Positions 1 through 61,465 of a stretch of DNA of 61,465 bases are shown here, piece by piece. Origin of the DNA: an uncultured Prevotellaceae bacterium (GTDB taxonomy: Bacteria > Bacteroidota > Bacteroidia > Bacteroidales > Bacteroidaceae). The stretch's first letter is position 1, and every line of letters begins with the position of its first letter. Under the pieces are notes generated by a model. The model was not told where the DNA came from, made no database searches, and worked only from the letters and a program-made list of their open reading frames with translations. Both the position numbers and the translations under genes were made by a program. Location of the stretch: NCBI GenBank assembly GCA_947166155.1, contig CAMVDC010000001.1:1-61465 (forward strand), read 5' to 3'.

Positions 1-20
1 CCCTTAAAACCTAAAACATC

Positions 21-905
21 ATGGTAAAGAAAATCAAGCATGTTGTTTTGAACCGCCGGACACCCCCTCCGCTCTGCTCGTCCCCCTTTCAAGGGGACAG
101 TTTGCTATTCGTTCTTCTCCTCTGTAGTTGCATGTCTGGCGCAAATCGCTCTGGCATGGATGTTGAACCACCTTTATATAATGGTGAGACGAGTGGCACG
201 TTCTCTGCCGAGTTGCTGAGGAAATCTCTGGCAGAACTTAATACAAAATATGTTCGTTTTGTCGTGACAGACACTCTTGGATCAACTTTTTATTATGAAG
301 TTGATACACTCGCATCATCCTCTGGCACAGCAAGGCTCGCTATGCCAATCGACGAGAATACATATGTGGGCAAAATCGTTCTGCCTGACACTGTAGTGTA
401 TAGGAACCGAGCGTATGCACTGACGGATATATACACCGCATTTAGAGGACAGCAAAAACTGACAGATGTTGTATTGCCTCACACTGTACGCTCTTTATCT
501 TGTTCATGCTTTGCAGAGTGTGTTTCCTTGGAAGTGATTCACCTGCCTGCCAACCTTGAGTTTGTCGATTGCGATGTATTTGTTCACTGCGACAGATTGA
601 GGGATATATATATTGATGCATTAGTTCCACCCGTGGCAAGTCGGTTCACATTCATGGGTTTTAATGTGAGTAAGTGTACCTTGCATGTGCCGCAAGGTAG
701 AAAACAGAAGTACCGACAGGCAGATGGCTGGAAAGATGTTGGACATATAGTTGAGGAATGGCGGTTGGAGGCCAACAACAAGGAAGAAGAAAATCAAAAT
801 GGGAATCAAGGTAATGGAAATGACGGAGGGGGGAACACTATTGGAGCGCCTGATAATACATTATTACAATCACAACATTATGAGTATTTAAAAGACTGGA
901 ATTAA
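21..905 (+). CDS. BspA-type leucine-rich-repeat (LRR_5-like) protein, probable lipoprotein
   Basis: 294-aa ORF with degenerate LRR units (e.g. VVLPHTVRSLSCSCFAECVSLEVIHLPANLEFV). The C-terminal tail CTLHVPQGRKQKYRQADGWKDVGHIVEE is paralogous to the tail of ORF 2312..3016. LLLCSC lipobox-like segment. Start codon uncertain. Confidence 0.6.
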   Translation: MVKKIKHVVLNRRTPPPLCSSPFQGDSLLFVLLLCSCMSGANRSGMDVEPPLYNGETSGTFSAELLRKSLAELNTKYVRFVVTDTLGSTFYYEVDTLASSSGTARLAMPIDENTYVGKIVLPDTVVYRNRAYALTDIYTAFRGQQKLTDVVLPHTVRSLSCSCFAECVSLEVIHLPANLEFVDCDVFVHCDRLRDIYIDALVPPVASRFTFMGFNVSKCTLHVPQGRKQKYRQADGWKDVGHIVEEWRLEANNKEEENQNGNQGNGNDGGGNTIGAPDNTLLQSQHYEYLKDWN

Positions 906-918
906 AACAACTGTGTAT

Positions 919-1992
919 ATGATACGAACAATTCTCTACTCATTTCTTTTTATGGTCTCTGTCTGTATTAAAGCCCAGCAATTTACCTACACATACGATA
1001 CCATCCGACTTGATTTTGGTAGGCTCGGTTTAGCATCATCTTACTCAACATTGCTGTTCGGGACTGTTTTTCGTGATATGTATTGCTTTGTTGCATTAGG
1101 AAATGATGCTTGCCAATACTTGCTGATGACTGACATGCAGGGAAGGATGTTACACAAAATTAAGGTACCTATAGATACTGAAAACGAAAGGTACATAAGC
1201 GCTTTGCTTACACGCAACGACTCGCTCATCTTGAAGCGTAACAGGGAGTATACTGTCGACTGCTACGAACGTTGGAACTATGAATACGAAGTACTTAACG
1301 GATTGGAACATGAAATCGTGCCGAATGATATGCATGACTATTATCTCGATACGGGGTCATGGGAGATTCGTCCATGCAACACAGCTTTCTCCGCAATATA
1401 TGAAGACCGCAGGTTTGTCGCGCTAAGCATGGCCGCAGGGGAGTTTGGCAGCTGGCTGCTGTTTCAAGAAAAGAAGCATAAGAGACTGCATTTGTTCAGG
1501 GAGGCGACATTCCGTTTGTTTCGTATCGGCAAGAGTTACTATGGGATAAATTGGTATGGGATATTCAAGATTGACAGGCCAGAAAGCGCACCTGTAGTCG
1601 ATGGGAGCGTTCATCATACTGATTATGAATACAAGGCTGAATACTCAAGGGGTAAATACCTATACAAAACAAAGTCAGGAGATACATCTGAAATGATGTC
1701 TACGGAATTTATAGAAGATGGTTTTGTACATGGCAGGAGGCTTTATGTTGTGGTTCGTACGGCAGACGATTTATTTATAGCCAGATATGCAGACAAAAGT
1801 CTAATCCCCATGATGAGTTTAGGACAGCATTTTGCGCAGTGGAGAGTTTTCACGCAATTCAGCATGTCGGACTCAAATCGAGCGCTAATCAAACTATATG
1901 ACCGTGAGCAGCAACAATGTCGGGCACTTGTTTTCATTAACGAATTAAAAGTAAATGTTATATATATTATGTTACAAAACTCATATAAATAA
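919..1992 (+). CDS. hypothetical secreted protein (no family recognised)
   Basis: Uninterrupted ORF. ATG at 919 (the track starts at GTG 913) gives the signal-like N-terminus MIRTILYSFLFMVSVCIKAQQ. It sits between two LRR paralogues. Confidence 0.5.
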   Translation: MIRTILYSFLFMVSVCIKAQQFTYTYDTIRLDFGRLGLASSYSTLLFGTVFRDMYCFVALGNDACQYLLMTDMQGRMLHKIKVPIDTENERYISALLTRNDSLILKRNREYTVDCYERWNYEYEVLNGLEHEIVPNDMHDYYLDTGSWEIRPCNTAFSAIYEDRRFVALSMAAGEFGSWLLFQEKKHKRLHLFREATFRLFRIGKSYYGINWYGIFKIDRPESAPVVDGSVHHTDYEYKAEYSRGKYLYKTKSGDTSEMMSTEFIEDGFVHGRRLYVVVRTADDLFIARYADKSLIPMMSLGQHFAQWRVFTQFSMSDSNRALIKLYDREQQQCRALVFINELKVNVIYIMLQNSYK

Positions 1993-2139
1993 CTTTCATA
2001 AAAAAAGAATATATCATGCTGAAAGTAGAAATACAGTAAATCGGTCGGTTTCATCGGGGAAAATCCGCTTTTAGTTGAGAGATTTCAGGTTATTTAATAA
2101 ATAAACAACAGAATATTTGATTGGTATGACCGAAATGCT

Positions 2140-2147
2140 TATATTTG
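2140..2147 (+). promoter_or_regulatory. Bacteroidota -7 box TATATTTG (TAnnTTTG)
   Basis: Exact consensus match, 165 nt upstream of the LRR gene start at 2312. Confidence 0.4.
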
Positions 2148-2311
2148 CATGCGAATTACCATCAAAACCTAAAATGACATAGCTTATGCATGGACAGCCA
2201 ATACATAAGACAAATCTCCCCCTCGGGAATATGCTTAAGTGCGTATTAAGGGTGCCAATACGTTTATCTATGCCAGTATTTTAATGATGTTTTACTTAAA
2301 TTAACAATACA

Positions 2312-3016
2312 ATGACTTATCAACCCAACCCACATTTTCGGTTACTGTGTTTTGCCATAATCCAATTACTGATACCACTACCAAAGGCATTTTCTCAAAC
2401 TCCCACACTTGCTGGATATGAATTATATAAAACTACAGATAAAGCAAGTACGGCCATGTGGTTTCAAGTTATGATGTTTTCGACTGATAGCGGAGAAATC
2501 CAGAAAGCGTATTTCTGTAAGGAAAACATATTAGCAAAATCGTATAAGGGACTACTGCATATCCCTGGTTCTATAAAAACTGAATTCGGGGCTGTTATCC
2601 CTGTCGAAGGAGTTATTATGGGTGGATGTAGCGACTGTGATGAATTGGATAGTGTATATATTGAATATGGTATTAAAAATATCATACACGAAGCTTTTTC
2701 CGGTTGTATTAATTTACGCGGAATAAGACTGCCACCATCACTTGAATACATCGGAATGAAAGCGTTCGAGGGGTGTACATCACTGAGATGGATTGAGTTG
2801 CCACATCATTTACATACAATACAAGCAGAAGCATTTGCCGATTGCTGCAATATCAGGTATTGCAAAGTAAACTGGCACAAGCCAATAGATATTGGAAGTT
2901 CTGTATTTAAAGGATGTCAATTAAGTGGATGCACCCTTGTCGTTCCGCGCGGCACTCGCCGACTCTATGAGCAAGCCGAGGGCTGGAAGGACTTCGGACA
3001 TATTATTGAAGAATAG
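2312..3016 (+). CDS. BspA-type leucine-rich-repeat (LRR_5-like) protein
   Basis: 234-aa ORF with signal-like N-terminus and LRR units (IHEAFSGCINLRGIRLPPSLEYIGMKAFEGCTSLRWIELPHHLHTIQAEAF). Ends with CTLVVPRGTRRLYEQAEGWKDFGHIIEE, like ORF 21..905. A TATATTTG box lies upstream and a hairpin terminator downstream. Confidence 0.65.
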   Translation: MTYQPNPHFRLLCFAIIQLLIPLPKAFSQTPTLAGYELYKTTDKASTAMWFQVMMFSTDSGEIQKAYFCKENILAKSYKGLLHIPGSIKTEFGAVIPVEGVIMGGCSDCDELDSVYIEYGIKNIIHEAFSGCINLRGIRLPPSLEYIGMKAFEGCTSLRWIELPHHLHTIQAEAFADCCNIRYCKVNWHKPIDIGSSVFKGCQLSGCTLVVPRGTRRLYEQAEGWKDFGHIIEE

Positions 3017-3086
3017 CTATTAATAAAAATGCGTACCTTTGTTCTTGTTATTGATGTTTTGTCGCAAAAACAAAGGTAACAAAGGG

Positions 3087-3123
3087 GGCTGAAACCCGAA
3101 CGAGGATTTCAGCCTATTTTTTT
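3087..3123 (+). terminator. rho-independent terminator
   Basis: GGCTGAAA...TTTCAGCC forms an 8-bp stem, followed by TATTTTTTT, downstream of the LRR gene 2312..3016. Confidence 0.7.
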
Positions 3124-3207
3124 ATATTGCTAAAAAACTTTTACCGGACACCAATAATTTGGTATACTTTTACGTTATCATTTACAGCAACCTAAATATA
3201 AGATAGC

Positions 3208-4812
3208 ATGAAAAGAAGGAATTGTTTTGCACTCCTGGCAATATTAATTGCAACAACTCTGCAAGCCCAGCCTGTGACAGACGTTGACGATGGCCCTGCA
3301 GTATGGGGACAATGGACTGAGTGGGGCGACCAACAGAATGGCCTCTATCGTAACCCCGTCGTTCCGGCTGACTTCAGCGACATCGACTGCATCCGCGTTG
3401 GTGACGATTACTATGCCATTTCATCAACCATGCAGTTTTCGCCTGGTATGACCATACTGCACTCACGAGACTTGGTGAATTGGGAGTATGCCGGTCATGC
3501 CGTCAGTTACCTGACACAAATCAGTTCTGCGCTTTCGTGGCAGGAGATGAATCGTTACGGCAGGGGAGTCTGGGCGGGTACACTTCGTTATCATAAGGGC
3601 AGGTTTTATCTTTACTTCGGTACTCCCGACGAAGGATATTTCATGACCTCGGCCCCCAAGGCCGAAGGACCTTGGGAACCGTTGACTTGCCTGTTGGCAG
3701 ATGACGGGTGGGACGATTGTACCGTCTGTTGGGATGAGCGGGGCAACGGATGGTTCTTTGGCACTTGCTTCAAGGATAACTATAAGACCTTCCGGTTCAA
3801 GATGGCTCGCGATGGTCGAAGCATCGAACACCAGAGTGGAGTTGTCGTGAATGAAGGTAACGGTCGCGAGGCCAACAAAATCATATATCACGATGGCTTC
3901 TACTACCTACTGTTCAGTGAGCACAAGGGTGGAATAGGCCGTTATGTGATGGCTAAACGCGACAGTAAGATAACCGGTAAATTCTCCGAGGAGTGCCAAC
4001 TTCTCCAGCCTTGTACCGAGGCCAACGAGCCTAATCAGGGCGGCATTGTGGAGGGACCTGATGGGCATTGGTATTTCCTTACTCATCATGGATCGGGTGA
4101 CTGGAGCGGAAGGATTATGAGCCTGTTGCCTGTATCGTGGAAGAACGGTTGGCCCATGATTGGCAAGTTGAATGACAGCTCTGAACCTGGCGTGATGGTC
4201 TGGAAAGGTACAATGCCAGCCACACAGAATGCACGGCTCAATTTGCAGCGAAGTGACGATTTCGACACTCCGACACTCGGTGCGCAGTGGCAATGGAACT
4301 ACGAACCACGACGGGAGATGTTTTCCCTGTCCGAGCGTCCAGGGTGGCTCCGCCTCAAGGCTTTCAAGCCTCTTGAATCGCAGAACTTGCTGAAAGTTGG
4401 CAATACGATAACACAACGCTCGTTCCGCACACAAAACAACGAAGTCATTGTCAAACTCGACATCACCCATATTGCTGACGGTCTGCATACTGGCTTGGCT
4501 CATTTCTCTCATGCGTATGGTGCAATCGGTATCTTCAGACATCATGGTCAGAACTATATTGAGACCATCCAAGGCGGTAAGTGGGAAGCCTCTCAGCCTA
4601 TTCAGTCATCCTCTGTATGGCTAAAATCAGTTTGGGGACTCGATGGAATGAGCCGTTTCTATTATAGTACCGACGGCGATACCTTCCTACCATTAGGAAC
4701 CTATCAACTCTCCTGGGGATTCTATCGCGGTGACCGCATCGCAGTTTATTGTTTTAATGAACAGGCAGATACTGGTTATGTCGATGTGGATTATCTACAT
4801 TATTCTTTCTAA
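3208..4812 (+). CDS. glycoside hydrolase family 43 (beta-xylosidase/alpha-L-arabinofuranosidase-like) with C-terminal beta-sandwich
   Basis: Signal peptide MKRRNCFALLAILIATTLQAQ. GH43-type propeller motifs: NPVVPADFSDIDCIRVGDDYYAISST, GVWAGTLRYHKGRFYLYF, EANKIIYHDGFYYLLFSE, NQGGIVEGPDGHWYF. About 200 aa of C-terminal lectin-like domain. Confidence 0.85.
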   Translation: MKRRNCFALLAILIATTLQAQPVTDVDDGPAVWGQWTEWGDQQNGLYRNPVVPADFSDIDCIRVGDDYYAISSTMQFSPGMTILHSRDLVNWEYAGHAVSYLTQISSALSWQEMNRYGRGVWAGTLRYHKGRFYLYFGTPDEGYFMTSAPKAEGPWEPLTCLLADDGWDDCTVCWDERGNGWFFGTCFKDNYKTFRFKMARDGRSIEHQSGVVVNEGNGREANKIIYHDGFYYLLFSEHKGGIGRYVMAKRDSKITGKFSEECQLLQPCTEANEPNQGGIVEGPDGHWYFLTHHGSGDWSGRIMSLLPVSWKNGWPMIGKLNDSSEPGVMVWKGTMPATQNARLNLQRSDDFDTPTLGAQWQWNYEPRREMFSLSERPGWLRLKAFKPLESQNLLKVGNTITQRSFRTQNNEVIVKLDITHIADGLHTGLAHFSHAYGAIGIFRHHGQNYIETIQGGKWEASQPIQSSSVWLKSVWGLDGMSRFYYSTDGDTFLPLGTYQLSWGFYRGDRIAVYCFNEQADTGYVDVDYLHYSF

Positions 4813-4819
4813 AATCATA

Positions 4820-4861
4820 GGGAGGAAGTAGCTTGCAAGTACGCAGTATCCTTCCCTTTTT
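4820..4861 (+). terminator. possible rho-independent terminator
   Basis: GGGAGG...CCTTCCC forms an imperfect stem, followed by TTTTT, 8 nt after the GH43 stop. Confidence 0.4.
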
Positions 4862-5200
4862 GTAGAGCCTTCCTCTTTTGTCATATCGACGAACTCCGAC
4901 GTAAGGAGAGAGGTCGGAGCATATCTTGAAGTTGCAGGGCAACTTACATTTAGTAAAGTGATTCGCACTTTCAAGATCCCATCGACTCCACCACCATCAT
5001 GCTGTTTTCCAATGCTATCCTCAAGGGCGTGGGATGCCACCCGAAGACAAATAAAATAAAAATGAATAATGGAGGCTTATATAGAAAAAGAAATTATCAC
5101 GAGTTCTGTGTTTCAGAAAATTGGGGTTGCTATAACTATGTTTAGGGGACAGTAATAGATGTTTTTATGAAAAATGTTTGGTGGTGTCGATAATAAGTGG

Positions 5201-5208
5201 TATTTTTG
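5201..5208 (+). promoter_or_regulatory. Bacteroidota -7 box TATTTTTG
   Basis: Exact TAnnTTTG, 33 nt upstream of ATG 5241. This supports 5241 as the true start. Confidence 0.5.
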
Positions 5209-5240
5209 TCGTCGGAATTTTGTTTGAACTACTTGATACA

Positions 5241-7082
5241 ATGAAGAAACCGATATTGATGTTTGCTTGCCTCGTGGCGGGCAGCGTGGCTTTTGCCCAG
5301 AGTCACTGGGTGGGCACATGGGGCACGGCTCCACAACTGGTAGAGAACAACAACAACCCTCCTTCGCCTGGGCTGAGCGGCAATTCGTTGCGACAAATCG
5401 TGCAGGTGTCGATTGGCGGCGAGCGTGTGCGACTGAAGCTGACGAACGAGTTCAGCAACGGACCGGCACAAATCAAGGCTGTGGAACTGGCTTACGCCAA
5501 GACGGCTGGCAGCAGCAGTGCTATCGACGAGAGCTCAGTGGTGAGCCTTACGTTTGACGGCAATGCTGGTGTGACCATTCCTGCCAAGGGCAAGGTGGTG
5601 TCCGACCCTGTGGACTTCCATCTCGAGGGGCGGCAGAATGTGGCAATCACCCTACATTATGGTTCAGCTTCTTCGACCAATGTGAGCGGACATCCCGGCT
5701 CGCGCACCACGTCGTACTTGAAACAGGGCAACACCACGAACTTCAGCGGAGCTACGACCACCGACCACTGGTATAACATCCTGGCGCTTGAGGTAGAGGC
5801 TCCCGAGGATGCGGGTGCTGTGGCCATTCTGGGCAATTCGATTACCGACGGACGTGGTTCGACCACCAACCAGCAGAACCGCTGGCCCGATGTGCTTTCG
5901 CGCCGACTGCTGGCCAACACGCCGACGAGCCATGTGGCGGTGCTCAACATGGGCATCGGTGGCAACTGTGTGCTCGGCGGAGGTCTGGGTCCCGCTGCCG
6001 TGAACCGATATCAGCGCGACCTGCTGGGGCAGGAGGGAGTGAAGTGGATCATATTGTTTGAAGCCGTGAACGACCTGGGAGGTGCTCAGAATGGTGTGCA
6101 GACGGCCAAACGCATCATCGACGTGTATAAGCAAATCATACGCGAAGCTCACCAGAAGGGCATTTATGTGTTTGGTGCTACAGTCACACCGTTCAAAGGC
6201 AACAACTACTACTCGACCGACCACGAGAAGGGGCGCAGCACGCTGAACCAGTGGATTCGCAGCACGAAGATGCTCGACGGAGTGATAGACTTCGACGAGG
6301 CGGTGCGCAACCCCGACAACCCCGAAGCCATGCAGTCGCAGTTCCTGTTTGAAAACGACTGGCTGCACCTGAACGCCAAGGGTTATGAGACGATGGGTGG
6401 ATGTATCGACCTGAACTTGTTTACCAAGACCGACCCTGTGTCGGACGTGGAGGACGAGACCGAGGAATATGGCGAAGCGCTGTGGATAGAGGCAGAAGAC
6501 CTGCGCACCACCACTGCCGGCACGGCATACCGGCTGCAGGAAGATGTAGCGGCATCGAAGGGACAATATCTGGAAACGGTGGTGCAGACGGCCAACGGAG
6601 CACCGACCGACAGTGCATACATCCTTGCCGCCAACTTCACCACACCAAAGACCGACACATATTATATATATGCACGCGTGAAGTGCCCCACATGGGACGA
6701 CGACAGCTACTACGTGAGCCTCGACGGTGCGCTGACCAGCAGTTTCGTAAACGGACTCCAGACGGCATCGTGGGATTGGAAAGAGATATATCATGGCTCC
6801 ATGCGGGCAGGTGAGCACAAACTCTATATAGGCGGCCGTGAGGATGGTGCCTGCCTCGACAAACTCTGTATCACCACCAACCCCGAAGCCCCGACGGGCA
6901 TGGGAGGCACAGCCACACCTACAGCCATCAACCGCCTGACAACCGACCGACAAGCCGAGCAGGTGGAGATATACTCCATCGACGGCATGCGCTTGACGAA
7001 CAGCGCGATGCGCGGCACATTGATCGAAGTGCATCGCAAGAGCGACGGAAGCGTGGAGGTGAGGAAGGTGAAAAGTGAATAG
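5241..7082 (+). CDS. SGNH/GDSL-family hydrolase (carbohydrate esterase-like) with CBM-like domain and T9SS C-terminal domain
   Basis: ATG 5241 gives the signal peptide MKKPILMFACLVAGSVAFAQ; the track ORF begins 21 codons earlier at 5178. SGNH block I is AILGNSITDGRGS and block V is ENDWLHLN (DxxH). A beta-sandwich-like segment (WIEAEDL...YYIYARV...LDKLCIT) follows. The last ~70 aa resemble a T9SS sorting domain. Confidence 0.8.
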   Translation: MKKPILMFACLVAGSVAFAQSHWVGTWGTAPQLVENNNNPPSPGLSGNSLRQIVQVSIGGERVRLKLTNEFSNGPAQIKAVELAYAKTAGSSSAIDESSVVSLTFDGNAGVTIPAKGKVVSDPVDFHLEGRQNVAITLHYGSASSTNVSGHPGSRTTSYLKQGNTTNFSGATTTDHWYNILALEVEAPEDAGAVAILGNSITDGRGSTTNQQNRWPDVLSRRLLANTPTSHVAVLNMGIGGNCVLGGGLGPAAVNRYQRDLLGQEGVKWIILFEAVNDLGGAQNGVQTAKRIIDVYKQIIREAHQKGIYVFGATVTPFKGNNYYSTDHEKGRSTLNQWIRSTKMLDGVIDFDEAVRNPDNPEAMQSQFLFENDWLHLNAKGYETMGGCIDLNLFTKTDPVSDVEDETEEYGEALWIEAEDLRTTTAGTAYRLQEDVAASKGQYLETVVQTANGAPTDSAYILAANFTTPKTDTYYIYARVKCPTWDDDSYYVSLDGALTSSFVNGLQTASWDWKEIYHGSMRAGEHKLYIGGREDGACLDKLCITTNPEAPTGMGGTATPTAINRLTTDRQAEQVEIYSIDGMRLTNSAMRGTLIEVHRKSDGSVEVRKVKSE

Positions 7083-7141
7083 ACCCTCTGCCTTCTTCCC
7101 CCTCTGTACCCCCCTTCCCCCGTTGGGGGATTGAGGGGGAA
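7083..7141 (+). repeat. C-run/G-run nested hairpin module
   Basis: TTCCCCCTC (7096-7104) pairs with GAGGGGGAA (7133-7141). The inner pair is CCCCC-gtt-GGGGG (7117-7129). It lies directly after the SGNH hydrolase stop. Confidence 0.7.
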
Positions 7142-7216
7142 AAGAACAGTCTTGTAAACATAGTGGATAACACTTATTAAAAAACAACAATTTATAAACA
7201 ACATCTTAAACTTACT

Positions 7217-10200
7217 ATGAACATCATGAAACGTATTGCGTGCACCATAGCCTGTATGGTGCTGCTGGCAATGACCTCAGTGTCATCAGCCCAAGTGACA
7301 GATGTGTCACAGCGTAGGGGGGCATTGGCTAAATGGTCGACCTACAGGCAGATAGCCAACCAAGCCACCGACCACTCGGCATTCGACCAACTGCTGGTCG
7401 AGGCAGAGAAGGCCACCACCGATGCTGAGACACAGAGTTATGACGCCCAACTATGGACGGCACTGAAACACCTTATCGCTACCGGCGAGACCAAGACAGG
7501 TCAGTTCGACCTCACGGCGCTGGTGGCAAGCAGTTTCGAAGTGAGGGAATTCACCAACTCGAAGACTGGCAACGTGACCTACACCCTGACCGACATGCCT
7601 GCCGGAAACTACACCCTGAAGGTGCAAGCCTTCCAGCGTCCGGCCGACAACCTGACATCAAATTCGTGGTATGAGTCGGGACGCGATGTCTATAAGACCA
7701 ATATGTTTCTCGGCTCGGCCATGCAACCCATCAAGAACATCAACGACGACGCACGCTTCCGCCTCACCCAAGCCAGTTCGGACACCGAGGGAGCCAACAG
7801 CCTGTCGGTGCCGGGTTCGCTTGCGGGTGCCAAGGCTGCATTCAATGCCGGATTGTACTGGAACGTGATGCGCACTACCGTCGAGGCCGACGGCGACCTC
7901 AGAGTGGGTGTACGCATTGCATCGGCATCGACCGACAACTGGATGGTGTGTGGACAGATGCGCCTGTACTACGGAGCTAAAACCGTGGAAAAGACCTTGC
8001 GACAGTTGGTGAGATACAACATAACCGAAGACACATACGCCAACGTAGAGACCAACATAGTGGTGAATCCGGGCAAACCCGTGCCACTCTGCCTGCCGTT
8101 CAACCTCAACAAGTCGCAGACCGACTCGCTCTTCAAGGCCGTGTATGTGCTGGGAGGAGTGGAAGAAGTGGATGGTAAACTCGTGGGCAAGCTGGTGCCC
8201 GTGAGCACCATCGAAGCCGGACATAGCTACTATGTTGAGGTCGACGAGACAACCACGGTGGGAGGAAAAGACGTGCTGATGCGAGCCGTAGTGCCCGACA
8301 GCGTTCCTGCACTGTGGGAAGGCGGATATATGGTCGGTACCTACATGACCAAAGGCTATGGAGCCACACTCTATCTGTCGCCAGCCTTGCAGCCGAAAGC
8401 ATCGACCCTGACACTGCAACCCATGGACTATAACGACATGAGTTTCACCACCAACCTCGAGAACACCACTGCCCGCCGCTATCTGGCCACAGGTCCATAT
8501 ACCGAAGCATCGCCATCGGTCATCAGCAGCTACTACATGACCCCGCCATTGCGTCGCGACCAACCAAAGGCCGTAGTGATACCAGTGCCCGAAAGCACCG
8601 ACCGCATAAAGCTGACCCTGGCCTTCAAGCCCGACTTCTCGGACGGCAAGTCGCAGAACTTTGTGGCAGGAACCACCATGTGTGAGGTACAAAACCTCGT
8701 GCCACAACGCACATATTACTATAAGGTGGAACAAGGCGAAGAGGTGCTGACCAGCGGACAATTCAAGACCGAAGGAGTGGTGCGCATGATAAAGGCCAGC
8801 TCGGTGAGCAACATACGCGACCTGGGAGGATGGACCAACTGCGACGGCAACACAGTGCGCTATGAGAAGATATATCGTGGCAGCGAGTTGAATGTGGGTC
8901 AGGTGCTCAACTCCTACGACCTTCGCAAACTGCAGATGGTAGGTATGGCAGCCGAGATAGACCTGCGTGCCACCTACAACGTGAACGGACAGAACACCGC
9001 CTCGACCTTTGGCAGTTCGGTGCCATTCTACTTCTCCGACCTCGGTCGTTGGAGCGACAACACCCTGCAACTCGATGTCGACAAGTGGTCGGGCACGTTT
9101 AAGTTCCTTGTAAACAACGTGAATGCCGGCAAACCACTTTATTTCCACTGTGCTGTGGGAGCCGACCGCACCGGCTGTCTGGCACAGCTCATTGAGGGAG
9201 TGCTCGGACTCTCGCGCGACCAGATGTATCACGACTACGAACTCACATCCTATTCGCCTGCTGGCGAGCGCAAGAAGGTGAAGCTCGACCCTGCAATCAA
9301 CTACGTAATCCAGAGCTCGAAGGGCCACACCATGCAGGAGCACTACTTCCACTATCTTGTCACTAAGTTGGGAGTATCGGCCACCGACCTTCGCGACTTC
9401 GTGAACAACATGATTGACGGCGAGACCGCCATGCTCCACTATCCGCTCAGCTTTGATTTTGCCGACGATGTCTATTTTGAGTCGATGAGCGACATATATG
9501 CACGCTGCACCGTGGGTTCTAAAGTCCATAGCGGAGCACGCGCACAGTTGCAAGCCGATGGTGGCGAGGCTACAGCCGTGACAATGAAGGTTGAGGGACC
9601 CTTCATCGTTTTTGCCAACACAACCCTCAACCCCGCTACAACCTACACACTGACCATCCCGGCCAGTGCTATCGACAACCCCGAAGGCACATCGAACACA
9701 GAAGCTGTATCGCTCCGATTCCAAACCCCCGATACATTTGCACAGCGCGGATACCTCTATGCACCTGCACTCGATAAGTTTGTGAGCCGTGGTGCAAACT
9801 TCGGCTGCCGCATCATTGCCGACAACTTCGGACTGCCAGTAGCCATATCGACCGACACCGACGGCGACCGCCTGCTCAGTTTCCTCGACAACGGACTCTA
9901 CCTGTCGCACGACGGATATGGCGACCGTGCATCGACAGCCACCAACCTGAAGTGGACAATCGAAACCGTGGACGACGGCTTTGTGCTCAAATCATCGACA
10001 GGCAAGTATATGGCCCTCACAGGCAACAGCTACCTCACAGCCAACGCATCGACAGCCGCACAAGCAACCAAGTTGGTGATGAAGACCGCCGCCGAACAGC
10101 GCGAGATAGTGTCACGCCTGCAGTTCGACAACAACATAGCAGCCCTGAAGAAGGCCGGAGTGGAAACCACCGACGATGCAATAGCCAGTCAGATTGCAGC

Positions 10201-12472
10201 ATACAAGACCACAAACCTCACATCGAACATAAAGAACGCCACATCGGGCAACACCGGTTCATGGCCCCTCACCGAACCTGCCGACGCAAAGACTGCGAGT
10301 GCACAAGCCTATAACACAGGCAACTATGGTGGCGAACTCTTCAACAAACACGGATACGTGAGTCAAACCATCAGCGTAGATCGTGCTGGACTCTACAAGG
10401 TGACTGCCACCATCCTTTCGCGTCAAGGCAGCAATGCCAACTGCTATTCACTCGGCCGCGAGGGCTATGCACTCTCGAATGCATATATCTCGGTCAACGA
10501 TACCTATTGGGCACAAGTGCCCGACTGGTACTCAGCCGCTGCATCGTCGTCCAACCCCGACAACACGGGACAGGCCAAGACCCTCATGGACCAGGGCAAG
10601 TATCGGGTGGAACTCTATGCATACGTAGATGCCAGCAAGCGCATCACCATCAAGGTGCATCAGCCGGCTTACACGGTATTCACATGGTGTGTGTTCAACA
10701 ACTTCACCCTCACCCGCATCGAGACCGAAGGTGGTACTGACATCGAAGACCCCGACGCCGACCTCACGGGCGAAGGATATACCGACCTGCTGCCATCGAT
10801 GTTCCGTCAGTGGGACGACGCAGTCAACCCCACCACCAGCAGTGATGTGGCATGCGAGTACCACATCGACGAGCCAGCCATCACCGTTTATGGCGATGCA
10901 TCGCTTCCATACCTCAACTATGCCGACCTCTCTGACTACGAGAAACTCATCGTGGTCGTGACATCCGACACGCCGCGCATGTACTTCAACAAGGTGGATG
11001 GTGGCAAATACGACGCCAGCAACGAGGCTGCATCGGGTCGCATCGAAATCACACCGGCTGGCGGATGGGCCGAGAAGTATTACACTGTAGAGAACGGCCG
11101 CTGGACTATCGACCTCGCTCAGATGGTGGCCGACAAAGGTTATGCGCGCCTCAACGGCATCAAGGGTCCTACCTACGACACACCGGTAACGGTGAGCAAG
11201 ATGGTGCTCTATAAGACACCAAGACGTCTGCCCGCCAATGGAGAAAAGGGTTATCTCTATTCGCCCGCCACAAAGAAGTTTGTGACAGCCGACGGCACCC
11301 TGGGCAATACCGGTGAACTCTTTACCATAAAGGACGAAAACACCACATTCACCACCCCCGACGGCCGCACATTGCCTGCATTCCGTTTCCTCACCGACCA
11401 CCAGTCGGCTGGCGGCGACCATGGTTCGGGTCAGACAATGCTTTCGGTTCGCAACCTCGACCGTGTCACTACTACCGAGGATTATGGTTACGGAGTGTTC
11501 TCGCTCTACCTGGGCGAGAGCGGCAGCACTTTCCGCATCATGAACGCCAAGAACGCCGACCGCGGTATCCATAAGCAGTATGACTGTCTGGGATATGAAG
11601 GCGACGTGCTGAAGTTTGTGGCTGAAGCCGATGCGCCCTACTGGATATTCATGTCGGAATCGGAATACGAGAAGCAGAACCCCGTGGGCGATGCACGTGC
11701 AGTGTTGCAGCAAGTAATCGAGGCAGCCGAGACGGTCAATCCGTTAGGCTATTCTGAGTCGAGCCTCGATGCCCTCGACAAGGCAGTGAAGGCAGCAAAA
11801 GACCTGTTGAACGACAGTGCAGCCACAACCGAAAACCTTGAGAAGGCCACAACCGAGGTGCAGACAGCGCTTGAGGGCCTCACCCTGGGCGATGGCTACA
11901 GTTTGCTCGACGCTTCGATGTATCACATATGGAGCGGCGATGCACCAGGGTCGACCATCGTGGGCGACTACGACGGCACCAGTGGCGACGATACATTCTA
12001 TGGCGACGGTAACCTCGTGATCGAGAACTATGCCGACCTGACCGACTATGACAAACTCATCATCACAGTCACCTCAAATACTCCGCGCCTGTTCTTCAAC
12101 AAAGTGGATGGTGGCAAATACAATGCAAGCGATGAAAACGGTTCGGGACGCATCGAGATATCGACGGCAGGCGGATGGGCCGAGAAGTATTTCACCGTGA
12201 TCGACGGTGTATGGACCATCGACCTGGCAGCCATTCGTGCCGACAAGGGATATGTTCACCTCAATGCCATAAAGGGTCCTGCCTACGGACAGAGTGTGGA
12301 CATCAGCTCGATGTTGCTGTATAAAGCCCCCGAAACTACAGGCATCAGCCAAGTCAGCAACTGGCAAATGGTGACCGACGAATCTGTAGTCTATACCATC
12401 AGCGGCCAGCGAGTGGCAGCTCCGCAGCGCGGACTTAACATCGTAGATGGCAAGAAGGTGCTGGTGAAGTAA
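7217..12472 (+). CDS. 1751-aa modular T9SS cargo protein with embedded PTP-superfamily (CX5R) phosphatase domain
   Basis: Signal peptide MKRIACTIACMVLLAMTSVSSAQ. Residues ~520-740 carry NIRDLGGW...YRGSELN...AAEIDLR and the P-loop HCAVGADRTG (Cys645, nt 9146-9175). A FIVAR-like helical linker sits at ~aa 1490-1555. There are two ~150-aa internal repeats. The C-terminus VYTISGQRVAAPQRGLNIVDGKKVLVK is typical of T9SS type-A sorting domains. Confidence 0.85.
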   Translation: MNIMKRIACTIACMVLLAMTSVSSAQVTDVSQRRGALAKWSTYRQIANQATDHSAFDQLLVEAEKATTDAETQSYDAQLWTALKHLIATGETKTGQFDLTALVASSFEVREFTNSKTGNVTYTLTDMPAGNYTLKVQAFQRPADNLTSNSWYESGRDVYKTNMFLGSAMQPIKNINDDARFRLTQASSDTEGANSLSVPGSLAGAKAAFNAGLYWNVMRTTVEADGDLRVGVRIASASTDNWMVCGQMRLYYGAKTVEKTLRQLVRYNITEDTYANVETNIVVNPGKPVPLCLPFNLNKSQTDSLFKAVYVLGGVEEVDGKLVGKLVPVSTIEAGHSYYVEVDETTTVGGKDVLMRAVVPDSVPALWEGGYMVGTYMTKGYGATLYLSPALQPKASTLTLQPMDYNDMSFTTNLENTTARRYLATGPYTEASPSVISSYYMTPPLRRDQPKAVVIPVPESTDRIKLTLAFKPDFSDGKSQNFVAGTTMCEVQNLVPQRTYYYKVEQGEEVLTSGQFKTEGVVRMIKASSVSNIRDLGGWTNCDGNTVRYEKIYRGSELNVGQVLNSYDLRKLQMVGMAAEIDLRATYNVNGQNTASTFGSSVPFYFSDLGRWSDNTLQLDVDKWSGTFKFLVNNVNAGKPLYFHCAVGADRTGCLAQLIEGVLGLSRDQMYHDYELTSYSPAGERKKVKLDPAINYVIQSSKGHTMQEHYFHYLVTKLGVSATDLRDFVNNMIDGETAMLHYPLSFDFADDVYFESMSDIYARCTVGSKVHSGARAQLQADGGEATAVTMKVEGPFIVFANTTLNPATTYTLTIPASAIDNPEGTSNTEAVSLRFQTPDTFAQRGYLYAPALDKFVSRGANFGCRIIADNFGLPVAISTDTDGDRLLSFLDNGLYLSHDGYGDRASTATNLKWTIETVDDGFVLKSSTGKYMALTGNSYLTANASTAAQATKLVMKTAAEQREIVSRLQFDNNIAALKKAGVETTDDAIASQIAAYKTTNLTSNIKNATSGNTGSWPLTEPADAKTASAQAYNTGNYGGELFNKHGYVSQTISVDRAGLYKVTATILSRQGSNANCYSLGREGYALSNAYISVNDTYWAQVPDWYSAAASSSNPDNTGQAKTLMDQGKYRVELYAYVDASKRITIKVHQPAYTVFTWCVFNNFTLTRIETEGGTDIEDPDADLTGEGYTDLLPSMFRQWDDAVNPTTSSDVACEYHIDEPAITVYGDASLPYLNYADLSDYEKLIVVVTSDTPRMYFNKVDGGKYDASNEAASGRIEITPAGGWAEKYYTVENGRWTIDLAQMVADKGYARLNGIKGPTYDTPVTVSKMVLYKTPRRLPANGEKGYLYSPATKKFVTADGTLGNTGELFTIKDENTTFTTPDGRTLPAFRFLTDHQSAGGDHGSGQTMLSVRNLDRVTTTEDYGYGVFSLYLGESGSTFRIMNAKNADRGIHKQYDCLGYEGDVLKFVAEADAPYWIFMSESEYEKQNPVGDARAVLQQVIEAAETVNPLGYSESSLDALDKAVKAAKDLLNDSAATTENLEKATTEVQTALEGLTLGDGYSLLDASMYHIWSGDAPGSTIVGDYDGTSGDDTFYGDGNLVIENYADLTDYDKLIITVTSNTPRLFFNKVDGGKYNASDENGSGRIEISTAGGWAEKYFTVIDGVWTIDLAAIRADKGYVHLNAIKGPAYGQSVDISSMLLYKAPETTGISQVSNWQMVTDESVVYTISGQRVAAPQRGLNIVDGKKVLVK

Positions 12473-12494
12473 GGAAAGACTGATTAGTTTTTAA

Positions 12495-12521
12495 GGGAGT
12501 GCAGTGTCACTCCCTTTTTTT
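12495..12521 (+). terminator. rho-independent terminator
   Basis: GGGAGTG-cagtgt-CACTCCC is followed by TTTTTTT, 23 nt after the stop of the 1751-aa gene. Confidence 0.8.
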
Positions 12522-12646
12522 ATGCGTGTCACTCACGATTTTCATAAAAGCCATGGAAATTATAGAGTGGGGCGTATTGAGGAGTGTTTTTGTGTGGATA
12601 GTAAAAATAATTGATGGTTGTGAATTGCCAATTATCAATTGTTTCG

Positions 12647-12654
12647 TATCTTTG
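12647..12654 (+). promoter_or_regulatory. Bacteroidota -7 box TATCTTTG
   Basis: Exact TAnnTTTG, 56 nt upstream of ATG 12710 (DUF2851). Confidence 0.55.
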
Positions 12655-12709
12655 CACATCATTATTGCGTTTTTTTATTTTTAACCTTAATACACACGTC
12701 GGTTGCTCA

Positions 12710-14023
12710 ATGGAATATCTGCTGCATTATACATGGAAGCATCGCCTGTTTCCCTTTGGCGATATGGTCACCACCCACGGCGAGAAGGTCGAGGTGATGA
12801 GTGTCGGTATGCACAATAGCGACGGTGGCCCCGACTTTATCGGTGCGCGGCTGAAGATTGGCGGTGTGGAATGGGCTGGCAATGTAGAGATTCACATGCG
12901 CTCGAGCGACTGGTACCGGCATCATCACGACACCGATGCTGCCTACGACACGGTGGTGTTGCATGTGGTGGGGGAGGCCGATCGCGAGGTATATACACAC
13001 AGCGGTGTATGCCTGCCCCAGCTGGTGTTACGTGTCCCCGACGAGGTGAACGAAAACTATGAGCGGCTGAACCATGCCGACAGTCATCCGCGGTGTCAGG
13101 CCGTGTTGAGGCTGTTGCCCAGGGTCAGTATTACGTCGTGGCTTTCGTCGTTGTGTGTGGAGCGTCTGCACTCACGAGTCGACCAGTTGGATGTGCGCAG
13201 AGGTCAGTTAGGACAGAGTTGGGAAGATGTGGCCTTTGTCACCGTGGCACGCAACTTTGGTTTCGGAAAGAATGGCGATGCATTCGAGCGATGGGCCATG
13301 GCGCTGTCGACCAGCGCTATGAACAAACACCGCGACGACTTGTTTCAGGTCGAGGCACTCTTTTTCGGGACAGCAGGATTGCTGGCAGCCGAGGCTGATG
13401 CCTCCATGCCCGACTACTACCGACGCTTGCAGGCAGAATGGAAATACCTGTCGCGTAAGTTCGGATTGAAACCCATCGACGCCACGGCGTGGCAGTTCCT
13501 GCGTATGCGTCCGCAGAATTTTCCTTACACCCGCATTGCCCAGTTGGCCATGCTCTACCACGACGGATGCCTCGGCATGTCGCGCATAATGGGTGCACAG
13601 AATGTAGAAGAACTAATGCCACTGTTCGACACCTCGCTGAGCCATTTCTGGCAAACCCACTACACATTCTCATCTGAGCCCGTGCGCAGGCGCAGCGGTC
13701 AGCTGTCAGCTGCCTCGAAACGACTCATCATCCTCAATAGCGTGGTTCCACTGCTGTTTGCCTATGGCCGATACCGGTCGGACACCGCTTTGGTCGACCG
13801 TGCCCTCTCGTTGCTCGACGAGTTGCCGGCAGAATCAAACCACATCACACGCCAGTGGCAGCAGGCAGGAGTTGAATGTCGTTCGGCTGCCGACTCGCAA
13901 GCCCTTTACCAACTCACCACCCGATATTGCGAAGCCAAAGACTGCCTGCACTGCCGTTTCGGCCATGAATATATGCGTCAGAACCCGGGGTTTTTGAAGG
14001 AGAAGAGGGAGGACGAAAAATGA
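12710..14023 (+). CDS. DUF2851 family protein
   Basis: ATG 12710 (MEYLLHYTWKHRLFPF...GGPDFIGARLKIGGVEWAGNVEIHMRSSDWYRHHH) matches the characteristic DUF2851 N-terminus. The track ORF starts 33 codons upstream. A TATCTTTG box lies 56 nt upstream. Confidence 0.75.
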   Translation: MEYLLHYTWKHRLFPFGDMVTTHGEKVEVMSVGMHNSDGGPDFIGARLKIGGVEWAGNVEIHMRSSDWYRHHHDTDAAYDTVVLHVVGEADREVYTHSGVCLPQLVLRVPDEVNENYERLNHADSHPRCQAVLRLLPRVSITSWLSSLCVERLHSRVDQLDVRRGQLGQSWEDVAFVTVARNFGFGKNGDAFERWAMALSTSAMNKHRDDLFQVEALFFGTAGLLAAEADASMPDYYRRLQAEWKYLSRKFGLKPIDATAWQFLRMRPQNFPYTRIAQLAMLYHDGCLGMSRIMGAQNVEELMPLFDTSLSHFWQTHYTFSSEPVRRRSGQLSAASKRLIILNSVVPLLFAYGRYRSDTALVDRALSLLDELPAESNHITRQWQQAGVECRSAADSQALYQLTTRYCEAKDCLHCRFGHEYMRQNPGFLKEKREDEK

Positions 14024-14099
14024 GTGCGCACTTTCGGGGCCGAGAGTGCGCACTCGCGGGCCTGTGAGTGCGCACTCGCGAGCCTGCGAGTGCGCACTC
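14022..14099 (+). repeat. array of four exactly 22-bp-phased units, each carrying the 12-bp palindrome GAGTGCGCACTC
   Basis: Units start at 14022, 14044, 14066 and 14088. Three cores are exact and one is 11/12. GC-rich 10-nt spacers. The array starts inside the DUF2851 stop codon and is followed by ATTTTTT. Confidence 0.9.
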
Positions 14100-14107
14100 A
14101 TTTTTTA
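14066..14107 (+). terminator. intrinsic terminator formed by two palindrome cores
   Basis: GAGTGCGCACTC-gcgagcctgc-GAGTGCGCACTC can form a perfect 12-bp stem with a 10-nt loop, followed by ATTTTTT. Confidence 0.65.
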
Positions 14108-14201
14108 GTCAGTCGGCACTATTTTATTTTATAGTGTACGAAAGAGAGTGAAAAAACACAAAATATGTGGTCGGCACGCATTCCGAGTCGGTTTTTTTCG
14201 C

Positions 14202-14209
14202 TATATTTG
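14202..14209 (+). promoter_or_regulatory. Bacteroidota -7 box TATATTTG
   Basis: Exact TAnnTTTG, 63 nt upstream of the nucleoside permease start. Confidence 0.55.
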
Positions 14210-14271
14210 CAGCTGATATCTACTCATAACCAACAGACAATATAATCAAACCAAATAAACAATCGAAAGCA

Positions 14272-15558
14272 ATGAATTCAACAACCAACAAGAGCGGCTT
14301 GAAGTTCCGCCTCACCATCCTTAATTTCCTCGAGTTTGCAATATGGGGTGCTTACCTCACGTGTATGTCGCGCTACCTTATCACAGCCGGGCTTGGCGAC
14401 TATATCTCGTACTTCTACAGTGTTCAGGGATTTGTATCGCTGTTCATGCCTGCCCTGATGGGTATAGTGGCCGACCGCTGGATTCAGGCACAGAAAACCC
14501 TGTCATTATGCCAGTTTATTGCCGGCGTTGCTATGTGTGCCGTTGCACTGTATGGCAACAGTGCGGGAGCAAATGCCAACTTCGCCATCCTGTTCACGCT
14601 TTATACTATCAGTGTGGCCTTCTTCATGCCAACCATAGCCCTTACCAACAGTGTGGCCTATGCAGCACTTGAGGGTGCTGGCGAGGACACCGTGAAGGCA
14701 TTTCCACCAATCCGCGTGTGGGGTACCGTGGGTTTCATCGTCACCATGCTCTGTGTCGACTGGACAGGACTGCAGGATAAACCCTGGCAGTTTGCCGTTT
14801 CGGGCGGACTCAGCATCATAATGGCCTTCTATGCCCTCACCATGCCTGCATGCCCAACCAGCAAGGGTGGCGAGAAGCGCTCCCTGGTCGATGCATTGGG
14901 TCTCAAGGCCTTCACACTGTTCAAGCAACGCAAGATGGCCATCTTCTTCATCTTCTCTATGCTGTTGGGATCTGCACTCCAGATTACCAACGGATATGCC
15001 AATCCGTTTATCGCATCGTTTGGAGCTGAGGAAGCTTTTGCCAATACCTTCGGTGTGCAGCATGCCAACACGCTCATTTCCCTCTCGCAAATATCCGAAA
15101 CACTTTGCATACTGCTTATACCATTCTTCCTGAAGCGGTTTGGCATCAAGATTGTGATGCTCATGTCGATGTTTGCATGGGTGCTGCGATTCGGATTCTT
15201 TGCAGTGGGCGATCCCGGATTCCCAGGCGTAGTGCTCCTCATCCTTTCGATGATAGTATATGGTGTGGCTTTCGACTTCTTCAACATCAGCGGCTCGCTA
15301 TTTGTAGACCAAGAAACCGACCTGAACATCCGCAGCAGTGCACAAGGCCTGTTTATGATGATGACCAACGGATTTGGTGCCTCGATCGGCATGCTGCTCG
15401 CAGGCGAAGTGGTGAACCACTACACTCATGGCGAAGTAGTGAACGGCGAGTTTTACACCTTGGGCGACTGGAGCACCTGCTGGTACATCTTTGCAGGATA
15501 TGCACTGGTGGTAGCCGTGCTATTCGCTATATTGTTCAAGTACAAACACCAGAGGTGA
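14272..15558 (+). CDS. MFS nucleoside:H+ symporter (NupG/XapB-like)
   Basis: 428-aa polytopic membrane protein. N-terminus LKFRLTILNFLEFAIWGAYLTCMSRYL is typical of the nucleoside permease family. About 12 hydrophobic segments. Confidence 0.75.
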   Translation: MNSTTNKSGLKFRLTILNFLEFAIWGAYLTCMSRYLITAGLGDYISYFYSVQGFVSLFMPALMGIVADRWIQAQKTLSLCQFIAGVAMCAVALYGNSAGANANFAILFTLYTISVAFFMPTIALTNSVAYAALEGAGEDTVKAFPPIRVWGTVGFIVTMLCVDWTGLQDKPWQFAVSGGLSIIMAFYALTMPACPTSKGGEKRSLVDALGLKAFTLFKQRKMAIFFIFSMLLGSALQITNGYANPFIASFGAEEAFANTFGVQHANTLISLSQISETLCILLIPFFLKRFGIKIVMLMSMFAWVLRFGFFAVGDPGFPGVVLLILSMIVYGVAFDFFNISGSLFVDQETDLNIRSSAQGLFMMMTNGFGASIGMLLAGEVVNHYTHGEVVNGEFYTLGDWSTCWYIFAGYALVVAVLFAILFKYKHQR

Positions 15559-15681
15559 CAAAACCGACAGCGAATAGTGAAAGGCCAACCACCGAGTAGC
15601 TATTCGCTTGTTCCTTACATAGAACGACCCTCAAGGGTAACATCATCCGATTATTCACTTTTCGACTCCATTTTTTAAACT

Positions 15682-16380
15682 ATGAAGAAGATAGTTTTCC
15701 TCACCGGTGCCGGCATCAGTGCCGAGAGCGGAATCACCACCTTCCGCGATTCGGGCGGACTGTGGGAACAATACAAGGTGGAGGATGTGGCATCGATCGA
15801 AGGCTACTACCGCAACCCCCAGCTCGTGACCAACTTCTACAACGAGCGTCGCAACCAGCTGATGGAAGTGGAACCCAACGAGGCACACCGACTCGTGGCC
15901 AAACTTGAAGAGAAGTACGACGTGTGTGTAGTGACCCAAAATGTTGACGACCTGCACGAGCGTGCCGGCTCAACCAACATCATACACCTGCATGGCGAAC
16001 TGCGCAAGATAACATCGAGCCGTAACCCCAACGACCCGTCGCAAATCGAAACCCTGCCCGAGGGCCGTAGCATCACATACCCCGACGACCGCGCACGCGA
16101 CGGAAGTCCTGCCAGGCCATTCATCGTGTGGTTTGGCGAGGCTGTACCAATGATAGAGACAGCAGCACAGCAAGTAAGCACAGCCGACATACTGGTGGTG
16201 GTAGGCACATCGCTCAATGTATATCCGGCAGCAGGACTGCTCAACTATGCACGCAGCGATGCACAGATATACCTCATCGACCCCTCGCCAGCCAACGTGC
16301 CGCAATACATGAACATCCGCATCATTGCAAAAAAGGCCACCGAGGGAATGCGACAGCTGTATGAAGAGCTCTCAGAGTAA
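15682..16380 (+). CDS. cobB: NAD-dependent protein deacylase (Sir2/CobB family)
   Basis: MKKIVFLTGAGISAESGITTFRDSGGLWE, VVTQNVDDLHERAG and HLHGEL are sirtuin signature blocks. Confidence 0.9.
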   Translation: MKKIVFLTGAGISAESGITTFRDSGGLWEQYKVEDVASIEGYYRNPQLVTNFYNERRNQLMEVEPNEAHRLVAKLEEKYDVCVVTQNVDDLHERAGSTNIIHLHGELRKITSSRNPNDPSQIETLPEGRSITYPDDRARDGSPARPFIVWFGEAVPMIETAAQQVSTADILVVVGTSLNVYPAAGLLNYARSDAQIYLIDPSPANVPQYMNIRIIAKKATEGMRQLYEELSE

Positions 16381-16416
16381 TACACAATTCACAACCCCAC
16401 ATATCGCTAACTTTTT

Positions 16417-17262
16417 TTGAATACTATCCGTCACATCATCATCCCCCTCATTGCGTGGGCACTCCTTTGCCAGCCAACACGTGCACAGCAACCGACATTC
16501 CCCCTGCCCACCATTCCCGAGACACTGACCACCACCGAGCAGTGCCTCCAATACCTGTTGATGCACTATTGGGAGCTATACGACTTCGACGACACCACAG
16601 CCACCAACCAACTTGTTTGGGAACAGGGATTCGTCAATTTCATCGACATAATGCCAGTGGCCGACAGCATGCTATGTGAGCAGTCGATGGCTCTATATGT
16701 AGAAAAGGCACTTCTGACAGATCAGCGCATACAACGCTTCGACTACCTTGCCGACCACTACCTTGCCAACCGCCACTCACCCATGCGCAACGACATCATA
16801 TATGCACACCTGTTGCGCCAGGTAGTAGCATTCTACGCCAAACCTCAACACAAGAAAACACATGCCGCCAGGCTGCAACGCACTCGGTTCTTGCTCGAAA
16901 ACATCGACAAGAACCAGGTAGGCACCGTGGCATCCGACTTCAAATTCAAGGTCGACGGCAAGGGCAAGCAACACCTGCGCGACATAAAGTCGCCAATCAC
17001 CATCATCATGTTCTTCGACCCACAGTGCGACGACTGTCACCGAGCCATGCGGCAGATGGAGGACTCACCACTATTTGCCAACCCCGACATCAACATCCTG
17101 CGCATACAGCCAAGCCAGGTCAAGCGGCAATACTACGTCACTGTCACACCCTCGTTCTATCTGCTCGACCAAGATAAACATGTGTTGCTGAAGGATGTAG
17201 ACCTCAACACACTTTCCAACACACTGCCGCTCTACCTGCCATCATCCCACCCACAAGAATGA
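16417..17262 (+). CDS. thioredoxin-fold lipoprotein-like protein (DUF5106/TlpA-like)
   Basis: TTG start followed by the signal-like IIPLIAWALLCQPTRAQ. YLLMHYWELYDFDD resembles the DUF5106 N-terminal region. The later FFDPQCDDCH is a CxxC-type thioredoxin-fold motif. Confidence 0.5.
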   Translation: MNTIRHIIIPLIAWALLCQPTRAQQPTFPLPTIPETLTTTEQCLQYLLMHYWELYDFDDTTATNQLVWEQGFVNFIDIMPVADSMLCEQSMALYVEKALLTDQRIQRFDYLADHYLANRHSPMRNDIIYAHLLRQVVAFYAKPQHKKTHAARLQRTRFLLENIDKNQVGTVASDFKFKVDGKGKQHLRDIKSPITIIMFFDPQCDDCHRAMRQMEDSPLFANPDINILRIQPSQVKRQYYVTVTPSFYLLDQDKHVLLKDVDLNTLSNTLPLYLPSSHPQE

Positions 17263-17271
17263 TACCAAGTA

Positions 17272-17320
17272 TCGTCCCTTTTACTCCCCTTTAACTTCCC
17301 TTTAACTTCCCTTTTAATCT
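17272..17320 (+). repeat. CCCTTTAACTTCC word repeat (complement of the 43640-43690 words)
   Basis: TCGTCCCTTTTACTCCCCTTTAACTTCCCTTTAACTTCCCTTTTAATCT lies immediately upstream of the prmC ATG. Confidence 0.75.
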
Positions 17321-18244
17321 ATGGGCCACCTCTACCGACACATATTGCAACGCCTCACCAGTCACTACTATGCCGACGATCACCGCTCGGCCACAGCCAT
17401 AGCACTTATGTTGCTCGACGAAGTGGCACATCTCGACACAACCCATGTGCTGGCAGGCGACGACGACCATCTCGATGCCGACACCGTGTCCCGTATCAAC
17501 GACATGGCACAACGCCTGGAGCAAGGCGAGCCAGTGCAGTATGTGGTGGGACATACCCAGTTTTGCGGACTCACCATTGATGTCAACCCCTCGGTGCTCA
17601 TACCCCGACCCGAGACCGAAGACCTCGTCAGTTGCATCAACCATCCACATCCCCACCGCATCATCGACCTCGGGACCGGCAGCGGATGCATAGCACTTGC
17701 CCTGAAACACAGGTATCCAGAGGCAGAAGTAACAGCCGCCGACATCTCGGCCGATGCATTGCATACAGCCAGTCGTAATGCCAGCCGCCTGGGCCTGCAA
17801 GTCGGTTTCCGCGAGGCCGACATCCTGAAACTCGACCCCAAGACCCATGAACAGTGGGATGTGATAGTGTCAAACCCACCATACATACATCCCGACGAAT
17901 CGACTGCCATACGCCCACACGTACTCGACCATGAGCCACATTCGGCACTCTTTGTGCCAGCAGCCGACCCACTCATCTTCCATCGCGCCATCATCGGCTA
18001 TGCAGCAGCCACACTCCACCCCCAAGGCGGAGTCGTGGCCCTCGAGGTCAACTGCCGCTATGCATCGCATGTAGCCATGCTCATGCATCAGCATGGCTTG
18101 CAATCAGTGGCTATAGTAGCCGACCGATATGGCCAGCCGCGCATAGTGAGAGGATATAAACCTCCCCTAACCCCTCCCAAGGAAACCTCCCCTAACCCCT
18201 CCCAAGGAGGGGAATTCCATCCGGATGGAAATGGTAAATGGTAA
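17321..18244 (+). CDS. prmC: peptide chain release factor N5-glutamine methyltransferase
   Basis: SAM motif IIDLGTGSGCIALAL and catalytic NPPY (VSNPPYI). The last ~25 codons (PPLTPPKETSPNPSQGGEFHPDGNGKW) are read from an intergenic repeat module, so the native C-terminus is probably shorter. Confidence 0.85.
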   Translation: MGHLYRHILQRLTSHYYADDHRSATAIALMLLDEVAHLDTTHVLAGDDDHLDADTVSRINDMAQRLEQGEPVQYVVGHTQFCGLTIDVNPSVLIPRPETEDLVSCINHPHPHRIIDLGTGSGCIALALKHRYPEAEVTAADISADALHTASRNASRLGLQVGFREADILKLDPKTHEQWDVIVSNPPYIHPDESTAIRPHVLDHEPHSALFVPAADPLIFHRAIIGYAAATLHPQGGVVALEVNCRYASHVAMLMHQHGLQSVAIVADRYGQPRIVRGYKPPLTPPKETSPNPSQGGEFHPDGNGKW

Positions 18245-18306
18245 ATCCGTAAATTGTAAATCCAATAAGTTCCTCCTATCTCCTAAAAAATAAATAGTAA
18301 ATCATA
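18161..18306 (+). repeat. composite intergenic cassette (C-run/G-run hairpins, then CCATCCGGATGG, then GTAAAT words)
   Basis: CCTCCCCTAACCCCTCCCAAGG occurs twice, then GGAGGGGAATTCCATCCGGATGGAA (16-bp palindrome at 18215-18230), then ATGGTAAATGGTAAATCCGTAAATTGTAAATCC...TAAATAGTAAATC. It covers the prmC 3' end and the prmC-recX gap. Confidence 0.8.
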
Positions 18307-18325
18307 TCGGCTTTCCTTTAACACA

Positions 18326-18766
18326 ATGAAACCCATCAGTCCCGAGTCGGCCCTTTCGCGTTTACAAGCATTATGCTCACGCAGCGAACAATGTGAGTCG
18401 CATGTGCGTCAGCTTCTCATGCGTTGGCAGATACCGTCGGCCGAAGCCGACCGAATAGTCGACCGTCTCGTCGAAGACCACTATATCGACCATTCGCGCT
18501 ATGCCCAGGCCTACGTCCACGATCACCTCATGTTCGACCACTGGGGGCCACTTCGCATAGCCCAAGCACTCAGGCAGATGCACATCGACTCCGACATCAT
18601 CGACCATGCTATCAGCCAAATCGACCACGACACCGTTGTCGATGCCCTCACCCACGTCATTAGCCAACGCATGCGCAGCGACTCCGACCCCGACCGCATT
18701 ATCCGCTATGCCATGCAACGCGGATTTACCTACAGCGACATAAGCCAAGTAATAAGAGAGTTATAA
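18326..18766 (+). CDS. recX: RecX family regulatory protein
   Basis: 146 aa, all-helical. ALSRLQALCSRSEQCESHVRQLLMRW...VDRLVEDHYIDHSRYAQAYV is the typical RecX repeat pattern. Confidence 0.75.
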   Translation: MKPISPESALSRLQALCSRSEQCESHVRQLLMRWQIPSAEADRIVDRLVEDHYIDHSRYAQAYVHDHLMFDHWGPLRIAQALRQMHIDSDIIDHAISQIDHDTVVDALTHVISQRMRSDSDPDRIIRYAMQRGFTYSDISQVIREL

Positions 18767-18786
18767 CTCAAAAAAAACAGTTCTTT

Positions 18787-19503
18787 ATGTCAGCAGTGAA
18801 GATAGTAGCAAGTATTTTCAACCTGTTCTTTCCACGCTACTGCGTGTTGTGCAACCAGCGACTCACCATCAGCGAGCACCATATATGCCAGCAATGTTTC
18901 AGTGCGCTGCCACTCACTCAGGGTCATTACATGCCAGGCAACATCATGGAACAATCGTTTTGGGGACTCATGCCCATCGAGCGTGCCACGGCATTCTTCT
19001 ACTATTCTGCCCACGAAGTGAGAACCTTAGTCCATGCTGCCAAATATCACAAACACCCCATGGTGGCACAACATGTGACACAGATGCTGACACGCGACAT
19101 GATACCATCGGGTTTCTTCAAGTCAATCGATGCCATCATACCAGTGCCTATACATACTATGCGCGAACTGAAGCGTGGCTACAACCAAAGTCTCTATATA
19201 GCCCAAGGCATCAGCATCGAAACCGGATTACCGATTCTGCCGCATGCTGTGATACGAACAAGATATACCGATAGCCAGACCCACAAAAATGTGATGGAGC
19301 GTAGAGAAAACATGGAGAATGTGTTCAGAGTCGTTGACAATAAAAGCATCAAAGGTAAACACCTGCTATTGGTCGATGATGTAATCACTTCGGCCGCCAC
19401 GATATCATCGCTGGCACTCGAACTCACAGCCGCTGGATGTAGTAAGATATCAATTCTGAGCATGGCTTATGCATCACCACACATAATCTTACCACAACCA
19501 TGA
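18787..19503 (+). CDS. comF: ComF family protein (phosphoribosyltransferase-like)
   Basis: N-terminal Cys pairs (CVLCNQ...CQQC) plus the PRTase motif LLLVDDVITSAATI. Its stop overlaps the comEC start (ATGA). Confidence 0.8.
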   Translation: MSAVKIVASIFNLFFPRYCVLCNQRLTISEHHICQQCFSALPLTQGHYMPGNIMEQSFWGLMPIERATAFFYYSAHEVRTLVHAAKYHKHPMVAQHVTQMLTRDMIPSGFFKSIDAIIPVPIHTMRELKRGYNQSLYIAQGISIETGLPILPHAVIRTRYTDSQTHKNVMERRENMENVFRVVDNKSIKGKHLLLVDDVITSAATISSLALELTAAGCSKISILSMAYASPHIILPQP

Positions 19504-21131
19504 AACATCCAACCCTCCCGCTGCTACTCGCTTTAGTCATTGGCATTGCTGTCGGCTATGCCTTGAACTTCCACATCGTTTTGTCGGTGCCAGTGTTGGT
19601 AGTGGCAGTGGTGATGATGGCAGTGGTGATGATTGTACTTGGAAAACGCTCAACACGGATGACGTTCAGCGTTGCGGTCATGATAACATTTGTCGTTATT
19701 GGTATGCTGAGATACCGATTTGAGCACGATTGCATTGCCAACAGGGTGGCCGACGGTACTCACTACATCACTGGCACGGTGTGTGAGATTCCGCGTCATA
19801 AGCCTAAAACCTATGAAGTAACCGTCAAGACCGACGAGGGAAGGCGTATCGTTGCATACCTTGAGCGTGGCGAAAAGGCCAATATGGGCGACAGGATAGC
19901 AATATATACAAGTCGAGGAACGCAATCTACATGGAATCCCAACGACAAACCATATGGCAGCGATGATGCCGAGCAAATCATCATGCGCTATCGTCGCAAC
20001 CTTTATCTGCAAGGCATATCGGCCACATGCTATGCCGATTCGCTCTCGTGGAGAATTATAAACGACAAAGATGTTGGTCACACATCATTCCTCGAGCGTC
20101 TGCATCAGTTGCAGGCATATATGGTTGAGGCCTACACAGCATCGGGACTCGATGGTGATGAGGGTGCCATAATCCAAGCCATCACCACTGGTAGCAAGAC
20201 ACAGATATCGCCCGCATTGCGACAGCAGTACTCACGTTCGGGCTTAAGCCATCTGCTTGCACTCTCGGGTTTCCACCTCACCATCATTTACTTCATACTT
20301 CAGTTCATTATGGCTGCTCAACTGCTGTCTGGTCGTCGCCGCCTGTTGGCCGACATCGGTACGCTGGTCGCCATTTGGACATTCGTCGTCATCACTGGGG
20401 CTCCGCCTTCATTGCTCAGGGCGGCCATCATGTGCAGCCTGCTCACACTGGGCAATTCCATCAGCATATCATACGATTTGCTCACCGACAAAATGTCGGT
20501 TAAGATAGGCACAAACCTCGATGAAATGGGGAAAAACCGGGGATTAAACTCTTTGATACTGGCAGCAATTATAATGCTTCTATGCAATCCTTTTTACTTG
20601 TTCCAACTTTCATTCCAACTCTCGTTTGCTGCGATGCTGGCCATCGTCATGTGTAGCGACATCACTTCTGCCATCTTGCTTCGCCTTCGTTTGGGCTTGC
20701 CAGTAAATAAGTTGGGGAGAATGGTGGTAAAGACAGTCAACTTCATCATACAATATGTAGCAGGCAGCATTGTCATCAGCACTATTTCTGCCGTAGCAAC
20801 CATGCCGCTTGTTGCATATCATTTCCAGATAATATCGATAGTATCGCCCATCACCACACTTATTGCCACTCCGCTCACTTTGGTCCTCATCGTGCTCGCT
20901 ATTGTATGGTGGGTCGTTCATCTGTTTGCCATCGACCCACAAGCCATAAGCCTTGGCTTGAAGAGGACGGCAGAACAGATGAACGACTTGAGCCGCTGGA
21001 CATCCCAACACGACTGGAGCAGCTATGGTATCGAGATCAACGTCGTTACCGTAGTGGCTATGTATGCCTTGGTGGTGGTGATTTACCTTATGCTACGTAT
21101 TCTGCTTCGTAGGTTGGAGTGGATAGAATAA
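19500..21131 (+). CDS. comEC: ComEC/Rec2 family competence membrane protein
   Basis: Polytopic membrane protein with the signature SGLSHLLALSGFHLTI. No C-terminal metallo-beta-lactamase domain. Confidence 0.8.
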   Translation: MKHPTLPLLLALVIGIAVGYALNFHIVLSVPVLVVAVVMMAVVMIVLGKRSTRMTFSVAVMITFVVIGMLRYRFEHDCIANRVADGTHYITGTVCEIPRHKPKTYEVTVKTDEGRRIVAYLERGEKANMGDRIAIYTSRGTQSTWNPNDKPYGSDDAEQIIMRYRRNLYLQGISATCYADSLSWRIINDKDVGHTSFLERLHQLQAYMVEAYTASGLDGDEGAIIQAITTGSKTQISPALRQQYSRSGLSHLLALSGFHLTIIYFILQFIMAAQLLSGRRRLLADIGTLVAIWTFVVITGAPPSLLRAAIMCSLLTLGNSISISYDLLTDKMSVKIGTNLDEMGKNRGLNSLILAAIIMLLCNPFYLFQLSFQLSFAAMLAIVMCSDITSAILLRLRLGLPVNKLGRMVVKTVNFIIQYVAGSIVISTISAVATMPLVAYHFQIISIVSPITTLIATPLTLVLIVLAIVWWVVHLFAIDPQAISLGLKRTAEQMNDLSRWTSQHDWSSYGIEINVVTVVAMYALVVVIYLMLRILLRRLEWIE

Positions 21132-21149
21132 TGGCCAGTTGATGTGGGT

Positions 21150-22106
21150 TTACTGTGCCATGACCAGGTAGGTGTAGTAGGCAATAGCCACTACAACAAG
21201 CACGCTGCCTTTCCAACGATTGACGATATGGCGCCTACTGATTAGGAGCAGTAGTGTGAGCAGGGTGATGGATAGGGCCATGACTGCGAGGTCGACGTAG
21301 TTGATGCCCTCGGGGCGGATTGGGGTGATGGTGGCCGATGTGCCCACGATGAGCAGTATGTTGAAGATATTGCTACCAACCACGTTGCCCATTGCCATGT
21401 CGGTATCGCCTTTGCGAGCTGCTATGACCGAGGTGGCCAGTTCAGGCAGTGAGGTTCCTATGGCTACGATGGTGAGTGCGATTATCGACTGACTCACTCC
21501 GAGGCGTGTAGCTATGTCGGAAGCACTGTCGACAAACCAGTCGCCACCGATGATGAGCATGGCAAGACCAAGCACTATGTAGAGTATCTGTTTCCATATC
21601 GGCATGATTTCCGACGAGGTGGTGGAGTCTTTCTCGGGACGCCCTTGCCTCAGTGTTTGCCAGATGGAGAACGACAGATATATGAAGAACAAAACGAGCA
21701 GCATGATGCCCTCCATGCGGCTTATCTGCATCTGCGGTTTGACGAAGAACAGCAGTGTGGGCAGGAGGATGGCTATGGCGAGGTTGACGGGTATGTCGCG
21801 ACGCAGCAGTGCTCCACGACACACTACCGGACAAAACAGGGCTGTGATGCCCACCACGGCCAGGGTGTTAAATATGTTGCTGCCAACTACGTTACCGAGC
21901 GACATGTCGGAGTTGCCCTTTGTGGCTGATATGGTGCTGACTACAAACTCGGGCAGTGATGTGCCAAATGCCACAATGGTGAGACCTATGATTAGCGAGG
22001 GAACTCGCAATCGTTTTGCCAACGAACTGCCGCCGTCGGTGAGCAGGTCGGCTCCCTTGACAACGAGAAACAGACCTACGAGAAATTGAATGATGTCGAG
22101 TGTCAT
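21150..22106 (-). CDS. calcium/sodium antiporter (CaCA/YrbG family)
   Basis: Two internal alpha-repeats: GTSLPEFVVSTISATKGNSDMSLGNVVGSNIFN and GTSLPELATSVIAARKGDTDMAMGNVVGSNIFN. Confidence 0.9.
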   Translation of the reverse strand: MTLDIIQFLVGLFLVVKGADLLTDGGSSLAKRLRVPSLIIGLTIVAFGTSLPEFVVSTISATKGNSDMSLGNVVGSNIFNTLAVVGITALFCPVVCRGALLRRDIPVNLAIAILLPTLLFFVKPQMQISRMEGIMLLVLFFIYLSFSIWQTLRQGRPEKDSTTSSEIMPIWKQILYIVLGLAMLIIGGDWFVDSASDIATRLGVSQSIIALTIVAIGTSLPELATSVIAARKGDTDMAMGNVVGSNIFNILLIVGTSATITPIRPEGINYVDLAVMALSITLLTLLLLISRRHIVNRWKGSVLVVVAIAYYTYLVMAQ

Positions 22107-22107
22107 T

Positions 22108-22262
22108 TTTTATAATGAATAATTTATAATGTTATAATGAATAATGAATAATGAATAATGAATAGCTGATGTCTATCTTCAATCATCTTCATCTATCATC
22201 AATCATCTATCATCTATCATCTATCATTTATCATCAATCATCTATCATCAATCATCAATCAT
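22108..22262 (-). repeat. AATGAATA word repeats plus ATCATCTATC word repeats
   Basis: 22108-22170 reads TATAATGAATAATTTATAATGTTATAATGAATAATGAATAATGAATAGCTGATG. 22170-22262 holds about nine degenerate (C)ATCTATCAT/CAATCAT units. Together they fill the gap between the DUF2752 gene and the antiporter start. Confidence 0.8.
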
Positions 22263-22281
22263 CTTTTATCAATTATGTAGG

Positions 22282-22677
22282 TTAAATTGACAATATGTTT
22301 CTGACCACTCCCCAGCCGATGAAGATGATGAGCGCTGCGATTTGTGCTTTGCGATTGTTGACAAGTTGCCTGATGGATTCGAGTGCTTTGATGTCGGTGT
22401 ATTCGGCAACGAGGATGACGATGGTCAGCGGAATGACGAGCACGAGGAAGTAGTTGTAGCTGAAAGCCTCGATGAAATGGCCGTGGAGCATGGCATGCAG
22501 GCTGCGTTGCAACCCACACAATGGGCATGCAAGTCCTGTTAACAGCCTCAACGGACATTGTGGCAACAGTATGTGTCCCGTGTCGGATGGGTCGACAAAA
22601 TAATACACCACCCCTACTGCTGCCAGTGTGAGCAGCAGCATGGGTGGTATGCTTGTCTTACTCGAGGGTGAGTTCAT
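22282..22677 (-). CDS. DUF2752 domain membrane protein
   Basis: CPLRLLTGLACPLCGLQRSLHAML is the characteristic DUF2752 cysteine motif. The alternative start at 22641 would remove the 20-nt overlap with the upstream gene. Confidence 0.65.
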   Translation of the reverse strand: MNSPSSKTSIPPMLLLTLAAVGVVYYFVDPSDTGHILLPQCPLRLLTGLACPLCGLQRSLHAMLHGHFIEAFSYNYFLVLVIPLTIVILVAEYTDIKALESIRQLVNNRKAQIAALIIFIGWGVVRNILSI

Positions 22678-24760
22678 TGATTATGCGTTTAGCTTTGCCG
22701 TATTTCTCGATGACCGAGAGCACGTAGCGTATATCGACACCGATGCATCGCTGCAGGCGGTTGTCGAACTTCAGGTCGCCGCTCATGGCTTCCCAGTTGC
22801 CGTCGAAGGCAAGTCCGATGAGTCGGCCTTTGCCGTCGAACATGCCGCTGCCGCTGTTGCCGCCAGTGATGTCGTTGTTGGTGAGGAAGCAGAGTGGCAT
22901 CTGTCCGAGTTCGGGGTCGATGTATCGGTTGCCAAACTTGCCTTTCTTCAGCCACTTGTAGACCGATGGCAGGAGTTGGTAGTCGTAGTTGTCGGGGTTT
23001 TGCTCATATTTGTTGATGAGCGACTGAGGCAGTGTGTAGTGCACGTAGTTGGTGGTAGGTGATGGTGAATAGCCCTCAACGATGCCGAAGCTGAGTCGCA
23101 GTGTGAAGTTGGCATCGGGGTAGTATTCTTTGTCGTGGTTCATCTCGCGCAGTGCATTGCCCAGCAGGCGCTCATACTCGTCGATAGGTGTTTGTTCATA
23201 ACACTCGTAGATTTTGGTGATAACACTCACCGCGATGTCGAACATAGGGTCGGCATATATGTCTTCGATTGATGAAATCTGGCTGAGTGCCTCGCGGTTG
23301 GTGAGCTTCGAGTTTGAGTAGATGAAGTCGGTGAAACGGTCTACGTCGGAAGCATAAAGTGAGTCGATTGTGCCGATGAAATCGGGCCAATAGTTGCGAT
23401 TTATTGCTTGTCGGCGATAGTTCTTTATCATAGCAGCAAACACTTTCTTGTCGACATCGATGTCGATATCCTTGTAGGCTTTCTCTATGGCTTTCTTCAG
23501 TGCTGCTGATTCGTCGTCTTCTTGCAGGCGGCGCATCATCTGGCGTATGGTGAACTGCAGGATGTCGCTGCCGCTGTAGAACGACTCTTCGAGCAGGGTC
23601 ATGGTGTATTGGTTGTTGAAGTTCTCGGCATAGAGGTTGCGCAGCGAGTCGAGTATTCCTATGTATTGTTTCTTGCCGTTGGCACGTGCCCAGCGGTCGA
23701 TTTCGGCCTCGAGTGTGCGTTTCTCTGCAATCACGTCGAGGTCTTGCAGTGCTTTGTTCTGTCCCAGCGAGAATTTCCAGTAGTTAGAACTGCTGGCATA
23801 CTTCGAGGCATACATGATGCGTGTCTGGTCGGATTGCTTCATTGCCTCGTCGAGGATGCCGAGCTTCACTGTGCGCACGCTGTAGCGCAGGTCGTTGGTG
23901 GTGTGCATCGTGTTGTCTATTCCGTAGCTGCTGAGGTAGCGGTCGGTGCTGCCGGGATAGCCCAGGGTCATGCAGTATGATCCTGGCTGATAGCCTTGGG
24001 TCGACACGTGTGCATAGCTTACGGGGTGGAGTGGTACGTTGTCGGCACTGTATTCGGCTGGTGTGCCGTCGGGTGCGGCATAGATGCGGAACACACTGAA
24101 GTCGCATGTCTGTCGTGGCCACATCCAGTTGTCGGTGTCGCCGCCGAATTTGCCCAGACTCTGTGGTGGTGCAAACACAAGGCGCACGTCGTCGTAGCGC
24201 TGATATACCGACAGGTAGTATTTGCTGCCGCGGTAGTAGGGGGTCACTTCGCCGTATATGCTCTTTACGGTGTCGAGCACTTCGGCATGAATCACTTGTG
24301 TGACACTGTCGATTTTCAGTGCTTTTATCTGCTCGTCCATATCGGAATTGATGCACGAGAGCACGCGTTCGCTCACGTCTTCGGTGCGCAAGTGGAAAGC
24401 CACATAGAGTTCAGGGTTGGGCAGTTCGTCCTTCAGCCGTTTGGCCACAAATCCGTTTTTCAGGTAGTCGTGACGAGTGGTCGAGTGTTCTTGTATGGCA
24501 TCGAATCCGCAGTGGTGGTTTGTAAACACGAGTCCGTCGGGGCTCACCACGACTCCAGAGCAGAAACCGCCGAACATGACTATGGCTCCGTTGAGCGATG
24601 GCCCGTTGGGGTTGTAGAGTTGTTCGGGTGTCAGTTCAAGTCCCATTTGGTGGAGGTGGTTCCATGTGTTTCCCGACATGTTGCCAATCATCCACATTCC
24701 TTCATCGGCACGTGCGAGCATCGATGCTATGCACATAGCCGTTAATAGCAGTTTCTTCAT
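22658..24760 (-). CDS. S46 family dipeptidyl-peptidase (DPP7/DPP11-like)
   Basis: 700 aa. Signal peptide followed by ADEGMWM, a hallmark of the S46 N-terminus. TNHHCG (catalytic His) and the C-terminal GGNSGSGMF (catalytic Ser). Confidence 0.9.
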   Translation of the reverse strand: MKKLLLTAMCIASMLARADEGMWMIGNMSGNTWNHLHQMGLELTPEQLYNPNGPSLNGAIVMFGGFCSGVVVSPDGLVFTNHHCGFDAIQEHSTTRHDYLKNGFVAKRLKDELPNPELYVAFHLRTEDVSERVLSCINSDMDEQIKALKIDSVTQVIHAEVLDTVKSIYGEVTPYYRGSKYYLSVYQRYDDVRLVFAPPQSLGKFGGDTDNWMWPRQTCDFSVFRIYAAPDGTPAEYSADNVPLHPVSYAHVSTQGYQPGSYCMTLGYPGSTDRYLSSYGIDNTMHTTNDLRYSVRTVKLGILDEAMKQSDQTRIMYASKYASSSNYWKFSLGQNKALQDLDVIAEKRTLEAEIDRWARANGKKQYIGILDSLRNLYAENFNNQYTMTLLEESFYSGSDILQFTIRQMMRRLQEDDESAALKKAIEKAYKDIDIDVDKKVFAAMIKNYRRQAINRNYWPDFIGTIDSLYASDVDRFTDFIYSNSKLTNREALSQISSIEDIYADPMFDIAVSVITKIYECYEQTPIDEYERLLGNALREMNHDKEYYPDANFTLRLSFGIVEGYSPSPTTNYVHYTLPQSLINKYEQNPDNYDYQLLPSVYKWLKKGKFGNRYIDPELGQMPLCFLTNNDITGGNSGSGMFDGKGRLIGLAFDGNWEAMSGDLKFDNRLQRCIGVDIRYVLSVIEKYGKAKRIINELTLE

Positions 24761-24775
24761 TGTCTTTATTTACAA

Positions 24776-26263
24776 CTATTTATTATTGTTTGTTATCTTT
24801 CGATGTCTGTCGAAATACTTTCCTACGACGGGTATCGACTTCGGTGGCAGGTCGTGATACAGCACATGTGCTATGAACAGGACAACGAACACAGTGCCTA
24901 TTGCCATCTTGGGCAGTGGCTTATCGACGAGTCCCATAGCGTAGCGCATGGCGAAATACATCGCAACCGTAATGACTATGTATGTAGTGATGGTCTTCAG
25001 GTCGTAGTCTATCTTGTTCTTTTTCTGACCCACTATGTAGGATAATACCATTGCCGTGAAGTATCCGGCAAATCCTGCCCAGGCGCATGCCATATAGCCA
25101 AAATGTGGTATGAACAGATAGTTGACCGCGATGAGCACCACGCATCCACATACTGAGAATATGGCTCCCCAGATGGTTTTGTCGATGAGTTTGTACCAGA
25201 ACGAGAGGTTGAAGTATATGCCCATCATTATTTCGGCTGCCATCACGATGGGCACTATGTCCATGCCCACTCGGTATTCTTCGTCGACAATGCGTTGCAA
25301 CAGTGGCAGATATGCAATGACGCAGATGAATGCAAACAGTGTGAAGATGATGAAGAACTTCATGCCCAGGGCGTAGGTCTCCTTGCTGTCGCGTTCCTTG
25401 GTCTGTGAAAAGACGAAGGGTTCGTAGGCATATCGGAATGCCTGGGTGATCATGGCCATCACCATAGCTACCTTCACGCATGCACCGTAGATTCCCAGTG
25501 CGGCACGTCCCTCTTCGCGTGGCAACACTCGTGGCAGCATCAGTTGTCCTGCCACTTGGTTCAGTATGCCGGCGATGCCCAGAATGAGCAGCGGCCAGGT
25601 ATAGGCCAGCATCGAGCGGCAGTAGTCTTTGTTGAAACGCCAGGGACATTCGCGCAACTCGCCTATGAAGCACAGCATCACCACCGATGTACATATCAGG
25701 TTGATGACCACGGTGTAGGTCACCGTTATTTCCCAGTTGTCCACAAATTTCGGTATGATGGCGTATGCCAGCACATTGAGTGTGCAGCTCAACAGTATGA
25801 ACAGCATCTTCAGGGTGACAAACCTGATGGGGCGTTTCTTGTATCGCAGGTAGCTGAACAGTATTGCCTGGAATGCATCCATGCCCACAATAATTGCCAT
25901 CATGCCTATATACCATGGGTGCTCTTCATATCCCAGTGCAGCCGCCACCTGTGGCAGCAAGGCCAGCACTGCCGTTACGAACACGAGGGCCACACCGCCC
26001 ACCATGATGAGCGTGGTGCTCAGCACCTCCATCGGGCGTTCTTCCTTGTTCATGAATCTGAAGAAGGTGGTCTCCATGCCAAATGTCAGTATCACCAGCA
26101 CGATGGCTGTCATGGCATACAGGTCGTTCACTATGCCGTAGTCCGACAGGCTTTTCAGGGTGTAGGTGTATAACGGCACGAGCAGGTAGTTGAGAAACCT
26201 GCCCACAATACTGCTGATTCCGTAGATAGCAGTGTCTTTTATCAAGCTTTGAATCTTTGACAT
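24776..26263 (-). CDS. MOP-superfamily polysaccharide/oligosaccharide flippase (Wzx-like)
   Basis: 495-aa protein with ~14 TM segments. N-terminus KDTAIYGISSIVGRFLNYLLVPLYT is typical of polysaccharide biosynthesis (Wzx) proteins. Confidence 0.7.
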   Translation of the reverse strand: MSKIQSLIKDTAIYGISSIVGRFLNYLLVPLYTYTLKSLSDYGIVNDLYAMTAIVLVILTFGMETTFFRFMNKEERPMEVLSTTLIMVGGVALVFVTAVLALLPQVAAALGYEEHPWYIGMMAIIVGMDAFQAILFSYLRYKKRPIRFVTLKMLFILLSCTLNVLAYAIIPKFVDNWEITVTYTVVINLICTSVVMLCFIGELRECPWRFNKDYCRSMLAYTWPLLILGIAGILNQVAGQLMLPRVLPREEGRAALGIYGACVKVAMVMAMITQAFRYAYEPFVFSQTKERDSKETYALGMKFFIIFTLFAFICVIAYLPLLQRIVDEEYRVGMDIVPIVMAAEIMMGIYFNLSFWYKLIDKTIWGAIFSVCGCVVLIAVNYLFIPHFGYMACAWAGFAGYFTAMVLSYIVGQKKNKIDYDLKTITTYIVITVAMYFAMRYAMGLVDKPLPKMAIGTVFVVLFIAHVLYHDLPPKSIPVVGKYFDRHRKITNNNK

Positions 26264-26268
26264 AGTTT

Positions 26269-27318
26269 TCAGAACAGACTATTCATCCCGCTGTCGCCCT
26301 TGGGGGCATACATGTTGCGGCCCAGGTGTCGGTAGGCCAGTTCGGTCACTTCGCGTCCGCGTGGGGTGCGTTTCAGGAATCCCTCCTTTATGAGGAATGG
26401 CTCATACACTTCCTCCACGGTTCCTGCCTCTTCGCCCACGGCGGTGGCTATGGTACCGATGCCCACGGGTCCGCCACGGAATTTGTCGATTATGGTAGTC
26501 AGTATCTTGTTGTCGATTTCGTCGAGGCCATAGCGGTCGATGTTGAGTGCCTCGAGTGCCACGCGGGCTATATCGGTGTCTATGCTTCCGTTGCCGCGCA
26601 CCTGTGCAAAGTCGCGCACTCGGCGCAAGAGCGCATTGGCAATACGTGGGGTTCCGCGGCTGCGGCTTGCTATCTCGTAGGCCGACTCCTGGTTGCATGG
26701 TATGCCCAGCAGGCGTGCCGAGCGCATGATGATTCGTGCCAACACGTCGGCATCGTAGTATTCGAGGTGGAGGTTGATGCCAAATCGGGCGCGGAGCGGA
26801 GCTGTGAGCAGTCCGCTGCGGGTGGTGGCGCCCACCAGGGTGAATGGGTTGAGGTCTATCTGTATGCTGCGCGCCGAGGGTCCCTTGTCGATCATGATGT
26901 CGATGCGGTAGTCCTCCATGGCCGAGTAGAGATATTCCTCGACCACAGGGCTCAGACGGTGTATCTCGTCGATAAACAGCACGTCGTTTTCCTCGAGCGA
27001 GGTGAGTATGCCGGCCAGGTCGCCCGGCTTGTCGAGCACCGGTCCGCTCGTTATCTTGAATCCCACACCCAGTTCGTTGGCAATAATCTGCGACAGTGTG
27101 GTCTTACCCAGTCCTGGAGGGCCGTGCAGCAGAGTGTGGTCGAGTGGCTCGCCACGATATTTTGCAGCTTCGACAAACACTTTCAGGTTGTCCACAATCT
27201 TGGTCTGTCCGCTGAAGTCGTCGAACCGTAGCGGGCGCAGTGCGTTCTCGAAGTCCTTGTCGCCCTTGCCTGCCACATATTGTTCTTCGTGTATATCAAA
27301 ATCCTTGTCGTTGGTCAT
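26269..27318 (-). CDS. ruvB: Holliday junction branch migration DNA helicase RuvB
   Basis: Walker [11 protein letters not shown], Walker [10 protein letters not shown], and [16 protein letters not shown]. Confidence 0.97.
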
Positions 27319-27371
27319 TCGTTGTACGTCTTTCTTCTTACCATTAAGTACATTTTCTCGTTCTGAGCACG

Positions 27372-27379
27372 CAAAGTTA
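27372..27379 (-). promoter_or_regulatory. Bacteroidota -7 box TAACTTTG (minus strand)
   Basis: The plus strand reads CAAAGTTA, 54 nt upstream of the ruvB start. Confidence 0.5.
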
Positions 27380-27559
27380 CGAAAACATGTAGAAATGAAA
27401 AAATGAAGAAATAAAAAAATGAAGAAATGCAGATGCGAAAGAATGAAAATGCAATGATTTGATAGTTTTGAGGCACAAAAAAACGTGAAAACGCGTGTGC
27501 CGATGCAATAAAAGTCAAAATAATGTGATTAACCTTGCTTGTGTATGAAAAAAAATTAC

Positions 27560-27567
27560 TACCTTTG
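27560..27567 (+). promoter_or_regulatory. Bacteroidota -7 box TACCTTTG
   Basis: Exact TAnnTTTG, 93 nt upstream of tRNA-Asn. Confidence 0.4.
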
Positions 27568-27659
27568 CAGCCGATTCGGACGTACTGAGGTCGTTTTCGA
27601 TATCTTTTGGTGCATCCGATTCAGGTAAAACGAGGGCTCATCACTGATGCCCACACACT

Positions 27660-27733
27660 GCTTCAGTAGCTCAGTCGGTTAGAGCACCTGACTGTTAATC
27701 AGGGGGTCGTTGGTTCAAGTCCATCCTGAAGCG
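27660..27733 (+). tRNA. tRNA-Asn (anticodon GTT)
   Basis: Manual cloverleaf. Acceptor GCTTCAG/CTGAAGC. D-arm GCTC-AGTCGGTTA-GAGC. Anticodon arm CCTGA-CTGTTAA-TCAGG (GTT at 27694-27696). T-arm GTTGG-TTCAAGT-CCATC has one T-T mismatch. CCA is not encoded. A 12-bp hairpin terminator follows. Confidence 0.85.
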
Positions 27734-27744
27734 CAAATCTGGGT

Positions 27745-27787
27745 CCACGGGAATGGAAACAAACCTCCATTCCCGTGGTTTCGGTTT
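27745..27787 (+). terminator. rho-independent terminator after tRNA-Asn
   Basis: CCACGGGAATGG-aaacaaacct-CCATTCCCGTGG is a perfect 12-bp stem, followed by TTTCGGTTT. Confidence 0.7.
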
Positions 27788-27810
27788 AAGCACTTCCTAA
27801 GGAGGAATAA

Positions 27811-28030
27811 CCTCCCCTAACCCCTCTCTTATCTCCCCGAAGGGGAGAGGATGCCATCCGGGGAGAAGACCCCCTCCCCCTGTGGGTACTCCCCCTTTCA
27901 GGTGGGAGAGTCCATCCGGATTGAAATAACTAAATAGTTAAATAGTACATAAATCGTAAATAGTAAATCGTCAAATCGTAAATATTATTTGTTTCCGCTA
28001 TTCATTATTCATTATTAATTATTCATTAAA
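27811..28030 (+). repeat. composite intergenic cassette (complete example)
   Basis: Module order: CCTCCCCTAACCCCTCTC, CTCCCCgaaGGGGAG, CCATCCGG variants (two), TAAATAGTTAAATAGTACATAAATCGTAAATAGTAAATCGTCAAATCGTAAAT, ATTATTTGTTTCCGCTATTCATTATTCATTATTAATTATTCATTAAA, then the dus ATG. Confidence 0.85.
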
Positions 28031-29029
28031 ATGACCATCGGCAACATAAATCTCGGCTCACAGCCCGTCATGCTGGCACCCATGGAGGATGTCACCGACC
28101 AGGCATTCCGGCTCCTGTGCAAGGAGTTCGGCGCCTCGATGGTGTATTCCGAATTTGTCAGTGCCGACGCACTCATACGTAGTGTGAGTCGTTCGCTCGA
28201 GAAAATCACACTGTCCGACCTCGAACGCCCCGCTGCCGTGCAGATTTACGGCCGCGATGTCGACTCGATGGTCGAGGCAGCACGCATAGTGGAGAGCGAG
28301 GCACACCCCGATGTCATCGACATCAACTGGGGATGCCCCGTGAAGAAAGTGGCTGGCAAGGGTGCAGGAGCGGGTATGCTCAGGAATCCCGAACTCATGT
28401 TGCAAATCACGCGTGCCGTGGTCGATGCCGTCAAGACCCCCGTCACCGTCAAGACCCGACTGGGATGGGACCATAACTCAATCATCATCAACACCCTTGC
28501 CGAGCAATTGCAAGACTGCGGCATACAGGCACTCACCATCCACGGACGTACGCGCAGCCAGATGTATACCGGCCTTGCCGACTGGGAACCGATAGGCGAG
28601 GTGAAACGCAATCCGCGCATCACCATACCCATCATCGGCAATGGCGATATCGACAGCCCCGAGCGCGCCAAGGAGTGTTTCGACCGCTATGGAGTCGATG
28701 CCATCATGGTGGGTCGTGCCACATTTGGCCAACCCTGGATTTTCAGGGAAATCCGGCACTACCTGCTCACGGGTCAAACCCTCGACAGCCTCACGGCCAG
28801 TTGGAAACTCAATGTGCTGCGCCGTCAGGTGCTCCAGAGTGTGGAGTGTAACAAGAAAAGCGAACTCAGCGGCATCATGCATGTGCGCCGACATCTTGCT
28901 GCCTCGCCATTGTTCAAGGGAATACCCAATTTCCGCAGTCATCGCATCGCCATGTTGCGGGCCGAGACGGTCGACCAGCTTTTCTCCATTCTCGACGAGA
29001 TAGAGCATACTTTCATTCTCACAGAGTAA
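28031..29029 (+). CDS. dus: tRNA-dihydrouridine synthase (Dus family)
   Basis: LAPMEDVTDQAFRLLCKEFGA, DINWGCPVKKV (catalytic Cys) and HGRTRSQMY are Dus motifs. Confidence 0.9.
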   Translation: MTIGNINLGSQPVMLAPMEDVTDQAFRLLCKEFGASMVYSEFVSADALIRSVSRSLEKITLSDLERPAAVQIYGRDVDSMVEAARIVESEAHPDVIDINWGCPVKKVAGKGAGAGMLRNPELMLQITRAVVDAVKTPVTVKTRLGWDHNSIIINTLAEQLQDCGIQALTIHGRTRSQMYTGLADWEPIGEVKRNPRITIPIIGNGDIDSPERAKECFDRYGVDAIMVGRATFGQPWIFREIRHYLLTGQTLDSLTASWKLNVLRRQVLQSVECNKKSELSGIMHVRRHLAASPLFKGIPNFRSHRIAMLRAETVDQLFSILDEIEHTFILTE

Positions 29030-29335
29030 GTCTTTACCTGAAAAACCATTCCCGAATAATAATCTGCACCGCCTTGGGGGGGATATCACCCCGAAAAGGC
29101 CGAAAAAGCGCGAACAAACACGGTTTCATCGGCAAAATCAGCACATAGAACGCATGTTTTTGTATGTGTAAATACATGCGGTTTATGCCGTGGGGGGGGG
29201 GATATAAATACATATACAACCAGTTTTCATAAATACGACGGTTTCATCGGTAAAATCAGCCCGATTTGGTAAAAAACGCTCGATGTATTAACACCCGGGG
29301 GGGATATCAGGGGGGATATTTTTCCCCCCCTTTCT
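29030..29335. repeat. degenerate ~118-bp tandem duplication with G-run+ATAT motifs
   Basis: GGGGGG(G)ATAT occurs at about 29075, 29192, 29297 and 29310. CGGTTTCATCGG(C/T)AAAATCAGC occurs at 29120 and 29239, with a related CGGTTTCATCGGGGAAAATC at 2047. Confidence 0.6.
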
Positions 29336-29385
29336 CACGGTGCTTATCAACCCATCTACAGATACCTGTGGAGGGGGCAAAAAAT

Positions 29386-29463
29386 GAGTGCGCACTCGCG
29401 GGGTCGCGAGTGCGCAGTCTCAGGCCCGCGAGTGCGCACTCTCGGCCTTGCGAGTGCGCACTC
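29386..29463 (-). repeat. inverted copy of the 22-bp GAGTGCGCACTC array
   Basis: Units start at 29386, 29408, 29430 and 29452, preceded by AAAAAAT (29379-29385). After reverse-complementing, the spacers align in order with the 14022 array (7/10, 9/10 and 8/10 matches). It lies downstream of the T9SS-CTD relic on the minus strand. Confidence 0.85.
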
Positions 29464-29592
29464 TCTGACGCCCGTTTCGGCGGTCACCTTAAATTCCATG
29501 CCTAAATGTTGTTTTCACTTCACCCACACCTTGGTTTCATCTTGGTGCATCTCGCCGCTCGGCAAATCTCTGGTGCAAGCCTGGATTTGCTC

Positions 29593-29811
29593 TCACTTCA
29601 CCCACACCTTCCTGCCGCCAACTATGTTCAGTCCTCGCTGCGGACGGAGTATGCGCTGACCCTGCAGGTTGTAGATGCGTGCTGGACCACGATAAGGTAC
29701 GGCAGATGTTTGTGTGATGCCGTCAGCGATGTGGTTGGTGTTTACTACCTCATGTTCCTTGCCCAAATGGTCGCGGACTATATAATTCTTGTCGGGGTCG
29801 AACCCCGGTAT
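29593..29811 (-). pseudogene. orphan relic of a T9SS C-terminal sorting domain (3' end of a decayed cargo gene)
   Basis: This minus-strand frame has no start codon and is bounded upstream by TAG. It reads ...ITQTSAVPYRGPARIYNLQGQRILRPQRGLNIVGGRKVWVK*. That aligns with the C-terminus of the 1751-aa protein (ISQVS...VYTISGQRVAAPQRGLNIVDGKKVLVK*). The terminal 18-mer encoding KVWVK* is duplicated 78 bp downstream (29515-29532). Confidence 0.55.
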
Positions 29812-30251
29812 CTACATGTCGGTCTCGTATAACATTTCACAATCATACGCCATCCCTGTTCTGTACAATTGCAATACTATACATGTGGAGTCGGGACTAT
29901 TTGTCGGTTCTTCGTGTACAATTGCATACAACGCGCTGCAAGATACATTGTGTGTTGATTTTTAGCGTTCCACCTTGTTTTACTTCAAAATGATTTTTTA
30001 TTCGTACCCTGCCTTCCGACTTTATTTGAAGGTTGGTACCAGTATTTACAATGACTTGGCCACTGGGTAAATCTGTTGTAGCATCACTCTATTAATACAG
30101 CAGTCGATACTGTTAACAATATCTATTATGTGCAAACATATTGGCATGAAAATGATATATAGATACCTTATTTTCCGCTCTCTGCCTTCCTCTTTCCATC
30201 CAAATAGCACGATTTTTGTGCTTACACCCCTCTCCTTTCATATTATTTAGC

Positions 30252-30259
30252 TATCTTTG
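30252..30259 (+). promoter_or_regulatory. Bacteroidota -7 box TATCTTTG
   Basis: Exact TAnnTTTG, 23 nt upstream of the dapB ATG. Confidence 0.6.
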
Positions 30260-30281
30260 CAACTCAAAACACGCATGAAAT

Positions 30282-30974
30282 ATGAAGATAGCATTGATAG
30301 GATATGGCAAGATGGGACACATGATTGAGCAGGTGGCCCTGAGCCGCGGACATGAAATAGTGAGCATCATCGACATCGACAACCAGGCTGATTTCGACTC
30401 CGATGCATTCCGCTCGGCCGACGTGGCAATTGAGTTCACCGCACCACATGTGGCATACGGAAACTACCTGCGTGCATGGGAACAGGGGGTGAAAGTGGTA
30501 TCGGGCAGCACGGGATGGCTGAAAGAACATGGCGACGAGGTGCGCCGTGCATGTAAGGAGGAGGGCAAGACCCTGTTTTGGGCTTCCAACTTCAGCCTCG
30601 GTGTAGCTATATTCTCGGCTGTGAACAAATATCTGGCTCGCATCATGCAACGGTTTCCGCAGTACGGGGTCAGCATGACCGAGACTCACCACATACACAA
30701 ACTCGACGCCCCAAGCGGCACTGCCATCACCCTGGCCGAACAGATAAAGGGCGAGGCACCAAGGTTTGCCGATGTAAAGATCAACTCGATTCGTGAAGGC
30801 GAAGTGCCAGGCATACATACTATAGAATACGACAGCCCGGCCGACAAGATAACCATCACCCACGATGCCCATAATCGCTCAGGGTTTGCTCTCGGCGCAG
30901 TGATGGCTGCCGAATATACCGCTCAGCACGAGGGACTGCTCACGATGGAAGATATGATGGGACCACTCCTATGA
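30282..30974 (+). CDS. dapB: 4-hydroxy-tetrahydrodipicolinate reductase
   Basis: MKIALIGYGKMGHMI (NAD(P)-binding motif), ETHHIHKLDAPSGTA and ITHDAHNRSGFA are DapB motifs. Confidence 0.93.
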   Translation: MKIALIGYGKMGHMIEQVALSRGHEIVSIIDIDNQADFDSDAFRSADVAIEFTAPHVAYGNYLRAWEQGVKVVSGSTGWLKEHGDEVRRACKEEGKTLFWASNFSLGVAIFSAVNKYLARIMQRFPQYGVSMTETHHIHKLDAPSGTAITLAEQIKGEAPRFADVKINSIREGEVPGIHTIEYDSPADKITITHDAHNRSGFALGAVMAAEYTAQHEGLLTMEDMMGPLL

Positions 30975-30976
30975 TA

Positions 30977-31140
30977 ACCGGTCCCCCCCTCTTATCCCCC
31001 CAAAGGGGGAAGATGCCATCCGGATGGAAATAACCAAATAATTAAATAGTACATAAATCGTAAATAGTAAATCGTTAAATCGTAAATGAACAAATAAATA
31101 CAAATGGTAAATGGTAAATCTGTAAATAGTAAATGAGATT
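30977..31140 (+). repeat. composite intergenic cassette (dapB-lepB gap)
   Basis: CCCCCCCTCTTATCCCCCCaaaGGGGGAAGATG, then CCATCCGGATGG (31016-31027), then TAAAT words. Positions 31016-31087 are 94% identical (68/72) to 27912-27983. Confidence 0.88.
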
Positions 31141-32655
31141 ATGACAAAATTCAAGGGAACGAAACAGATAAAGGCTGAACGCGCTAATGCGGCTGCCGAC
31201 GCGAAAAAGAACAAACGCAAGAACTGGGTGAAATTCATCATCGCCACCATCCTCTACCTTGCATTCCTCTACTGGGTAGGCAGTTGGTGGGGACTCATCG
31301 TACTGCCGTTCTTGTTTGATGCCTACATCACCAAGAAAATAAAGTGGACATGGTGGAAGGAACTCGAGAGCCCAGTGGCACGCACCATCATGAGTTGGGT
31401 CGATGCCCTGGTGTTCGCCCTCGTGGCCGTCTATTTCGTCAATCAGTTCTTCTTCCAGAACTATCAGATACCAAGCTCGTCGCTCGAGAAGTCGCTGCTC
31501 ACCGGCGACTACCTGCTTGTGAGCAAACTGAGCTATGGCCCGCGCATACCACAGACACCGCTCACCATGCCGCTCACACAGCACACACTGCCATTCGGAG
31601 GCATTCAGTCGTATATAGAATGGCCACACTGGGAATACCGCCGAGTGAAAGGACTGGGACATGTGGAGTGGGGCGACATCGTGGTGTTCAACTATCCTGC
31701 CGGCGACACGGTGGCAGTGAACTTCCCCGGCGACTTCTACGAACGATGCTACATGCTGGGCCTTCAAGCCATGAACGAGCAGGGAGTGCGCCTGCCGGCC
31801 ATGAAAGAACTCTCGACCGAAGAGCAGATGCGCATGTTCGACCAACTCTATGCTGTGGGCAAGCAGATTGTGGTGCAGCAAAGCAATGTGTACGGCCCGA
31901 TAAAGAGCCGACCCACCGACCGACGTGAAAACTATGTGAAACGCTGTGTGGGTCTGCCGGGACAGACCCTGCAGATAAAAGACAAGATAATATACATCGA
32001 CCAGGAAGCCAAGCCCACACCCACACAGGCACAGTTCAACTACTACATCTATGCCAAGGGTCCGTGTCCCGACAAGCTGAGAGCCGACATCGACATGAGC
32101 GACGAGGACTACCGCCAGTGGAACGACCGCCCCGACCACCCGTTCGAGGAGCACCGGCTGGGAGTGCCACTCACCAAGGCAGCACTCGAGACACTGAAGA
32201 GCCACACCGAACTAATCGACAGCATCGTAGAGATTCTCGACACCAACTCGGGACATGTATATCCACTGAACCACGACTACGGATGGACACGCGACAACTA
32301 CGGTCCGGTGTGGATTCCGAAGAAGGGCGAAAGCATCGACCTCAACCTCGACAACATAGCCATCTACGACCGCCCCATCAGGGTGTATGAAGGACATGAC
32401 CTGAAGGTGAAGGACGGCAAAATATATATCGACGGCAAGGAAGCCAGCAGCTACACCTTCAAGATGGACTACTACTGGATGATGGGCGACAACCGCCACA
32501 ACTCCGCCGACAGCCGCTACTGGGGATTCGTGCCCGAAGACCATGTGGTGGGTAAGCCACTGTTCATCTGGTGGTCGGTATGTCCCGACTCCAACCCCGA
32601 AGCAAGCCACATTCGTTGGCACAGGCTCTTCTCGTGGGTTGACAACATTAAGTGA
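31141..32655 (+). CDS. lepB: signal peptidase I (long Bacteroidota form)
   Basis: IPSSSLEKSLLTGDYL (catalytic Ser box), YVKRCVGLPGQ (Lys box) and MMGDNRHNSADSRYWGFVPEDHVVGKP (box E). Confidence 0.93.
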   Translation: MTKFKGTKQIKAERANAAADAKKNKRKNWVKFIIATILYLAFLYWVGSWWGLIVLPFLFDAYITKKIKWTWWKELESPVARTIMSWVDALVFALVAVYFVNQFFFQNYQIPSSSLEKSLLTGDYLLVSKLSYGPRIPQTPLTMPLTQHTLPFGGIQSYIEWPHWEYRRVKGLGHVEWGDIVVFNYPAGDTVAVNFPGDFYERCYMLGLQAMNEQGVRLPAMKELSTEEQMRMFDQLYAVGKQIVVQQSNVYGPIKSRPTDRRENYVKRCVGLPGQTLQIKDKIIYIDQEAKPTPTQAQFNYYIYAKGPCPDKLRADIDMSDEDYRQWNDRPDHPFEEHRLGVPLTKAALETLKSHTELIDSIVEILDTNSGHVYPLNHDYGWTRDNYGPVWIPKKGESIDLNLDNIAIYDRPIRVYEGHDLKVKDGKIYIDGKEASSYTFKMDYYWMMGDNRHNSADSRYWGFVPEDHVVGKPLFIWWSVCPDSNPEASHIRWHRLFSWVDNIK

Positions 32656-32713
32656 TTGACAACTTCGCCAACGAGTAATTGACAGTTGAAACCGATAACA
32701 GACACGTGGCCTC

Positions 32714-33835
32714 ATGAAGATAGGGTTTGATGCTAAACGGCTGTTCTGCAACTTCACAGGACTGGGCAACCACAGCCGTACCACCATCGACATACTCGGA
32801 GCAGAATATCCCGAGACGCAGATGTATCTCTACACTCCGCGCCTCACGCTCAACCCTACTACACAACCCTACACCACACGTCGAAACTGCCACCTGCGCA
32901 CACCCCAGGGGATGGTGAAAGGCAGTTTGTGGCGCACGATGGCAGTGAGCCGCGAGGCACAGCGCGATGGCATAGACCTGTGGCACGGACTATCGAACGA
33001 ACTGCCCATGGGACTCAAGAGCCGACACATACCGTCGGTGGTGACCATACACGACGTGGCGTTCCACACGTTTCCCGACATGTATCACCGCCACGACCGC
33101 ATGATATACGACCTGAAATGGAGGTACGCATGCCGGAATGCCGACCAAATCATAGCCATAAGTCAGTGTACGGCTCGCGACATAGTGAAGTACTACGGAG
33201 TGGATGAGCGCAAATTGAATGTGGTGTACCAGCCCGTCAATTCAATCTACTACCAAGAGCCCACGACTCCCAACCGCAAACACCCTTACATGTTATATGT
33301 GGGGTCGGTCAACTCGAGGAAAAACCTCATGGGAGTGGTGCAGGCAATGGCCTCGATACCCGAGTCGGTACGCATACCCCTCGTGGTTGTAGGCGATGGC
33401 GGAGCATACAAGCGCCAGGTGATGGAATACGTGGAAAGTCATCGACTCACATCGATGGTGGAGTGGCGCACAGCAGCCAGCCACGACGAACTGCGAAGCC
33501 TCTACACCGATGCCACGCTGTTTGTCTATCCCTCGTTCTACGAAGGATTCGGACTGCCGGTGGTCGAAGCGTCGCTATGCAAATGCCCTGTGCTGACATC
33601 GAGCATAAGCAGCCTGCCCGAAGCCGCTGGACCTCATGCCGTGCTTGTCGACCCATACGACAACTCCGACATAGCTCGTGGCATGATGAAACTGCTGGAC
33701 AGCCATGAACTGCGCGAGCAGATAGGAGCCGACAGCCGCCGATATGCCATGCAGACATTCAGCCCGTCGGTGTTGGCTACCAACTTGATGAACGTATATC
33801 ACAAGACTATAAACAGAACGGATAACACTTTTTAA
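32714..33835 (+). CDS. glycosyltransferase family 4 (GT-B, GT1-Pfam type)
   Basis: 373 aa with the C-terminal EX7E-type motif FVYPSFYEGFGLPVVEA. Confidence 0.8.
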   Translation: MKIGFDAKRLFCNFTGLGNHSRTTIDILGAEYPETQMYLYTPRLTLNPTTQPYTTRRNCHLRTPQGMVKGSLWRTMAVSREAQRDGIDLWHGLSNELPMGLKSRHIPSVVTIHDVAFHTFPDMYHRHDRMIYDLKWRYACRNADQIIAISQCTARDIVKYYGVDERKLNVVYQPVNSIYYQEPTTPNRKHPYMLYVGSVNSRKNLMGVVQAMASIPESVRIPLVVVGDGGAYKRQVMEYVESHRLTSMVEWRTAASHDELRSLYTDATLFVYPSFYEGFGLPVVEASLCKCPVLTSSISSLPEAAGPHAVLVDPYDNSDIARGMMKLLDSHELREQIGADSRRYAMQTFSPSVLATNLMNVYHKTINRTDNTF

Positions 33836-33850
33836 ATACACTTATATATT

Positions 33851-35161
33851 ATGCCGAAAACCGTATATCTGGGAATGATAGGCGATATCATGCACCCAGG
33901 ACTTATAAACATAATCAACGAAGGAGCCAAGTATGGCGAGGTGATGATAGGATTGTTTACCGACCATGCTATAGCCAACCATCGCCGGCTGCCATACCTC
34001 AACTTCGAGCAGCGCAGGAACGTGATTGAAAACATACGTGGCGTGTCGCGTGTGGTGCCACAGGACGAGTGGAGCTATGTGGAAAACCTGAAGCGCTATC
34101 GTCCCGACTACATCATCCACGGCGACGACTGGCAGCAGGGTCCCGACCGCTACATACGCGACGAAGTGTTCAAGGTGATGGCGGCTCAGGGCGGCGAGGT
34201 GATAGAGATTCCATATACCAAGGGAATATCCGACTCGAGCCTTAAGGACGAGATGACATCCATCGGAGTGACTCCACAAACCCGACTCTCATCGCTCAGA
34301 CGCCTTATATCGGCCAAGCCTGTGGTGAGAATACTCGAATCGCACAGCGGACTGACCGGACTCATCATCGAACACACAACGGTGGATGTTGACGGACAGA
34401 CACGCGAGTTTGACGGCATGTGGGCATCGAGCCTCACCGACTCTACCAGCAAAGGTAAGCCAGACATCGAGGCGGTAGATCTCACAACACGTCTGCACGA
34501 CCTCAACGACACACTCGAAGTGACCACCAAGCCTGTCATCTTCGACGGCGACACTGGTGGCAAGGTGGAACATTTCGGTTTCACGGTGCGCACCCTGGAG
34601 CGACTCGGCATATCGGCCGTGATCATCGAAGACAAGGTGGGGCTGAAGCAAAACTCGCTCTTCGGCACCGATGCAGTGCAGACACAAGACACCATAGAGG
34701 GCTTCTCGGCCAAGATACGTGCAGGCAAGGATGCACAGATTACTCGCGACTTCATGATTATCGCGCGTTGTGAAAGCCTCATTGCAGGTAAACCGGTGGA
34801 CGATGCACTCGAACGCTGTCACGCATACGTTGAGGCAGGAGCCGACGGAATCATGATACACTCGAAGAATAAGAGCGGCGACGACATTCGCGAGTTCTGC
34901 ATCAGATTCCGACAGACCGATTCACACACACCGATAGTGGCTGTGCCTACGACCTACAACCAATTTACCGAGGAGCAACTGGCCGAATGGGGCATCAACA
35001 TCGTGATATATGCCAACCACATGCTGCGCTCGGCCTACCCTGCAATGGTGGAGTGTGCCAAGTCGATACTCACACACAGCCGCAGCCTCGAGGCATCCGA
35101 CAAATACTGTATGCCGATAAAAGAAATACTCAACCTCATACCAGGAACAATAAAGAAATGA
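33851..35161 (+). CDS. aepX: bifunctional cytidylyltransferase-like domain / phosphoenolpyruvate phosphomutase
   Basis: The N-terminal ~125 aa resemble the glycerol-3-phosphate cytidylyltransferase fold (YLGMIGDIMHPGLINII...IIHGDDW). The C-terminal ~300 aa carry PEP mutase motifs (ILESHSGLTGLI, MWASSLTDS, IIEDKVGLKQNSLFG). Its stop overlaps the next start (ATGA at 35158-35161). Confidence 0.85.
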   Translation: MPKTVYLGMIGDIMHPGLINIINEGAKYGEVMIGLFTDHAIANHRRLPYLNFEQRRNVIENIRGVSRVVPQDEWSYVENLKRYRPDYIIHGDDWQQGPDRYIRDEVFKVMAAQGGEVIEIPYTKGISDSSLKDEMTSIGVTPQTRLSSLRRLISAKPVVRILESHSGLTGLIIEHTTVDVDGQTREFDGMWASSLTDSTSKGKPDIEAVDLTTRLHDLNDTLEVTTKPVIFDGDTGGKVEHFGFTVRTLERLGISAVIIEDKVGLKQNSLFGTDAVQTQDTIEGFSAKIRAGKDAQITRDFMIIARCESLIAGKPVDDALERCHAYVEAGADGIMIHSKNKSGDDIREFCIRFRQTDSHTPIVAVPTTYNQFTEEQLAEWGINIVIYANHMLRSAYPAMVECAKSILTHSRSLEASDKYCMPIKEILNLIPGTIKK

Positions 35162-36285
35162 TAAGTCCACAATTCTTCATCGACGAACTGGGTCGGCACG
35201 GTATCGACTTCTATACCGGAGTGCCCGACTCCCTGCTCAAAAACATCTGTGCCTACATCACCGACACACTTCCCCACGACCACAACATCATAGCCGCCAA
35301 CGAAGGCGGAGCAATGGGCATTGCAGCCGGATACCATCTGGCTACAGGACGCATACCTGTGGTGTATATGCAGAACTCGGGCGAGGGAAACATCATAAAC
35401 CCCCTGGCATCGCTCACCGACAAGGAGGTGTACTGCATACCGGTGTTGTTGATAATCGGTTGGAGAGGCCGGCCTGGTGTTCACGACGAGCCCCAGCATG
35501 TGAAGCAAGGCAAGGTGACCACCGGACTGCTCAACACCATGGGGATAGACTACACGGTGCTGAGCAAAGACACCGACACTGCAGCCAAACAGATAAAGAC
35601 GGCCGTAGATTACATGCACCGCACCAACGAATGCTATGCCCTGGTGGTTGAGAAAGAGACATTCGAGGCCTATACATTGAGCAATACAAAAGCAACGATA
35701 CTCACCCTTGCTCGCGAAGAAGCGATAGAGAGTGTGGTGGAAACGCTCGAAGCCGATGCTGTGGTGGTATCTACTACCGGAATGATATCGAGAGAGTTGT
35801 TTGAGATACGTGAGCGCAGAGGACAAGACCACTCGCGCGACTTCCTGACAGTGGGCTCGATGGGGCATGCTTCGCAGATAGCACTGGGCATTGCATTACA
35901 ACAACCGCAGCGACCTGTGTATTGCTTCGACGGCGACGGTGCTGCAATAATGCACATGGGAGGCATGGCCATTGCTGCAAGCATGAAACCAAGCAACCTC
36001 ACACATATAGTATTCAACAACGGGGCTCACGACTCGGTAGGCGGACAGCCGACCGTGGGACTCGATATCGACCTGCCTGCCGTTGCAAAGGCTGTGGGCT
36101 ACAAGCATGTATATTCTGCCGACAACCTGACGGAGCTGACCGAAATACTCGGCAAGGCTAAAGGCGAGGAAGGACCGAAGCTGATACAGATATGTGTGAA
36201 GAAAGGCAACCGCAAAGACCTGGGTCGACCTACCACCACACCACAGCAGAACAAGGAGGCATTAATGAATTTCCTGAAAAGATGA
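35158..36285 (+). CDS. aepY: phosphonopyruvate decarboxylase (ThDP-dependent)
   Basis: MISPQFFIDELGRHGIDFYTGVPDSLLK N-terminus. ThDP-binding motif FDGDGAAIMHMGGMA...VFNNGAHDSVGGQPT. Sits directly after the PEP mutase, and its stop overlaps the next start (ATGA at 36282-36285). Confidence 0.85.
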   Translation: MISPQFFIDELGRHGIDFYTGVPDSLLKNICAYITDTLPHDHNIIAANEGGAMGIAAGYHLATGRIPVVYMQNSGEGNIINPLASLTDKEVYCIPVLLIIGWRGRPGVHDEPQHVKQGKVTTGLLNTMGIDYTVLSKDTDTAAKQIKTAVDYMHRTNECYALVVEKETFEAYTLSNTKATILTLAREEAIESVVETLEADAVVVSTTGMISRELFEIRERRGQDHSRDFLTVGSMGHASQIALGIALQQPQRPVYCFDGDGAAIMHMGGMAIAASMKPSNLTHIVFNNGAHDSVGGQPTVGLDIDLPAVAKAVGYKHVYSADNLTELTEILGKAKGEEGPKLIQICVKKGNRKDLGRPTTTPQQNKEALMNFLKR

Positions 36286-36995
36286 AGACAGCAGTAATCA
36301 TGGCCGCCGGCATGGGAACCCGCTTCGGCAAGATGACCGAAACCATGCCTAAGGGCTTTATTCCATACAAAGGAAAGGCGATGGTGGTGCGTAGCATAGA
36401 GACACTCATCGGTTGCGGCATCGAGCGCATCATTATCGGTACGGGCTACCAGCACGAGTGTTATGATGCGTTGAAGGAGCAATATCCGCAAATAGAGTGT
36501 GTGCTTTCGCCACGATATGCCGAGACCAACAGCATGTACACCCTATGGAACTGTCGCGAAGCAATAGGCAGCGACGACTTCCTGCTGCTTGAGTCCGACC
36601 TCGTGTTCGAGCCACGAGCCATCCGCGAACTCATCGATTGCGCTTACGAATCGGCTATGCTCATCACACCTGTCACCAAGTTTCAAGACCAATACTACGT
36701 GGAAATGAACTCGAAGTGCGAACTGGTAGCATGTTCGACCAACGAGCACGACATACATCCGCAAGGCGAATTGGTGGGCATACACAAGTTGAGCAACAAG
36801 TTCTACAAGACATGTATCGACGACTATGCAACCAAGGTAGAAGCACAGCCAAAGCTGGGATATGAATACCAGCTGCTCCATACATCCAGGCACTTGATGC
36901 CGATGAATGTGTTGAGGCTCGAAGGACTGCAATGGTATGAAATCGACGATATCGACGACCTCACATTTGCCGAGCAACATGTGAAGATAGAATGA
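36282..36995 (+). CDS. LicC-like nucleotidyltransferase (candidate phosphonate-specific cytidylyltransferase, PntC-like)
   Basis: ATG 36282 (the track ORF starts 30 codons earlier, inside aepY). MKTAVIMAAGMGTRFGKMTETMPKGFIP is the NTP-transferase G-loop. The C-terminal WYEIDDIDDLTFAE matches the LicC family ending. Confidence 0.75.
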   Translation: MKTAVIMAAGMGTRFGKMTETMPKGFIPYKGKAMVVRSIETLIGCGIERIIIGTGYQHECYDALKEQYPQIECVLSPRYAETNSMYTLWNCREAIGSDDFLLLESDLVFEPRAIRELIDCAYESAMLITPVTKFQDQYYVEMNSKCELVACSTNEHDIHPQGELVGIHKLSNKFYKTCIDDYATKVEAQPKLGYEYQLLHTSRHLMPMNVLRLEGLQWYEIDDIDDLTFAEQHVKIE

Positions 36996-37062
36996 ATAAT
37001 TAATAATTAATAATGAATAGCGGATGCTACGTTAATTAATAATGAATAGCGGATGCTTGAGC
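36991..37062 (+). repeat. two copies of the AATAATGAATAGCGGATGCT word (same family and orientation as 38216-38415)
   Basis: AATGAATAATTAATAATTAATAATGAATAGCGGATGCTACG is followed by TTAATTAATAATGAATAGCGGATGCTTGAGC, directly after the nucleotidyltransferase stop and 42 nt before aepZ. Confidence 0.85.
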
Positions 37063-37103
37063 AATAACAATAATATAAAATATATAATTAATAATATATA
37101 ATT

Positions 37104-38219
37104 ATGACTACACCCATAATTCCTACAATAAAGCGAAATGTGCTGCTCAACCCGGGTCCGGCCACAACGACCGACACTGTGAAGATGGCACAAGTGGTGC
37201 CCGACATCTGTCCGCGCGAAAAGGAATTTGCAGGCCTAATGAAAGGTTTGCGTTCCGACTTGCTGCGCGTGGCACACGCACCGGCCGACCAATTCACTGC
37301 AGTGCTTTTCTGCGGTTCGGGCACTATAAACATCGATATATGTATCAACTCGTTGCTGCCCGAAGGCAAGAAGATTCTGGTGGTGAACAACGGTGCTTAC
37401 AACAGCCGCGCCGTCGAGGTGTGCCAGATGTATCACTTGCCATATATCGACCTGAAGTCGAGTGTGTTTGAGCGGCCTAACCTTGCCGACATAGAACGTA
37501 CGCTCAACGAAAACCCCGATGTGGCTGTGGTGTATTGCTGCCACCACGAGACAGGCACAGGCGTTCTCAACCCCATTCGCGAGATTGGAGCCATGGCACA
37601 TCGGCACGGAGCCATTTTCATAAGCGACACCACATCGACCCTTGGCATGATACCGTTCGACATGGTTGAAGATAATGTCGATTTCTGCATGGCATCAGCA
37701 CAGAAAGGGCTCATGGCCATGTCGGGCTTGTCGTTCATCATTGGCAGGAAAGACATCATCGAAGCATCGAAACACTATCCGACACGCTCATACTACTGCA
37801 ACCTATATATGCAGTACGATTACTTCGAGCGTACCGGCGAGATGCATTTCACCCCACCCGTTCAGACCATCTATGCCACAATCCAGGCACTCAAAGAGTA
37901 TTTTGCCGAGGGCGAGGAAGCCAAGTTTGCCCGCCACCGCCGAGTGTATGAAGCCATACGCCGCGGAGTAGCACGCCTCGGCCTCGAGACAGTCATCGAC
38001 CCCGCCATCGAGTCAGGTCTTGTGGTGTCGGTGAAATACCCCGACGACCCACATTTCTCGTTCGAGCGTGTACACGACTACTGCTACGAACGCGGATTCA
38101 CCATCTATCCTGGCAAGATAAGCACCACCAACACCTTCCGCCTCTGTGCGCTCGGAACCATCGATGTGCAGGACATCGAAGACTTCTTCGTGGTATTTGA
38201 ACAGGCACTGAGGAGTTAA
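37104..38219 (+). CDS. aepZ: 2-aminoethylphosphonate:pyruvate aminotransferase (class V aminotransferase)
   Basis: LLNPGPATTTDTVKMAQVVPDICPREKEF N-terminus and the PLP-lysine region MASAQKGLMAMSGLSF. Located inside the phosphonate gene cluster. Confidence 0.8.
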   Translation: MTTPIIPTIKRNVLLNPGPATTTDTVKMAQVVPDICPREKEFAGLMKGLRSDLLRVAHAPADQFTAVLFCGSGTINIDICINSLLPEGKKILVVNNGAYNSRAVEVCQMYHLPYIDLKSSVFERPNLADIERTLNENPDVAVVYCCHHETGTGVLNPIREIGAMAHRHGAIFISDTTSTLGMIPFDMVEDNVDFCMASAQKGLMAMSGLSFIIGRKDIIEASKHYPTRSYYCNLYMQYDYFERTGEMHFTPPVQTIYATIQALKEYFAEGEEAKFARHRRVYEAIRRGVARLGLETVIDPAIESGLVVSVKYPDDPHFSFERVHDYCYERGFTIYPGKISTTNTFRLCALGTIDVQDIEDFFVVFEQALRS

Positions 38220-38415
38220 TGAATAATTAATAATAATGAATAGCGGATGCTCTTTGTTAATGAATAATTAATAATGAATAGCGGATGCTCTTTGTTAATG
38301 AATAATTAATAATGAATAGCGGATGCTTTTTGTTAATGAATAATTAATAATGAATAGCTGAAGCTCTTTGTTAATGAATAATTAATAGCGGATGCTTGGT
38401 GCACAGCGGATGCTA
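38216..38415 (+). repeat. tandem repeat, 38-bp unit TTAATGAATAATTAATAATGAATAGCGGATGCTCTTTG, ~5 copies
   Basis: Units at 38216 (41 bp), 38257, 38295 and 38333, with a degenerate copy at 38371. The array starts at the aepZ stop codon and ends 28 nt before the licD start. Confidence 0.92.
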
Positions 38416-38442
38416 CTTCAATCCTTCAATTATTCAATATAA

Positions 38443-39312
38443 ATGGAGAAAACAGTAATTCCAGCAGGTTTCCTCGACGAGGAGACGAGGAGCGGATATG
38501 TAGTCACAGCCGACATGAAGCGTGTTTGGTCGGTTCAGTTGGAGATGGTTGAGGCATTGCTCGACATCTGTCAGCGCCACAACCTGCGCATTTGGGCCGA
38601 TGCGGGTACATTGCTCGGAGTCATACGTCATGGTGGATATATTCCTTGGGACGACGATATCGACATGGTGATGCCTCGTGAGGACTACGACCGTTTGCAG
38701 CAGATAGCGCCGCATGAGTTGGCCGAGCCTCTCTTCTTCCAAACCATGCACACCGACCCTGGTTACACACACCGTCATGCACAGATTCGCAACTCCAACA
38801 CCGCGGCCATAGGTCTGAACCAGAAGTCATATACTTGTAATTGCGGCATATTCATCGACATCTTTCCACTTGAATACATGCCGGCCAGCCCCCGTCACTT
38901 CAAGCGCCACTACAATCGCATCACCCGCCTGAAGCAACATATACGTCTCATTCAGCGACTGCTCTTGCCGCTGCCCCGGGGCATATACATGTATTGCCGG
39001 AATCACACCACATGCCTGTCCGACGAACGTCTGTTCGACCAGTACGAGGACCTGTTGCGCAGTGTGAAGCGCAGCGACGCATCGACATGGGTCGATATCA
39101 CGTTCAACCACACATCGCCGCAACGCCCTATAGTGCTATACGAGCAGACGCTGTGGATGGATTTCGAGTACCTGAAGATGCCCGTGCCTGCCGGCTACGA
39201 TGCCATTCTCACCACCCATTTCGGCGATTATATGACTCCGGTCAAGTCGCCTTCATACCATGGTACATTGATTTACGATACCGAACATAGTTATAAGGAG
39301 ATACTGAAATAA
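38443..39312 (+). CDS. licD: LicD-family phosphotransferase (copy 1)
   Basis: LRIWADAGTLLGVIRHGGYIPWDDDIDMVMPREDYDRL and IDIFPLE are LicD signature blocks. Confidence 0.8.
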   Translation: MEKTVIPAGFLDEETRSGYVVTADMKRVWSVQLEMVEALLDICQRHNLRIWADAGTLLGVIRHGGYIPWDDDIDMVMPREDYDRLQQIAPHELAEPLFFQTMHTDPGYTHRHAQIRNSNTAAIGLNQKSYTCNCGIFIDIFPLEYMPASPRHFKRHYNRITRLKQHIRLIQRLLLPLPRGIYMYCRNHTTCLSDERLFDQYEDLLRSVKRSDASTWVDITFNHTSPQRPIVLYEQTLWMDFEYLKMPVPAGYDAILTTHFGDYMTPVKSPSYHGTLIYDTEHSYKEILK

Positions 39313-39331
39313 GGAGTTGACATTTTTCATT

Positions 39332-40159
39332 ATGGCAGACTACGACATACACATGCTGCATGAGCGCATACTGAGAATCATGGACGTCATTCACACGGTG
39401 TGCGAGGCTCATGGCCTTCGCTACTATCTGTGGGCAGGCACCATGTTGGGAGCCGTGCGCCATGGCGGCTTCATTCCTTGGGACGATGATGCCGACATAG
39501 CTATGCCTCGCCACGACTACGACTTGCTTGTGGCGAATGCCGAGCAGTGGTTTCCTGCTCCTTTCGAGCTCACATCCATTGAGAAGAGCACGCGCTTCAC
39601 CGGCACTTATGCAAAAATAGTAGATGCCAGTACCACCATCGTCGAGCGCTACGACTTCAATTCGGTGGGGGGCATATATGTCGACCTCTTTCCGCTCGAC
39701 GGCATGAGCAGCAATCCTGTTTGCGCCCGAAGCCATGTGACGCGTTATTCCGTCTTGCGCCAGATGGCATACTTCTGCAACCGCAATCCATATAAGCATG
39801 GTCGTGGACCCTCGTCGTGGCTGCCGCTGTTGATTCAGCGATGCTACAGCAACTACGACTTGCAGTCGAAGGCCATATCGCTGATGCGGCATTATGATTA
39901 CGACAGTCACGACATGATATGCGACTACGACTTTGGTTGTCATGGCATTATGCCAAAGCAGTATGCCGGACGCCCCACACCCATAGGCTTTGAGGGCCAC
40001 ACGTTTCTTGGGGTGGAGAATGCCCACGACTACCTCACCCATCTGTATGGCGACTACATGCAGCTGCCGCCCATTGAGCAGCGTCGTCAGCACAATTTCT
40101 ATTATCTCAACTACGACCTCCCCTTCCGTCAGTATGTCGACGAGCGTAAGTTTGTGTAA
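39332..40159 (+). CDS. licD: LicD-family phosphotransferase (copy 2)
   Basis: ATG 39332 (the track uses TTG 39317). LRYYLWAGTMLGAVRHGGFIPWDDDADIAMPRHDYDLL and VDLFPLD. Paralogue of the preceding gene. Its 3' end overlaps the convergent GT4 gene by 31 nt. Confidence 0.8.
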   Translation: MADYDIHMLHERILRIMDVIHTVCEAHGLRYYLWAGTMLGAVRHGGFIPWDDDADIAMPRHDYDLLVANAEQWFPAPFELTSIEKSTRFTGTYAKIVDASTTIVERYDFNSVGGIYVDLFPLDGMSSNPVCARSHVTRYSVLRQMAYFCNRNPYKHGRGPSSWLPLLIQRCYSNYDLQSKAISLMRHYDYDSHDMICDYDFGCHGIMPKQYAGRPTPIGFEGHTFLGVENAHDYLTHLYGDYMQLPPIEQRRQHNFYYLNYDLPFRQYVDERKFV

Positions 40160-41226
40160 ACCTCCACTATCTTTTTATAAAATATATCATAGTTGAGGTG
40201 CGACTGGAAGTAGTCGGAGGCTGCCTTGCCCATATTCCTGCGCATGGCGGCATCGTTTGTCATCATGCTCAGAGCATCGGCCAGCGCGTGGCTGTCGGCA
40301 GGTGGCACAAGCATGCCGTTGATGCCCGATGTGATATATTCCTGCTGTCCGCCGCCCGTGGTGGTTATCACGCATTTGCCCTGCGACATATATTCCATGC
40401 ATGCCAGCGACGACGATTCGGGCACTATGCTGGGCACCACTCCGAAGTCGGCTCCGCGTATATATGAAAACACATTGGGGCGGAACCCTATGAGGTGCAC
40501 GCGCCCTTCAAGTCGTTTGGTCTTTATTTTTTCCTTCAGAAATGCTGTATAGGTTTCATCGCCGCTTCCTATTATCACCAGGTGGAGTGGCATGTTGTGC
40601 TTCATTGTCAAGGCATTGATCAGTGTGATGAGCCCTTTCTCGGGTGCTATGCGACCGTGATACATGGCCACGACCATGTCGGCATCAATCGAGAACATGC
40701 TGTGCAGGTCTTCTGCCTGGGTGGATTCAGGCAGCGATATGCTGTTGAGTACGACGCATAGTTTCGCTTTGTCGATGGTGGGATTGGTGGCAAGGAATGC
40801 ATCCATCGCCACGTGCGACACAAACACCACACGGTCAACGTGTCGGTACAGCCATCGGTAGGGCAGCGATGTCTTGGCATGGCGCACCAGGTGGCGAGTC
40901 ACCACCACACTCATCGCCCCATTGTGGTTGAAGAGTCGGGCATAGCATGCGGTAAACGCATCCTTGAAGTTGTGGACATGTACCACACATGGCTCCTTGC
41001 CCACTATCGCTGCCAGCTTCTTGGCGCTCCTCACATCGGCCACACCCTTCAGTGGCAGTGTGTGGACCTCGATTCCTGCTTGCTTCATCCGAGTGGTGAT
41101 GGTGTCGACGGGGCGGCACACTACCACCACTCGATGCCCGTCGGCTTGCAATCGGCGGCAGAGGTCGAAGGCGTATTGCTCACCTCCGCCCCACACTTTG
41201 TTTGATATGATGTGGTAGATGGTCAT
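40129..41226 (-). CDS. glycosyltransferase family 4
   Basis: 365 aa. N-terminal YHIISNKVWGGGEQYAFDLCRRL and C-terminal GADFGVVPSIVPESSSLACMEYMSQGKCVI fit the GT-B fold pattern. Confidence 0.75.
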   Translation of the reverse strand: MTIYHIISNKVWGGGEQYAFDLCRRLQADGHRVVVVCRPVDTITTRMKQAGIEVHTLPLKGVADVRSAKKLAAIVGKEPCVVHVHNFKDAFTACYARLFNHNGAMSVVVTRHLVRHAKTSLPYRWLYRHVDRVVFVSHVAMDAFLATNPTIDKAKLCVVLNSISLPESTQAEDLHSMFSIDADMVVAMYHGRIAPEKGLITLINALTMKHNMPLHLVIIGSGDETYTAFLKEKIKTKRLEGRVHLIGFRPNVFSYIRGADFGVVPSIVPESSSLACMEYMSQGKCVITTTGGGQQEYITSGINGMLVPPADSHALADALSMMTNDAAMRRNMGKAASDYFQSHLNYDIFYKKIVEVYTNLRSSTY

Positions 41227-41236
41227 GGGTTGTTTT

Positions 41237-41400
41237 TAATTAATAATGAATAGCGGAGACAAATAATATTTACGATTTAGAAATGGAATAGAACGGACCC
41301 TCTCCCCGGCCCTCCCCCTTTATGGGGAGGGTGTCCATCCGGATGGCTTCCTCTCCCCATAAAGGGGGAGATGCCCAAAGGGCAGAGAGGGTCTGCCCTT
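41237..41400 (-). repeat. composite intergenic cassette (GT2-GT4 gap, minus orientation)
   Basis: Read on the minus strand, the order runs from the GT2 stop through G/C-run hairpins, CCATCCGGATGG (41335-41346), AAATCGTAAATATTATTTGTCTCCGCTATTCATTATTAATTAAAA, to the GT4 ATG. This is the same module order as upstream of dus. Confidence 0.85.
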
Positions 41401-41401
41401 T

Positions 41402-42160
41402 TCAACCTTCCGATGTCGCTTTTTTCTTCTCATACACCTTGGCCAGATAGTAGAACTTGCTCGATGCCGAGAACACGGCTTTGATGAATCCGGCGCGGCC
41501 CTCGAGGCAGGCACCCTCGATGAAGTAGTATTTTATGAATCGCCACAGGGGCGAGAGCATCATCTTCATGAGCGATGCGTCGGTAGTGCCGCGTTTCACG
41601 AGTTCGTTGTCGGTATATTCGTTCATCTTCTTCAGCTGTCCGCCCACGGTGAACCCCATGTGCAATAGTGCGTACTTCGGGTCCTTGGGCATGTGGCCCA
41701 CGCTGCCGCTTATCTTGGGCACTGAGTGTATGGTAGGAGGCCATGTGGCCTTGGTGTGGTTCATGAATCGCAGTTGTGGGTCGGGATACGAAGCCTTGAT
41801 CCATCGCCCCAGAAACATGTTTTTGCGGTTCACGTAGAGTGCATCGTGGTGGTCGGCCTGCTCGATGTAGTCGTACAGATAGTCCCTCAGCTCGGGTGTC
41901 ACACGTTCGTCGGCATCCACCACCAGCACCCACTCGTTGCTGGCCGAGTGGATAGCAAAGTCGCGTGCCGGTTCGCAAATGTTGTACGAGCCCTTGGGGA
42001 ATGTCACCACGTGGCAACCATATCGTCGAGCCACCTCGACCGTGGTGTCGGTACTCTCCATGTCGCACACCACCACCTCGTCGAAGTCCTTGACCGACTC
42101 CAGTGTCCCGGCCAGCGTCTCGGCCGCGTTGTATGTGTTGATAACTATCGAAATCTTCAT
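41402..42160 (-). CDS. glycosyltransferase family 2
   Basis: ATG 42160 gives MKISIVINTYNAAETL, then DEVVVCDMESTD and VLVVDADERV (DXD), which fit a GT-A fold. The track ORF starts 8 codons upstream. Confidence 0.8.
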   Translation of the reverse strand: MKISIVINTYNAAETLAGTLESVKDFDEVVVCDMESTDTTVEVARRYGCHVVTFPKGSYNICEPARDFAIHSASNEWVLVVDADERVTPELRDYLYDYIEQADHHDALYVNRKNMFLGRWIKASYPDPQLRFMNHTKATWPPTIHSVPKISGSVGHMPKDPKYALLHMGFTVGGQLKKMNEYTDNELVKRGTTDASLMKMMLSPLWRFIKYYFIEGACLEGRAGFIKAVFSASSKFYYLAKVYEKKKATSEG

Positions 42161-42328
42161 CGTCATGCATCTTTTCGATGGCAAAGATAGTAATTATTTC
42201 ACATTCCGACGCTCACAATCACCGATTATTTTGCCAAAGACCTCATATTCCTCGTGCCCATCAGCGGCTTTATCAGCCAAAGCTGATATTTCGGTCGCAT
42301 GCGCCTGGCATCCGACAAAACCCTGAGC

Positions 42329-42634
42329 CTACGCACTAAAAACCTCGCGACTACGCATGAAAAAACTCGCGAGTGCGGAGGAATTCTTTAATTTGCGACG
42401 CAAATTATTAAATTTACGTCGCAGTTTTATTAATTTTCCACCGAAAATTATTAAATTTACGTCGCAAATTAAAGAATTACTCCGCACTCGCAGGCAAATT
42501 AGTCCGCACTCGCAGCAAAATTACTGCGCACTCGCAATAAAACTTAACCGTTCCTTCAATAAAACTTCACCGTTCTTCCAGCAAGACTCTACCTTTCTTT
42601 CAGCAAAACTCACCGTTCTCGCTGCAAAAAGAGG
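42329..42634 (+). repeat. ~14-unit array of 22-bp phased repeats around a 98-bp core bounded by 25-bp inverted repeats (element A)
   Basis: Each unit has an A/T-rich half and a G/C-rich half (CGCACTCG, ACGTCGCA or ACCGTTC types). Core IR arms are AATTCTTTAATTTGCGACGCAAATT (42381-42405) and its complement with one mismatch. The 113-bp segment 42380-42492 is 92% identical to 54321-54433. Confidence 0.9.
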
Positions 42635-42799
42635 GTGGCGTGGTGCATGGTGATATGCGCGCGTGTGCGCGTGTAATATTAATAAGGTGTGGTGCATGTA
42701 GTGGCAGGCAGTTGGTCGTTTCGCGTGGTGGATGATGGCGTTGAGGCCGATTTATGCATATTTCGTGTGATAAGGTCGGGTGGTTACATGGTTTTTTCG

Positions 42800-42807
42800 T
42801 ATCTTTG
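42800..42807 (+). promoter_or_regulatory. Bacteroidota -7 box TATCTTTG
   Basis: Exact TAnnTTTG, 15 nt upstream of the LPS-kinase ATG. Confidence 0.55.
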
Positions 42808-42821
42808 CATCGCAATAACTG

Positions 42822-43592
42822 ATGACGATTATGACGAGATATGAACTGAGTGGCGAATATGACTCCAACCGCGATTTGCTCGATTTCATCGGCCGAATCG
42901 ACACAGAGTTCGACACCGAAGGCCGGATTTTGTTTGCCGGCAGGCGCAACACGCTGGGGGAGTTTTGCATAGCCGAGGGGCACCCAGTGCTCGGACATGT
43001 GGTGGTGAAGCGTTTCAACGTCCACGGCCCGCTGGCAAGCATTGTGTATGGAGTGTTTCGACGTTCGAAGGCTCAGCGTGCTTTCCGCAGCGCCTTGCGC
43101 CTGATGGAGGCGGGATGCAGCACTCCGCAGCCGATAGGGTGGATTGAGGTGAAGAGCGGCATGCTGCTCAGGCGTTGCTACTATATATGCACATACACCG
43201 AGGCACAGTCGGTGCGCACCGAGTTGGAGGTGGAACGTAACATGGAGCTTGCCACGAGTTTTGCCCACTTCATCGCACGCATGCATTCGCACGGCATCGT
43301 TCACCACGACCTCAACCTGTCGAACGTGCTTTACGAACTCGATGCCGACGGGCGATATGTCGTTTCGGTAATCGACATCAACCGCACTACCTACACTCCG
43401 CCATCGCGCCTGTCGCTGCGCAGCTGCATCGACGACTTCGTGAGATGGACCGACGACCCCGAACTCTTTGAACACGTAATGCGCCGATATGCCGAAGCGC
43501 GCAACCTCGACCCCGAGGCCTTTCTCGCGAAGGCATGGGGCATGAAACGCTGGCACGATGTGTGGTGGAAAGTGAAGAAATGGCGACTATAA
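42822..43592 (+). CDS. lipopolysaccharide kinase family protein (Kdo/WaaP/InaA type)
   Basis: 256 aa. VVKRFN (Lys), catalytic loop HGIVHHDLNLSNVLY, then VIDINR. A TATCTTTG box lies 15 nt upstream. Confidence 0.7.
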   Translation: MTIMTRYELSGEYDSNRDLLDFIGRIDTEFDTEGRILFAGRRNTLGEFCIAEGHPVLGHVVVKRFNVHGPLASIVYGVFRRSKAQRAFRSALRLMEAGCSTPQPIGWIEVKSGMLLRRCYYICTYTEAQSVRTELEVERNMELATSFAHFIARMHSHGIVHHDLNLSNVLYELDADGRYVVSVIDINRTTYTPPSRLSLRSCIDDFVRWTDDPELFEHVMRRYAEARNLDPEAFLAKAWGMKRWHDVWWKVKKWRL

Positions 43593-43800
43593 AGCCCCCC
43601 TAACACCTCCAAAGCCCCCTCCCTGAATAATTGAAAGGAAGTTAAAGGGAAGTAAAAGGGAGTTAAAAGGGAGTTAAAGGGACGATACCTACTCCGAGGC
43701 AACATCCGTCCTTTTAACTTCATAGCGAAGCGATAACTTCTTTTCCATTCCTTTCCATTCCTAAATAGTAAATAGTAAATCTGTAAATAGTAAATAACAA
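43593..43800 (+). repeat. composite intergenic cassette variant with AAGGGAAGTTAA words
   Basis: CCCCCCTAACACCTCCAAAGCCCCCTCCC, then GGAAGTTAAAGGGAAGTAAAAGGGAGTTAAAAGGGAGTTAAAGGGA (the complement of 17272-17320), then TTCCATTCCTTTCCATTCC, then TAAATAGTAAATAGTAAATCTGTAAATAGTAAATAAC. Confidence 0.8.
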
Positions 43801-43801
43801 A

Positions 43802-44836
43802 GTGGATTGTTACGTAAAGATAGAATCGCCCAACACGGCCAAGCGCCATGTGGATAGGCTCATGGAGCTTATGGGCGCACGCGACCTTTCGGTCGACATA
43901 CGCGGCGGCCGCAGCAAGACGAGCAAGCATGTGGCCACATTCATGCGCAAACTGATGAGCATGGCCAACCTAATGCTACAGCTGAAACGTGGCGACACAC
44001 TGCTCATTCAGTATCCGTTCAAGAAATTCTATGTGACGCAATGCCGCATAGCACACTGGCGTGGAGCCAAGACAGTGACGCTGATACACGACCTCGGGAC
44101 TTTCCGCCGCGGTAAACTGACGGCCGAGAAGGAGATACGACGCCTGTCGCACACCGACGTGATCATCGCCCACAACCCCAGCATGAGGGCATGGCTCGAG
44201 GGGCATGGATGCAAGGTGCCAATCGTGGACCTCGACATCTTCGACTATCTTGCCCCTACACGTCCGGGCGACAAGGCACAAAACTACTCGCAACACCACA
44301 TCCCCACCGTGGTGTTTGCAGGAGGCATAAGTCGCCGGAAGACCAACTTCATATATGATGTCGACGAGAAAATCGACGGCATACACCTCGACATCTATGG
44401 CTCGGGACTTGAGCCCGATGCCGACAAGCATTGGCGCAACACCACATTCCATGGCTCGATCGACTCCGACGAGTTTATCGCCACCATCGATGCCGACTGG
44501 GGCCTGGTGTGGGACGGCGATACGGTCGACGGCTGTCAGGGCACATGGGGCAGCTATCTCAGGGTCAACAACCCCCACAAAGCATCGTTCTACCTGCGTG
44601 CCGAGCTGCCAGTCATAGTGTGGAAAGAGTCGGCCATGGCCCCGTTCATCATAAATCAAGGTGTGGGAATAGCAGTCGATTCGCTCAGCCAACTGCCACA
44701 AGTGCTCACACAAATCACCCCGCAGCAGTATGCCGCCTACAGGCAGGCAGCCGAGGAAATGGCCGGCCGGCTTGGCAGCGGCCACTATTTCTACAAAGCA
44801 TATCGCAAGGCACTCGGCATGATAGGCAGGGAGTGA
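43802..44836 (+). CDS. putative sugar transferase (WbbI/galactofuranosyltransferase-like)
   Basis: GTG start. The C-terminal block GSYLRVNNPHKASFYLRAELPVIVWKESAMAPFI resembles WbbI-like beta-1,6-galactofuranosyltransferases. The assignment is from memory and the start is uncertain. Confidence 0.45.
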   Translation: MDCYVKIESPNTAKRHVDRLMELMGARDLSVDIRGGRSKTSKHVATFMRKLMSMANLMLQLKRGDTLLIQYPFKKFYVTQCRIAHWRGAKTVTLIHDLGTFRRGKLTAEKEIRRLSHTDVIIAHNPSMRAWLEGHGCKVPIVDLDIFDYLAPTRPGDKAQNYSQHHIPTVVFAGGISRRKTNFIYDVDEKIDGIHLDIYGSGLEPDADKHWRNTTFHGSIDSDEFIATIDADWGLVWDGDTVDGCQGTWGSYLRVNNPHKASFYLRAELPVIVWKESAMAPFIINQGVGIAVDSLSQLPQVLTQITPQQYAAYRQAAEEMAGRLGSGHYFYKAYRKALGMIGRE

Positions 44837-44977
44837 TGCTGACATGTGTGACAAAATGGCACACCAACCACCACTGGCATGCACTTTGCACCTGTATGAG
44901 AGTGTAGCCACAATGATGTGGACCTGCACTAAACCCAAACGAAACAAGTATAAACAAATAAAAAACATCAACAGATT

Positions 44978-45247
44978 ATGAACATCAAACCATTGGCTGA
45001 CAGAGTAGTCATTCTACCTGCTCCAGCAGAAACCAAGACTCAGGGCGGAATCATCATCCCCGACACAGCAAAAGAGAAACCGCTGCAAGGCGAAGTAGTG
45101 GCAGCCGGAAACGGCACCAAAGACGAGGAAATGGTACTCAAGGTAGGCGACAAAGTGCTCTATGGCAAGTATGCCGGCACCGAACTGGAGTATGAGGGCG
45201 AGAAGTACCTCATCATGCGCCAAAGCGACGTATTAGCTATATTGTAA
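44978..45247 (+). CDS. groES: co-chaperonin GroES
   Basis: [44 protein letters not shown]. Confidence 0.97.
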
Positions 45248-45311
45248 TGGGTAGGTGAGCTTGGAGCATGAGACCTCCGAGTCCTCCGATACTTCTGAGC
45301 ACTCCAAGCAC

Positions 45312-45348
45312 CCGCTATTCATTATTCATTATTAATTATTCATTAAAA
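45312..45348 (+). repeat. CCGCTATTCATTATTCATTATTAATTATTCATTAAAA module upstream of groEL
   Basis: A stretch of 36-37 bp is identical to 27995-28030, which lies directly upstream of the dus start. Confidence 0.9.
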
Positions 45349-45366
45349 ATAAACACATCAACTATC

Positions 45367-46995
45367 ATGTCAAAGGAACTTAAATTCAATATAGACGCCC
45401 GCGAGCAAGTGAAGCTGGGCGTAGACACACTGGCAAATGCCGTGAAGGTGACACTCGGTCCTAAAGGCCGCAACGTGATTATCGAAAAGAAGTTTGGCGC
45501 ACCACAAATCACTAAGGACGGTGTGACCGTAGCTAAGGAAATAGAACTGGAAGACGCATTCCAGAACACAGGAGCACAGCTCGTGAAGAGCGTGGCTTCG
45601 AAGACCGGCGACGATGCCGGCGACGGAACAACTACCGCTACAGTATTGGCACAAGCCATCTGCACTGCCGGATTGAAGAACGTGGCTGCTGGTGCTAACC
45701 CAATGGACCTGAAGCGCGGTATCGACAAGGCCGTGGCAAAGGTGGTGGAACACATCAAGAGCCAGAGCGAACAGGTGGGCGACAACTACGAGAAGATAGA
45801 ACAAGTGGCCACCGTGAGTGCCAACAACGACAGCGAGATAGGTAAACTCATTGCCGATGCAATGAAGAAAGTGTCGAAAGACGGCGTAATCACCATCGAG
45901 GAAGCCAAGAGCCGCGACACAACCATAGGAGTGGTTGAAGGTATGCAGTTCGACCGCGGTTACCTCTCACCATACTTCGTGACCGACACCGAGAAGATGG
46001 AATGCCAGATGGAAAACCCACTCATCCTCATCTACGACAAGAAAATATCCAACCTCAAGGAGTTCCTCCCAATACTCGAACCAGCCGTACAGACAGGACG
46101 TCCACTGCTCGTCATTGCAGAAGACATCGACAGCGAGGCACTCACCACATTGGTAGTGAACCGCCTGCGCAGCCAACTCAAGATATGCGCCGTGAAGGCA
46201 CCAGGATTCGGCGACCGCAGGAAGGCAATGCTCGAAGACATCGCAATCCTCACCGGTGGTGTGGTTATCAGCGAAGAGAAGGGCCTGAAACTCGAACAAG
46301 CTACTGTCGACATGCTGGGTAGCGCCGAGAAGGTGACCATCTCGAAGGACAACACAACCATCGTGGGCGGTAAGGGCGACAAGCAACTCATCCAAGACCG
46401 CGTGAACCAAATCAAGGCCGAAATCAAGGCAACCACCAGCGACTACGACAAAGAGAAGCTACAGGAACGCCTTGCCAAGCTGAGCGGCGGTGTGGCAGTG
46501 CTCTACGTGGGTGCTGCAAGCGAAGTCGAGATGAAGGAAAAGAAAGACCGTGTCGACGATGCACTCTGCGCAACACGTGCTGCAATCGAGGAAGGAACCG
46601 TAGTAGGTGGTGGAGTAGCACTCATCCGCTCTATCGAAGCCCTCGACGGACTCAAAGGCGAGAATGCCGACGAGCAGACAGGTATCCAGATCATACGTCG
46701 TGCAATCGAAGAACCACTCCGCCAGATTGTGGAGAACGCAGGCCTTGAAGGCAGCGTAGTGGTAGAGAAGGTGCGCAACGGAAAGGGCGACTTTGGCTAC
46801 AACGCACGCAAGGATGCATACGAGAACCTGCGCGAAAGCGGAATCCTCGACCCTGCCAAGGTGACACGTGTGGCACTTGAAAACGCTGCCAGCATTGCAG
46901 GCATGCTGCTCACTACCGAGTGTGTCATCTGCGACAAGAAGGAGGATAAGCCCGAAATGCCAATGGGCGGAGGCGGCATGGGTGGAATGATGTAA
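45367..46995 (+). CDS. groEL: chaperonin GroEL
   Basis: ATG 45367 gives [37 protein letters not shown], then [10 protein letters not shown], with the C-terminal GGMGGMM tail. The track ORF starts 33 codons upstream, inside a repeat. Confidence 0.98.
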
Positions 46996-47051
46996 TCAGC
47001 ATCGTAAACACACATATCACCAAAAATAATACGTAAAGACTTACATACTAA

Positions 47052-47103
47052 AGCCACGATGGAATAAACAAACCCTAATGACCGTCGTGGCTTTTCTTTT
47101 TTT
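47052..47103 (+). terminator. rho-independent terminator after groEL
   Basis: AGCCACGATGG...CCGTCGTGGCT forms an 11-bp stem with one G-U pair, followed by TTTTCTTTTTTT. Confidence 0.75.
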
Positions 47104-47146
47104 ACATTTTTTCATCCTTTCATTCTTTCATTAAGATTATATTTCG

Positions 47147-47154
47147 TATCTTTG
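47147..47154 (+). promoter_or_regulatory. Bacteroidota -7 box TATCTTTG
   Basis: Exact TAnnTTTG, 26 nt upstream of the mutS ATG. Confidence 0.6.
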
Positions 47155-47179
47155 CAGGAAGTAACACAAAAACCCTCAC

Positions 47180-49798
47180 ATGCCAAAAGAAACCATAACA
47201 CCCATGATGAAGCAGTTCTTCGACTTCAAGGCAAAGTATCCCAATGCTTTGCTCTTGTTTCGATGTGGTGACTTCTATGAGACCTACGCCGACGATGCTG
47301 TCGAGGCTGCCGACATACTGGGCATAACACTCACAAAACGAGGTACGGGCGGAAGCGAACGGTCAAGCAACACAGCCATGGCCGGCTTCCCATATCATGC
47401 GCTCGACACATACCTGCCAAAACTCATAAGGGCAGGAAAGCGTGTGGCCATTTGCGACCAACTGGAAGACCCGAAGCTCGCGAAGAAACTCGTGAAACGT
47501 GGAGTGACCGAAGTGGTGACACCTGGTGTGGCTATGGACGACGGTGTGCTCAACCGCAGCGAAAACAACTTCCTCGCAGCCGTCAACTGGGGCAAGGCTA
47601 CATGTGGACTGTCGTTGCTCGACATATCGACGGGCGAATTCTATGTGGCACAAGGCACTACCGACTATATCGATAAACTCATCAACAACTTTGCTCCCAA
47701 GGAGGTGTTGTATGAAGAAGGACGACGACAGCAGTTTGAAGCTGCATTCGGCACCAAACTCAACAAATACATGCTGCCCGACTGGGTGTTTGCATCCGAC
47801 GACGCCTACCAACGGGTGACCCGGCACTTCGGAGTGAAGAACATGAAAGGATTCGGCATAGACCACCTGCGCGACGGAATCACGGCAGCAGGAGCCATAC
47901 TCCACTACCTGGCCGAGACCCAGCACAACAACATAAGCCACATACTGAAGATATCACAAATAGAGGAGGACCAATACGTAAGGCTCGACAAATTCACCAT
48001 ACGCAGCCTCGAACTGATCAGCGCCATGAACGAAGGCGGTACATCGCTGCTTGGAGTCATCGACAAGACCGTGTGCCCCATGGGCAGCCGATTGCTGCGC
48101 AGGTGGGTGGTCTTTCCGCTCAAGGACATAAAAGCCATACAGCAGCGACAGAGGGTGGTGGAATGTTTCTTCCGGCACACCGACCTGCGCGACATCATAC
48201 ACGAGAACCTGCAAAACGTGGGCGACATGGAGCGTATAGCCTCGAAGGTGGCCGTAGGGCGTGTATCACCTCGCGACCTACTGCAACTCAAGGCGGCACT
48301 GGCTGCCATACGCCCCATAAGGCAGGCCTGCATCGAGAGCGACGACGAAAGCCTAGTGGCCATGGGCGGGCAGCTCGATGAATGTATTGAGGTGTATGAA
48401 CGCATTGAGAAGGAAATAAAAAACGACGCGCCGTTCATCGTGAGAAACGGTGGAGTGATAGCCGACGGAGTCAATGCCGAACTCGACGAACTGCGCGAAG
48501 TGGCATACTCGGGCAAGGACTACCTGCTCAAGATGCAGCAGCGCGAGATAGAACGCACAGGCATCACAAGCCTCAAGATAGGGTTCAACAATGTGTTTGG
48601 ATACTATATCGAAGTGAGAAACACCTTTAAGGACATGGTGCCGCCCGAGTGGATCAGGAAACAGACACTGGTGCAGGCCGAGCGATACATAACCCAGGAA
48701 CTGAAAGAATATGAGGACAAGATACTGGGTGCTCAAGACCGCATCCTCTCGCTCGAAGCCAACCTATATGCCGACCTCGTAGCCTATATATCGAAATATG
48801 TCGACCGACTGCAACACAATGCCAACCAACTGGCACGCATCGACTGCCTGCTCTCGTTTGCCACGTGTGCAGCTGCATACAAGTATGTATGCCCTGTGGT
48901 CGACGACAGCCTCGTCATAGACATCAAGGCTGGGCGACATCCGGTCATAGAGCGCCAGATGCCCATAGGCGAGCAATATGTGGCCAACGACGTGATGCTC
49001 AGTTCTGACTCACAACAGATAATTGTCATCACAGGTCCAAACATGGCGGGTAAGTCGGCACTGCTGCGACAGACGGCCCTCATCACCATCATGGCACAGA
49101 TAGGCAGCTTTGTGCCGGCCGACAGTGCACGCATCGGTATATGCGACAAGGTGTTTACCCGTGTGGGAGCCAGCGACAACATATCGCTTGGCGAAAGTAC
49201 CTTCATGGTCGAGATGACCGAGGCGGCAAGCATCATCAACAACCTCTCGCCACGATCGCTCGTCTTGTTCGACGAACTGGGACGAGGCACCAGCACCTAC
49301 GACGGTATATCGATTGCCTGGGCTATCATCGAATACATACACGAGAATGCTCGCAGCCACGCACGTACACTATTTGCCACTCACTATCACGAGCTCAACG
49401 AGATGGAACGCCTCTTCTCGCGAGTAAAGAACTATAATGTGTCGGTGAAGGAAGCCGACGGGAAGGTCATCTTCCTGCGCAAACTGGTGCCTGGCGGCAG
49501 CGAACACTCGTTTGGAATACATGTGGCGCGCCTTGCCGGTATGGTGCCAAGTGTGGTGAAACGTGCCGACCAGGTGCTGAAGGAGTTGGAACGCAACAAC
49601 TCGGGCGATGGTATTTCACGTCCGCAGACACAGTCGATTCACGATAGCGGCACCCATCAACTGTCGTTCTTCCAGCTCGACGACCCTGTGCTTTCGCAGG
49701 TGCGCGACGAGATTATCGGTACCGACATCAATGCACTCACGCCACTCGAGGCACTCAACAAACTGAATGAAATAAAGAGAATCCTCACAGGTAAGTGA
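47180..49798 (+). CDS. mutS: DNA mismatch repair protein MutS
   Basis: [30 protein letters not shown], Walker A GPNMAGKS, and [12 protein letters not shown]. Confidence 0.97.
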
Positions 49799-49800
49799 TT

Positions 49801-49822
49801 AACGGTGCTACCGTTCTTTTAG
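49801..49822 (+). terminator. weak hairpin after mutS
   Basis: AACGGT-gct-ACCGTT is followed by CTTTTAG. Confidence 0.3.
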
Positions 49823-49871
49823 ATATAAAGTGATAAATGATAGGAATAGCCTTTTTGGCAAGAAGCAATAC

Positions 49872-51104
49872 ATGACACGAACAGACTTTGAGATAATGGC
49901 ACCTGTGGGCAGCCGTGAAAGCTTGGCTGCAGCAATACATGCGGGTGCCGACAGCATATATTTCGGAATCGGACGCCTGAACATGCGGTCGCATTCGGCA
50001 GGACGTTTCACTATCGACGACCTCTACGACATTGCTGCCACATGTCGCGAAGCGGGCGTGAAGAGCTACCTCACGGTCAACACCATCATCTACGACGAAG
50101 ATATCAGCGACATGCACGAAATAGTGGATGCGGCAGCGAAGGCAGGCATTTCGGCCATCATTGCGAGCGATGTGGCTGTCATGACCTATTGCCGCAAGGT
50201 GGGAGTGGAGGTACACCTGAGCACTCAGCTCAACATATCAAATATAGAGGCTTTGCGATTCTATGCCCAGTTTGCCGATGTGAGCGTATTGGCTCGCGAG
50301 CTGAATATGCATCAAGTGAAGCATATCTACGAGCAAATCAAGGAGCAACACATCACTGGACCTTCGGGACAGGAGGTGAAGATCGAGATGTTTTGCCACG
50401 GTGCGCTCTGCATGGCGATAAGCGGCAAGTGCTACCTTAGCCTTCAGAATGCGGGACGCAGTGCCAACCGCGGCGAGTGTGTGCAGATTTGCCGTCGCGG
50501 ATACGAGGTGACTGATGTGGAGACGGGCACACAACTGAATATCGACAACAAATACATCATGTCGCCACGCGACTTGAAGACTATTCGCTTCATCGACATC
50601 ATGATGGATTCGGGAGTCCGTGTGTTTAAGATTGAGGGACGTGCACGCGGTCCTGAATACGTCCACACGGTTGTTTCGGCTTACAACGAGGCTATCAACG
50701 CCGTGATTGACGGCACATTCACCGACGAGCGCAAGGATGAGTGGGACAGCCGGCTGGCCACTGTGTTCAATCGCGGCTTCTGGGATGGCTACTACCAGGG
50801 TGCGCGCCTTGGCGAGTGGTGTGATGTATATGGCAACAAAGCCACGGAGAAGAAGGAATATGTGGGTAAGTGTGTGAAATACTTCTCGAAGTTGGGTGTG
50901 GGAGAGTTTGTCATCGAGAATTCGCCACTCAGTGTGGGCGACAAGATATTGGTGACAGGGCCTACTACAGGTGCCCTCATCCAGCAGGTGGATGAAATCC
51001 GCTTCGACCTTCAACCTGTCGATACAGCTACTCGCGGTCAGCACATAAGTATCAAAACAAATGAGAAAGTGCGACCCAACGACATGCTTTATGTGATGAA
51101 ATAG
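49872..51104 (+). CDS. peptidase U32 family protein
   Basis: ATG 49872 gives MTRTDFEIMAPVGSRESLAAAIHAGADSIYFG. The CHGALCMAISGKCYLS cysteine motif is typical of U32 (PrtC-like) proteins. Confidence 0.85.
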   Translation: MTRTDFEIMAPVGSRESLAAAIHAGADSIYFGIGRLNMRSHSAGRFTIDDLYDIAATCREAGVKSYLTVNTIIYDEDISDMHEIVDAAAKAGISAIIASDVAVMTYCRKVGVEVHLSTQLNISNIEALRFYAQFADVSVLARELNMHQVKHIYEQIKEQHITGPSGQEVKIEMFCHGALCMAISGKCYLSLQNAGRSANRGECVQICRRGYEVTDVETGTQLNIDNKYIMSPRDLKTIRFIDIMMDSGVRVFKIEGRARGPEYVHTVVSAYNEAINAVIDGTFTDERKDEWDSRLATVFNRGFWDGYYQGARLGEWCDVYGNKATEKKEYVGKCVKYFSKLGVGEFVIENSPLSVGDKILVTGPTTGALIQQVDEIRFDLQPVDTATRGQHISIKTNEKVRPNDMLYVMK

Positions 51105-51179
51105 CCGCCCCTAACCCCCTCCAAGGAGGGGAACTCCATCCGGATGGCATCATCCCCCCTTGGGGGGATAAGAGGGGGG
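51105..51179. repeat. C-run/G-run hairpin module with CCATCCGGATGG between convergent genes
   Basis: CCGCCCCTAACCCCCTCCAAGGAGGGGAACTCCATCCGGATGGCATCATCCCCCCTTGGGGGGATAAGAGGGGGGC fills the whole gap between the U32 peptidase stop and the stop of the small ORF. Confidence 0.85.
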
Positions 51180-51356
51180 CTACCTCCTGCTTTTATATAT
51201 GGTCACGCTGAACCATACGATGGCGAGCGCGAATATGGCAGCATACATCAGGAGCGATGGGTCGTGGAGTACGCACGAAGCCCATATAGCACCTCCGAGG
51301 CATATAGCGAGGAAGCACAGCGATGTAATCATCAATATGCGTTGCAGCTTGCTCAT
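51180..51356 (-). CDS. small (58-aa) predicted two-TM membrane protein
   Basis: Not in the track because it is under 60 aa. Hand translation gives [58 protein letters not shown]. Its ATG overlaps the cysS stop (ATGA at 51353-51356). Confidence 0.4.
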
Positions 51357-52858
51357 TTCTTCAGTTTCCAGCTAAATCCGTCTTTTGTATCTTTTACTTC
51401 AAATCCCAGTTCGGCCAGGCGGTCGCGAATCATGTCGCTTGTGGCCCAGTCCTTGTTGGCTTTGGCCTTCATGCGCTGTTCGAGCAGCATGTCGACCACG
51501 TGTCCGAATGCCTCTTCGCGTGCGGCTCCGCTTCCTGCCTGTGTGCTGTCGATTTGCAATCCCATGAGTTCGATGGCGAAGAGTCGGAACACACGGCGTG
51601 CTTCCTCGAGTGCGTCGGCGCTGATGGTGGCGTGGTGGTCGGCTACTTGGTTGATGAGTTTCGACATCTCGAAGAGGTTGGATATCACGATCGGGGTGTT
51701 GAAGTCGTCGTTCATGGCCTCGTAGCAGTTTTCTTCTATCTGCTTTATCTGCTGGGTGGTGATGGTTCCTGCTTCGGCGGGGTTGATGGCAAGCAGTGTC
51801 TTGTAGGCGTCGGTGAGTCGTTCCAGTCCTCGCTGTGCAGCTATGAGTGCTTCGTTGCTGAAGTCCACGGTGCTGCGATAGTGTGCCTGCAGTATGAAGA
51901 ATCGTATGGTCATAGGGCTGTAGGCCTGTGACAGCATCTCGTTGCCGTCTTTGTCCTTATGGCTTCCGGCGAAGAATTCGGCCAGTGTGATGAAGTTGCC
52001 GAGGCTTTTGCCCATTTTTTGTCCGTTGATGGTTATCATGTTGTTGTGCATCCAGTAGCGCACCATCTGGTCGCCCTGGCTTGCTACGGCTTGTGCTATC
52101 TCGCATTCGTGGTGTGGGAATATGAGGTCCATGCCGCCTCCGTGTATGTCGAAGTGGTGGCCGAGGTATTTGCGTCCCATGGCGGTGCACTCGCAGTGCC
52201 ATCCGGGGAATCCGTCGCTCCATGGCGAGGGCCATCGCATGATGTGTTCGGGCATAGCTTTTTTCCACAGGGCGAAGTCGGCTTGGTTGCGCTTTTCGCC
52301 TACTCCTGCCAGTTCGCGCGATGCATCTTTTATGTCGTCAAGGTTGCGTCCCGAAAGTATTCCGTAGTGGTGTTTCTTGTTGTATGCCTCGACATCGAAG
52401 TATACCGAGCCGTTCGACTCATAAGCGAATCCGTTGGCCATGATTTCCTTCACCAGCTCTTCTTGTTCGATGATATGGCCGGTGGCGTGGGGCTCTATCG
52501 ATGGTGGCAGGCATCCGAGTGCCCGCATGGCGTCGTGGAATCGGTTGGTGTAGTATTGCGCTACCTCCATCGGCTCCAGTTGCTCCAGTCGTGCCTTCTT
52601 GGCTATCTTGTCTTCACCCTCGTCGGCATCATGTTCCAGGTGCCCTACGTCGGTTATGTTGCGCACATATCTCACCTTGTATCCCAGGTGGGTGAGATAG
52701 CGGAATACTATGTCGAAAGTGATGGCGGGACGTGCATGCCCCAGGTGGGCATCGCCGTAGACGGTCGGGCCACACACGTACATACCTACGTGTGGTGCGT
52801 CGATTGGCCTGAACAGTTCCTTCTGTCGGGTCAGTGTGTTGTATACGAGTAGATTCAT
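51353..52858 (-). CDS. cysS: cysteine--tRNA ligase
   Basis: [19 protein letters not shown] (HIGH motif), GWHCECTAM, and KMGKSLGN (KMSKS motif). Confidence 0.97.
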
Positions 52859-52862
52859 GATG

Positions 52863-52870
52863 CAAAATTA
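52863..52870 (-). promoter_or_regulatory. Bacteroidota -7 box TAATTTTG, 4 nt from the cysS ATG (candidate leaderless promoter)
   Basis: The minus strand reads TAATTTTG-CATC-ATG. It sits just after the terminator of the upstream gene. Confidence 0.4.
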
Positions 52871-52910
52871 CGAATTTATTTTGAGTCGGCCACTATTCAT
52901 CGCCTTTTTT

Positions 52911-52951
52911 CTTAAAAAAGACAGAGGATATGCCTCCTTGGCACATCCTCT
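52911..52951 (-). terminator. rho-independent terminator (minus strand) between the Spy-like gene and cysS
   Basis: The minus strand reads AGAGGATGTGCC-aagga-GGCATATCCTCT (a 12-bp stem with one G-U wobble pair), followed by GTCTTTTTT. Confidence 0.65.
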
Positions 52952-52961
52952 TTACTTATTT

Positions 52962-53075
52962 GGTCTTGTAATTGAGTTCTTGAGTTTTTGAGTTCTTGAG
53001 TTCTTGAGTTTTTAAGTTCTTTAGTTTTTGCGAGACCTCAAGACCTTACGAGCTCAAGACCTAAAAAAACTTACT
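52962..53075 (-). repeat. GAGTTCTTGAG / CTCAAGACC word repeats
   Basis: TTGAGTTCTTGAGTTTTTGAGTTCTTGAGTTCTTGAGTTTTTAAGTTCTTTAG is followed by the partly complementary GACCTCAAGACCTTACGAGCTCAAGACC. It lies downstream of the Spy-like gene and before its terminator. Confidence 0.75.
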
Positions 53076-53096
53076 AACTCACGAACTACCTCTCTT

Positions 53097-53591
53097 TTAC
53101 TGCTGCTGCTGACGTGGTCCCTGACCGCCTTGGCGCTGACCGCCACCGAATCCCTGACCGCCGCCGAAGCCTTGTCCGCCACCCTGCTGGAAGCGCTGGC
53201 GCATTTCTTCTTGCTGCTTCTGATACTTAGTATATTGTTCTTCAGTCAGGATGCCCTTCAGTGCCTTTTCCTGAGCTGCCTGGCGCTCCTGCATCTGCTT
53301 CATCATGGCCTCGCGGTCGAAGTTCTGTGGCTGACCGCCGCCTTCCATCATCTTCTGCATGCGCTCCTGCTGCTCCTTCTGCTGAGCAGTGAAGTATTCC
53401 TTCAGTTTCTTGTATTGCTCGTCGTTTACACCGAGTTGTTCCTTCAGACGGTCGGCCTGACGTGTAGCCATCTCTTCTGGGTTGAATTCACGACGCTGAC
53501 GCTGTCCTTGTCCTTGTCCTTGTCCCTGCACCTGAGCCATCATGCTCAGCGACATTACCATTGCTGCAATAGCAAAAATCAGTTTCTTCAT
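53097..53591 (-). CDS. periplasmic Spy/CpxP-like (LTxxQ-motif, DUF4890-like) protein with G/Q-rich tails
   Basis: Signal peptide MKKLIFAIAAMVMSLSMMAQ. GQGQGQGQ and GGGQGFGGGQGFGGGQ low-complexity ends flank a helical core that carries LTEEQYTKY. Confidence 0.6.
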   Translation of the reverse strand: MKKLIFAIAAMVMSLSMMAQVQGQGQGQGQRQRREFNPEEMATRQADRLKEQLGVNDEQYKKLKEYFTAQQKEQQERMQKMMEGGGQPQNFDREAMMKQMQERQAAQEKALKGILTEEQYTKYQKQQEEMRQRFQQGGGQGFGGGQGFGGGQRQGGQGPRQQQQ

Positions 53592-53702
53592 AATTCTTAC
53601 GGTTTTTAGTTGTTAATAATATCTGTTTTAGTTGATTTGCAATCTTATGACCCTTGCAAACAGAAATGGTTTAATGCACCGATGCAGCTTTTAGGAATTT
53701 AC

Positions 53703-54098
53703 CTACCGCGAGGGGAATTTTCCCCTATGTTCGCACATCAGCGCCACGACATACGCCACGGCTACACCCGCGGTGTATGCCACCATGTCGGACACAAGGA
53801 ATCCCTGCCCCAGGACCAGGTGTCCCACCACGGTACTCCTCACGGCGCATAGCCACGGCCACGTGATGAGTTGACTCAGTTCGACGGCATAGCAGGTGAT
53901 GAGCGCTGCCACTGCCACCCGGCTCAACTTCCATCCTGCTGCCGCTGCGCGCCACAAGCAGAACATCATCACCGCCCAAAGGCCATCGCCCACACAGGCA
54001 GGTATCCACCCACAGCGGCGCGACAGCAACCCCGCAACCACCACCAGGGCAGTGGCCGCAAGATATATCATTCGTAGTTTCATGTGTGTATGCTTCAT
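53703..54098 (-). CDS. DUF2809-like small membrane protein
   Basis: 131 aa with four hydrophobic segments. LLSRRCGWIPACVGDGLWAVMMFCLW resembles the DUF2809 pattern. Start ambiguous (M1, M6 or M10). Confidence 0.45.
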   Translation of the reverse strand: MKHTHMKLRMIYLAATALVVVAGLLSRRCGWIPACVGDGLWAVMMFCLWRAAAAGWKLSRVAVAALITCYAVELSQLITWPWLCAVRSTVVGHLVLGQGFLVSDMVAYTAGVAVAYVVALMCEHRGKFPSR

Positions 54099-54204
54099 CG
54101 TTTTCTTACATAAACGGAACTACACCTTATTATATTATATATAGCACGCAATAATAATAAATATAGCACGCAGTTTCTTTCATAGGGCATCAAAACACCA
54201 CGCG

Positions 54205-54490
54205 GATATGCAGGTTTTGCTGCGAGAGCGGTGTAATTTGCTTGCGAGTACGTAGAAGTTTTGCTGCGAGAGCGGTGTAATTTGCTTGCGAGTACGTAGA
54301 AGTTTTGCTGCGAGTGCGTAGGAATTCTTTAATTTGCGACGCAAATTAATAAAATTGCGACGCAGTTTTATTAATTTTCCACCGAAAAACAATAAATTTG
54401 CGTCGCAAATTAAAGAATTAGTCCGCACTCGCAAGGTTTTTACTGCGCACTCGCAGGTAAATTACTACGCACTCGCGAGGTTTCTTCTCT
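54205..54490 (+). repeat. ~13-unit array of 22-bp phased repeats around the same core (element B)
   Basis: Perfect 25-bp inverted repeats at 54322-54346 and 54395-54419, separated by 48 bp. An exact 44-bp tandem duplication spans 54214-54257 and 54258-54301. The left-arm TGCGAG-GCG units are the complement of the right-arm CGCACTCGCA units. Confidence 0.9.
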
Positions 54491-54516
54491 GTACTTGCAT
54501 GCAAAAAACATGTGCA

Positions 54517-55536
54517 CTATATGGCATCGACGACGTTGAATCCGAAATCGAACAAGGTCTGTGCCTCGGTGAATCGCGATGCATGGGTCTTGCTCTTGAG
54601 CAGTACGAGGGTGAGCGTGGAGCCTCCGGGGCGGCTGACCGACGCAGCGAGACACGCACCGGCATTGCGGGTGAAGCCTGTCTTCACACCATTGCAGCCG
54701 TCGTACTGGTTTAGCAGTTGGTTGGTGTTCCAGCATGGCATGTGGCGGCCGTCGGTGAGTGGAAGGTCGGCATAGGGTGTGCTCACGATTTCAGCAAACA
54801 GGGTGTCGGCCATGCAGTAGCGTGTGAGGACGAGCAGGTCGCGTGCGGTGCTGTAGTTGCTGTCGTTGGGCAGGCCGTTGGGATTGGCAAAATGGGTGCT
54901 GTCCATGTGCAGGTAAGCCGCCTTGTCGTTCATCATCGAGACAAAAGCCAGCGTGTCGCCTGCTATATGCTGCGCAATGGCGTATGCCGCCACATTGTCG
55001 CTCTGCAACATCATCTCGACCAGGAGGTTGTGGAGTGTGAACTGATAGCCGGGGCGCACCATGGCACCGGTGGTGACGAAGATGTCGGGAGTGATGACGA
55101 CAGTGTCGCTGAGGTTGCCATGCTCCAATGCAATGAGGCATGTCATCATCTTGGTAAGGCTGGCGGGATACATGCGGCGGTCGGCATCGCGGGCACTGAG
55201 CATCATGCCCGACGAGTCATCGACCATAATCCACGACTCGGCAGTGAGGCGGGCGAGCGATGCGTAGCCGTCGATGGTGTCGATGTTGACGTGGGTGCTG
55301 AGGGTGGTGTCGATGGTGCAGGCACGCTCCAGTCGCAACTGCTCGGCACGGCGCGATGAAGAGTCGCCGCAACTTGAAAAGCTTAGAGTGGCGAGCACTG
55401 CCATCAACCAACAACGAATGATGATTGATGAGCGGCCGATGCTGGTGGTTTTATCCCTTTGGATGCTGGTGGTTTTATCCCTTTGGACGCTGGTGGTTTT
55501 ATCCCTTTGGATGCTGGTGGTTTTATCCCATTCCAT
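54517..55536 (-). CDS. D-alanyl-D-alanine carboxypeptidase (S11 serine peptidase, PBP5/6-like)
   Basis: SxxK motif PASLTKMMT, then LQSDN (SxN) and a C-terminal KTGFT (KTG). Lipobox-like LSFSSC. The first 35 codons are four octapeptide repeats encoded by a 24-bp tandem repeat. The alternative start is 55404. Confidence 0.85.
   Translation of the reverse strand: MEWDKTTSIQRDKTTSVQRDKTTSIQRDKTTSIGRSSIIIRCWLMAVLATLSFSSCGDSSSRRAEQLRLERACTIDTTLSTHVNIDTIDGYASLARLTAESWIMVDDSSGMMLSARDADRRMYPASLTKMMTCLIALEHGNLSDTVVITPDIFVTTGAMVRPGYQFTLHNLLVEMMLQSDNVAAYAIAQHIAGDTLAFVSMMNDKAAYLHMDSTHFANPNGLPNDSNYSTARDLLVLTRYCMADTLFAEIVSTPYADLPLTDGRHMPCWNTNQLLNQYDGCNGVKTGFTRNAGACLAASVSRPGGSTLTLVLLKSKTHASRFTEAQTLFDFGFNVVDAI
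55441..55530 (-). repeat. 24-bp tandem repeat, 3.75 copies (GCTGGTGGTTTTATCCCTTTGGAT)
   Basis: Units at 55441, 55465 and 55489, with a partial unit at 55513. On the minus strand it encodes DKTTS(I/V)QR octapeptides at the 5' end of the carboxypeptidase ORF. It also contains the AlkD-like gene stop codon. Confidence 0.9.
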
Positions 55537-56308
55537 AATGTAGATAGTGTTGTCGTTCTTCTTCAGTCATGCGCTCGATGGCATATCGCAAGGCAGTGCG
55601 TGGCATGTGGTGGGCATGTTGGTCGAGAAACTGCCGCAGCACATCCATCGACACGTTGTTGCCCACTTCGCGCAACATCCACCCTACGGCCTTGTGCATG
55701 AGGTCGTGGGGATGATTGAGATGAAAGGTTGCATAACGCAGGCACCACGAAGGGTCGCCATAGCGTGTAGGCATCTGACTGCACACGATGCTCATGCGCT
55801 GCTTCCACAGGCAAGGACTATCGGCCAGCGCATCGACCACACTGCGCTTATGCTCAATGCTTCCATCGCCCAGAAACGTAGGCAGCATGAGCCAGCGGCC
55901 GAGAATCTTCGGTGCCGAAAGGTCGACGAGGTCCCAGTTGTCGGCCCTCTCGGCATAGCTGAGGTAGAGTGTGACTATCTCGTCGCGCGAGCGTATGGCA
56001 TCGGGGTCGTTTGTGAGTCGCTTCTGTGAAAGGCGTTCGAACCGTAAGACCAAAATGAGCAGGCCGCAGAGCCGCACCTCGTGCCAGCTGCTGAGCAACA
56101 GTTGTGGCACTTCGCTCAGCGGCACATCGGCTGCCCACTTCGCAACCTCACGCGTCTGCGGTACCTTCAATCCAAGAAACTCATCACCCTCGCCATATTC
56201 GCCGGGGCCTGTCTTGAAAAAACGCATCAACACACGTCGCTGCTCGTCGTTGCGCAGTGAGATGAGGCGTGAGATGATGTCGGAAGATGTTATGCAACTT
56301 GTTTTCAT
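55523..56308 (-). CDS. DNA alkylation repair protein (AlkD-like HEAT-repeat family)
   Basis: FFKTGPGEYGEGDEFLGLKVPQTREVAK and later W..R are typical of the DNA_alkylation family. Confidence 0.75.
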   Translation of the reverse strand: MKTSCITSSDIISRLISLRNDEQRRVLMRFFKTGPGEYGEGDEFLGLKVPQTREVAKWAADVPLSEVPQLLLSSWHEVRLCGLLILVLRFERLSQKRLTNDPDAIRSRDEIVTLYLSYAERADNWDLVDLSAPKILGRWLMLPTFLGDGSIEHKRSVVDALADSPCLWKQRMSIVCSQMPTRYGDPSWCLRYATFHLNHPHDLMHKAVGWMLREVGNNVSMDVLRQFLDQHAHHMPRTALRYAIERMTEEERQHYLHYGMG

Positions 56309-56312
56309 GCCA

Positions 56313-56320
56313 CAAATTTA
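56313..56320 (-). promoter_or_regulatory. Bacteroidota -7 box TAAATTTG, 4 nt from the AlkD-like ATG (candidate leaderless promoter)
   Basis: The minus strand reads TAAATTTG-TGGC-ATG. Confidence 0.4.
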
Positions 56321-56395
56321 CGAAGATAATCGCAAAAAGACGCGATGCAACATTAGTTTTTAGCATTCTTTGGCATCGAATAGACAAAAAAGCGG

Positions 56396-56403
56396 TAACT
56401 TTG
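56396..56403 (+). promoter_or_regulatory. Bacteroidota -7 box TAACTTTG
   Basis: Exact TAnnTTTG, 136 nt upstream of the BASS transporter ATG. The C/A-rich repeat would form the 5' UTR. Confidence 0.45.
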
Positions 56404-56439
56404 CAGCGGTTTTTGTGAGTGCAGAAGCACATAAACCAC

Positions 56440-56538
56440 ACCAACCACAAACTCACAACCATTCACGACAACGATTAATACACAACCACTAATACACAAC
56501 TATTCACAATCATTAATACACAACCATTTACAACAACA
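56440..56538 (+). repeat. G-poor C/A-rich word repeats upstream of the BASS transporter
   Basis: CACACCAACCACAAACTCACAACCATTCACGACAACGATTAATACACAACCACTAATACACAACTATTCACAATCATTAATACACAACCATTTACAACAACA precedes the ATG. ATTAATACACAAC recurs with a ~21-23-nt period. Confidence 0.75.
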
Positions 56539-57528
56539 ATGTTACGCATATTTCAGGCCATAAGTCGCTGGCTGGCCACCTACACCTCGCCTTTCATCAT
56601 TGCCATAGCACTGCTCACCTTCTTCCTGCCCGACCTCTTCGTATGGGTGCGCGGCAATACTCAGACGGTCATTCTCGGCATCATCATGCTCACCATGGGT
56701 ATGACACTGACCACCGAGGACTTCCGCATTCTGGCGCGTCGGCCGCTCGACATACTCATCGGCGCATGTGCTCAGTTTATCATCATGCCACTTGTGGCGT
56801 GGTTGCTGGTGAGGGTATTCAACCTCGAACCGGCACTGGCCCTCGGCATCCTGCTCGTAGGTTGCTGTCCTGGAGGCGTGTCGAGCAACATCATGTCGTA
56901 TCTGTGCCACGGCGATGTGGCCTTCTCGGTAGGCATGACCTGTGCGTCGACCCTGCTTGCGCCAGTCATGACACCCCTCTTGATGCAACTGACGGCAGGC
57001 GAGATAATCAAGATCGACGCTGTCGGCATGTTTATCAACATCCTCATCGTGACCGTCATACCGGTTGCAATCGGTTGGTTCCTCAACTACACATTCTCGC
57101 GTCGCAAGTCATTCCCTGCCATTCAGTCGCTGATGCCCGGCTTGAGTGTCATCTGCCTTGCATGCATAGTGGGCGGAGTGATATCTACCGTTCACGACGA
57201 CCTCGTGAGTCGCGGCCTCATACTCTTCCTCTGGACATTTGCCGTGGTGCTCTGCCACAATTCGCTCGGCTACCTGCTGGGCTGGCTGGCCGGCCGGGTA
57301 GCAGGCTTCAACACAGCCAAGAAGCGCACCATATCGATCGAGGTAGGTATGCAGAATGCAGGACTGGCCACCGTCCTTGCCAGCACATTCTTTGCTGCAC
57401 AGCCACTTGCGGTGCTCCCATGTGCCATCAGTTGTGCCTGGCACAGCATCAGCGGCACCATCCTCGCCGGCATGTTCATGCAATATGACAAGAGGAAAAG
57501 TGACAGCAAAAAGACATCACGACAATAA
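56539..57528 (+). CDS. bile acid:sodium symporter (BASS) family transporter
   Basis: 329-aa polytopic protein. GILLVGCCPGGVSSNIMSYL and EVGMQNAGLA are BASS signature segments. Confidence 0.85.
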   Translation: MLRIFQAISRWLATYTSPFIIAIALLTFFLPDLFVWVRGNTQTVILGIIMLTMGMTLTTEDFRILARRPLDILIGACAQFIIMPLVAWLLVRVFNLEPALALGILLVGCCPGGVSSNIMSYLCHGDVAFSVGMTCASTLLAPVMTPLLMQLTAGEIIKIDAVGMFINILIVTVIPVAIGWFLNYTFSRRKSFPAIQSLMPGLSVICLACIVGGVISTVHDDLVSRGLILFLWTFAVVLCHNSLGYLLGWLAGRVAGFNTAKKRTISIEVGMQNAGLATVLASTFFAAQPLAVLPCAISCAWHSISGTILAGMFMQYDKRKSDSKKTSRQ

Positions 57529-57540
57529 AAGAAGCTACCA

Positions 57541-57665
57541 TTACAGCCATAACAACTCCATACACAAACAACAACTCCATACACAAACAACAACTCCATA
57601 CACATAGCAACAACCTCATACACAACCTACAACCTCATACACATAGCAACAACTTCATACACAAA
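57541..57665 (+). repeat. G-poor C/A-rich tandem words downstream of the BASS transporter
   Basis: AACAACTCCATACACAAACA occurs three times, followed by variants such as AGCAACAACCTCATACACA. Only a handful of G residues occur in about 125 nt. Confidence 0.8.
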
Positions 57666-57668
57666 AAA

Positions 57669-57702
57669 AGGTGCTGCAGCAATAATGCTACAGCACCTTA
57701 TT
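57669..57702. terminator. bidirectional hairpin terminator between the BASS transporter and frdB
   Basis: AGGTGCTGCAGC-aataat-GCTACAGCACCT has an A-run on the left and a T-rich stretch on the right, between convergent genes. Confidence 0.65.
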
Positions 57703-57800
57703 ATATATATATACAGCTTTCGTAAGTTCTACTTACTTCTGCTTACTCATCCCACCTCCCTCCCCAATAAAAGGAGGGAAGGAGATAAGGTCTGACTTCC

Positions 57801-58559
57801 TTAGTCGGCCAGCTTTGCCTTGATGAACTCGCGGTTGAGGCGTGCGATGTTGGCGATAGTTTCACACTTAGGACATACGGCTTCGCATGCACGGGTGTTG
57901 GTGCAGTTGCCGAATCCCAGTTCGTCCATCTTGGCCACCATTGCCTTCGCACGCTTGGCTGCCTCGGGACGTCCCTGTGGCAGGAGGGCGAGCTGACTCA
58001 CCTTGCTCGATACGAACAACATGGCTGAACCATTCTTACATGCAGCTACGCAGGCACCGCAACCGATGCACGATGCGCAATCCATTGCCTCGTCGGCATC
58101 CTGCTTAGGAATGAGGATTGCGTTGGCATCCTGCGGAGCACCGGTACGTACGGTAGTATAACCACCTGCCTGGATAATCTTGTCGAATGCAGAGCGATCG
58201 ACCATACAGTCTTTGATGACAGGGAATCCGGCCGAGCGCCATGGCTCGACGGTGATGGTCTCACCATCCTTGAATCGGCGCATGTAGAGCTGACATGTGG
58301 TTGCACCACGCTCGGTCTTTCCGTGTGGTGTACCGTTGATATAGAGTGAGCACATACCGCATATTCCTTCACGACAGTCGTGATCGAATACGAATGGCTC
58401 CTTACCAGCGTCGATGAGTTCCTCGTTCATGATGTCGAGAGCCTCGAGGAATGAAGTATCGTCTGGTATGTTCTTCAAATCGTGAGTTTCGAAGTGGCCC
58501 TTGTCCTTCGGACCGTTCTGCTTCCAGAACTTTATAGTGACATTTATATTCTTAGCCAT
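57801..58559 (-). CDS. frdB: fumarate reductase/succinate dehydrogenase iron-sulfur subunit
   Basis: ATG 58559 gives [14 protein letters not shown]. Cys clusters [25 protein letters not shown] and [12 protein letters not shown]. The track ORF starts 28 codons upstream, inside frdA. Confidence 0.93.
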
Positions 58560-58560
58560 A

Positions 58561-60540
58561 TTAATTCTTGTAGTTACGTGTTTGTACCTTGATTGCTTCG
58601 TACTGGAGTGGCTCCTTGATGAGTTCAGGATCCTTGTCAGCACCCTCGTACTTCCAGCATCCTACGTAGAAGTAGTTCTCGTCGTCGCGCTTTGCCTCGC
58701 CTTCTTCTGTCTGGTATTCCTCGCGGAAGTGGCCACCGCATGATTCATTGCGCGAGAGGGCATCGTGGGCAACGAGTTCGCCCATGGTGAAGAAGTCGCG
58801 GAGGTGGATTGCCTTGTCGAGCTCGACGTTGAGACCTTCCTTTGTGCCAGGCACGAAGAGGTTTGTGTCGAATTCCTTCTGCAGTTCCTTCATCTTGGCG
58901 ATACCGGTCTTCAGTCCTTCGGCTGTGCGGCCCATACCTACGTATTCCCACATGATGTGTCCGAGTTCCTTGTGGATAGAGTCGACAGAACGCTTACCCT
59001 TGATGTTGAGCAGACGTGTGAGTTCGGCATCCACGGCCTTCTCTGCTTCGGCAAACTCAGGCAGGTCGGTCGATACTTTTGGCCATATAGCCTGGTCGGC
59101 AAGGTAGTTCTGAATAGTGTAAGGCAGAACGAAATATCCGTCGGCCAGTCCTTGCATCAGTGCGGATGCACCGAGGCGGTTGGCTCCGTGGTCGGAGAAG
59201 TTGCACTCGCCGATAGCGAAGAGGCCAGGGATAGAGGTCTGCAGTTCGTAATCTACCCATACACCACCCATTGTGTAGTGGATAGCAGGATAAATCATCA
59301 TGGGCTTGTAGTATTTCACGCCGTTGATTTCGTTGGCAAGGTCGCCAGGATATACGTCGGTGATTTCTTCATACATGTCGAAGAGGTTGCCGTAACGTTG
59401 CTTCATGGCATCGAGTCCGAGGCGGTTGATACTTTCAGAGAAGTCGAGGAACACGGCAAGACCTGTGTTGTTGACACCGAATCCCTTGTCGCAACGCTCT
59501 TTGGCTGCACGGCTTGCCACGTCGCGAGGCACGAGGTTACCGAATGCAGGGTAGCGGCGCTCCAGATAGTAGTCGCGGTCTTCCTCGGGTATTTCCCAGC
59601 CTTCCTTTGTGCCTGCCTGCAGGGCCTTGGCATCTTCCAGTTTCTTTGGTACCCAGATACGTCCGTCGTTACGCAGTGACTCCGACATGAGTGTGAGCTT
59701 CGACTGCTTGTCGCCGTGAACCGGGATACATGTTGGGTGGATCTGCACGTAGGATGGGTTGGCCATGTATGCACCCTTGCGGTAGCATTGAACGGCTGCT
59801 GTGCAGTTACATCCCATTGCGTTGGTCGAGAGGAAGTAAGTGTTGCCGTATCCGCCGGTAGCGATGACAACTGCGTTGGCAGTGAATCGCTCGAGCTTTC
59901 CGGTGACGAGGTTCTTGGCGATGATGCCGCGAGCCTTACCGTCGACGATGACTACATCTTCCATCTCGTAGCGTGTGTAGAGCTTCACCTTGCCTGCCTG
60001 CACTTGTGCTGACAGTGCGCTATATGCACCCAGCAGGAGCTGCTGACCGGTCTGACCCTTTGCGTAGAAGGTACGGCTCACCTGTGCTCCGCCGAATGAG
60101 CGGTTGGCCAGTGTGCCTCCGTATTCACGTGCGAACGGTACGCCCTGTGCTACACATTGGTCGATGATTGAGTTGCTGACTTCTGCCAGACGATATACGT
60201 TGGCTTCGCGGGCACGGTAGTCGCCACCCTTGACTGTGTCGTAGAACAGACGATATACGCTGTCGCCGTCGTTCTGATAGTTCTTGGCTGCATTGATACC
60301 ACCCTGTGCAGCGATTGAGTGTGCACGGCGTGGTGAGTCCTGGATGCAGAAGTTGAGTACGTTGAAGCCCATTTCGCCAAGGCTTGCGGCAGCACTGGCA
60401 CCAGCCAGACCTGTACCTACGACGATGACGTCGAGCTTCAGTTTGTTCTTTGGGTTTACCAGGCGCTGGTGAGCTTTATAGTTCGACCATTTCTCGGCCA
60501 CTGGTCCCTCGGGTATTCTTGAATCTATTTTGATTGGCAT
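58561..60540 (-). CDS. frdA: fumarate reductase/succinate dehydrogenase flavoprotein subunit
   Basis: FAD motif [15 protein letters not shown], then [15 protein letters not shown] (covalent-FAD His) and HYTMGG. Confidence 0.95.
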
Positions 60541-60607
60541 AATCGTATTTACTATTTACAGATTTACAATTTACGATTTAATTCTATTTGTTTTCCATTT
60601 TCCATCT
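60541..60607 (-). repeat. TAAAT/TTCCATT word module in the frdC-frdA gap
   Basis: The minus strand reads AGATGGAAAATGGAAAACAAATAGAATTAAATCGTAAATTGTAAATCTGTAAATAGTAAATACGATT and is followed by the frdA ATG. Confidence 0.8.
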
Positions 60608-60623
60608 GGCGATGGTGTGTTCC

Positions 60624-61340
60624 TTATTTCACAGGAAATGGCAGGAGTTTGAAGTCGCACTGACCCACATAGTCGGGGAAGAAAGCGAAACCGAGTACCA
60701 CGATGAGGAATATGAGCATAACGACAGTAGCCCATATTTGTCCGATGCACTTCCAGCGGTTGAACCAAATGTGTCCGCTCAGTCCCATTGTCTGCATCGA
60801 CGACCAGATGCCGTGAGTGAGGTGGAACCAGATGGCAACGATCCAAATGACGTACAATGCAGCGATTACTGGGTTGGAGAATGTCTGTTGGATGTATCCG
60901 AAACCGTCGGTTGGTTCGAGTCCTCCAAGCAAAGGTTGTCCGATGATTTCTGCAAACATCATGTTATACCAGAAGTCCTTGAGGTGGAGCAGCAGTCCGA
61001 TGAGGATGATGATGCCGAGCACCAGCATGTTCTGGCTGGCCCATTCCACCTTGTCGGGTTTAGCAGTGACCGCATACTTGTTGTTGCCACGAGCCTTGCG
61101 GTTCTGGAAGTTGAGGATAAATGCATAGACGATGTGCACCAACACGAGCAGGGCCAGTCCCATCGTGGCTGCTATGGCATACCAGTTGGAGCCGAGCAGG
61201 GCGCAGATGGTGTTGTAAGCGTCTTTGCTGATGAGGGCAACCACGTTCATGCATCCGTGGAACGTGATGAAGAGAACCAGTGCAAGGCCCGAGATGGACA
61301 TTACCAGTTTTCTTCCGATAGATGAATTAAATAACCACAT
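60624..61340 (-). CDS. frdC: fumarate reductase/succinate dehydrogenase cytochrome b subunit
   Basis: 238-aa membrane protein with five TM segments, directly upstream of frdA-frdB (the Bacteroides frdCAB order). Conserved His residues sit within the TM helices. Confidence 0.85.
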   Translation of the reverse strand: MWLFNSSIGRKLVMSISGLALVLFITFHGCMNVVALISKDAYNTICALLGSNWYAIAATMGLALLVLVHIVYAFILNFQNRKARGNNKYAVTAKPDKVEWASQNMLVLGIIILIGLLLHLKDFWYNMMFAEIIGQPLLGGLEPTDGFGYIQQTFSNPVIAALYVIWIVAIWFHLTHGIWSSMQTMGLSGHIWFNRWKCIGQIWATVVMLIFLIVVLGFAFFPDYVGQCDFKLLPFPVK

Positions 61341-61401
61341 AAATAAATCTTTTGTTTGTTAATATTGTTTTTGATTTTGTTTTGGTCGGCGTATGTGTCG
61401 G

Positions 61402-61409
61402 CAAAGATA
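61402..61409 (-). promoter_or_regulatory. Bacteroidota -7 box TATCTTTG (minus strand)
   Basis: The plus strand reads CAAAGATA, 62 nt upstream of the frdC start. Confidence 0.55.
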
Positions 61410-61465
61410 CGAAATAATTCATAATTTCACGTGCATAAACAGTAATAATTTGCTGTATCATGCGG

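Follow-up and report, generated by a model that had tools for sequence, protein, structure and literature searches.

Mirrored 22-nt arms around a palindromic core: an intergenic element that probably belongs to a foldback repeat family of uncultured ruminant Bacteroidaceae

Between two divergent glycan genes of an uncultured Bacteroidaceae bacterium lies a stretch of strongly patterned DNA, and the question that it raises is whether this stretch is a regulatory array serving the two genes or a repeat of another kind. A first-pass annotation of the window (the whole stretch of DNA that we analysed, 61,465 nucleotides) had described it as a ~300-bp array of 21-22-bp units around a hairpin core, iteron-like, predicted to be curved and situated in the divergent promoter region, with some resemblance to a MITE. 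The gap was given as 660 bp; we measured 661 bp between the GT2 glycosyltransferase gene on the left flank (41402-42160, minus strand) and the Kdo/WaaP-family kinase gene on the right flank (42822-43592, plus strand). The ORF at 41430-42170 was also considered as the GT2 gene and discarded, as it is in the wrong frame and the real gene is 41402-42160 on the minus strand.

Architecture of the two copies in the window

TRF detected arrays with a period of 21-22 at 42329-42372, 42382-42471, 42475-42536 and 42539-42619. From 42329 to 42634 the self-identity at lag 22 was 0.58, compared with a maximum of 0.39 at any lag in 1000 shuffles and with a mean of 0.25 (sd 0.04) at lag 22 over the whole window, and the stretch 42320-42700 gave the top 22-bp signal of the 61-kb window. 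Both measures confirm the array, and its limits of 42329-42634 do enclose patterned DNA, but the element is longer, with a left arm starting at ~42320 and a right tail reaching ~42700. Likewise, the 22-bp phasing of the units stands but their uniformity does not, as they differ in type: the core has four modules, and the arms have type-1 units and degenerate type-2 units. The patterned feature is real and well defined, and its structural description was accurate.

The core of this copy, which we call copy A, spans 97 bp (42382-42478) and consists of AATTCTTT, four in-phase modules split by ATT/AAT, and AAAGAATT. Unit 1 (42390-42406, AATTTGCGACGCAAATT), unit 2 (42410-42428), unit 3 (42432-42449, AATTTTCCACCGAAAATT) and unit 4 (42453-42470) are 17-19-bp palindromes with CGTC/GACG at the dyad centre; three of them are of the AATTTGCG-W-CGCAAATT type, and the other is AATTTTC-CACC-GAAAATT. 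The ends of the core are inverted repeats at 42382-42406 (AATTCTTTAATTTGCGACGCAAATT) and 42454-42478, matched at 24/25 positions and 47 bp apart, so that the 25-bp repeats with one mismatch of the first description are correct and only their coordinates were off by one base. These repeats can be extended to 50-nt arms with 86% complementarity.

On the left, the arm of copy A (42320-42381, minus strand) contains three 22-nt units, which read outward AATTCCTCCGCACTCGCGAGTT, TTTTCATGCGTAGTCGCGAGGT and TTTTAGTGCGTAGGCTCAGGGT, and in this register the first unit starts with the core's AATT (42382-42385). On the right, the type-1 arm (42479-42540, plus strand) has three units in a register that runs from 42475 (AATTACTCCGCACTCGCAGGCA, AATTAGTCCGCACTCGCAGCAA and AATTACTGCGCACTCGCAATAA), and is followed by a type-2 arm (42541-42627, plus strand) of four degenerate AACTTCACCGTTCTTCCAGCAA-like units. 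The copy closes with a tail module (42628-42700, plus strand), composed of an alternating purine/pyrimidine tract, ATATGCGCGCGTGTGCGCGTGTA (42653-42675), and then AATAAGGTGTGGTG (42681-42694). The same tail module was present at one end of copy B (see below) and of the copies at loci L017, L027, L035 and L037.

Copy B (54100-54503) is made of the same parts, with the tail on the opposite side. Its tail module and transition occupy 54100-54216 (minus strand) and read outward TGCGTGCTATAT...ATAATAAGGTGTAGTT, with the motif at 54118-54131. The left arm (54217-54322, minus strand) consists of five 22-nt units, among them a 44-bp double unit in 2.4 copies; the core lies at 54323-54419; and the right arm (54420-54503, plus strand) has four units and ends ~14 bp before the stop codon of a D-Ala-D-Ala carboxypeptidase gene (54517-55536, minus strand). 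The 113-bp core segments of the two copies (42380-42492 and 54321-54433) are identical at 104/113 positions, the 92% given by the first-pass annotation. Arm units are not palindromic. Both arms are mirror images in perfect 22-nt register when read outward from the core, so the entire element is a long foldback. The predicted DNA folds reach -56.9 kcal/mol (z -7.6) for copy A and -79.8 kcal/mol (z -11.1) for copy B.

The family and its variation among loci and strains

We searched for relatives with one scan of the GTDB species representatives, using a 20-mer of the inverted repeat, and one scan of JGI and ENA metagenomes, so that the counts rest on MAG and metagenome fragments. As the search patterns demanded a conserved 19-20-mer of the inverted repeat, divergent relatives are under-sampled. 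About 20 copies were found beyond the window: L004 and L012, the true copies among the GTDB representatives, in MAG RGIG4776 from roe deer reticulum, and L017-L044 in ruminant metagenomes. The representative scan also gave L008 and L013 in a Prevotellaceae MAG, which form a diverged four-module subfamily. The element thus has relatives, and the case in which only the two copies of the window exist does not apply. In the metagenomes, paired matches were spaced by 78 bp in every case, and a core profile detected two copies in the window and one at each other locus. Many metagenome copies are at contig ends, as expected from repeats that break assembly. No match to the family was obtained in viral contigs, plasmids or phages. 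Five Vibrio genomes have the same 20-mer palindrome upstream of a PTS gene, and it also occurs beside genes in Alistipes/Rikenellaceae MAGs; these are single sites that lack the family architecture, and we took them as unrelated.

Copies range from ~220 to >375 bp and are non-coding, and two of them lie in the 61-kb window. That they do not code follows from the 22-nt period, which is not a multiple of 3, and from indels of 1, 4 and 22 bp between strains. All complete cores (16/16, 13 of them distinct) measure exactly 89 nt from CTTTAATTTGCG to CGCAAATTAAAG; among the 13 distinct cores, 64/89 columns are invariant and mean identity is 91%. The arm unit has a 22-nt consensus, AATTACTCCGCACTCGCAGCAA, and each arm holds from 3 to at least 9 units in register. 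Going outward from unit 0 to unit 6, the matches to the consensus (out of 22) are 18.8, 15.9, 16.3, 12.0, 9.4, 7.9 and 7.1, with a random value of 5.6; by this decay, a typical copy has about three good units per side plus a decaying fringe. The best-conserved portion of the unit is the GC box CGCACTCGC. Besides, many copies carry at one end an alternating purine/pyrimidine tract and the TATAAGGTGTGG tail.

For the comparison within the species we had five full versions of copy A (the window, L051, L054, L057 and L058). The proportion of variable columns was 1.3-1.7% in the flanks, 0% in the core, 6.5% in the type-1 arms, 28% in the type-2 arm and 9.6% in the tail. In L054, 4 bp are deleted at the centre of a core palindrome, and conspecific strains differ by a 22-bp indel in the type-2 arm. 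Many of the arm differences are variants exchanged between neighbouring units. Regarding copy B, five conspecific strains lack one 44-bp double unit of the left arm, and in L041 the far arm is shorter. L024 and L035 represent the same locus, one of whose arms has 4 versus 8 units. The arms are therefore the fastest-changing DNA of the region among conspecific strains, which argues against conserved iterons and speaks against the iteron-like array first proposed. What these comparisons show is a foldback repeat with fast minisatellite arms and a stable core.

Between loci, the differences among cores are nearly all at binary positions and correspond to inverted palindromic modules. Six cores have CACC as the loop of unit 3, six have GGTG and one has CGTG; the entire unit 3 is, depending on the core, ATTAATTTTC..GAAAAACAAT or its reverse complement. 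In the same way, units 2 and 4 read AAATTT..CGCAGTTTT or AAAACTGCG..AAATTC. The arrangement was constant at each locus compared: copy A (5 full samples), copy B (the window, L041 and L067-L071) and L024 versus L035. L004 and L028 also have the same core orientation in the part seen. Since a locus keeps one arrangement in all samples, module flips must be rare events and not a switch.

All conspecific samples carry both copies, and the search for empty sites that had been suggested, which we made through the kinase and carboxypeptidase orthologues, returned none. Beyond the species, a relative with 93% amino-acid identity (L050) has the element at the copy-B site. In a 76% identity relative (L048), which is not syntenic downstream, we found no copy of the family over 21 kb. 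A relative with 78% amino-acid identity (L047) keeps the tail and two degenerate units but not the core; as its upstream neighbour is a different gene and synteny is lost, this is not a clean empty site.

Gene context and alternative readings

The neighbours of the family are unrelated to each other: an outer-membrane beta-barrel protein, MgsA, a methyltransferase-like protein, GH3, GNAT, BspA-LRR and MG2, together with GT2, the Kdo kinase, the D-Ala-D-Ala carboxypeptidase and DUF2809. From the 17 sides that could be scored, 11 face gene 3' ends and 6 face 5' ends, and two copies, L004 and L012, are placed between convergent genes with terminator hairpins of their own. The -7 consensus of Bacteroidetes is TAnnTTTG. 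In the intergenic region of copy A, the gene-adjacent perfect -7 boxes are only those at 42189 (minus strand) and 42800 (plus strand), that is, the GT2 box (TATCTTTG, 42182-42189) and the kinase box (also TATCTTTG, 42800-42807, its place as annotated), and both are outside the element. One more perfect box is found inside copy A, at 42523 (minus strand), and one in the core of copy B, at 54393 (plus strand). None of the -7 boxes examined has a -33 TTTG at the consensus spacing. In a sigma-70 promoter scan, a model inapplicable to Bacteroidetes, matches were not above those of shuffles.

In L047 the kinase promoter region, with its -7 box, is conserved even though the core is absent. Given this and the position of the genes' own -7 boxes outside the element, the latter is not a device specific to the glycan genes. 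An array dedicated to the divergent promoter region is hard to reconcile with copies that adjoin unrelated genes, mostly at their 3' ends, and with flanking -7 boxes that lie outside. We infer that copy A is a passenger with a self-sufficient promoter on either side. Our preferred reading, to which we assign a probability of about 0.6, is that the element represents a family of dispersed, non-coding foldback repeats in uncultured ruminant Bacteroidaceae (Prevotella-like MAGs), selfish or neutral for their hosts.

One could argue instead that the array works for the host. A dimeric protein (a regulator, a nucleoid protein or a partition-like protein) would bind the four 17-bp palindromes, which are two helical turns apart, and spread over the mirrored 22-nt units, organising local DNA or expression. 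We consider this unlikely, but it would account for the constant 89-nt length of the cores across loci with their 64 invariant columns, for the exact 22-nt register held in the arms, and for a GC box, CGCACTCGC, that is the best-conserved part of the arm unit. We observed no compensatory covariation among the cores, with the T-shaped fold and the four local hairpins each scoring below their shuffles; the palindromes are kept as sequence, as a sequence-specific dimer site expects. A dimeric protein might bind the four core palindromes, and an indel-free core length across loci and strict phasing could reflect selection for host protein binding. On the other hand, the arms over which the protein would spread are the most variable DNA of the region within the species, and their unit number varies at one locus (4 versus 8, and +/-22 or 44 bp). 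The copies adjoin unrelated genes, also between convergent ones, and among the GTDB species representatives the family occurs in a single one, with a distant subfamily in another. The analysis yielded no candidate for the binding protein. Predicted curvature was not in excess either: in a rough check with a first-order wedge model and approximate Bolshoy-Trifonov parameters, a fraction of 0.31-0.36 of the shuffles were at least as curved as copy A, and 0.056 at least as curved as copy B, so that the intrinsic curvature predicted in the first-pass annotation was no greater than in shuffled DNA.

A second alternative, to which we give an outside chance, concerns the way of copying. The family would be a bacterial foldback element that copies via a single-stranded or hairpin DNA intermediate, its mirrored arms being by-products or accessory sites. 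This is suggested by the T-shaped layout of the core, with an outer stem around two small palindromes, and by flip/flop modules that are about equally frequent across loci, a signature of hairpin-primed replication and resolution or of hairpin-guided HUH-type processing. Parvovirus ITRs form such a T-shaped hairpin, with flip and flop isomers. They share with our element the outer stem around two small palindromes and the internal parts in either orientation, but here the DNA is bacterial and chromosomal, nothing that we saw points to hairpin-primed replication, and the flips do not change over the time scale of strains.

Two further readings, both very unlikely in our view, involve transcription. 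According to the first, the element would be a mobile promoter comparable to BrickBuilt, in which the AT-rich palindromes TAAATTTG and TTAATTTG act as -7 boxes for transcripts running outward or through the element. In sequence, TAAATTTG agrees with the -7 consensus of Bacteroidetes, and perfect boxes do occur in the core of copy B (54393, plus strand) and in an arm of copy A (42523, minus strand). However, the core of copy A has none, no box has the -33 TTTG at the consensus spacing, both neighbours of copy A have -7 boxes of their own outside the element, and most of the scored sides (11/17) face gene 3' ends, with L004 and L012 between convergent genes. In the analogous system, BrickBuilt segments showed bidirectional promoter activity (PMC4596501).

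According to the second, which we hold to be just as improbable, a transcribed long hairpin would serve as terminator, RNase III site, mRNA stabiliser or sRNA. The core plus proximal units have an RNA fold of -58.6 kcal/mol (z -11.2), and copy B is probably transcribed, as it begins ~14 bp past a stop codon and no other terminator separates the two. Nevertheless, the covariation expected from a structured RNA was not seen, both tested structures being below shuffles, and the stem has no U-tract after it. Copy A has divergent promoters on its two sides, L004 and L012 are beyond the terminators of convergent genes, and both orientations occur among the copies. The element fits no Rfam family, in agreement with the earlier expectation: at the gathering threshold the only hit in the window was a tRNA-Asn elsewhere, and a permissive scan gave weak, generic long-hairpin matches, mostly to miRNA precursors, that were far under the gathering scores (best 43.5 bits, against a threshold of 139.7).

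The least probable reading, and one that we practically discount, is an inverton for phase variation, with a recombinase that would invert the 47 bp separating the 25-bp inverted repeats. Switches of this type are common in Bacteroidales, a short interior is here flanked by inverted repeats and occurs among loci in both orientations relative to the tail module (5 versus 1), and copy A is in a glycan-gene promoter region, but every locus compared had a single core orientation in all independent assemblies, the interior of copy A has no perfect -7 box, and 47 bp would be very short for synapsis.

Relation to known elements and proposed mechanism

To place the foldback repeat, we compared it with described elements. 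The closest analogue is BrickBuilt/MITEPgRS of Porphyromonas gingivalis. These are strictly intergenic, multi-copy, non-coding Bacteroidales elements of a few hundred bp, containing a spacer-less minisatellite of 23-nt or 41-nt units in variable copy number, with positions conserved among strains and a variable number of repeats (PMC4596501). In BrickBuilt, a leader and a tail with IS5-type terminal repeats, GAGACCTTTGCA, enclose a single direct array of 23-nt units (PMC4596501), whereas our element has a 22-nt period and two mirrored arrays around a palindromic four-module core, with no defined terminal repeats and no IS partner found. The terminal-repeat motif was absent near both copies of the window when allowing up to 2 mismatches.

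The resemblance to a MITE holds in part. The element is built on inverted repeats, small, non-coding and multi-copy; nonetheless, the 24/25 inverted repeats bound the core and not the whole element, no consistent target-site duplication was seen, conspecific samples gave no empty sites, and no cognate autonomous IS with the same ends was found at the loci examined. The BOX elements of Streptococcus pneumoniae and the REP/BIME elements of enterobacteria are also alike, being modular, intergenic and non-coding, with variable unit number, strong predicted secondary structure and a frequent location at gene 3' ends (PMC10969869, PMC3733652). BOX modules follow a direct A-(B)n-C order, though, in contrast to the mirrored arms described here. 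REPs are 20-40-bp stem-loops with an unpaired GTAG/CGTC tag at one end, and those of the GTAG type are associated with RAYT transposases (PMC3733652). In our element CGTC/GACG is at the centre of the palindromes and there is no end tag, unlike in a REP, and no RAYT/Y1 transposase was present among the flanking ORFs scanned (the 61-kb contig and short metagenome fragments).

Two other systems were compared as well. The foldback (FB) transposons of Drosophila are eukaryotic, of kilobase scale and have a known associated transposase; only in architecture do they resemble our family, with long inverted tandem-repeat arms of variable length around a short centre and no sequence relation. Iteron origins of plasmids and phages, such as the one with the 22-bp iterons of R6K, have 22-bp phased repeats beside an AT-rich segment, as is the case here, but the presence on the chromosome of at least two copies, separated by 12 kb and set among housekeeping genes, with no adjacent rep gene, no plasmid or phage match and repeats that are hypervariable between strains led us to reject a replication origin of this type. 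As the defining tests of BrickBuilt, REP, iteron origin and inverton all failed, we have not filed the family under any named one. In kind, it is best read as an intergenic foldback/MITE-like repeat, akin to MITE, BIME, BOX and BrickBuilt. We found no published description of the element.

How would such a foldback family have spread? The likeliest course is DNA-level copying, by transposition in trans or by recombination, with the 17-bp core palindromes as the most plausible recognition sites of the process and the 22-nt arm units possibly acting as accessory sites, like the subterminal repeats of foldback-type transposons. Once inserted, a copy would persist as selfish or neutral DNA. Its arm arrays would grow and shrink by slippage and unequal exchange, and its modules may flip through recombination or template switching between the inverted repeats, or through gene conversion of oppositely aligned copies. 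Physically, we would expect the DNA to be prone to form cruciforms or hairpins, and the site to be a hotspot where length varies and rearrangements arise. Outward, the arms have fuzzy ends that fade into unique DNA. In the 50-nt flanks of 8 complete copies, the longest direct repeats were of 5-8 nt, at inconsistent distances and close to chance, so the target-site duplication that a check had been proposed for did not appear in any consistent form. No autonomous partner or transposase with matching ends was detected at the loci examined; the ISL3 element beside L012 has ends (GGCGCTTTCGAACCACAAATTTCC) that are unrelated to the family.

Should the foldback reading be right, the few known families of bacterial intergenic repeats would gain one of distinctive architecture, which combines two minisatellite arms in mirror image with a core of four palindromic modules and with modules that flip, in hosts (ruminant Bacteroidaceae) known only from MAGs. 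The kind itself is ordinary, a bacterial intergenic repeat family, and has no bearing on any long-standing open question. In practical terms, the elements break short-read assemblies, as the many copies at contig ends indicate; they can pass for regulatory arrays or invertons in glycan loci; and, since unit number differs between samples at one locus, they provide strain-level length markers. They also offer a tractable case for the symmetric growth of tandem arrays around a palindrome, and for asking whether cruciform-prone DNA is tolerated or used in Bacteroidales.

Finally, the G/C halves of the units are related to terminator arrays of the same window, as had been noticed: the arm-unit 9-mer GCGAGTGCG/CGCACTCGC is also found in the GAGTGCGCACTC arrays at 14022-14099 and 29386-29465. 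The GCACTC-N10-GAGTGC of these arrays resembles the GCACTC-N9-GAGTGC of CIRCE/HrcA, an assignment that we dropped, as the spacing does not fit and there are no TTA flanks. The species-specific palindrome of these GAG-N6-CTC arrays is GAGTGCGCACTC in the window and GAGGATATCCTC in L048.

Synteny and variation at the foldback element

We compared positions 280-470 of L047, from a relative whose kinase orthologue is 78% identical in amino acid sequence, with positions 42540-42700 of the window, at the right-hand side of copy A of the foldback element. What remains in L047 is the tail module with two degenerate type-2 units; the core and the type-1 arms are missing, and the gene upstream is a different one. 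Synteny is thus broken exactly at the foldback element.

One conspecific strain, L054 (2365-3010), has lost the 4 bp GACG, aligned to window positions 42398-42401. The deletion falls on the exact dyad centre of core module 1, where palindrome-stimulated deletion would be expected to act.

Two family copies, those in L012 (from MAG RGIG4776) and in the metagenomic L025, have a small hairpin motif in common close by, TATTGCTAAAAARTTTTTASCGGACAGCAATA (L012 935-975; L025 about 140-185), which in L025 directly adjoins a truncated half-core. L012 also encodes an ISL3-family transposase, of which the C-terminal part is present (1-503). This fragment, together with its end sequence (complementary strand, GGCGCTTTCGAACCACAAATTTCC), is around 35 bp away from the outermost arm unit of the foldback element (539-825). 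When compared, the ISL3 ends in L012 and the foldback element were unrelated.

Palindromes in arrays and as single sites

Tandem palindrome arrays are present in the window (14022-14099 and 29386-29465) and in L048, a relative with 76% identity (5910-6000, 11068-11160 and 18517-18610). In both, the unit is a 12-bp palindrome plus a GC-rich 10-bp spacer, with a period of 22 bp, and an A-run and a T-run enclose the arrays. The window has GAGTGCGCACTC as its palindrome and L048 has GAGGATATCCTC, within the GAG-N6-CTC architecture common to both, so from these sequences the palindrome appears to be species-specific within a single architecture. The arrays resemble REP-like or bidirectional-terminator arrays; the 9-mer GCGAGTGCG occurs both in them and in the foldback element's arms.

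The 20-mer palindrome of the foldback element's inverted repeat, TTTAATTTGCGACGCAAATT, recurs in five Vibrio species (L001, L006, L007, L009 and L015), each with one conserved site that precedes a PTS transporter gene. It also adjoins genes in other Bacteroidales (L003, L005, L010 and L014; Alistipes, Rikenellaceae and Bacteroidaceae MAGs), where the sites overlap a -7-type box, TAAATTTG. Both sets are probably operator or promoter sites with no relation to the foldback family.

Other repeats in the window

Intergenic AT-rich heptamer arrays (TAAATAG, TATTCAT, AATGAAT) are numerous, and a 38-bp x4.5 array accompanies them; the repeats lie at 27931-27984, 31054-31134, 43762-43796 and 60547-60580, and also at 27999-28028, 45316-45345, 36991-37019 and 38215-38387. 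One heptamer array lies in the groES-groEL gap.

The carboxypeptidase gene next to copy B (54517-55536, minus strand) contains, close to its 5' end, a tandem repeat whose 24-bp unit, GATGCTGGTGGTTTTATCCCTTTG, recurs in frame 3.8 times (55438-55529). In a comparison that took in L067-L069, other strains have one unit fewer, and three strains also carry an internal deletion of around 470 bp in this gene, with short direct repeats at its ends.

Follow-up and report, generated by a model that had tools for sequence, protein, structure and literature searches.

A 22-bp-phased palindromic element belonging to a high-copy intergenic repeat family of rumen Bacteroidales

The window, i.e. the whole 61,465-nt stretch of DNA analysed, contains two minus-strand genes separated by 418 bp. 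Given its apparent limits, a palindromic repeat element, named B, fills nearly all of this intergenic space. The locus is composed as follows.

53703-54098, minus strand: DUF2809 gene (Pfam PF10990, E = 2.8e-23), with its start facing the left end of B
~54117-54505, plus strand: element B as a whole, by its apparent limits; ~300-400 bp size class
54117-54173, plus strand: terminal T module of B (ACACCTTAT, a TA-rich run and GCACGCA), 20 nt from the DUF2809 start codon
54214-54301, plus strand: 44-bp (two-unit) tandem duplication, defined by sequence identity and polymorphic among strains
54215-54324, plus strand: left array of five head-to-tail, in-register 22-bp units
54323-54347, plus strand: left arm of a perfect 25-nt inverted repeat (AATTCTTTAATTTGCGACGCAAATT)
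54325-54417, plus strand: core of B, 93 bp, AT-rich, with four 21-bp palindromic sub-units
54335: box1 of the core, TGCGACGCA
54356: box2 of the core
54375-54388: stem-loop of the core, TTTTC-CACC-GAAAA
54399: box3 of the core, TGCGTCGCA
54395-54419, plus strand: right arm of the perfect 25-nt inverted repeat
54418-54505, plus strand: right array of three inverted units (consensus TTACTCCGCACTCGCAGCAAAA) and one degenerate fourth
54517-55536, minus strand: peptidase S11 D-Ala-D-Ala carboxypeptidase gene (Pfam PF00768, E = 4e-49), with its stop facing the right end of B

A previous sequence-only reading had placed B at 54205-54490, between a DUF2809-like gene and a carboxypeptidase gene. Both gene assignments are borne out by Pfam. 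The limits were too narrow, the apparent reach extending from ~54117, at a terminal AT/CG module, to ~54505, and the edge of the right array lies 12 nt from the carboxypeptidase stop codon. A canonical TAnnTTTG promoter box was not found for the DUF2809 gene, and exact-protein look-ups with CysS, DUF2809 and carboxypeptidase gave no match. The predicted N-terminus of the carboxypeptidase contains DKTTSIQR repeats, encoded by a 24-bp unit present 3.8 times at 55438-55529; a lipoprotein-type signal (LSFSSC) follows this stretch, which may therefore be a 5′ leader and not coding. The same repeat is one unit (24 nt) shorter in run X36, where one contig also omits 447 nt, in frame, within the carboxypeptidase gene (54846-55294). 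The contig represents a deletion allele or, alternatively, was assembled via a paralogue.

Concerning the anatomy of B, the counts of five left and three right 22-bp units proposed previously agree with the in-register arrays, and the exact 44-bp tandem duplication (54214-54257 = 54258-54301) is confirmed. The 25-nt inverted repeat is perfect, as claimed, but its left arm occupies 54323-54347 and not 54322-54346; with the right arm at 54395-54419, the spacer is therefore 47 nt and not 48 nt. The surrounding palindrome is imperfect, with 42-nt arms that are 90% complementary and 56-nt arms that are 75% complementary. In the left array, GCGAGAGCGGTG and GCGAGTACGTAG variants alternate; in the right array, whose consensus TTACTCCGCACTCGCAGCAAAA is the reverse complement of the left unit, the motif CGCACTCGC recurs at 54424, 54446 and 54468, i.e. 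with a spacing of exactly 22 bp. All 15 occurrences of the corresponding 9-mer (GCGAGTGCG/CGCACTCGC) in the 61-kb window fall inside four loci, whereas ~0.5 occurrences are expected by chance. Predicted as single-stranded DNA, the B region folds with −76 kcal/mol, compared with −39 ± 3 kcal/mol for shuffled sequences (z = −11). The centres of the cores of B (54375-54383) and of a sister copy, A (42434-42442), read TTTTCCACC and match the DnaA-box consensus TTWTNCACA at 8 of 9 positions, a resemblance taken as coincidence.

Element A and other related stretches in the window, together with the T modules found in further copies of the family (numbered by locus), are listed here.

42318-42694, plus strand: element A, sister copy of B, with three left units, core (42384-42476), three right units and four type-2 units
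42639-42694: T module of A, inverted
14022-14099: core-less 22-bp array 1, made of GAGTGCGCACTC palindromes and a GC-rich linker, beginning at the DUF2851 stop codon
29386-29465: core-less 22-bp array 2, related to the array at 14022, with the same box and a GC-rich linker
L005, 375-422: T module
L007, 2233-2286: T module
L010, 706-758: T module
L011, 346-400: T module

Elements A and B are ~92% identical across ~190 bp, and their alignment confirms that they share the same orientation. The type-2 units of A correspond to CACCGTTCT, and outer type-2 units are also present in some other copies. The proposal that left units of B are the reverse complement of right units of A holds approximately: GCGAGAGCGGTGTAATTTGCT and the reverse complement of AGCAAAACTCACCGTTCTCGC agree at 17 of 21 positions. 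The unit layout supports the further proposal that each copy is a large palindrome with differently truncated arms. The T module lies on the left in B and, inverted, on the right in A, which fits differently truncated versions of one larger palindrome.

The T module has the general form ACACCTTAT-(TA)n-ACGCGCG, also with a (CG/CA)n tail, and is found at one end in six copies; a T-like stretch after the array in L020 was spotted by eye only. That of B (54117-54173), which holds a 22-bp direct repeat (54129-54172), is the probable outer left end of the element. With its alternating purines and pyrimidines, the T module is prone to Z-DNA formation or unwinding. The unit stem of the family is CTGCG-N4-CGCAG, and the core-less arrays are built on a 12-nt palindrome (GAGTGCGCACTC). 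Arrays of this type also occur in L020 (1930-2015) and L022 (5075-5160), at a shared orthologous intergenic site upstream of a DUF4890-like gene; the relatives concerned show 87% and 84% CysS identity. The array at 14022-14099 has an A run on one side and a T run on the other, resembling a bidirectional terminator.

Modular short repeats, also of other kinds, are unusually abundant in the intergenic DNA of the window genome. Runs of TAAATAG/TAAATCG heptamers with a 15-nt super-period are found at 27931-27984, 31054-31134, 43762-43796, 18225-18263 and 60547-60580, of which those at 27931, 31054, 43762 and 60547 immediately precede a gene start on the matching strand. A 35-nt AT-rich leader (GCTATTCATTATTCATTATTAATTATTCATTAAAA) is present in identical form at 27996-28030 and 45313-45347, adjoining the ATG of a dus gene in one case and another gene start in the second. 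Further examples are a 38-bp unit containing AATGAATAGCGGATGCT and repeated 4.5 times (38215-38387 and 36991-37050), GGGAAGTTAAAGG 11-mers in both orientations (43634-43682 and 17275-17314), TCTATCA repeated 13 times (22112-22264), a 19-bp unit repeated six times (57551-57665) and TTGAGTTC repeated seven times (52972-53030).

Thirteen members of the family to which A and B belong were examined: these two, two from Bacteroidaceae bacterium RGIG4776 (a roe-deer rumen MAG) and nine from rumen metagenome contigs. The RGIG4776 copies were retrieved with an arm-derived 19-mer. The nine metagenome copies were found with a two-arm pattern, which gave no hit in viral contigs; as this pattern demanded that both arms be exact, arm conservation is partly built into the 13-copy sample. 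The layout consists of n copies of a unit U (TTTTGC-TGCGAGTGCGGAGT-AA), the 93-bp core and n copies of U inverted. The arm motifs are spaced by exactly 65 nt in all 13 copies, and both arrays keep an exact 22-bp register, over up to nine units, in 13 of 13. Wherever the innermost left and right boxes both match the 9-mer (seven copies), they are 114 bp apart. Each unit combines a conserved ~14-nt box, TGCGAGTGCGGAGT, with a variable 8-nt linker, which is AT in this family. The left-unit consensus TTTTGCTGCGAGTGCGTAGAAA (25 units) corresponds to the reverse-complemented right-unit consensus TTTTGCTGCGAGTGCGGAGTAA (37 units); thus, a single unit builds both arms, in opposite orientations. The core sub-units comprise three TTGCGWCGCAA boxes and one TTTTC-CACC-GAAAA stem-loop. 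The copies are all intergenic; they occur in both orientations, and their neighbouring genes are divergent, tandem or convergent, depending on the copy.

Searches of Rfam 15 gave no family at gathering score, generic hairpin (miRNA-precursor) models scoring far below it, and searches of phage, plasmid and viral-contig sequences gave no match to the element. In a literature text search with the motifs, no relevant paper contained any of them. From these sequence and text comparisons, the family, of which abundant rumen Bacteroidales carry tens of copies per genome, appears to be undescribed so far. An iteron-type replication origin was rejected in view of the many chromosomal copies, the housekeeping neighbours and the lack of a plasmid match; more generally, CRISPR, integron attC and replication origin are ruled out by anatomy and context.

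The window sequence is present in sheep and cattle rumen/gut metagenomes, and MAGs of Bacteroidaceae or Prevotellaceae supply the closest named CysS homologues. Depth in DNA run X1 is ~15 over the unique flanks, compared with 825-2276 for the core, with 116-164 contigs matching; several of the core contigs continue into other unique flanks at depth 11-17, the window genome's own level. The core excess is also seen in the DNA-type runs X2, X3, X5, X12, X14, X17 and X19, and in X36 and X37 (type unrecorded), the core being 50-150 times deeper than the flanks in rumen DNA runs. This excess indicates tens of copies per genome, a figure to be read as an upper bound since other species in the sample contribute. 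The family almost certainly breaks short-read MAG assemblies: most recovered copies lie at the ends of contigs, where such a repeat would be expected, and a 19-mer shared by both arms of A and B failed to retrieve the window's own sequence from the species-representative genome collection.

Unit numbers vary between strains, in agreement with the earlier proposal of ongoing unit gain and loss. Comparison among strains, suggested as a check, reveals whole-unit differences at three loci, namely B, A and one other. Five samples (X5, X14, X17, X19 and X39) have a single 44-bp unit at B, in contigs that span from the unique left flank to the core; three (X1, X36 and X37) have it doubled, their contigs carrying the duplication-specific junction. 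Element A is 22 nt longer in X19 (one more type-2 unit) and 43 nt shorter in X5. At the third locus (L008 and L010, orthologous loci from two metagenomes), the right arrays differ by 66 + 21 nt between flanks that are ~98% identical. As unit number differs among near-identical strains, it is usable as a VNTR-type strain marker. Other changes concern the core: the 4-nt loop reads CACC in 9 of 13 copies and GGTG in 4, and the A/T centres of the core boxes flip independently among paralogous copies. Such flips of loop and box centres are characteristic of palindromes undergoing hairpin or template-switch events.

The earlier suggestion of a foldback or MITE-type mobile element is upheld in part. 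The family is dispersed, hence once mobile, and its build is foldback-like, but outer terminal inverted repeats, as in a classical MITE, are missing, and neither target-site duplications nor an empty site were found. A classical MITE would be an IS deletion derivative moved by an IS transposase via its terminal repeats, with the 22-bp arrays as an internal minisatellite. Its general traits are those of the family (small, non-coding, intergenic and multi-copy, over 13 copies), a recurrent module (ACACCTTAT...) marks one end in the six copies noted above, and a minisatellite-carrying MITE, BrickBuilt, is a precedent in the Bacteroidota (PMC4596501). However, the sole strong inverted repeat is central rather than terminal, the arrays decaying into the flanks, and the T module is found at both ends in none of the 13 copies. 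No recurrent direct repeat borders the arrays in these copies, whose ends are not sharply definable, and no target-site duplication is definable. Empty sites were found neither at B (13 runs) nor at A (four runs), among strains that are just 1-3% diverged. The homologues fetched for this comparison are more distant (carboxypeptidase, 76% and 63% identity; CysS, 93-84%). Synteny is lost in relatives at 76-87% protein identity and, as the DUF2809-carboxypeptidase neighbourhood is not conserved in them, there is no orthologous empty site to compare. The terminal repeat of IS5 type seen in BrickBuilt is absent, and no IS element occurs in the window or in the other sequence examined. A classical MITE is thus quite improbable. 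Very improbable is an invertible phase-variable switch, in which the 25-nt inverted repeats would be recombinase sites flipping the 47-nt spacer. Bacteroidales are rich in invertons, the perfect repeats do enclose a short asymmetric segment, and loop orientation does vary across family members. However, these flips separate paralogous copies and none occurs within one locus: 13 runs (DNA-type or of unrecorded type) gave no opposite-strand joint at B, and the ortholog L013 has the same orientation. In addition, the spacer is too small for an outward promoter, and no recombinase gene lies nearby.

Two other readings concern function. According to one, the long hairpin acts in RNA, as a small RNA or as a 3′-UTR terminator or stabilizer of the upstream mRNA. 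The predicted RNA hairpin is strong (−111 kcal/mol, z = −10.9), the element begins 12 nt past the carboxypeptidase stop codon, carboxypeptidase RNA contigs end at its edge (54512-54531), and the array at 14022 has its terminator-like A and T runs. In five metatranscriptomes, coverage has a depth of 3-5 over DUF2809 (53713-54062) and over the carboxypeptidase gene (from 54512/54531 up), and the unique stretch 54099-54212 is essentially without RNA coverage. A single contig (78 nt, X32) matches any part of the element, even at 80% likeness. Carboxypeptidase read-through thus appears to stop at B, evidence that is weak since it comes from low-depth assembled contigs, in which strongly structured RNA may be under-represented. 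Set against the 50-150-fold DNA excess of the core, the near-absence from RNA indicates that the family is not an abundant RNA. The RNA reading also conflicts with the absence of an Rfam match, with compensatory changes in only 2 of 47 pairs (nine copies found by the arm pattern, with almost invariant pairs) and with copies in both orientations, some of them between divergent promoters. It is therefore improbable, although a terminator side-effect is compatible with the preferred reading given below. Element A itself lies between divergent genes, and its donation of promoters to them is rejected, since both possess canonical Bacteroidetes TAnnTTTG boxes of their own, located outside A. According to the other reading, the 14-nt box in every 22 bp and the TTGCGWCGCAA boxes of the core would be cooperative sites for a lineage-specific DNA-binding protein (nucleoid-associated protein, regulator or gyrase-like enzyme), the elements being selected as architectural or regulatory sites of the chromosome. 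Such a role has been proposed for BIMEs with IHF and gyrase. Every copy combines a conserved box and a variable linker with exact 22-bp phasing, i.e. two helical turns; the innermost boxes of the two arrays keep a constant distance of 114 bp; and the family is scarcely present in RNA. The box also recurs in the window's core-less arrays, there with a GC-rich linker, and at the orthologous intergenic site in the two relatives with 87% and 84% CysS identity. Box conservation, helical phasing and the persistence of arrays in two species fit selected protein binding better than a purely selfish or neutral element. However, no candidate protein is at hand, unit number is free to vary among near-identical strains, the copies occupy every kind of genomic context in both orientations, and slippage alone can yield periodicity. 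Collectively, a phased protein-binding platform is a serious contender, if on balance an unlikely one.

Element B belongs to a family with rigid 22-bp phasing, high copy number and unit polymorphism that is nearly absent from RNA. We favour, with a probability of about 60%, that B is one member of a repeat family that is non-coding, present in many copies and specific to a lineage of rumen Prevotella-like Bacteroidales, and that is of REP/BIME-, BOX-, BrickBuilt- or foldback-like type. In this best reading, the family is new, the kind of repeat is already familiar, and the elements act at the DNA level. Replication slippage or unequal exchange would add and remove units, and hairpin or template-switch events inside the palindrome may keep the arms alike while flipping the small loops. 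Copies would spread in trans by machinery that the element does not encode; by analogy with REP/BIME, the leading candidate is an HUH/Y1 transposase of RAYT type acting on single-stranded DNA. An HUH...Y motif typical of Y1 transposases is present in no frame of the window or of 18 loci, and a tblastn search of plasmids with E. coli RayT gave just Cytophagia-type matches. Counting against the best reading, no mobility event was seen, B being occupied in 13 of 13 runs and A in four of four. Locally, B probably serves as a transcription barrier or a protein-binding platform. It could act as a passive structural barrier (terminator or insulator) between the carboxypeptidase and DUF2809 transcription units, and may be prone to cruciform formation. 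The cruciform-forming regulatory locus suggested in the previous reading would be a possible function.

A more specific and rather doubtful proposal is that box TGCGAGTGCGGAGT, repeated every two helical turns, and the core boxes are the sites of a dedicated protein, either a Bacteroidales-type REP-associated HUH transposase or a nucleoid/architectural protein. If so, Prevotella-like bacteria would have in this family their first described REPIN/BIME-like replicator or chromosome-structuring system, and its foldback build would be new to bacteria. The 22-bp phasing around a conserved box offers a handle in the search, among Bacteroidales, for a REP-type transposase or for a new protein with a DNA-binding or architectural role. 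The family is also a natural test case for the survival of long palindromes in bacterial chromosomes.

Several known systems share features with the family. REP/BIME sequences and REPINs are known from Proteobacteria, and atypical REPs are tied to the Bacteroidetes TnpA-REP subclass 2.6 (PMC6006769; PMC3733652). Like the family, REP/BIME are high-copy, extragenic, GC-rich short units without coding capacity, arranged in clusters and in inverted pairs around a linker that form hairpins or cruciforms, with a mosaic composition that varies by locus. Subclass 2.6 REPs (e.g. GCTGGCGCGAGTATCTACTCGTGCC; Table S1, PMC6006769) resemble the GCTG-CGAGTGCG box of the family, a likeness to be read as a lead only. 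Differences are the absence of a GTAG or CGTC foot from the unit consensus TTTTGCTGCGAGTGCGGAGTAA, the direct 22-bp tandem arrays on each side in place of alternating REPs, and the central AT-rich core, which is a palindrome array with a 21-bp period of its own. A RAYT was not encountered for the family, and the RAYT survey lists no Bacteroidales. Within the same phylum, BrickBuilt of Porphyromonas gingivalis (Klein et al. 2015, PMC4596501) is likewise intergenic and multi-copy, and consists mainly of a minisatellite in which units of ~22-23 nt follow one another without spacers, in numbers that differ between copies and strains. BrickBuilt has 23-nt units in one direct array, between a non-repetitive leader and tail with IS5-type terminal repeats GAGACCTTTGCA (PMC4596501), whereas the family has 22-nt units in two inverted arrays flanking a palindromic core. 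Identity with BrickBuilt was rejected, the period being 22 and not 23 nt and GAGACCTTTGCA being absent near A or B within two mismatches.

The family also bears comparison with elements outside the Bacteroidota. BOX elements of Streptococcus pneumoniae are dispersed, intergenic and modular (boxA, n × boxB, boxC), with variable internal tandem units and outer modules that are partly complementary, so that the element folds; they have no known transposase. The family shares this modularity, the variable tandem units, the folding and the dispersed intergenic location; BOX differs by its unrelated sequence and host, its 45-bp unit and the lack of a symmetric palindrome of one unit. The closest anatomical match is provided by the foldback (FB) transposons of eukaryotes, whose long inverted arms consist of tandem short sub-repeats, in numbers that vary by copy and by arm, around a short central loop. 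They differ from the family in being eukaryotic and in having kilobase-scale arms, defined ends and target duplications, and in that some copies carry transposase genes. Judged by this comparison, the family is closest in apparent lifestyle to REP/BIME, BOX and BrickBuilt, and in anatomy to the eukaryotic foldback elements.
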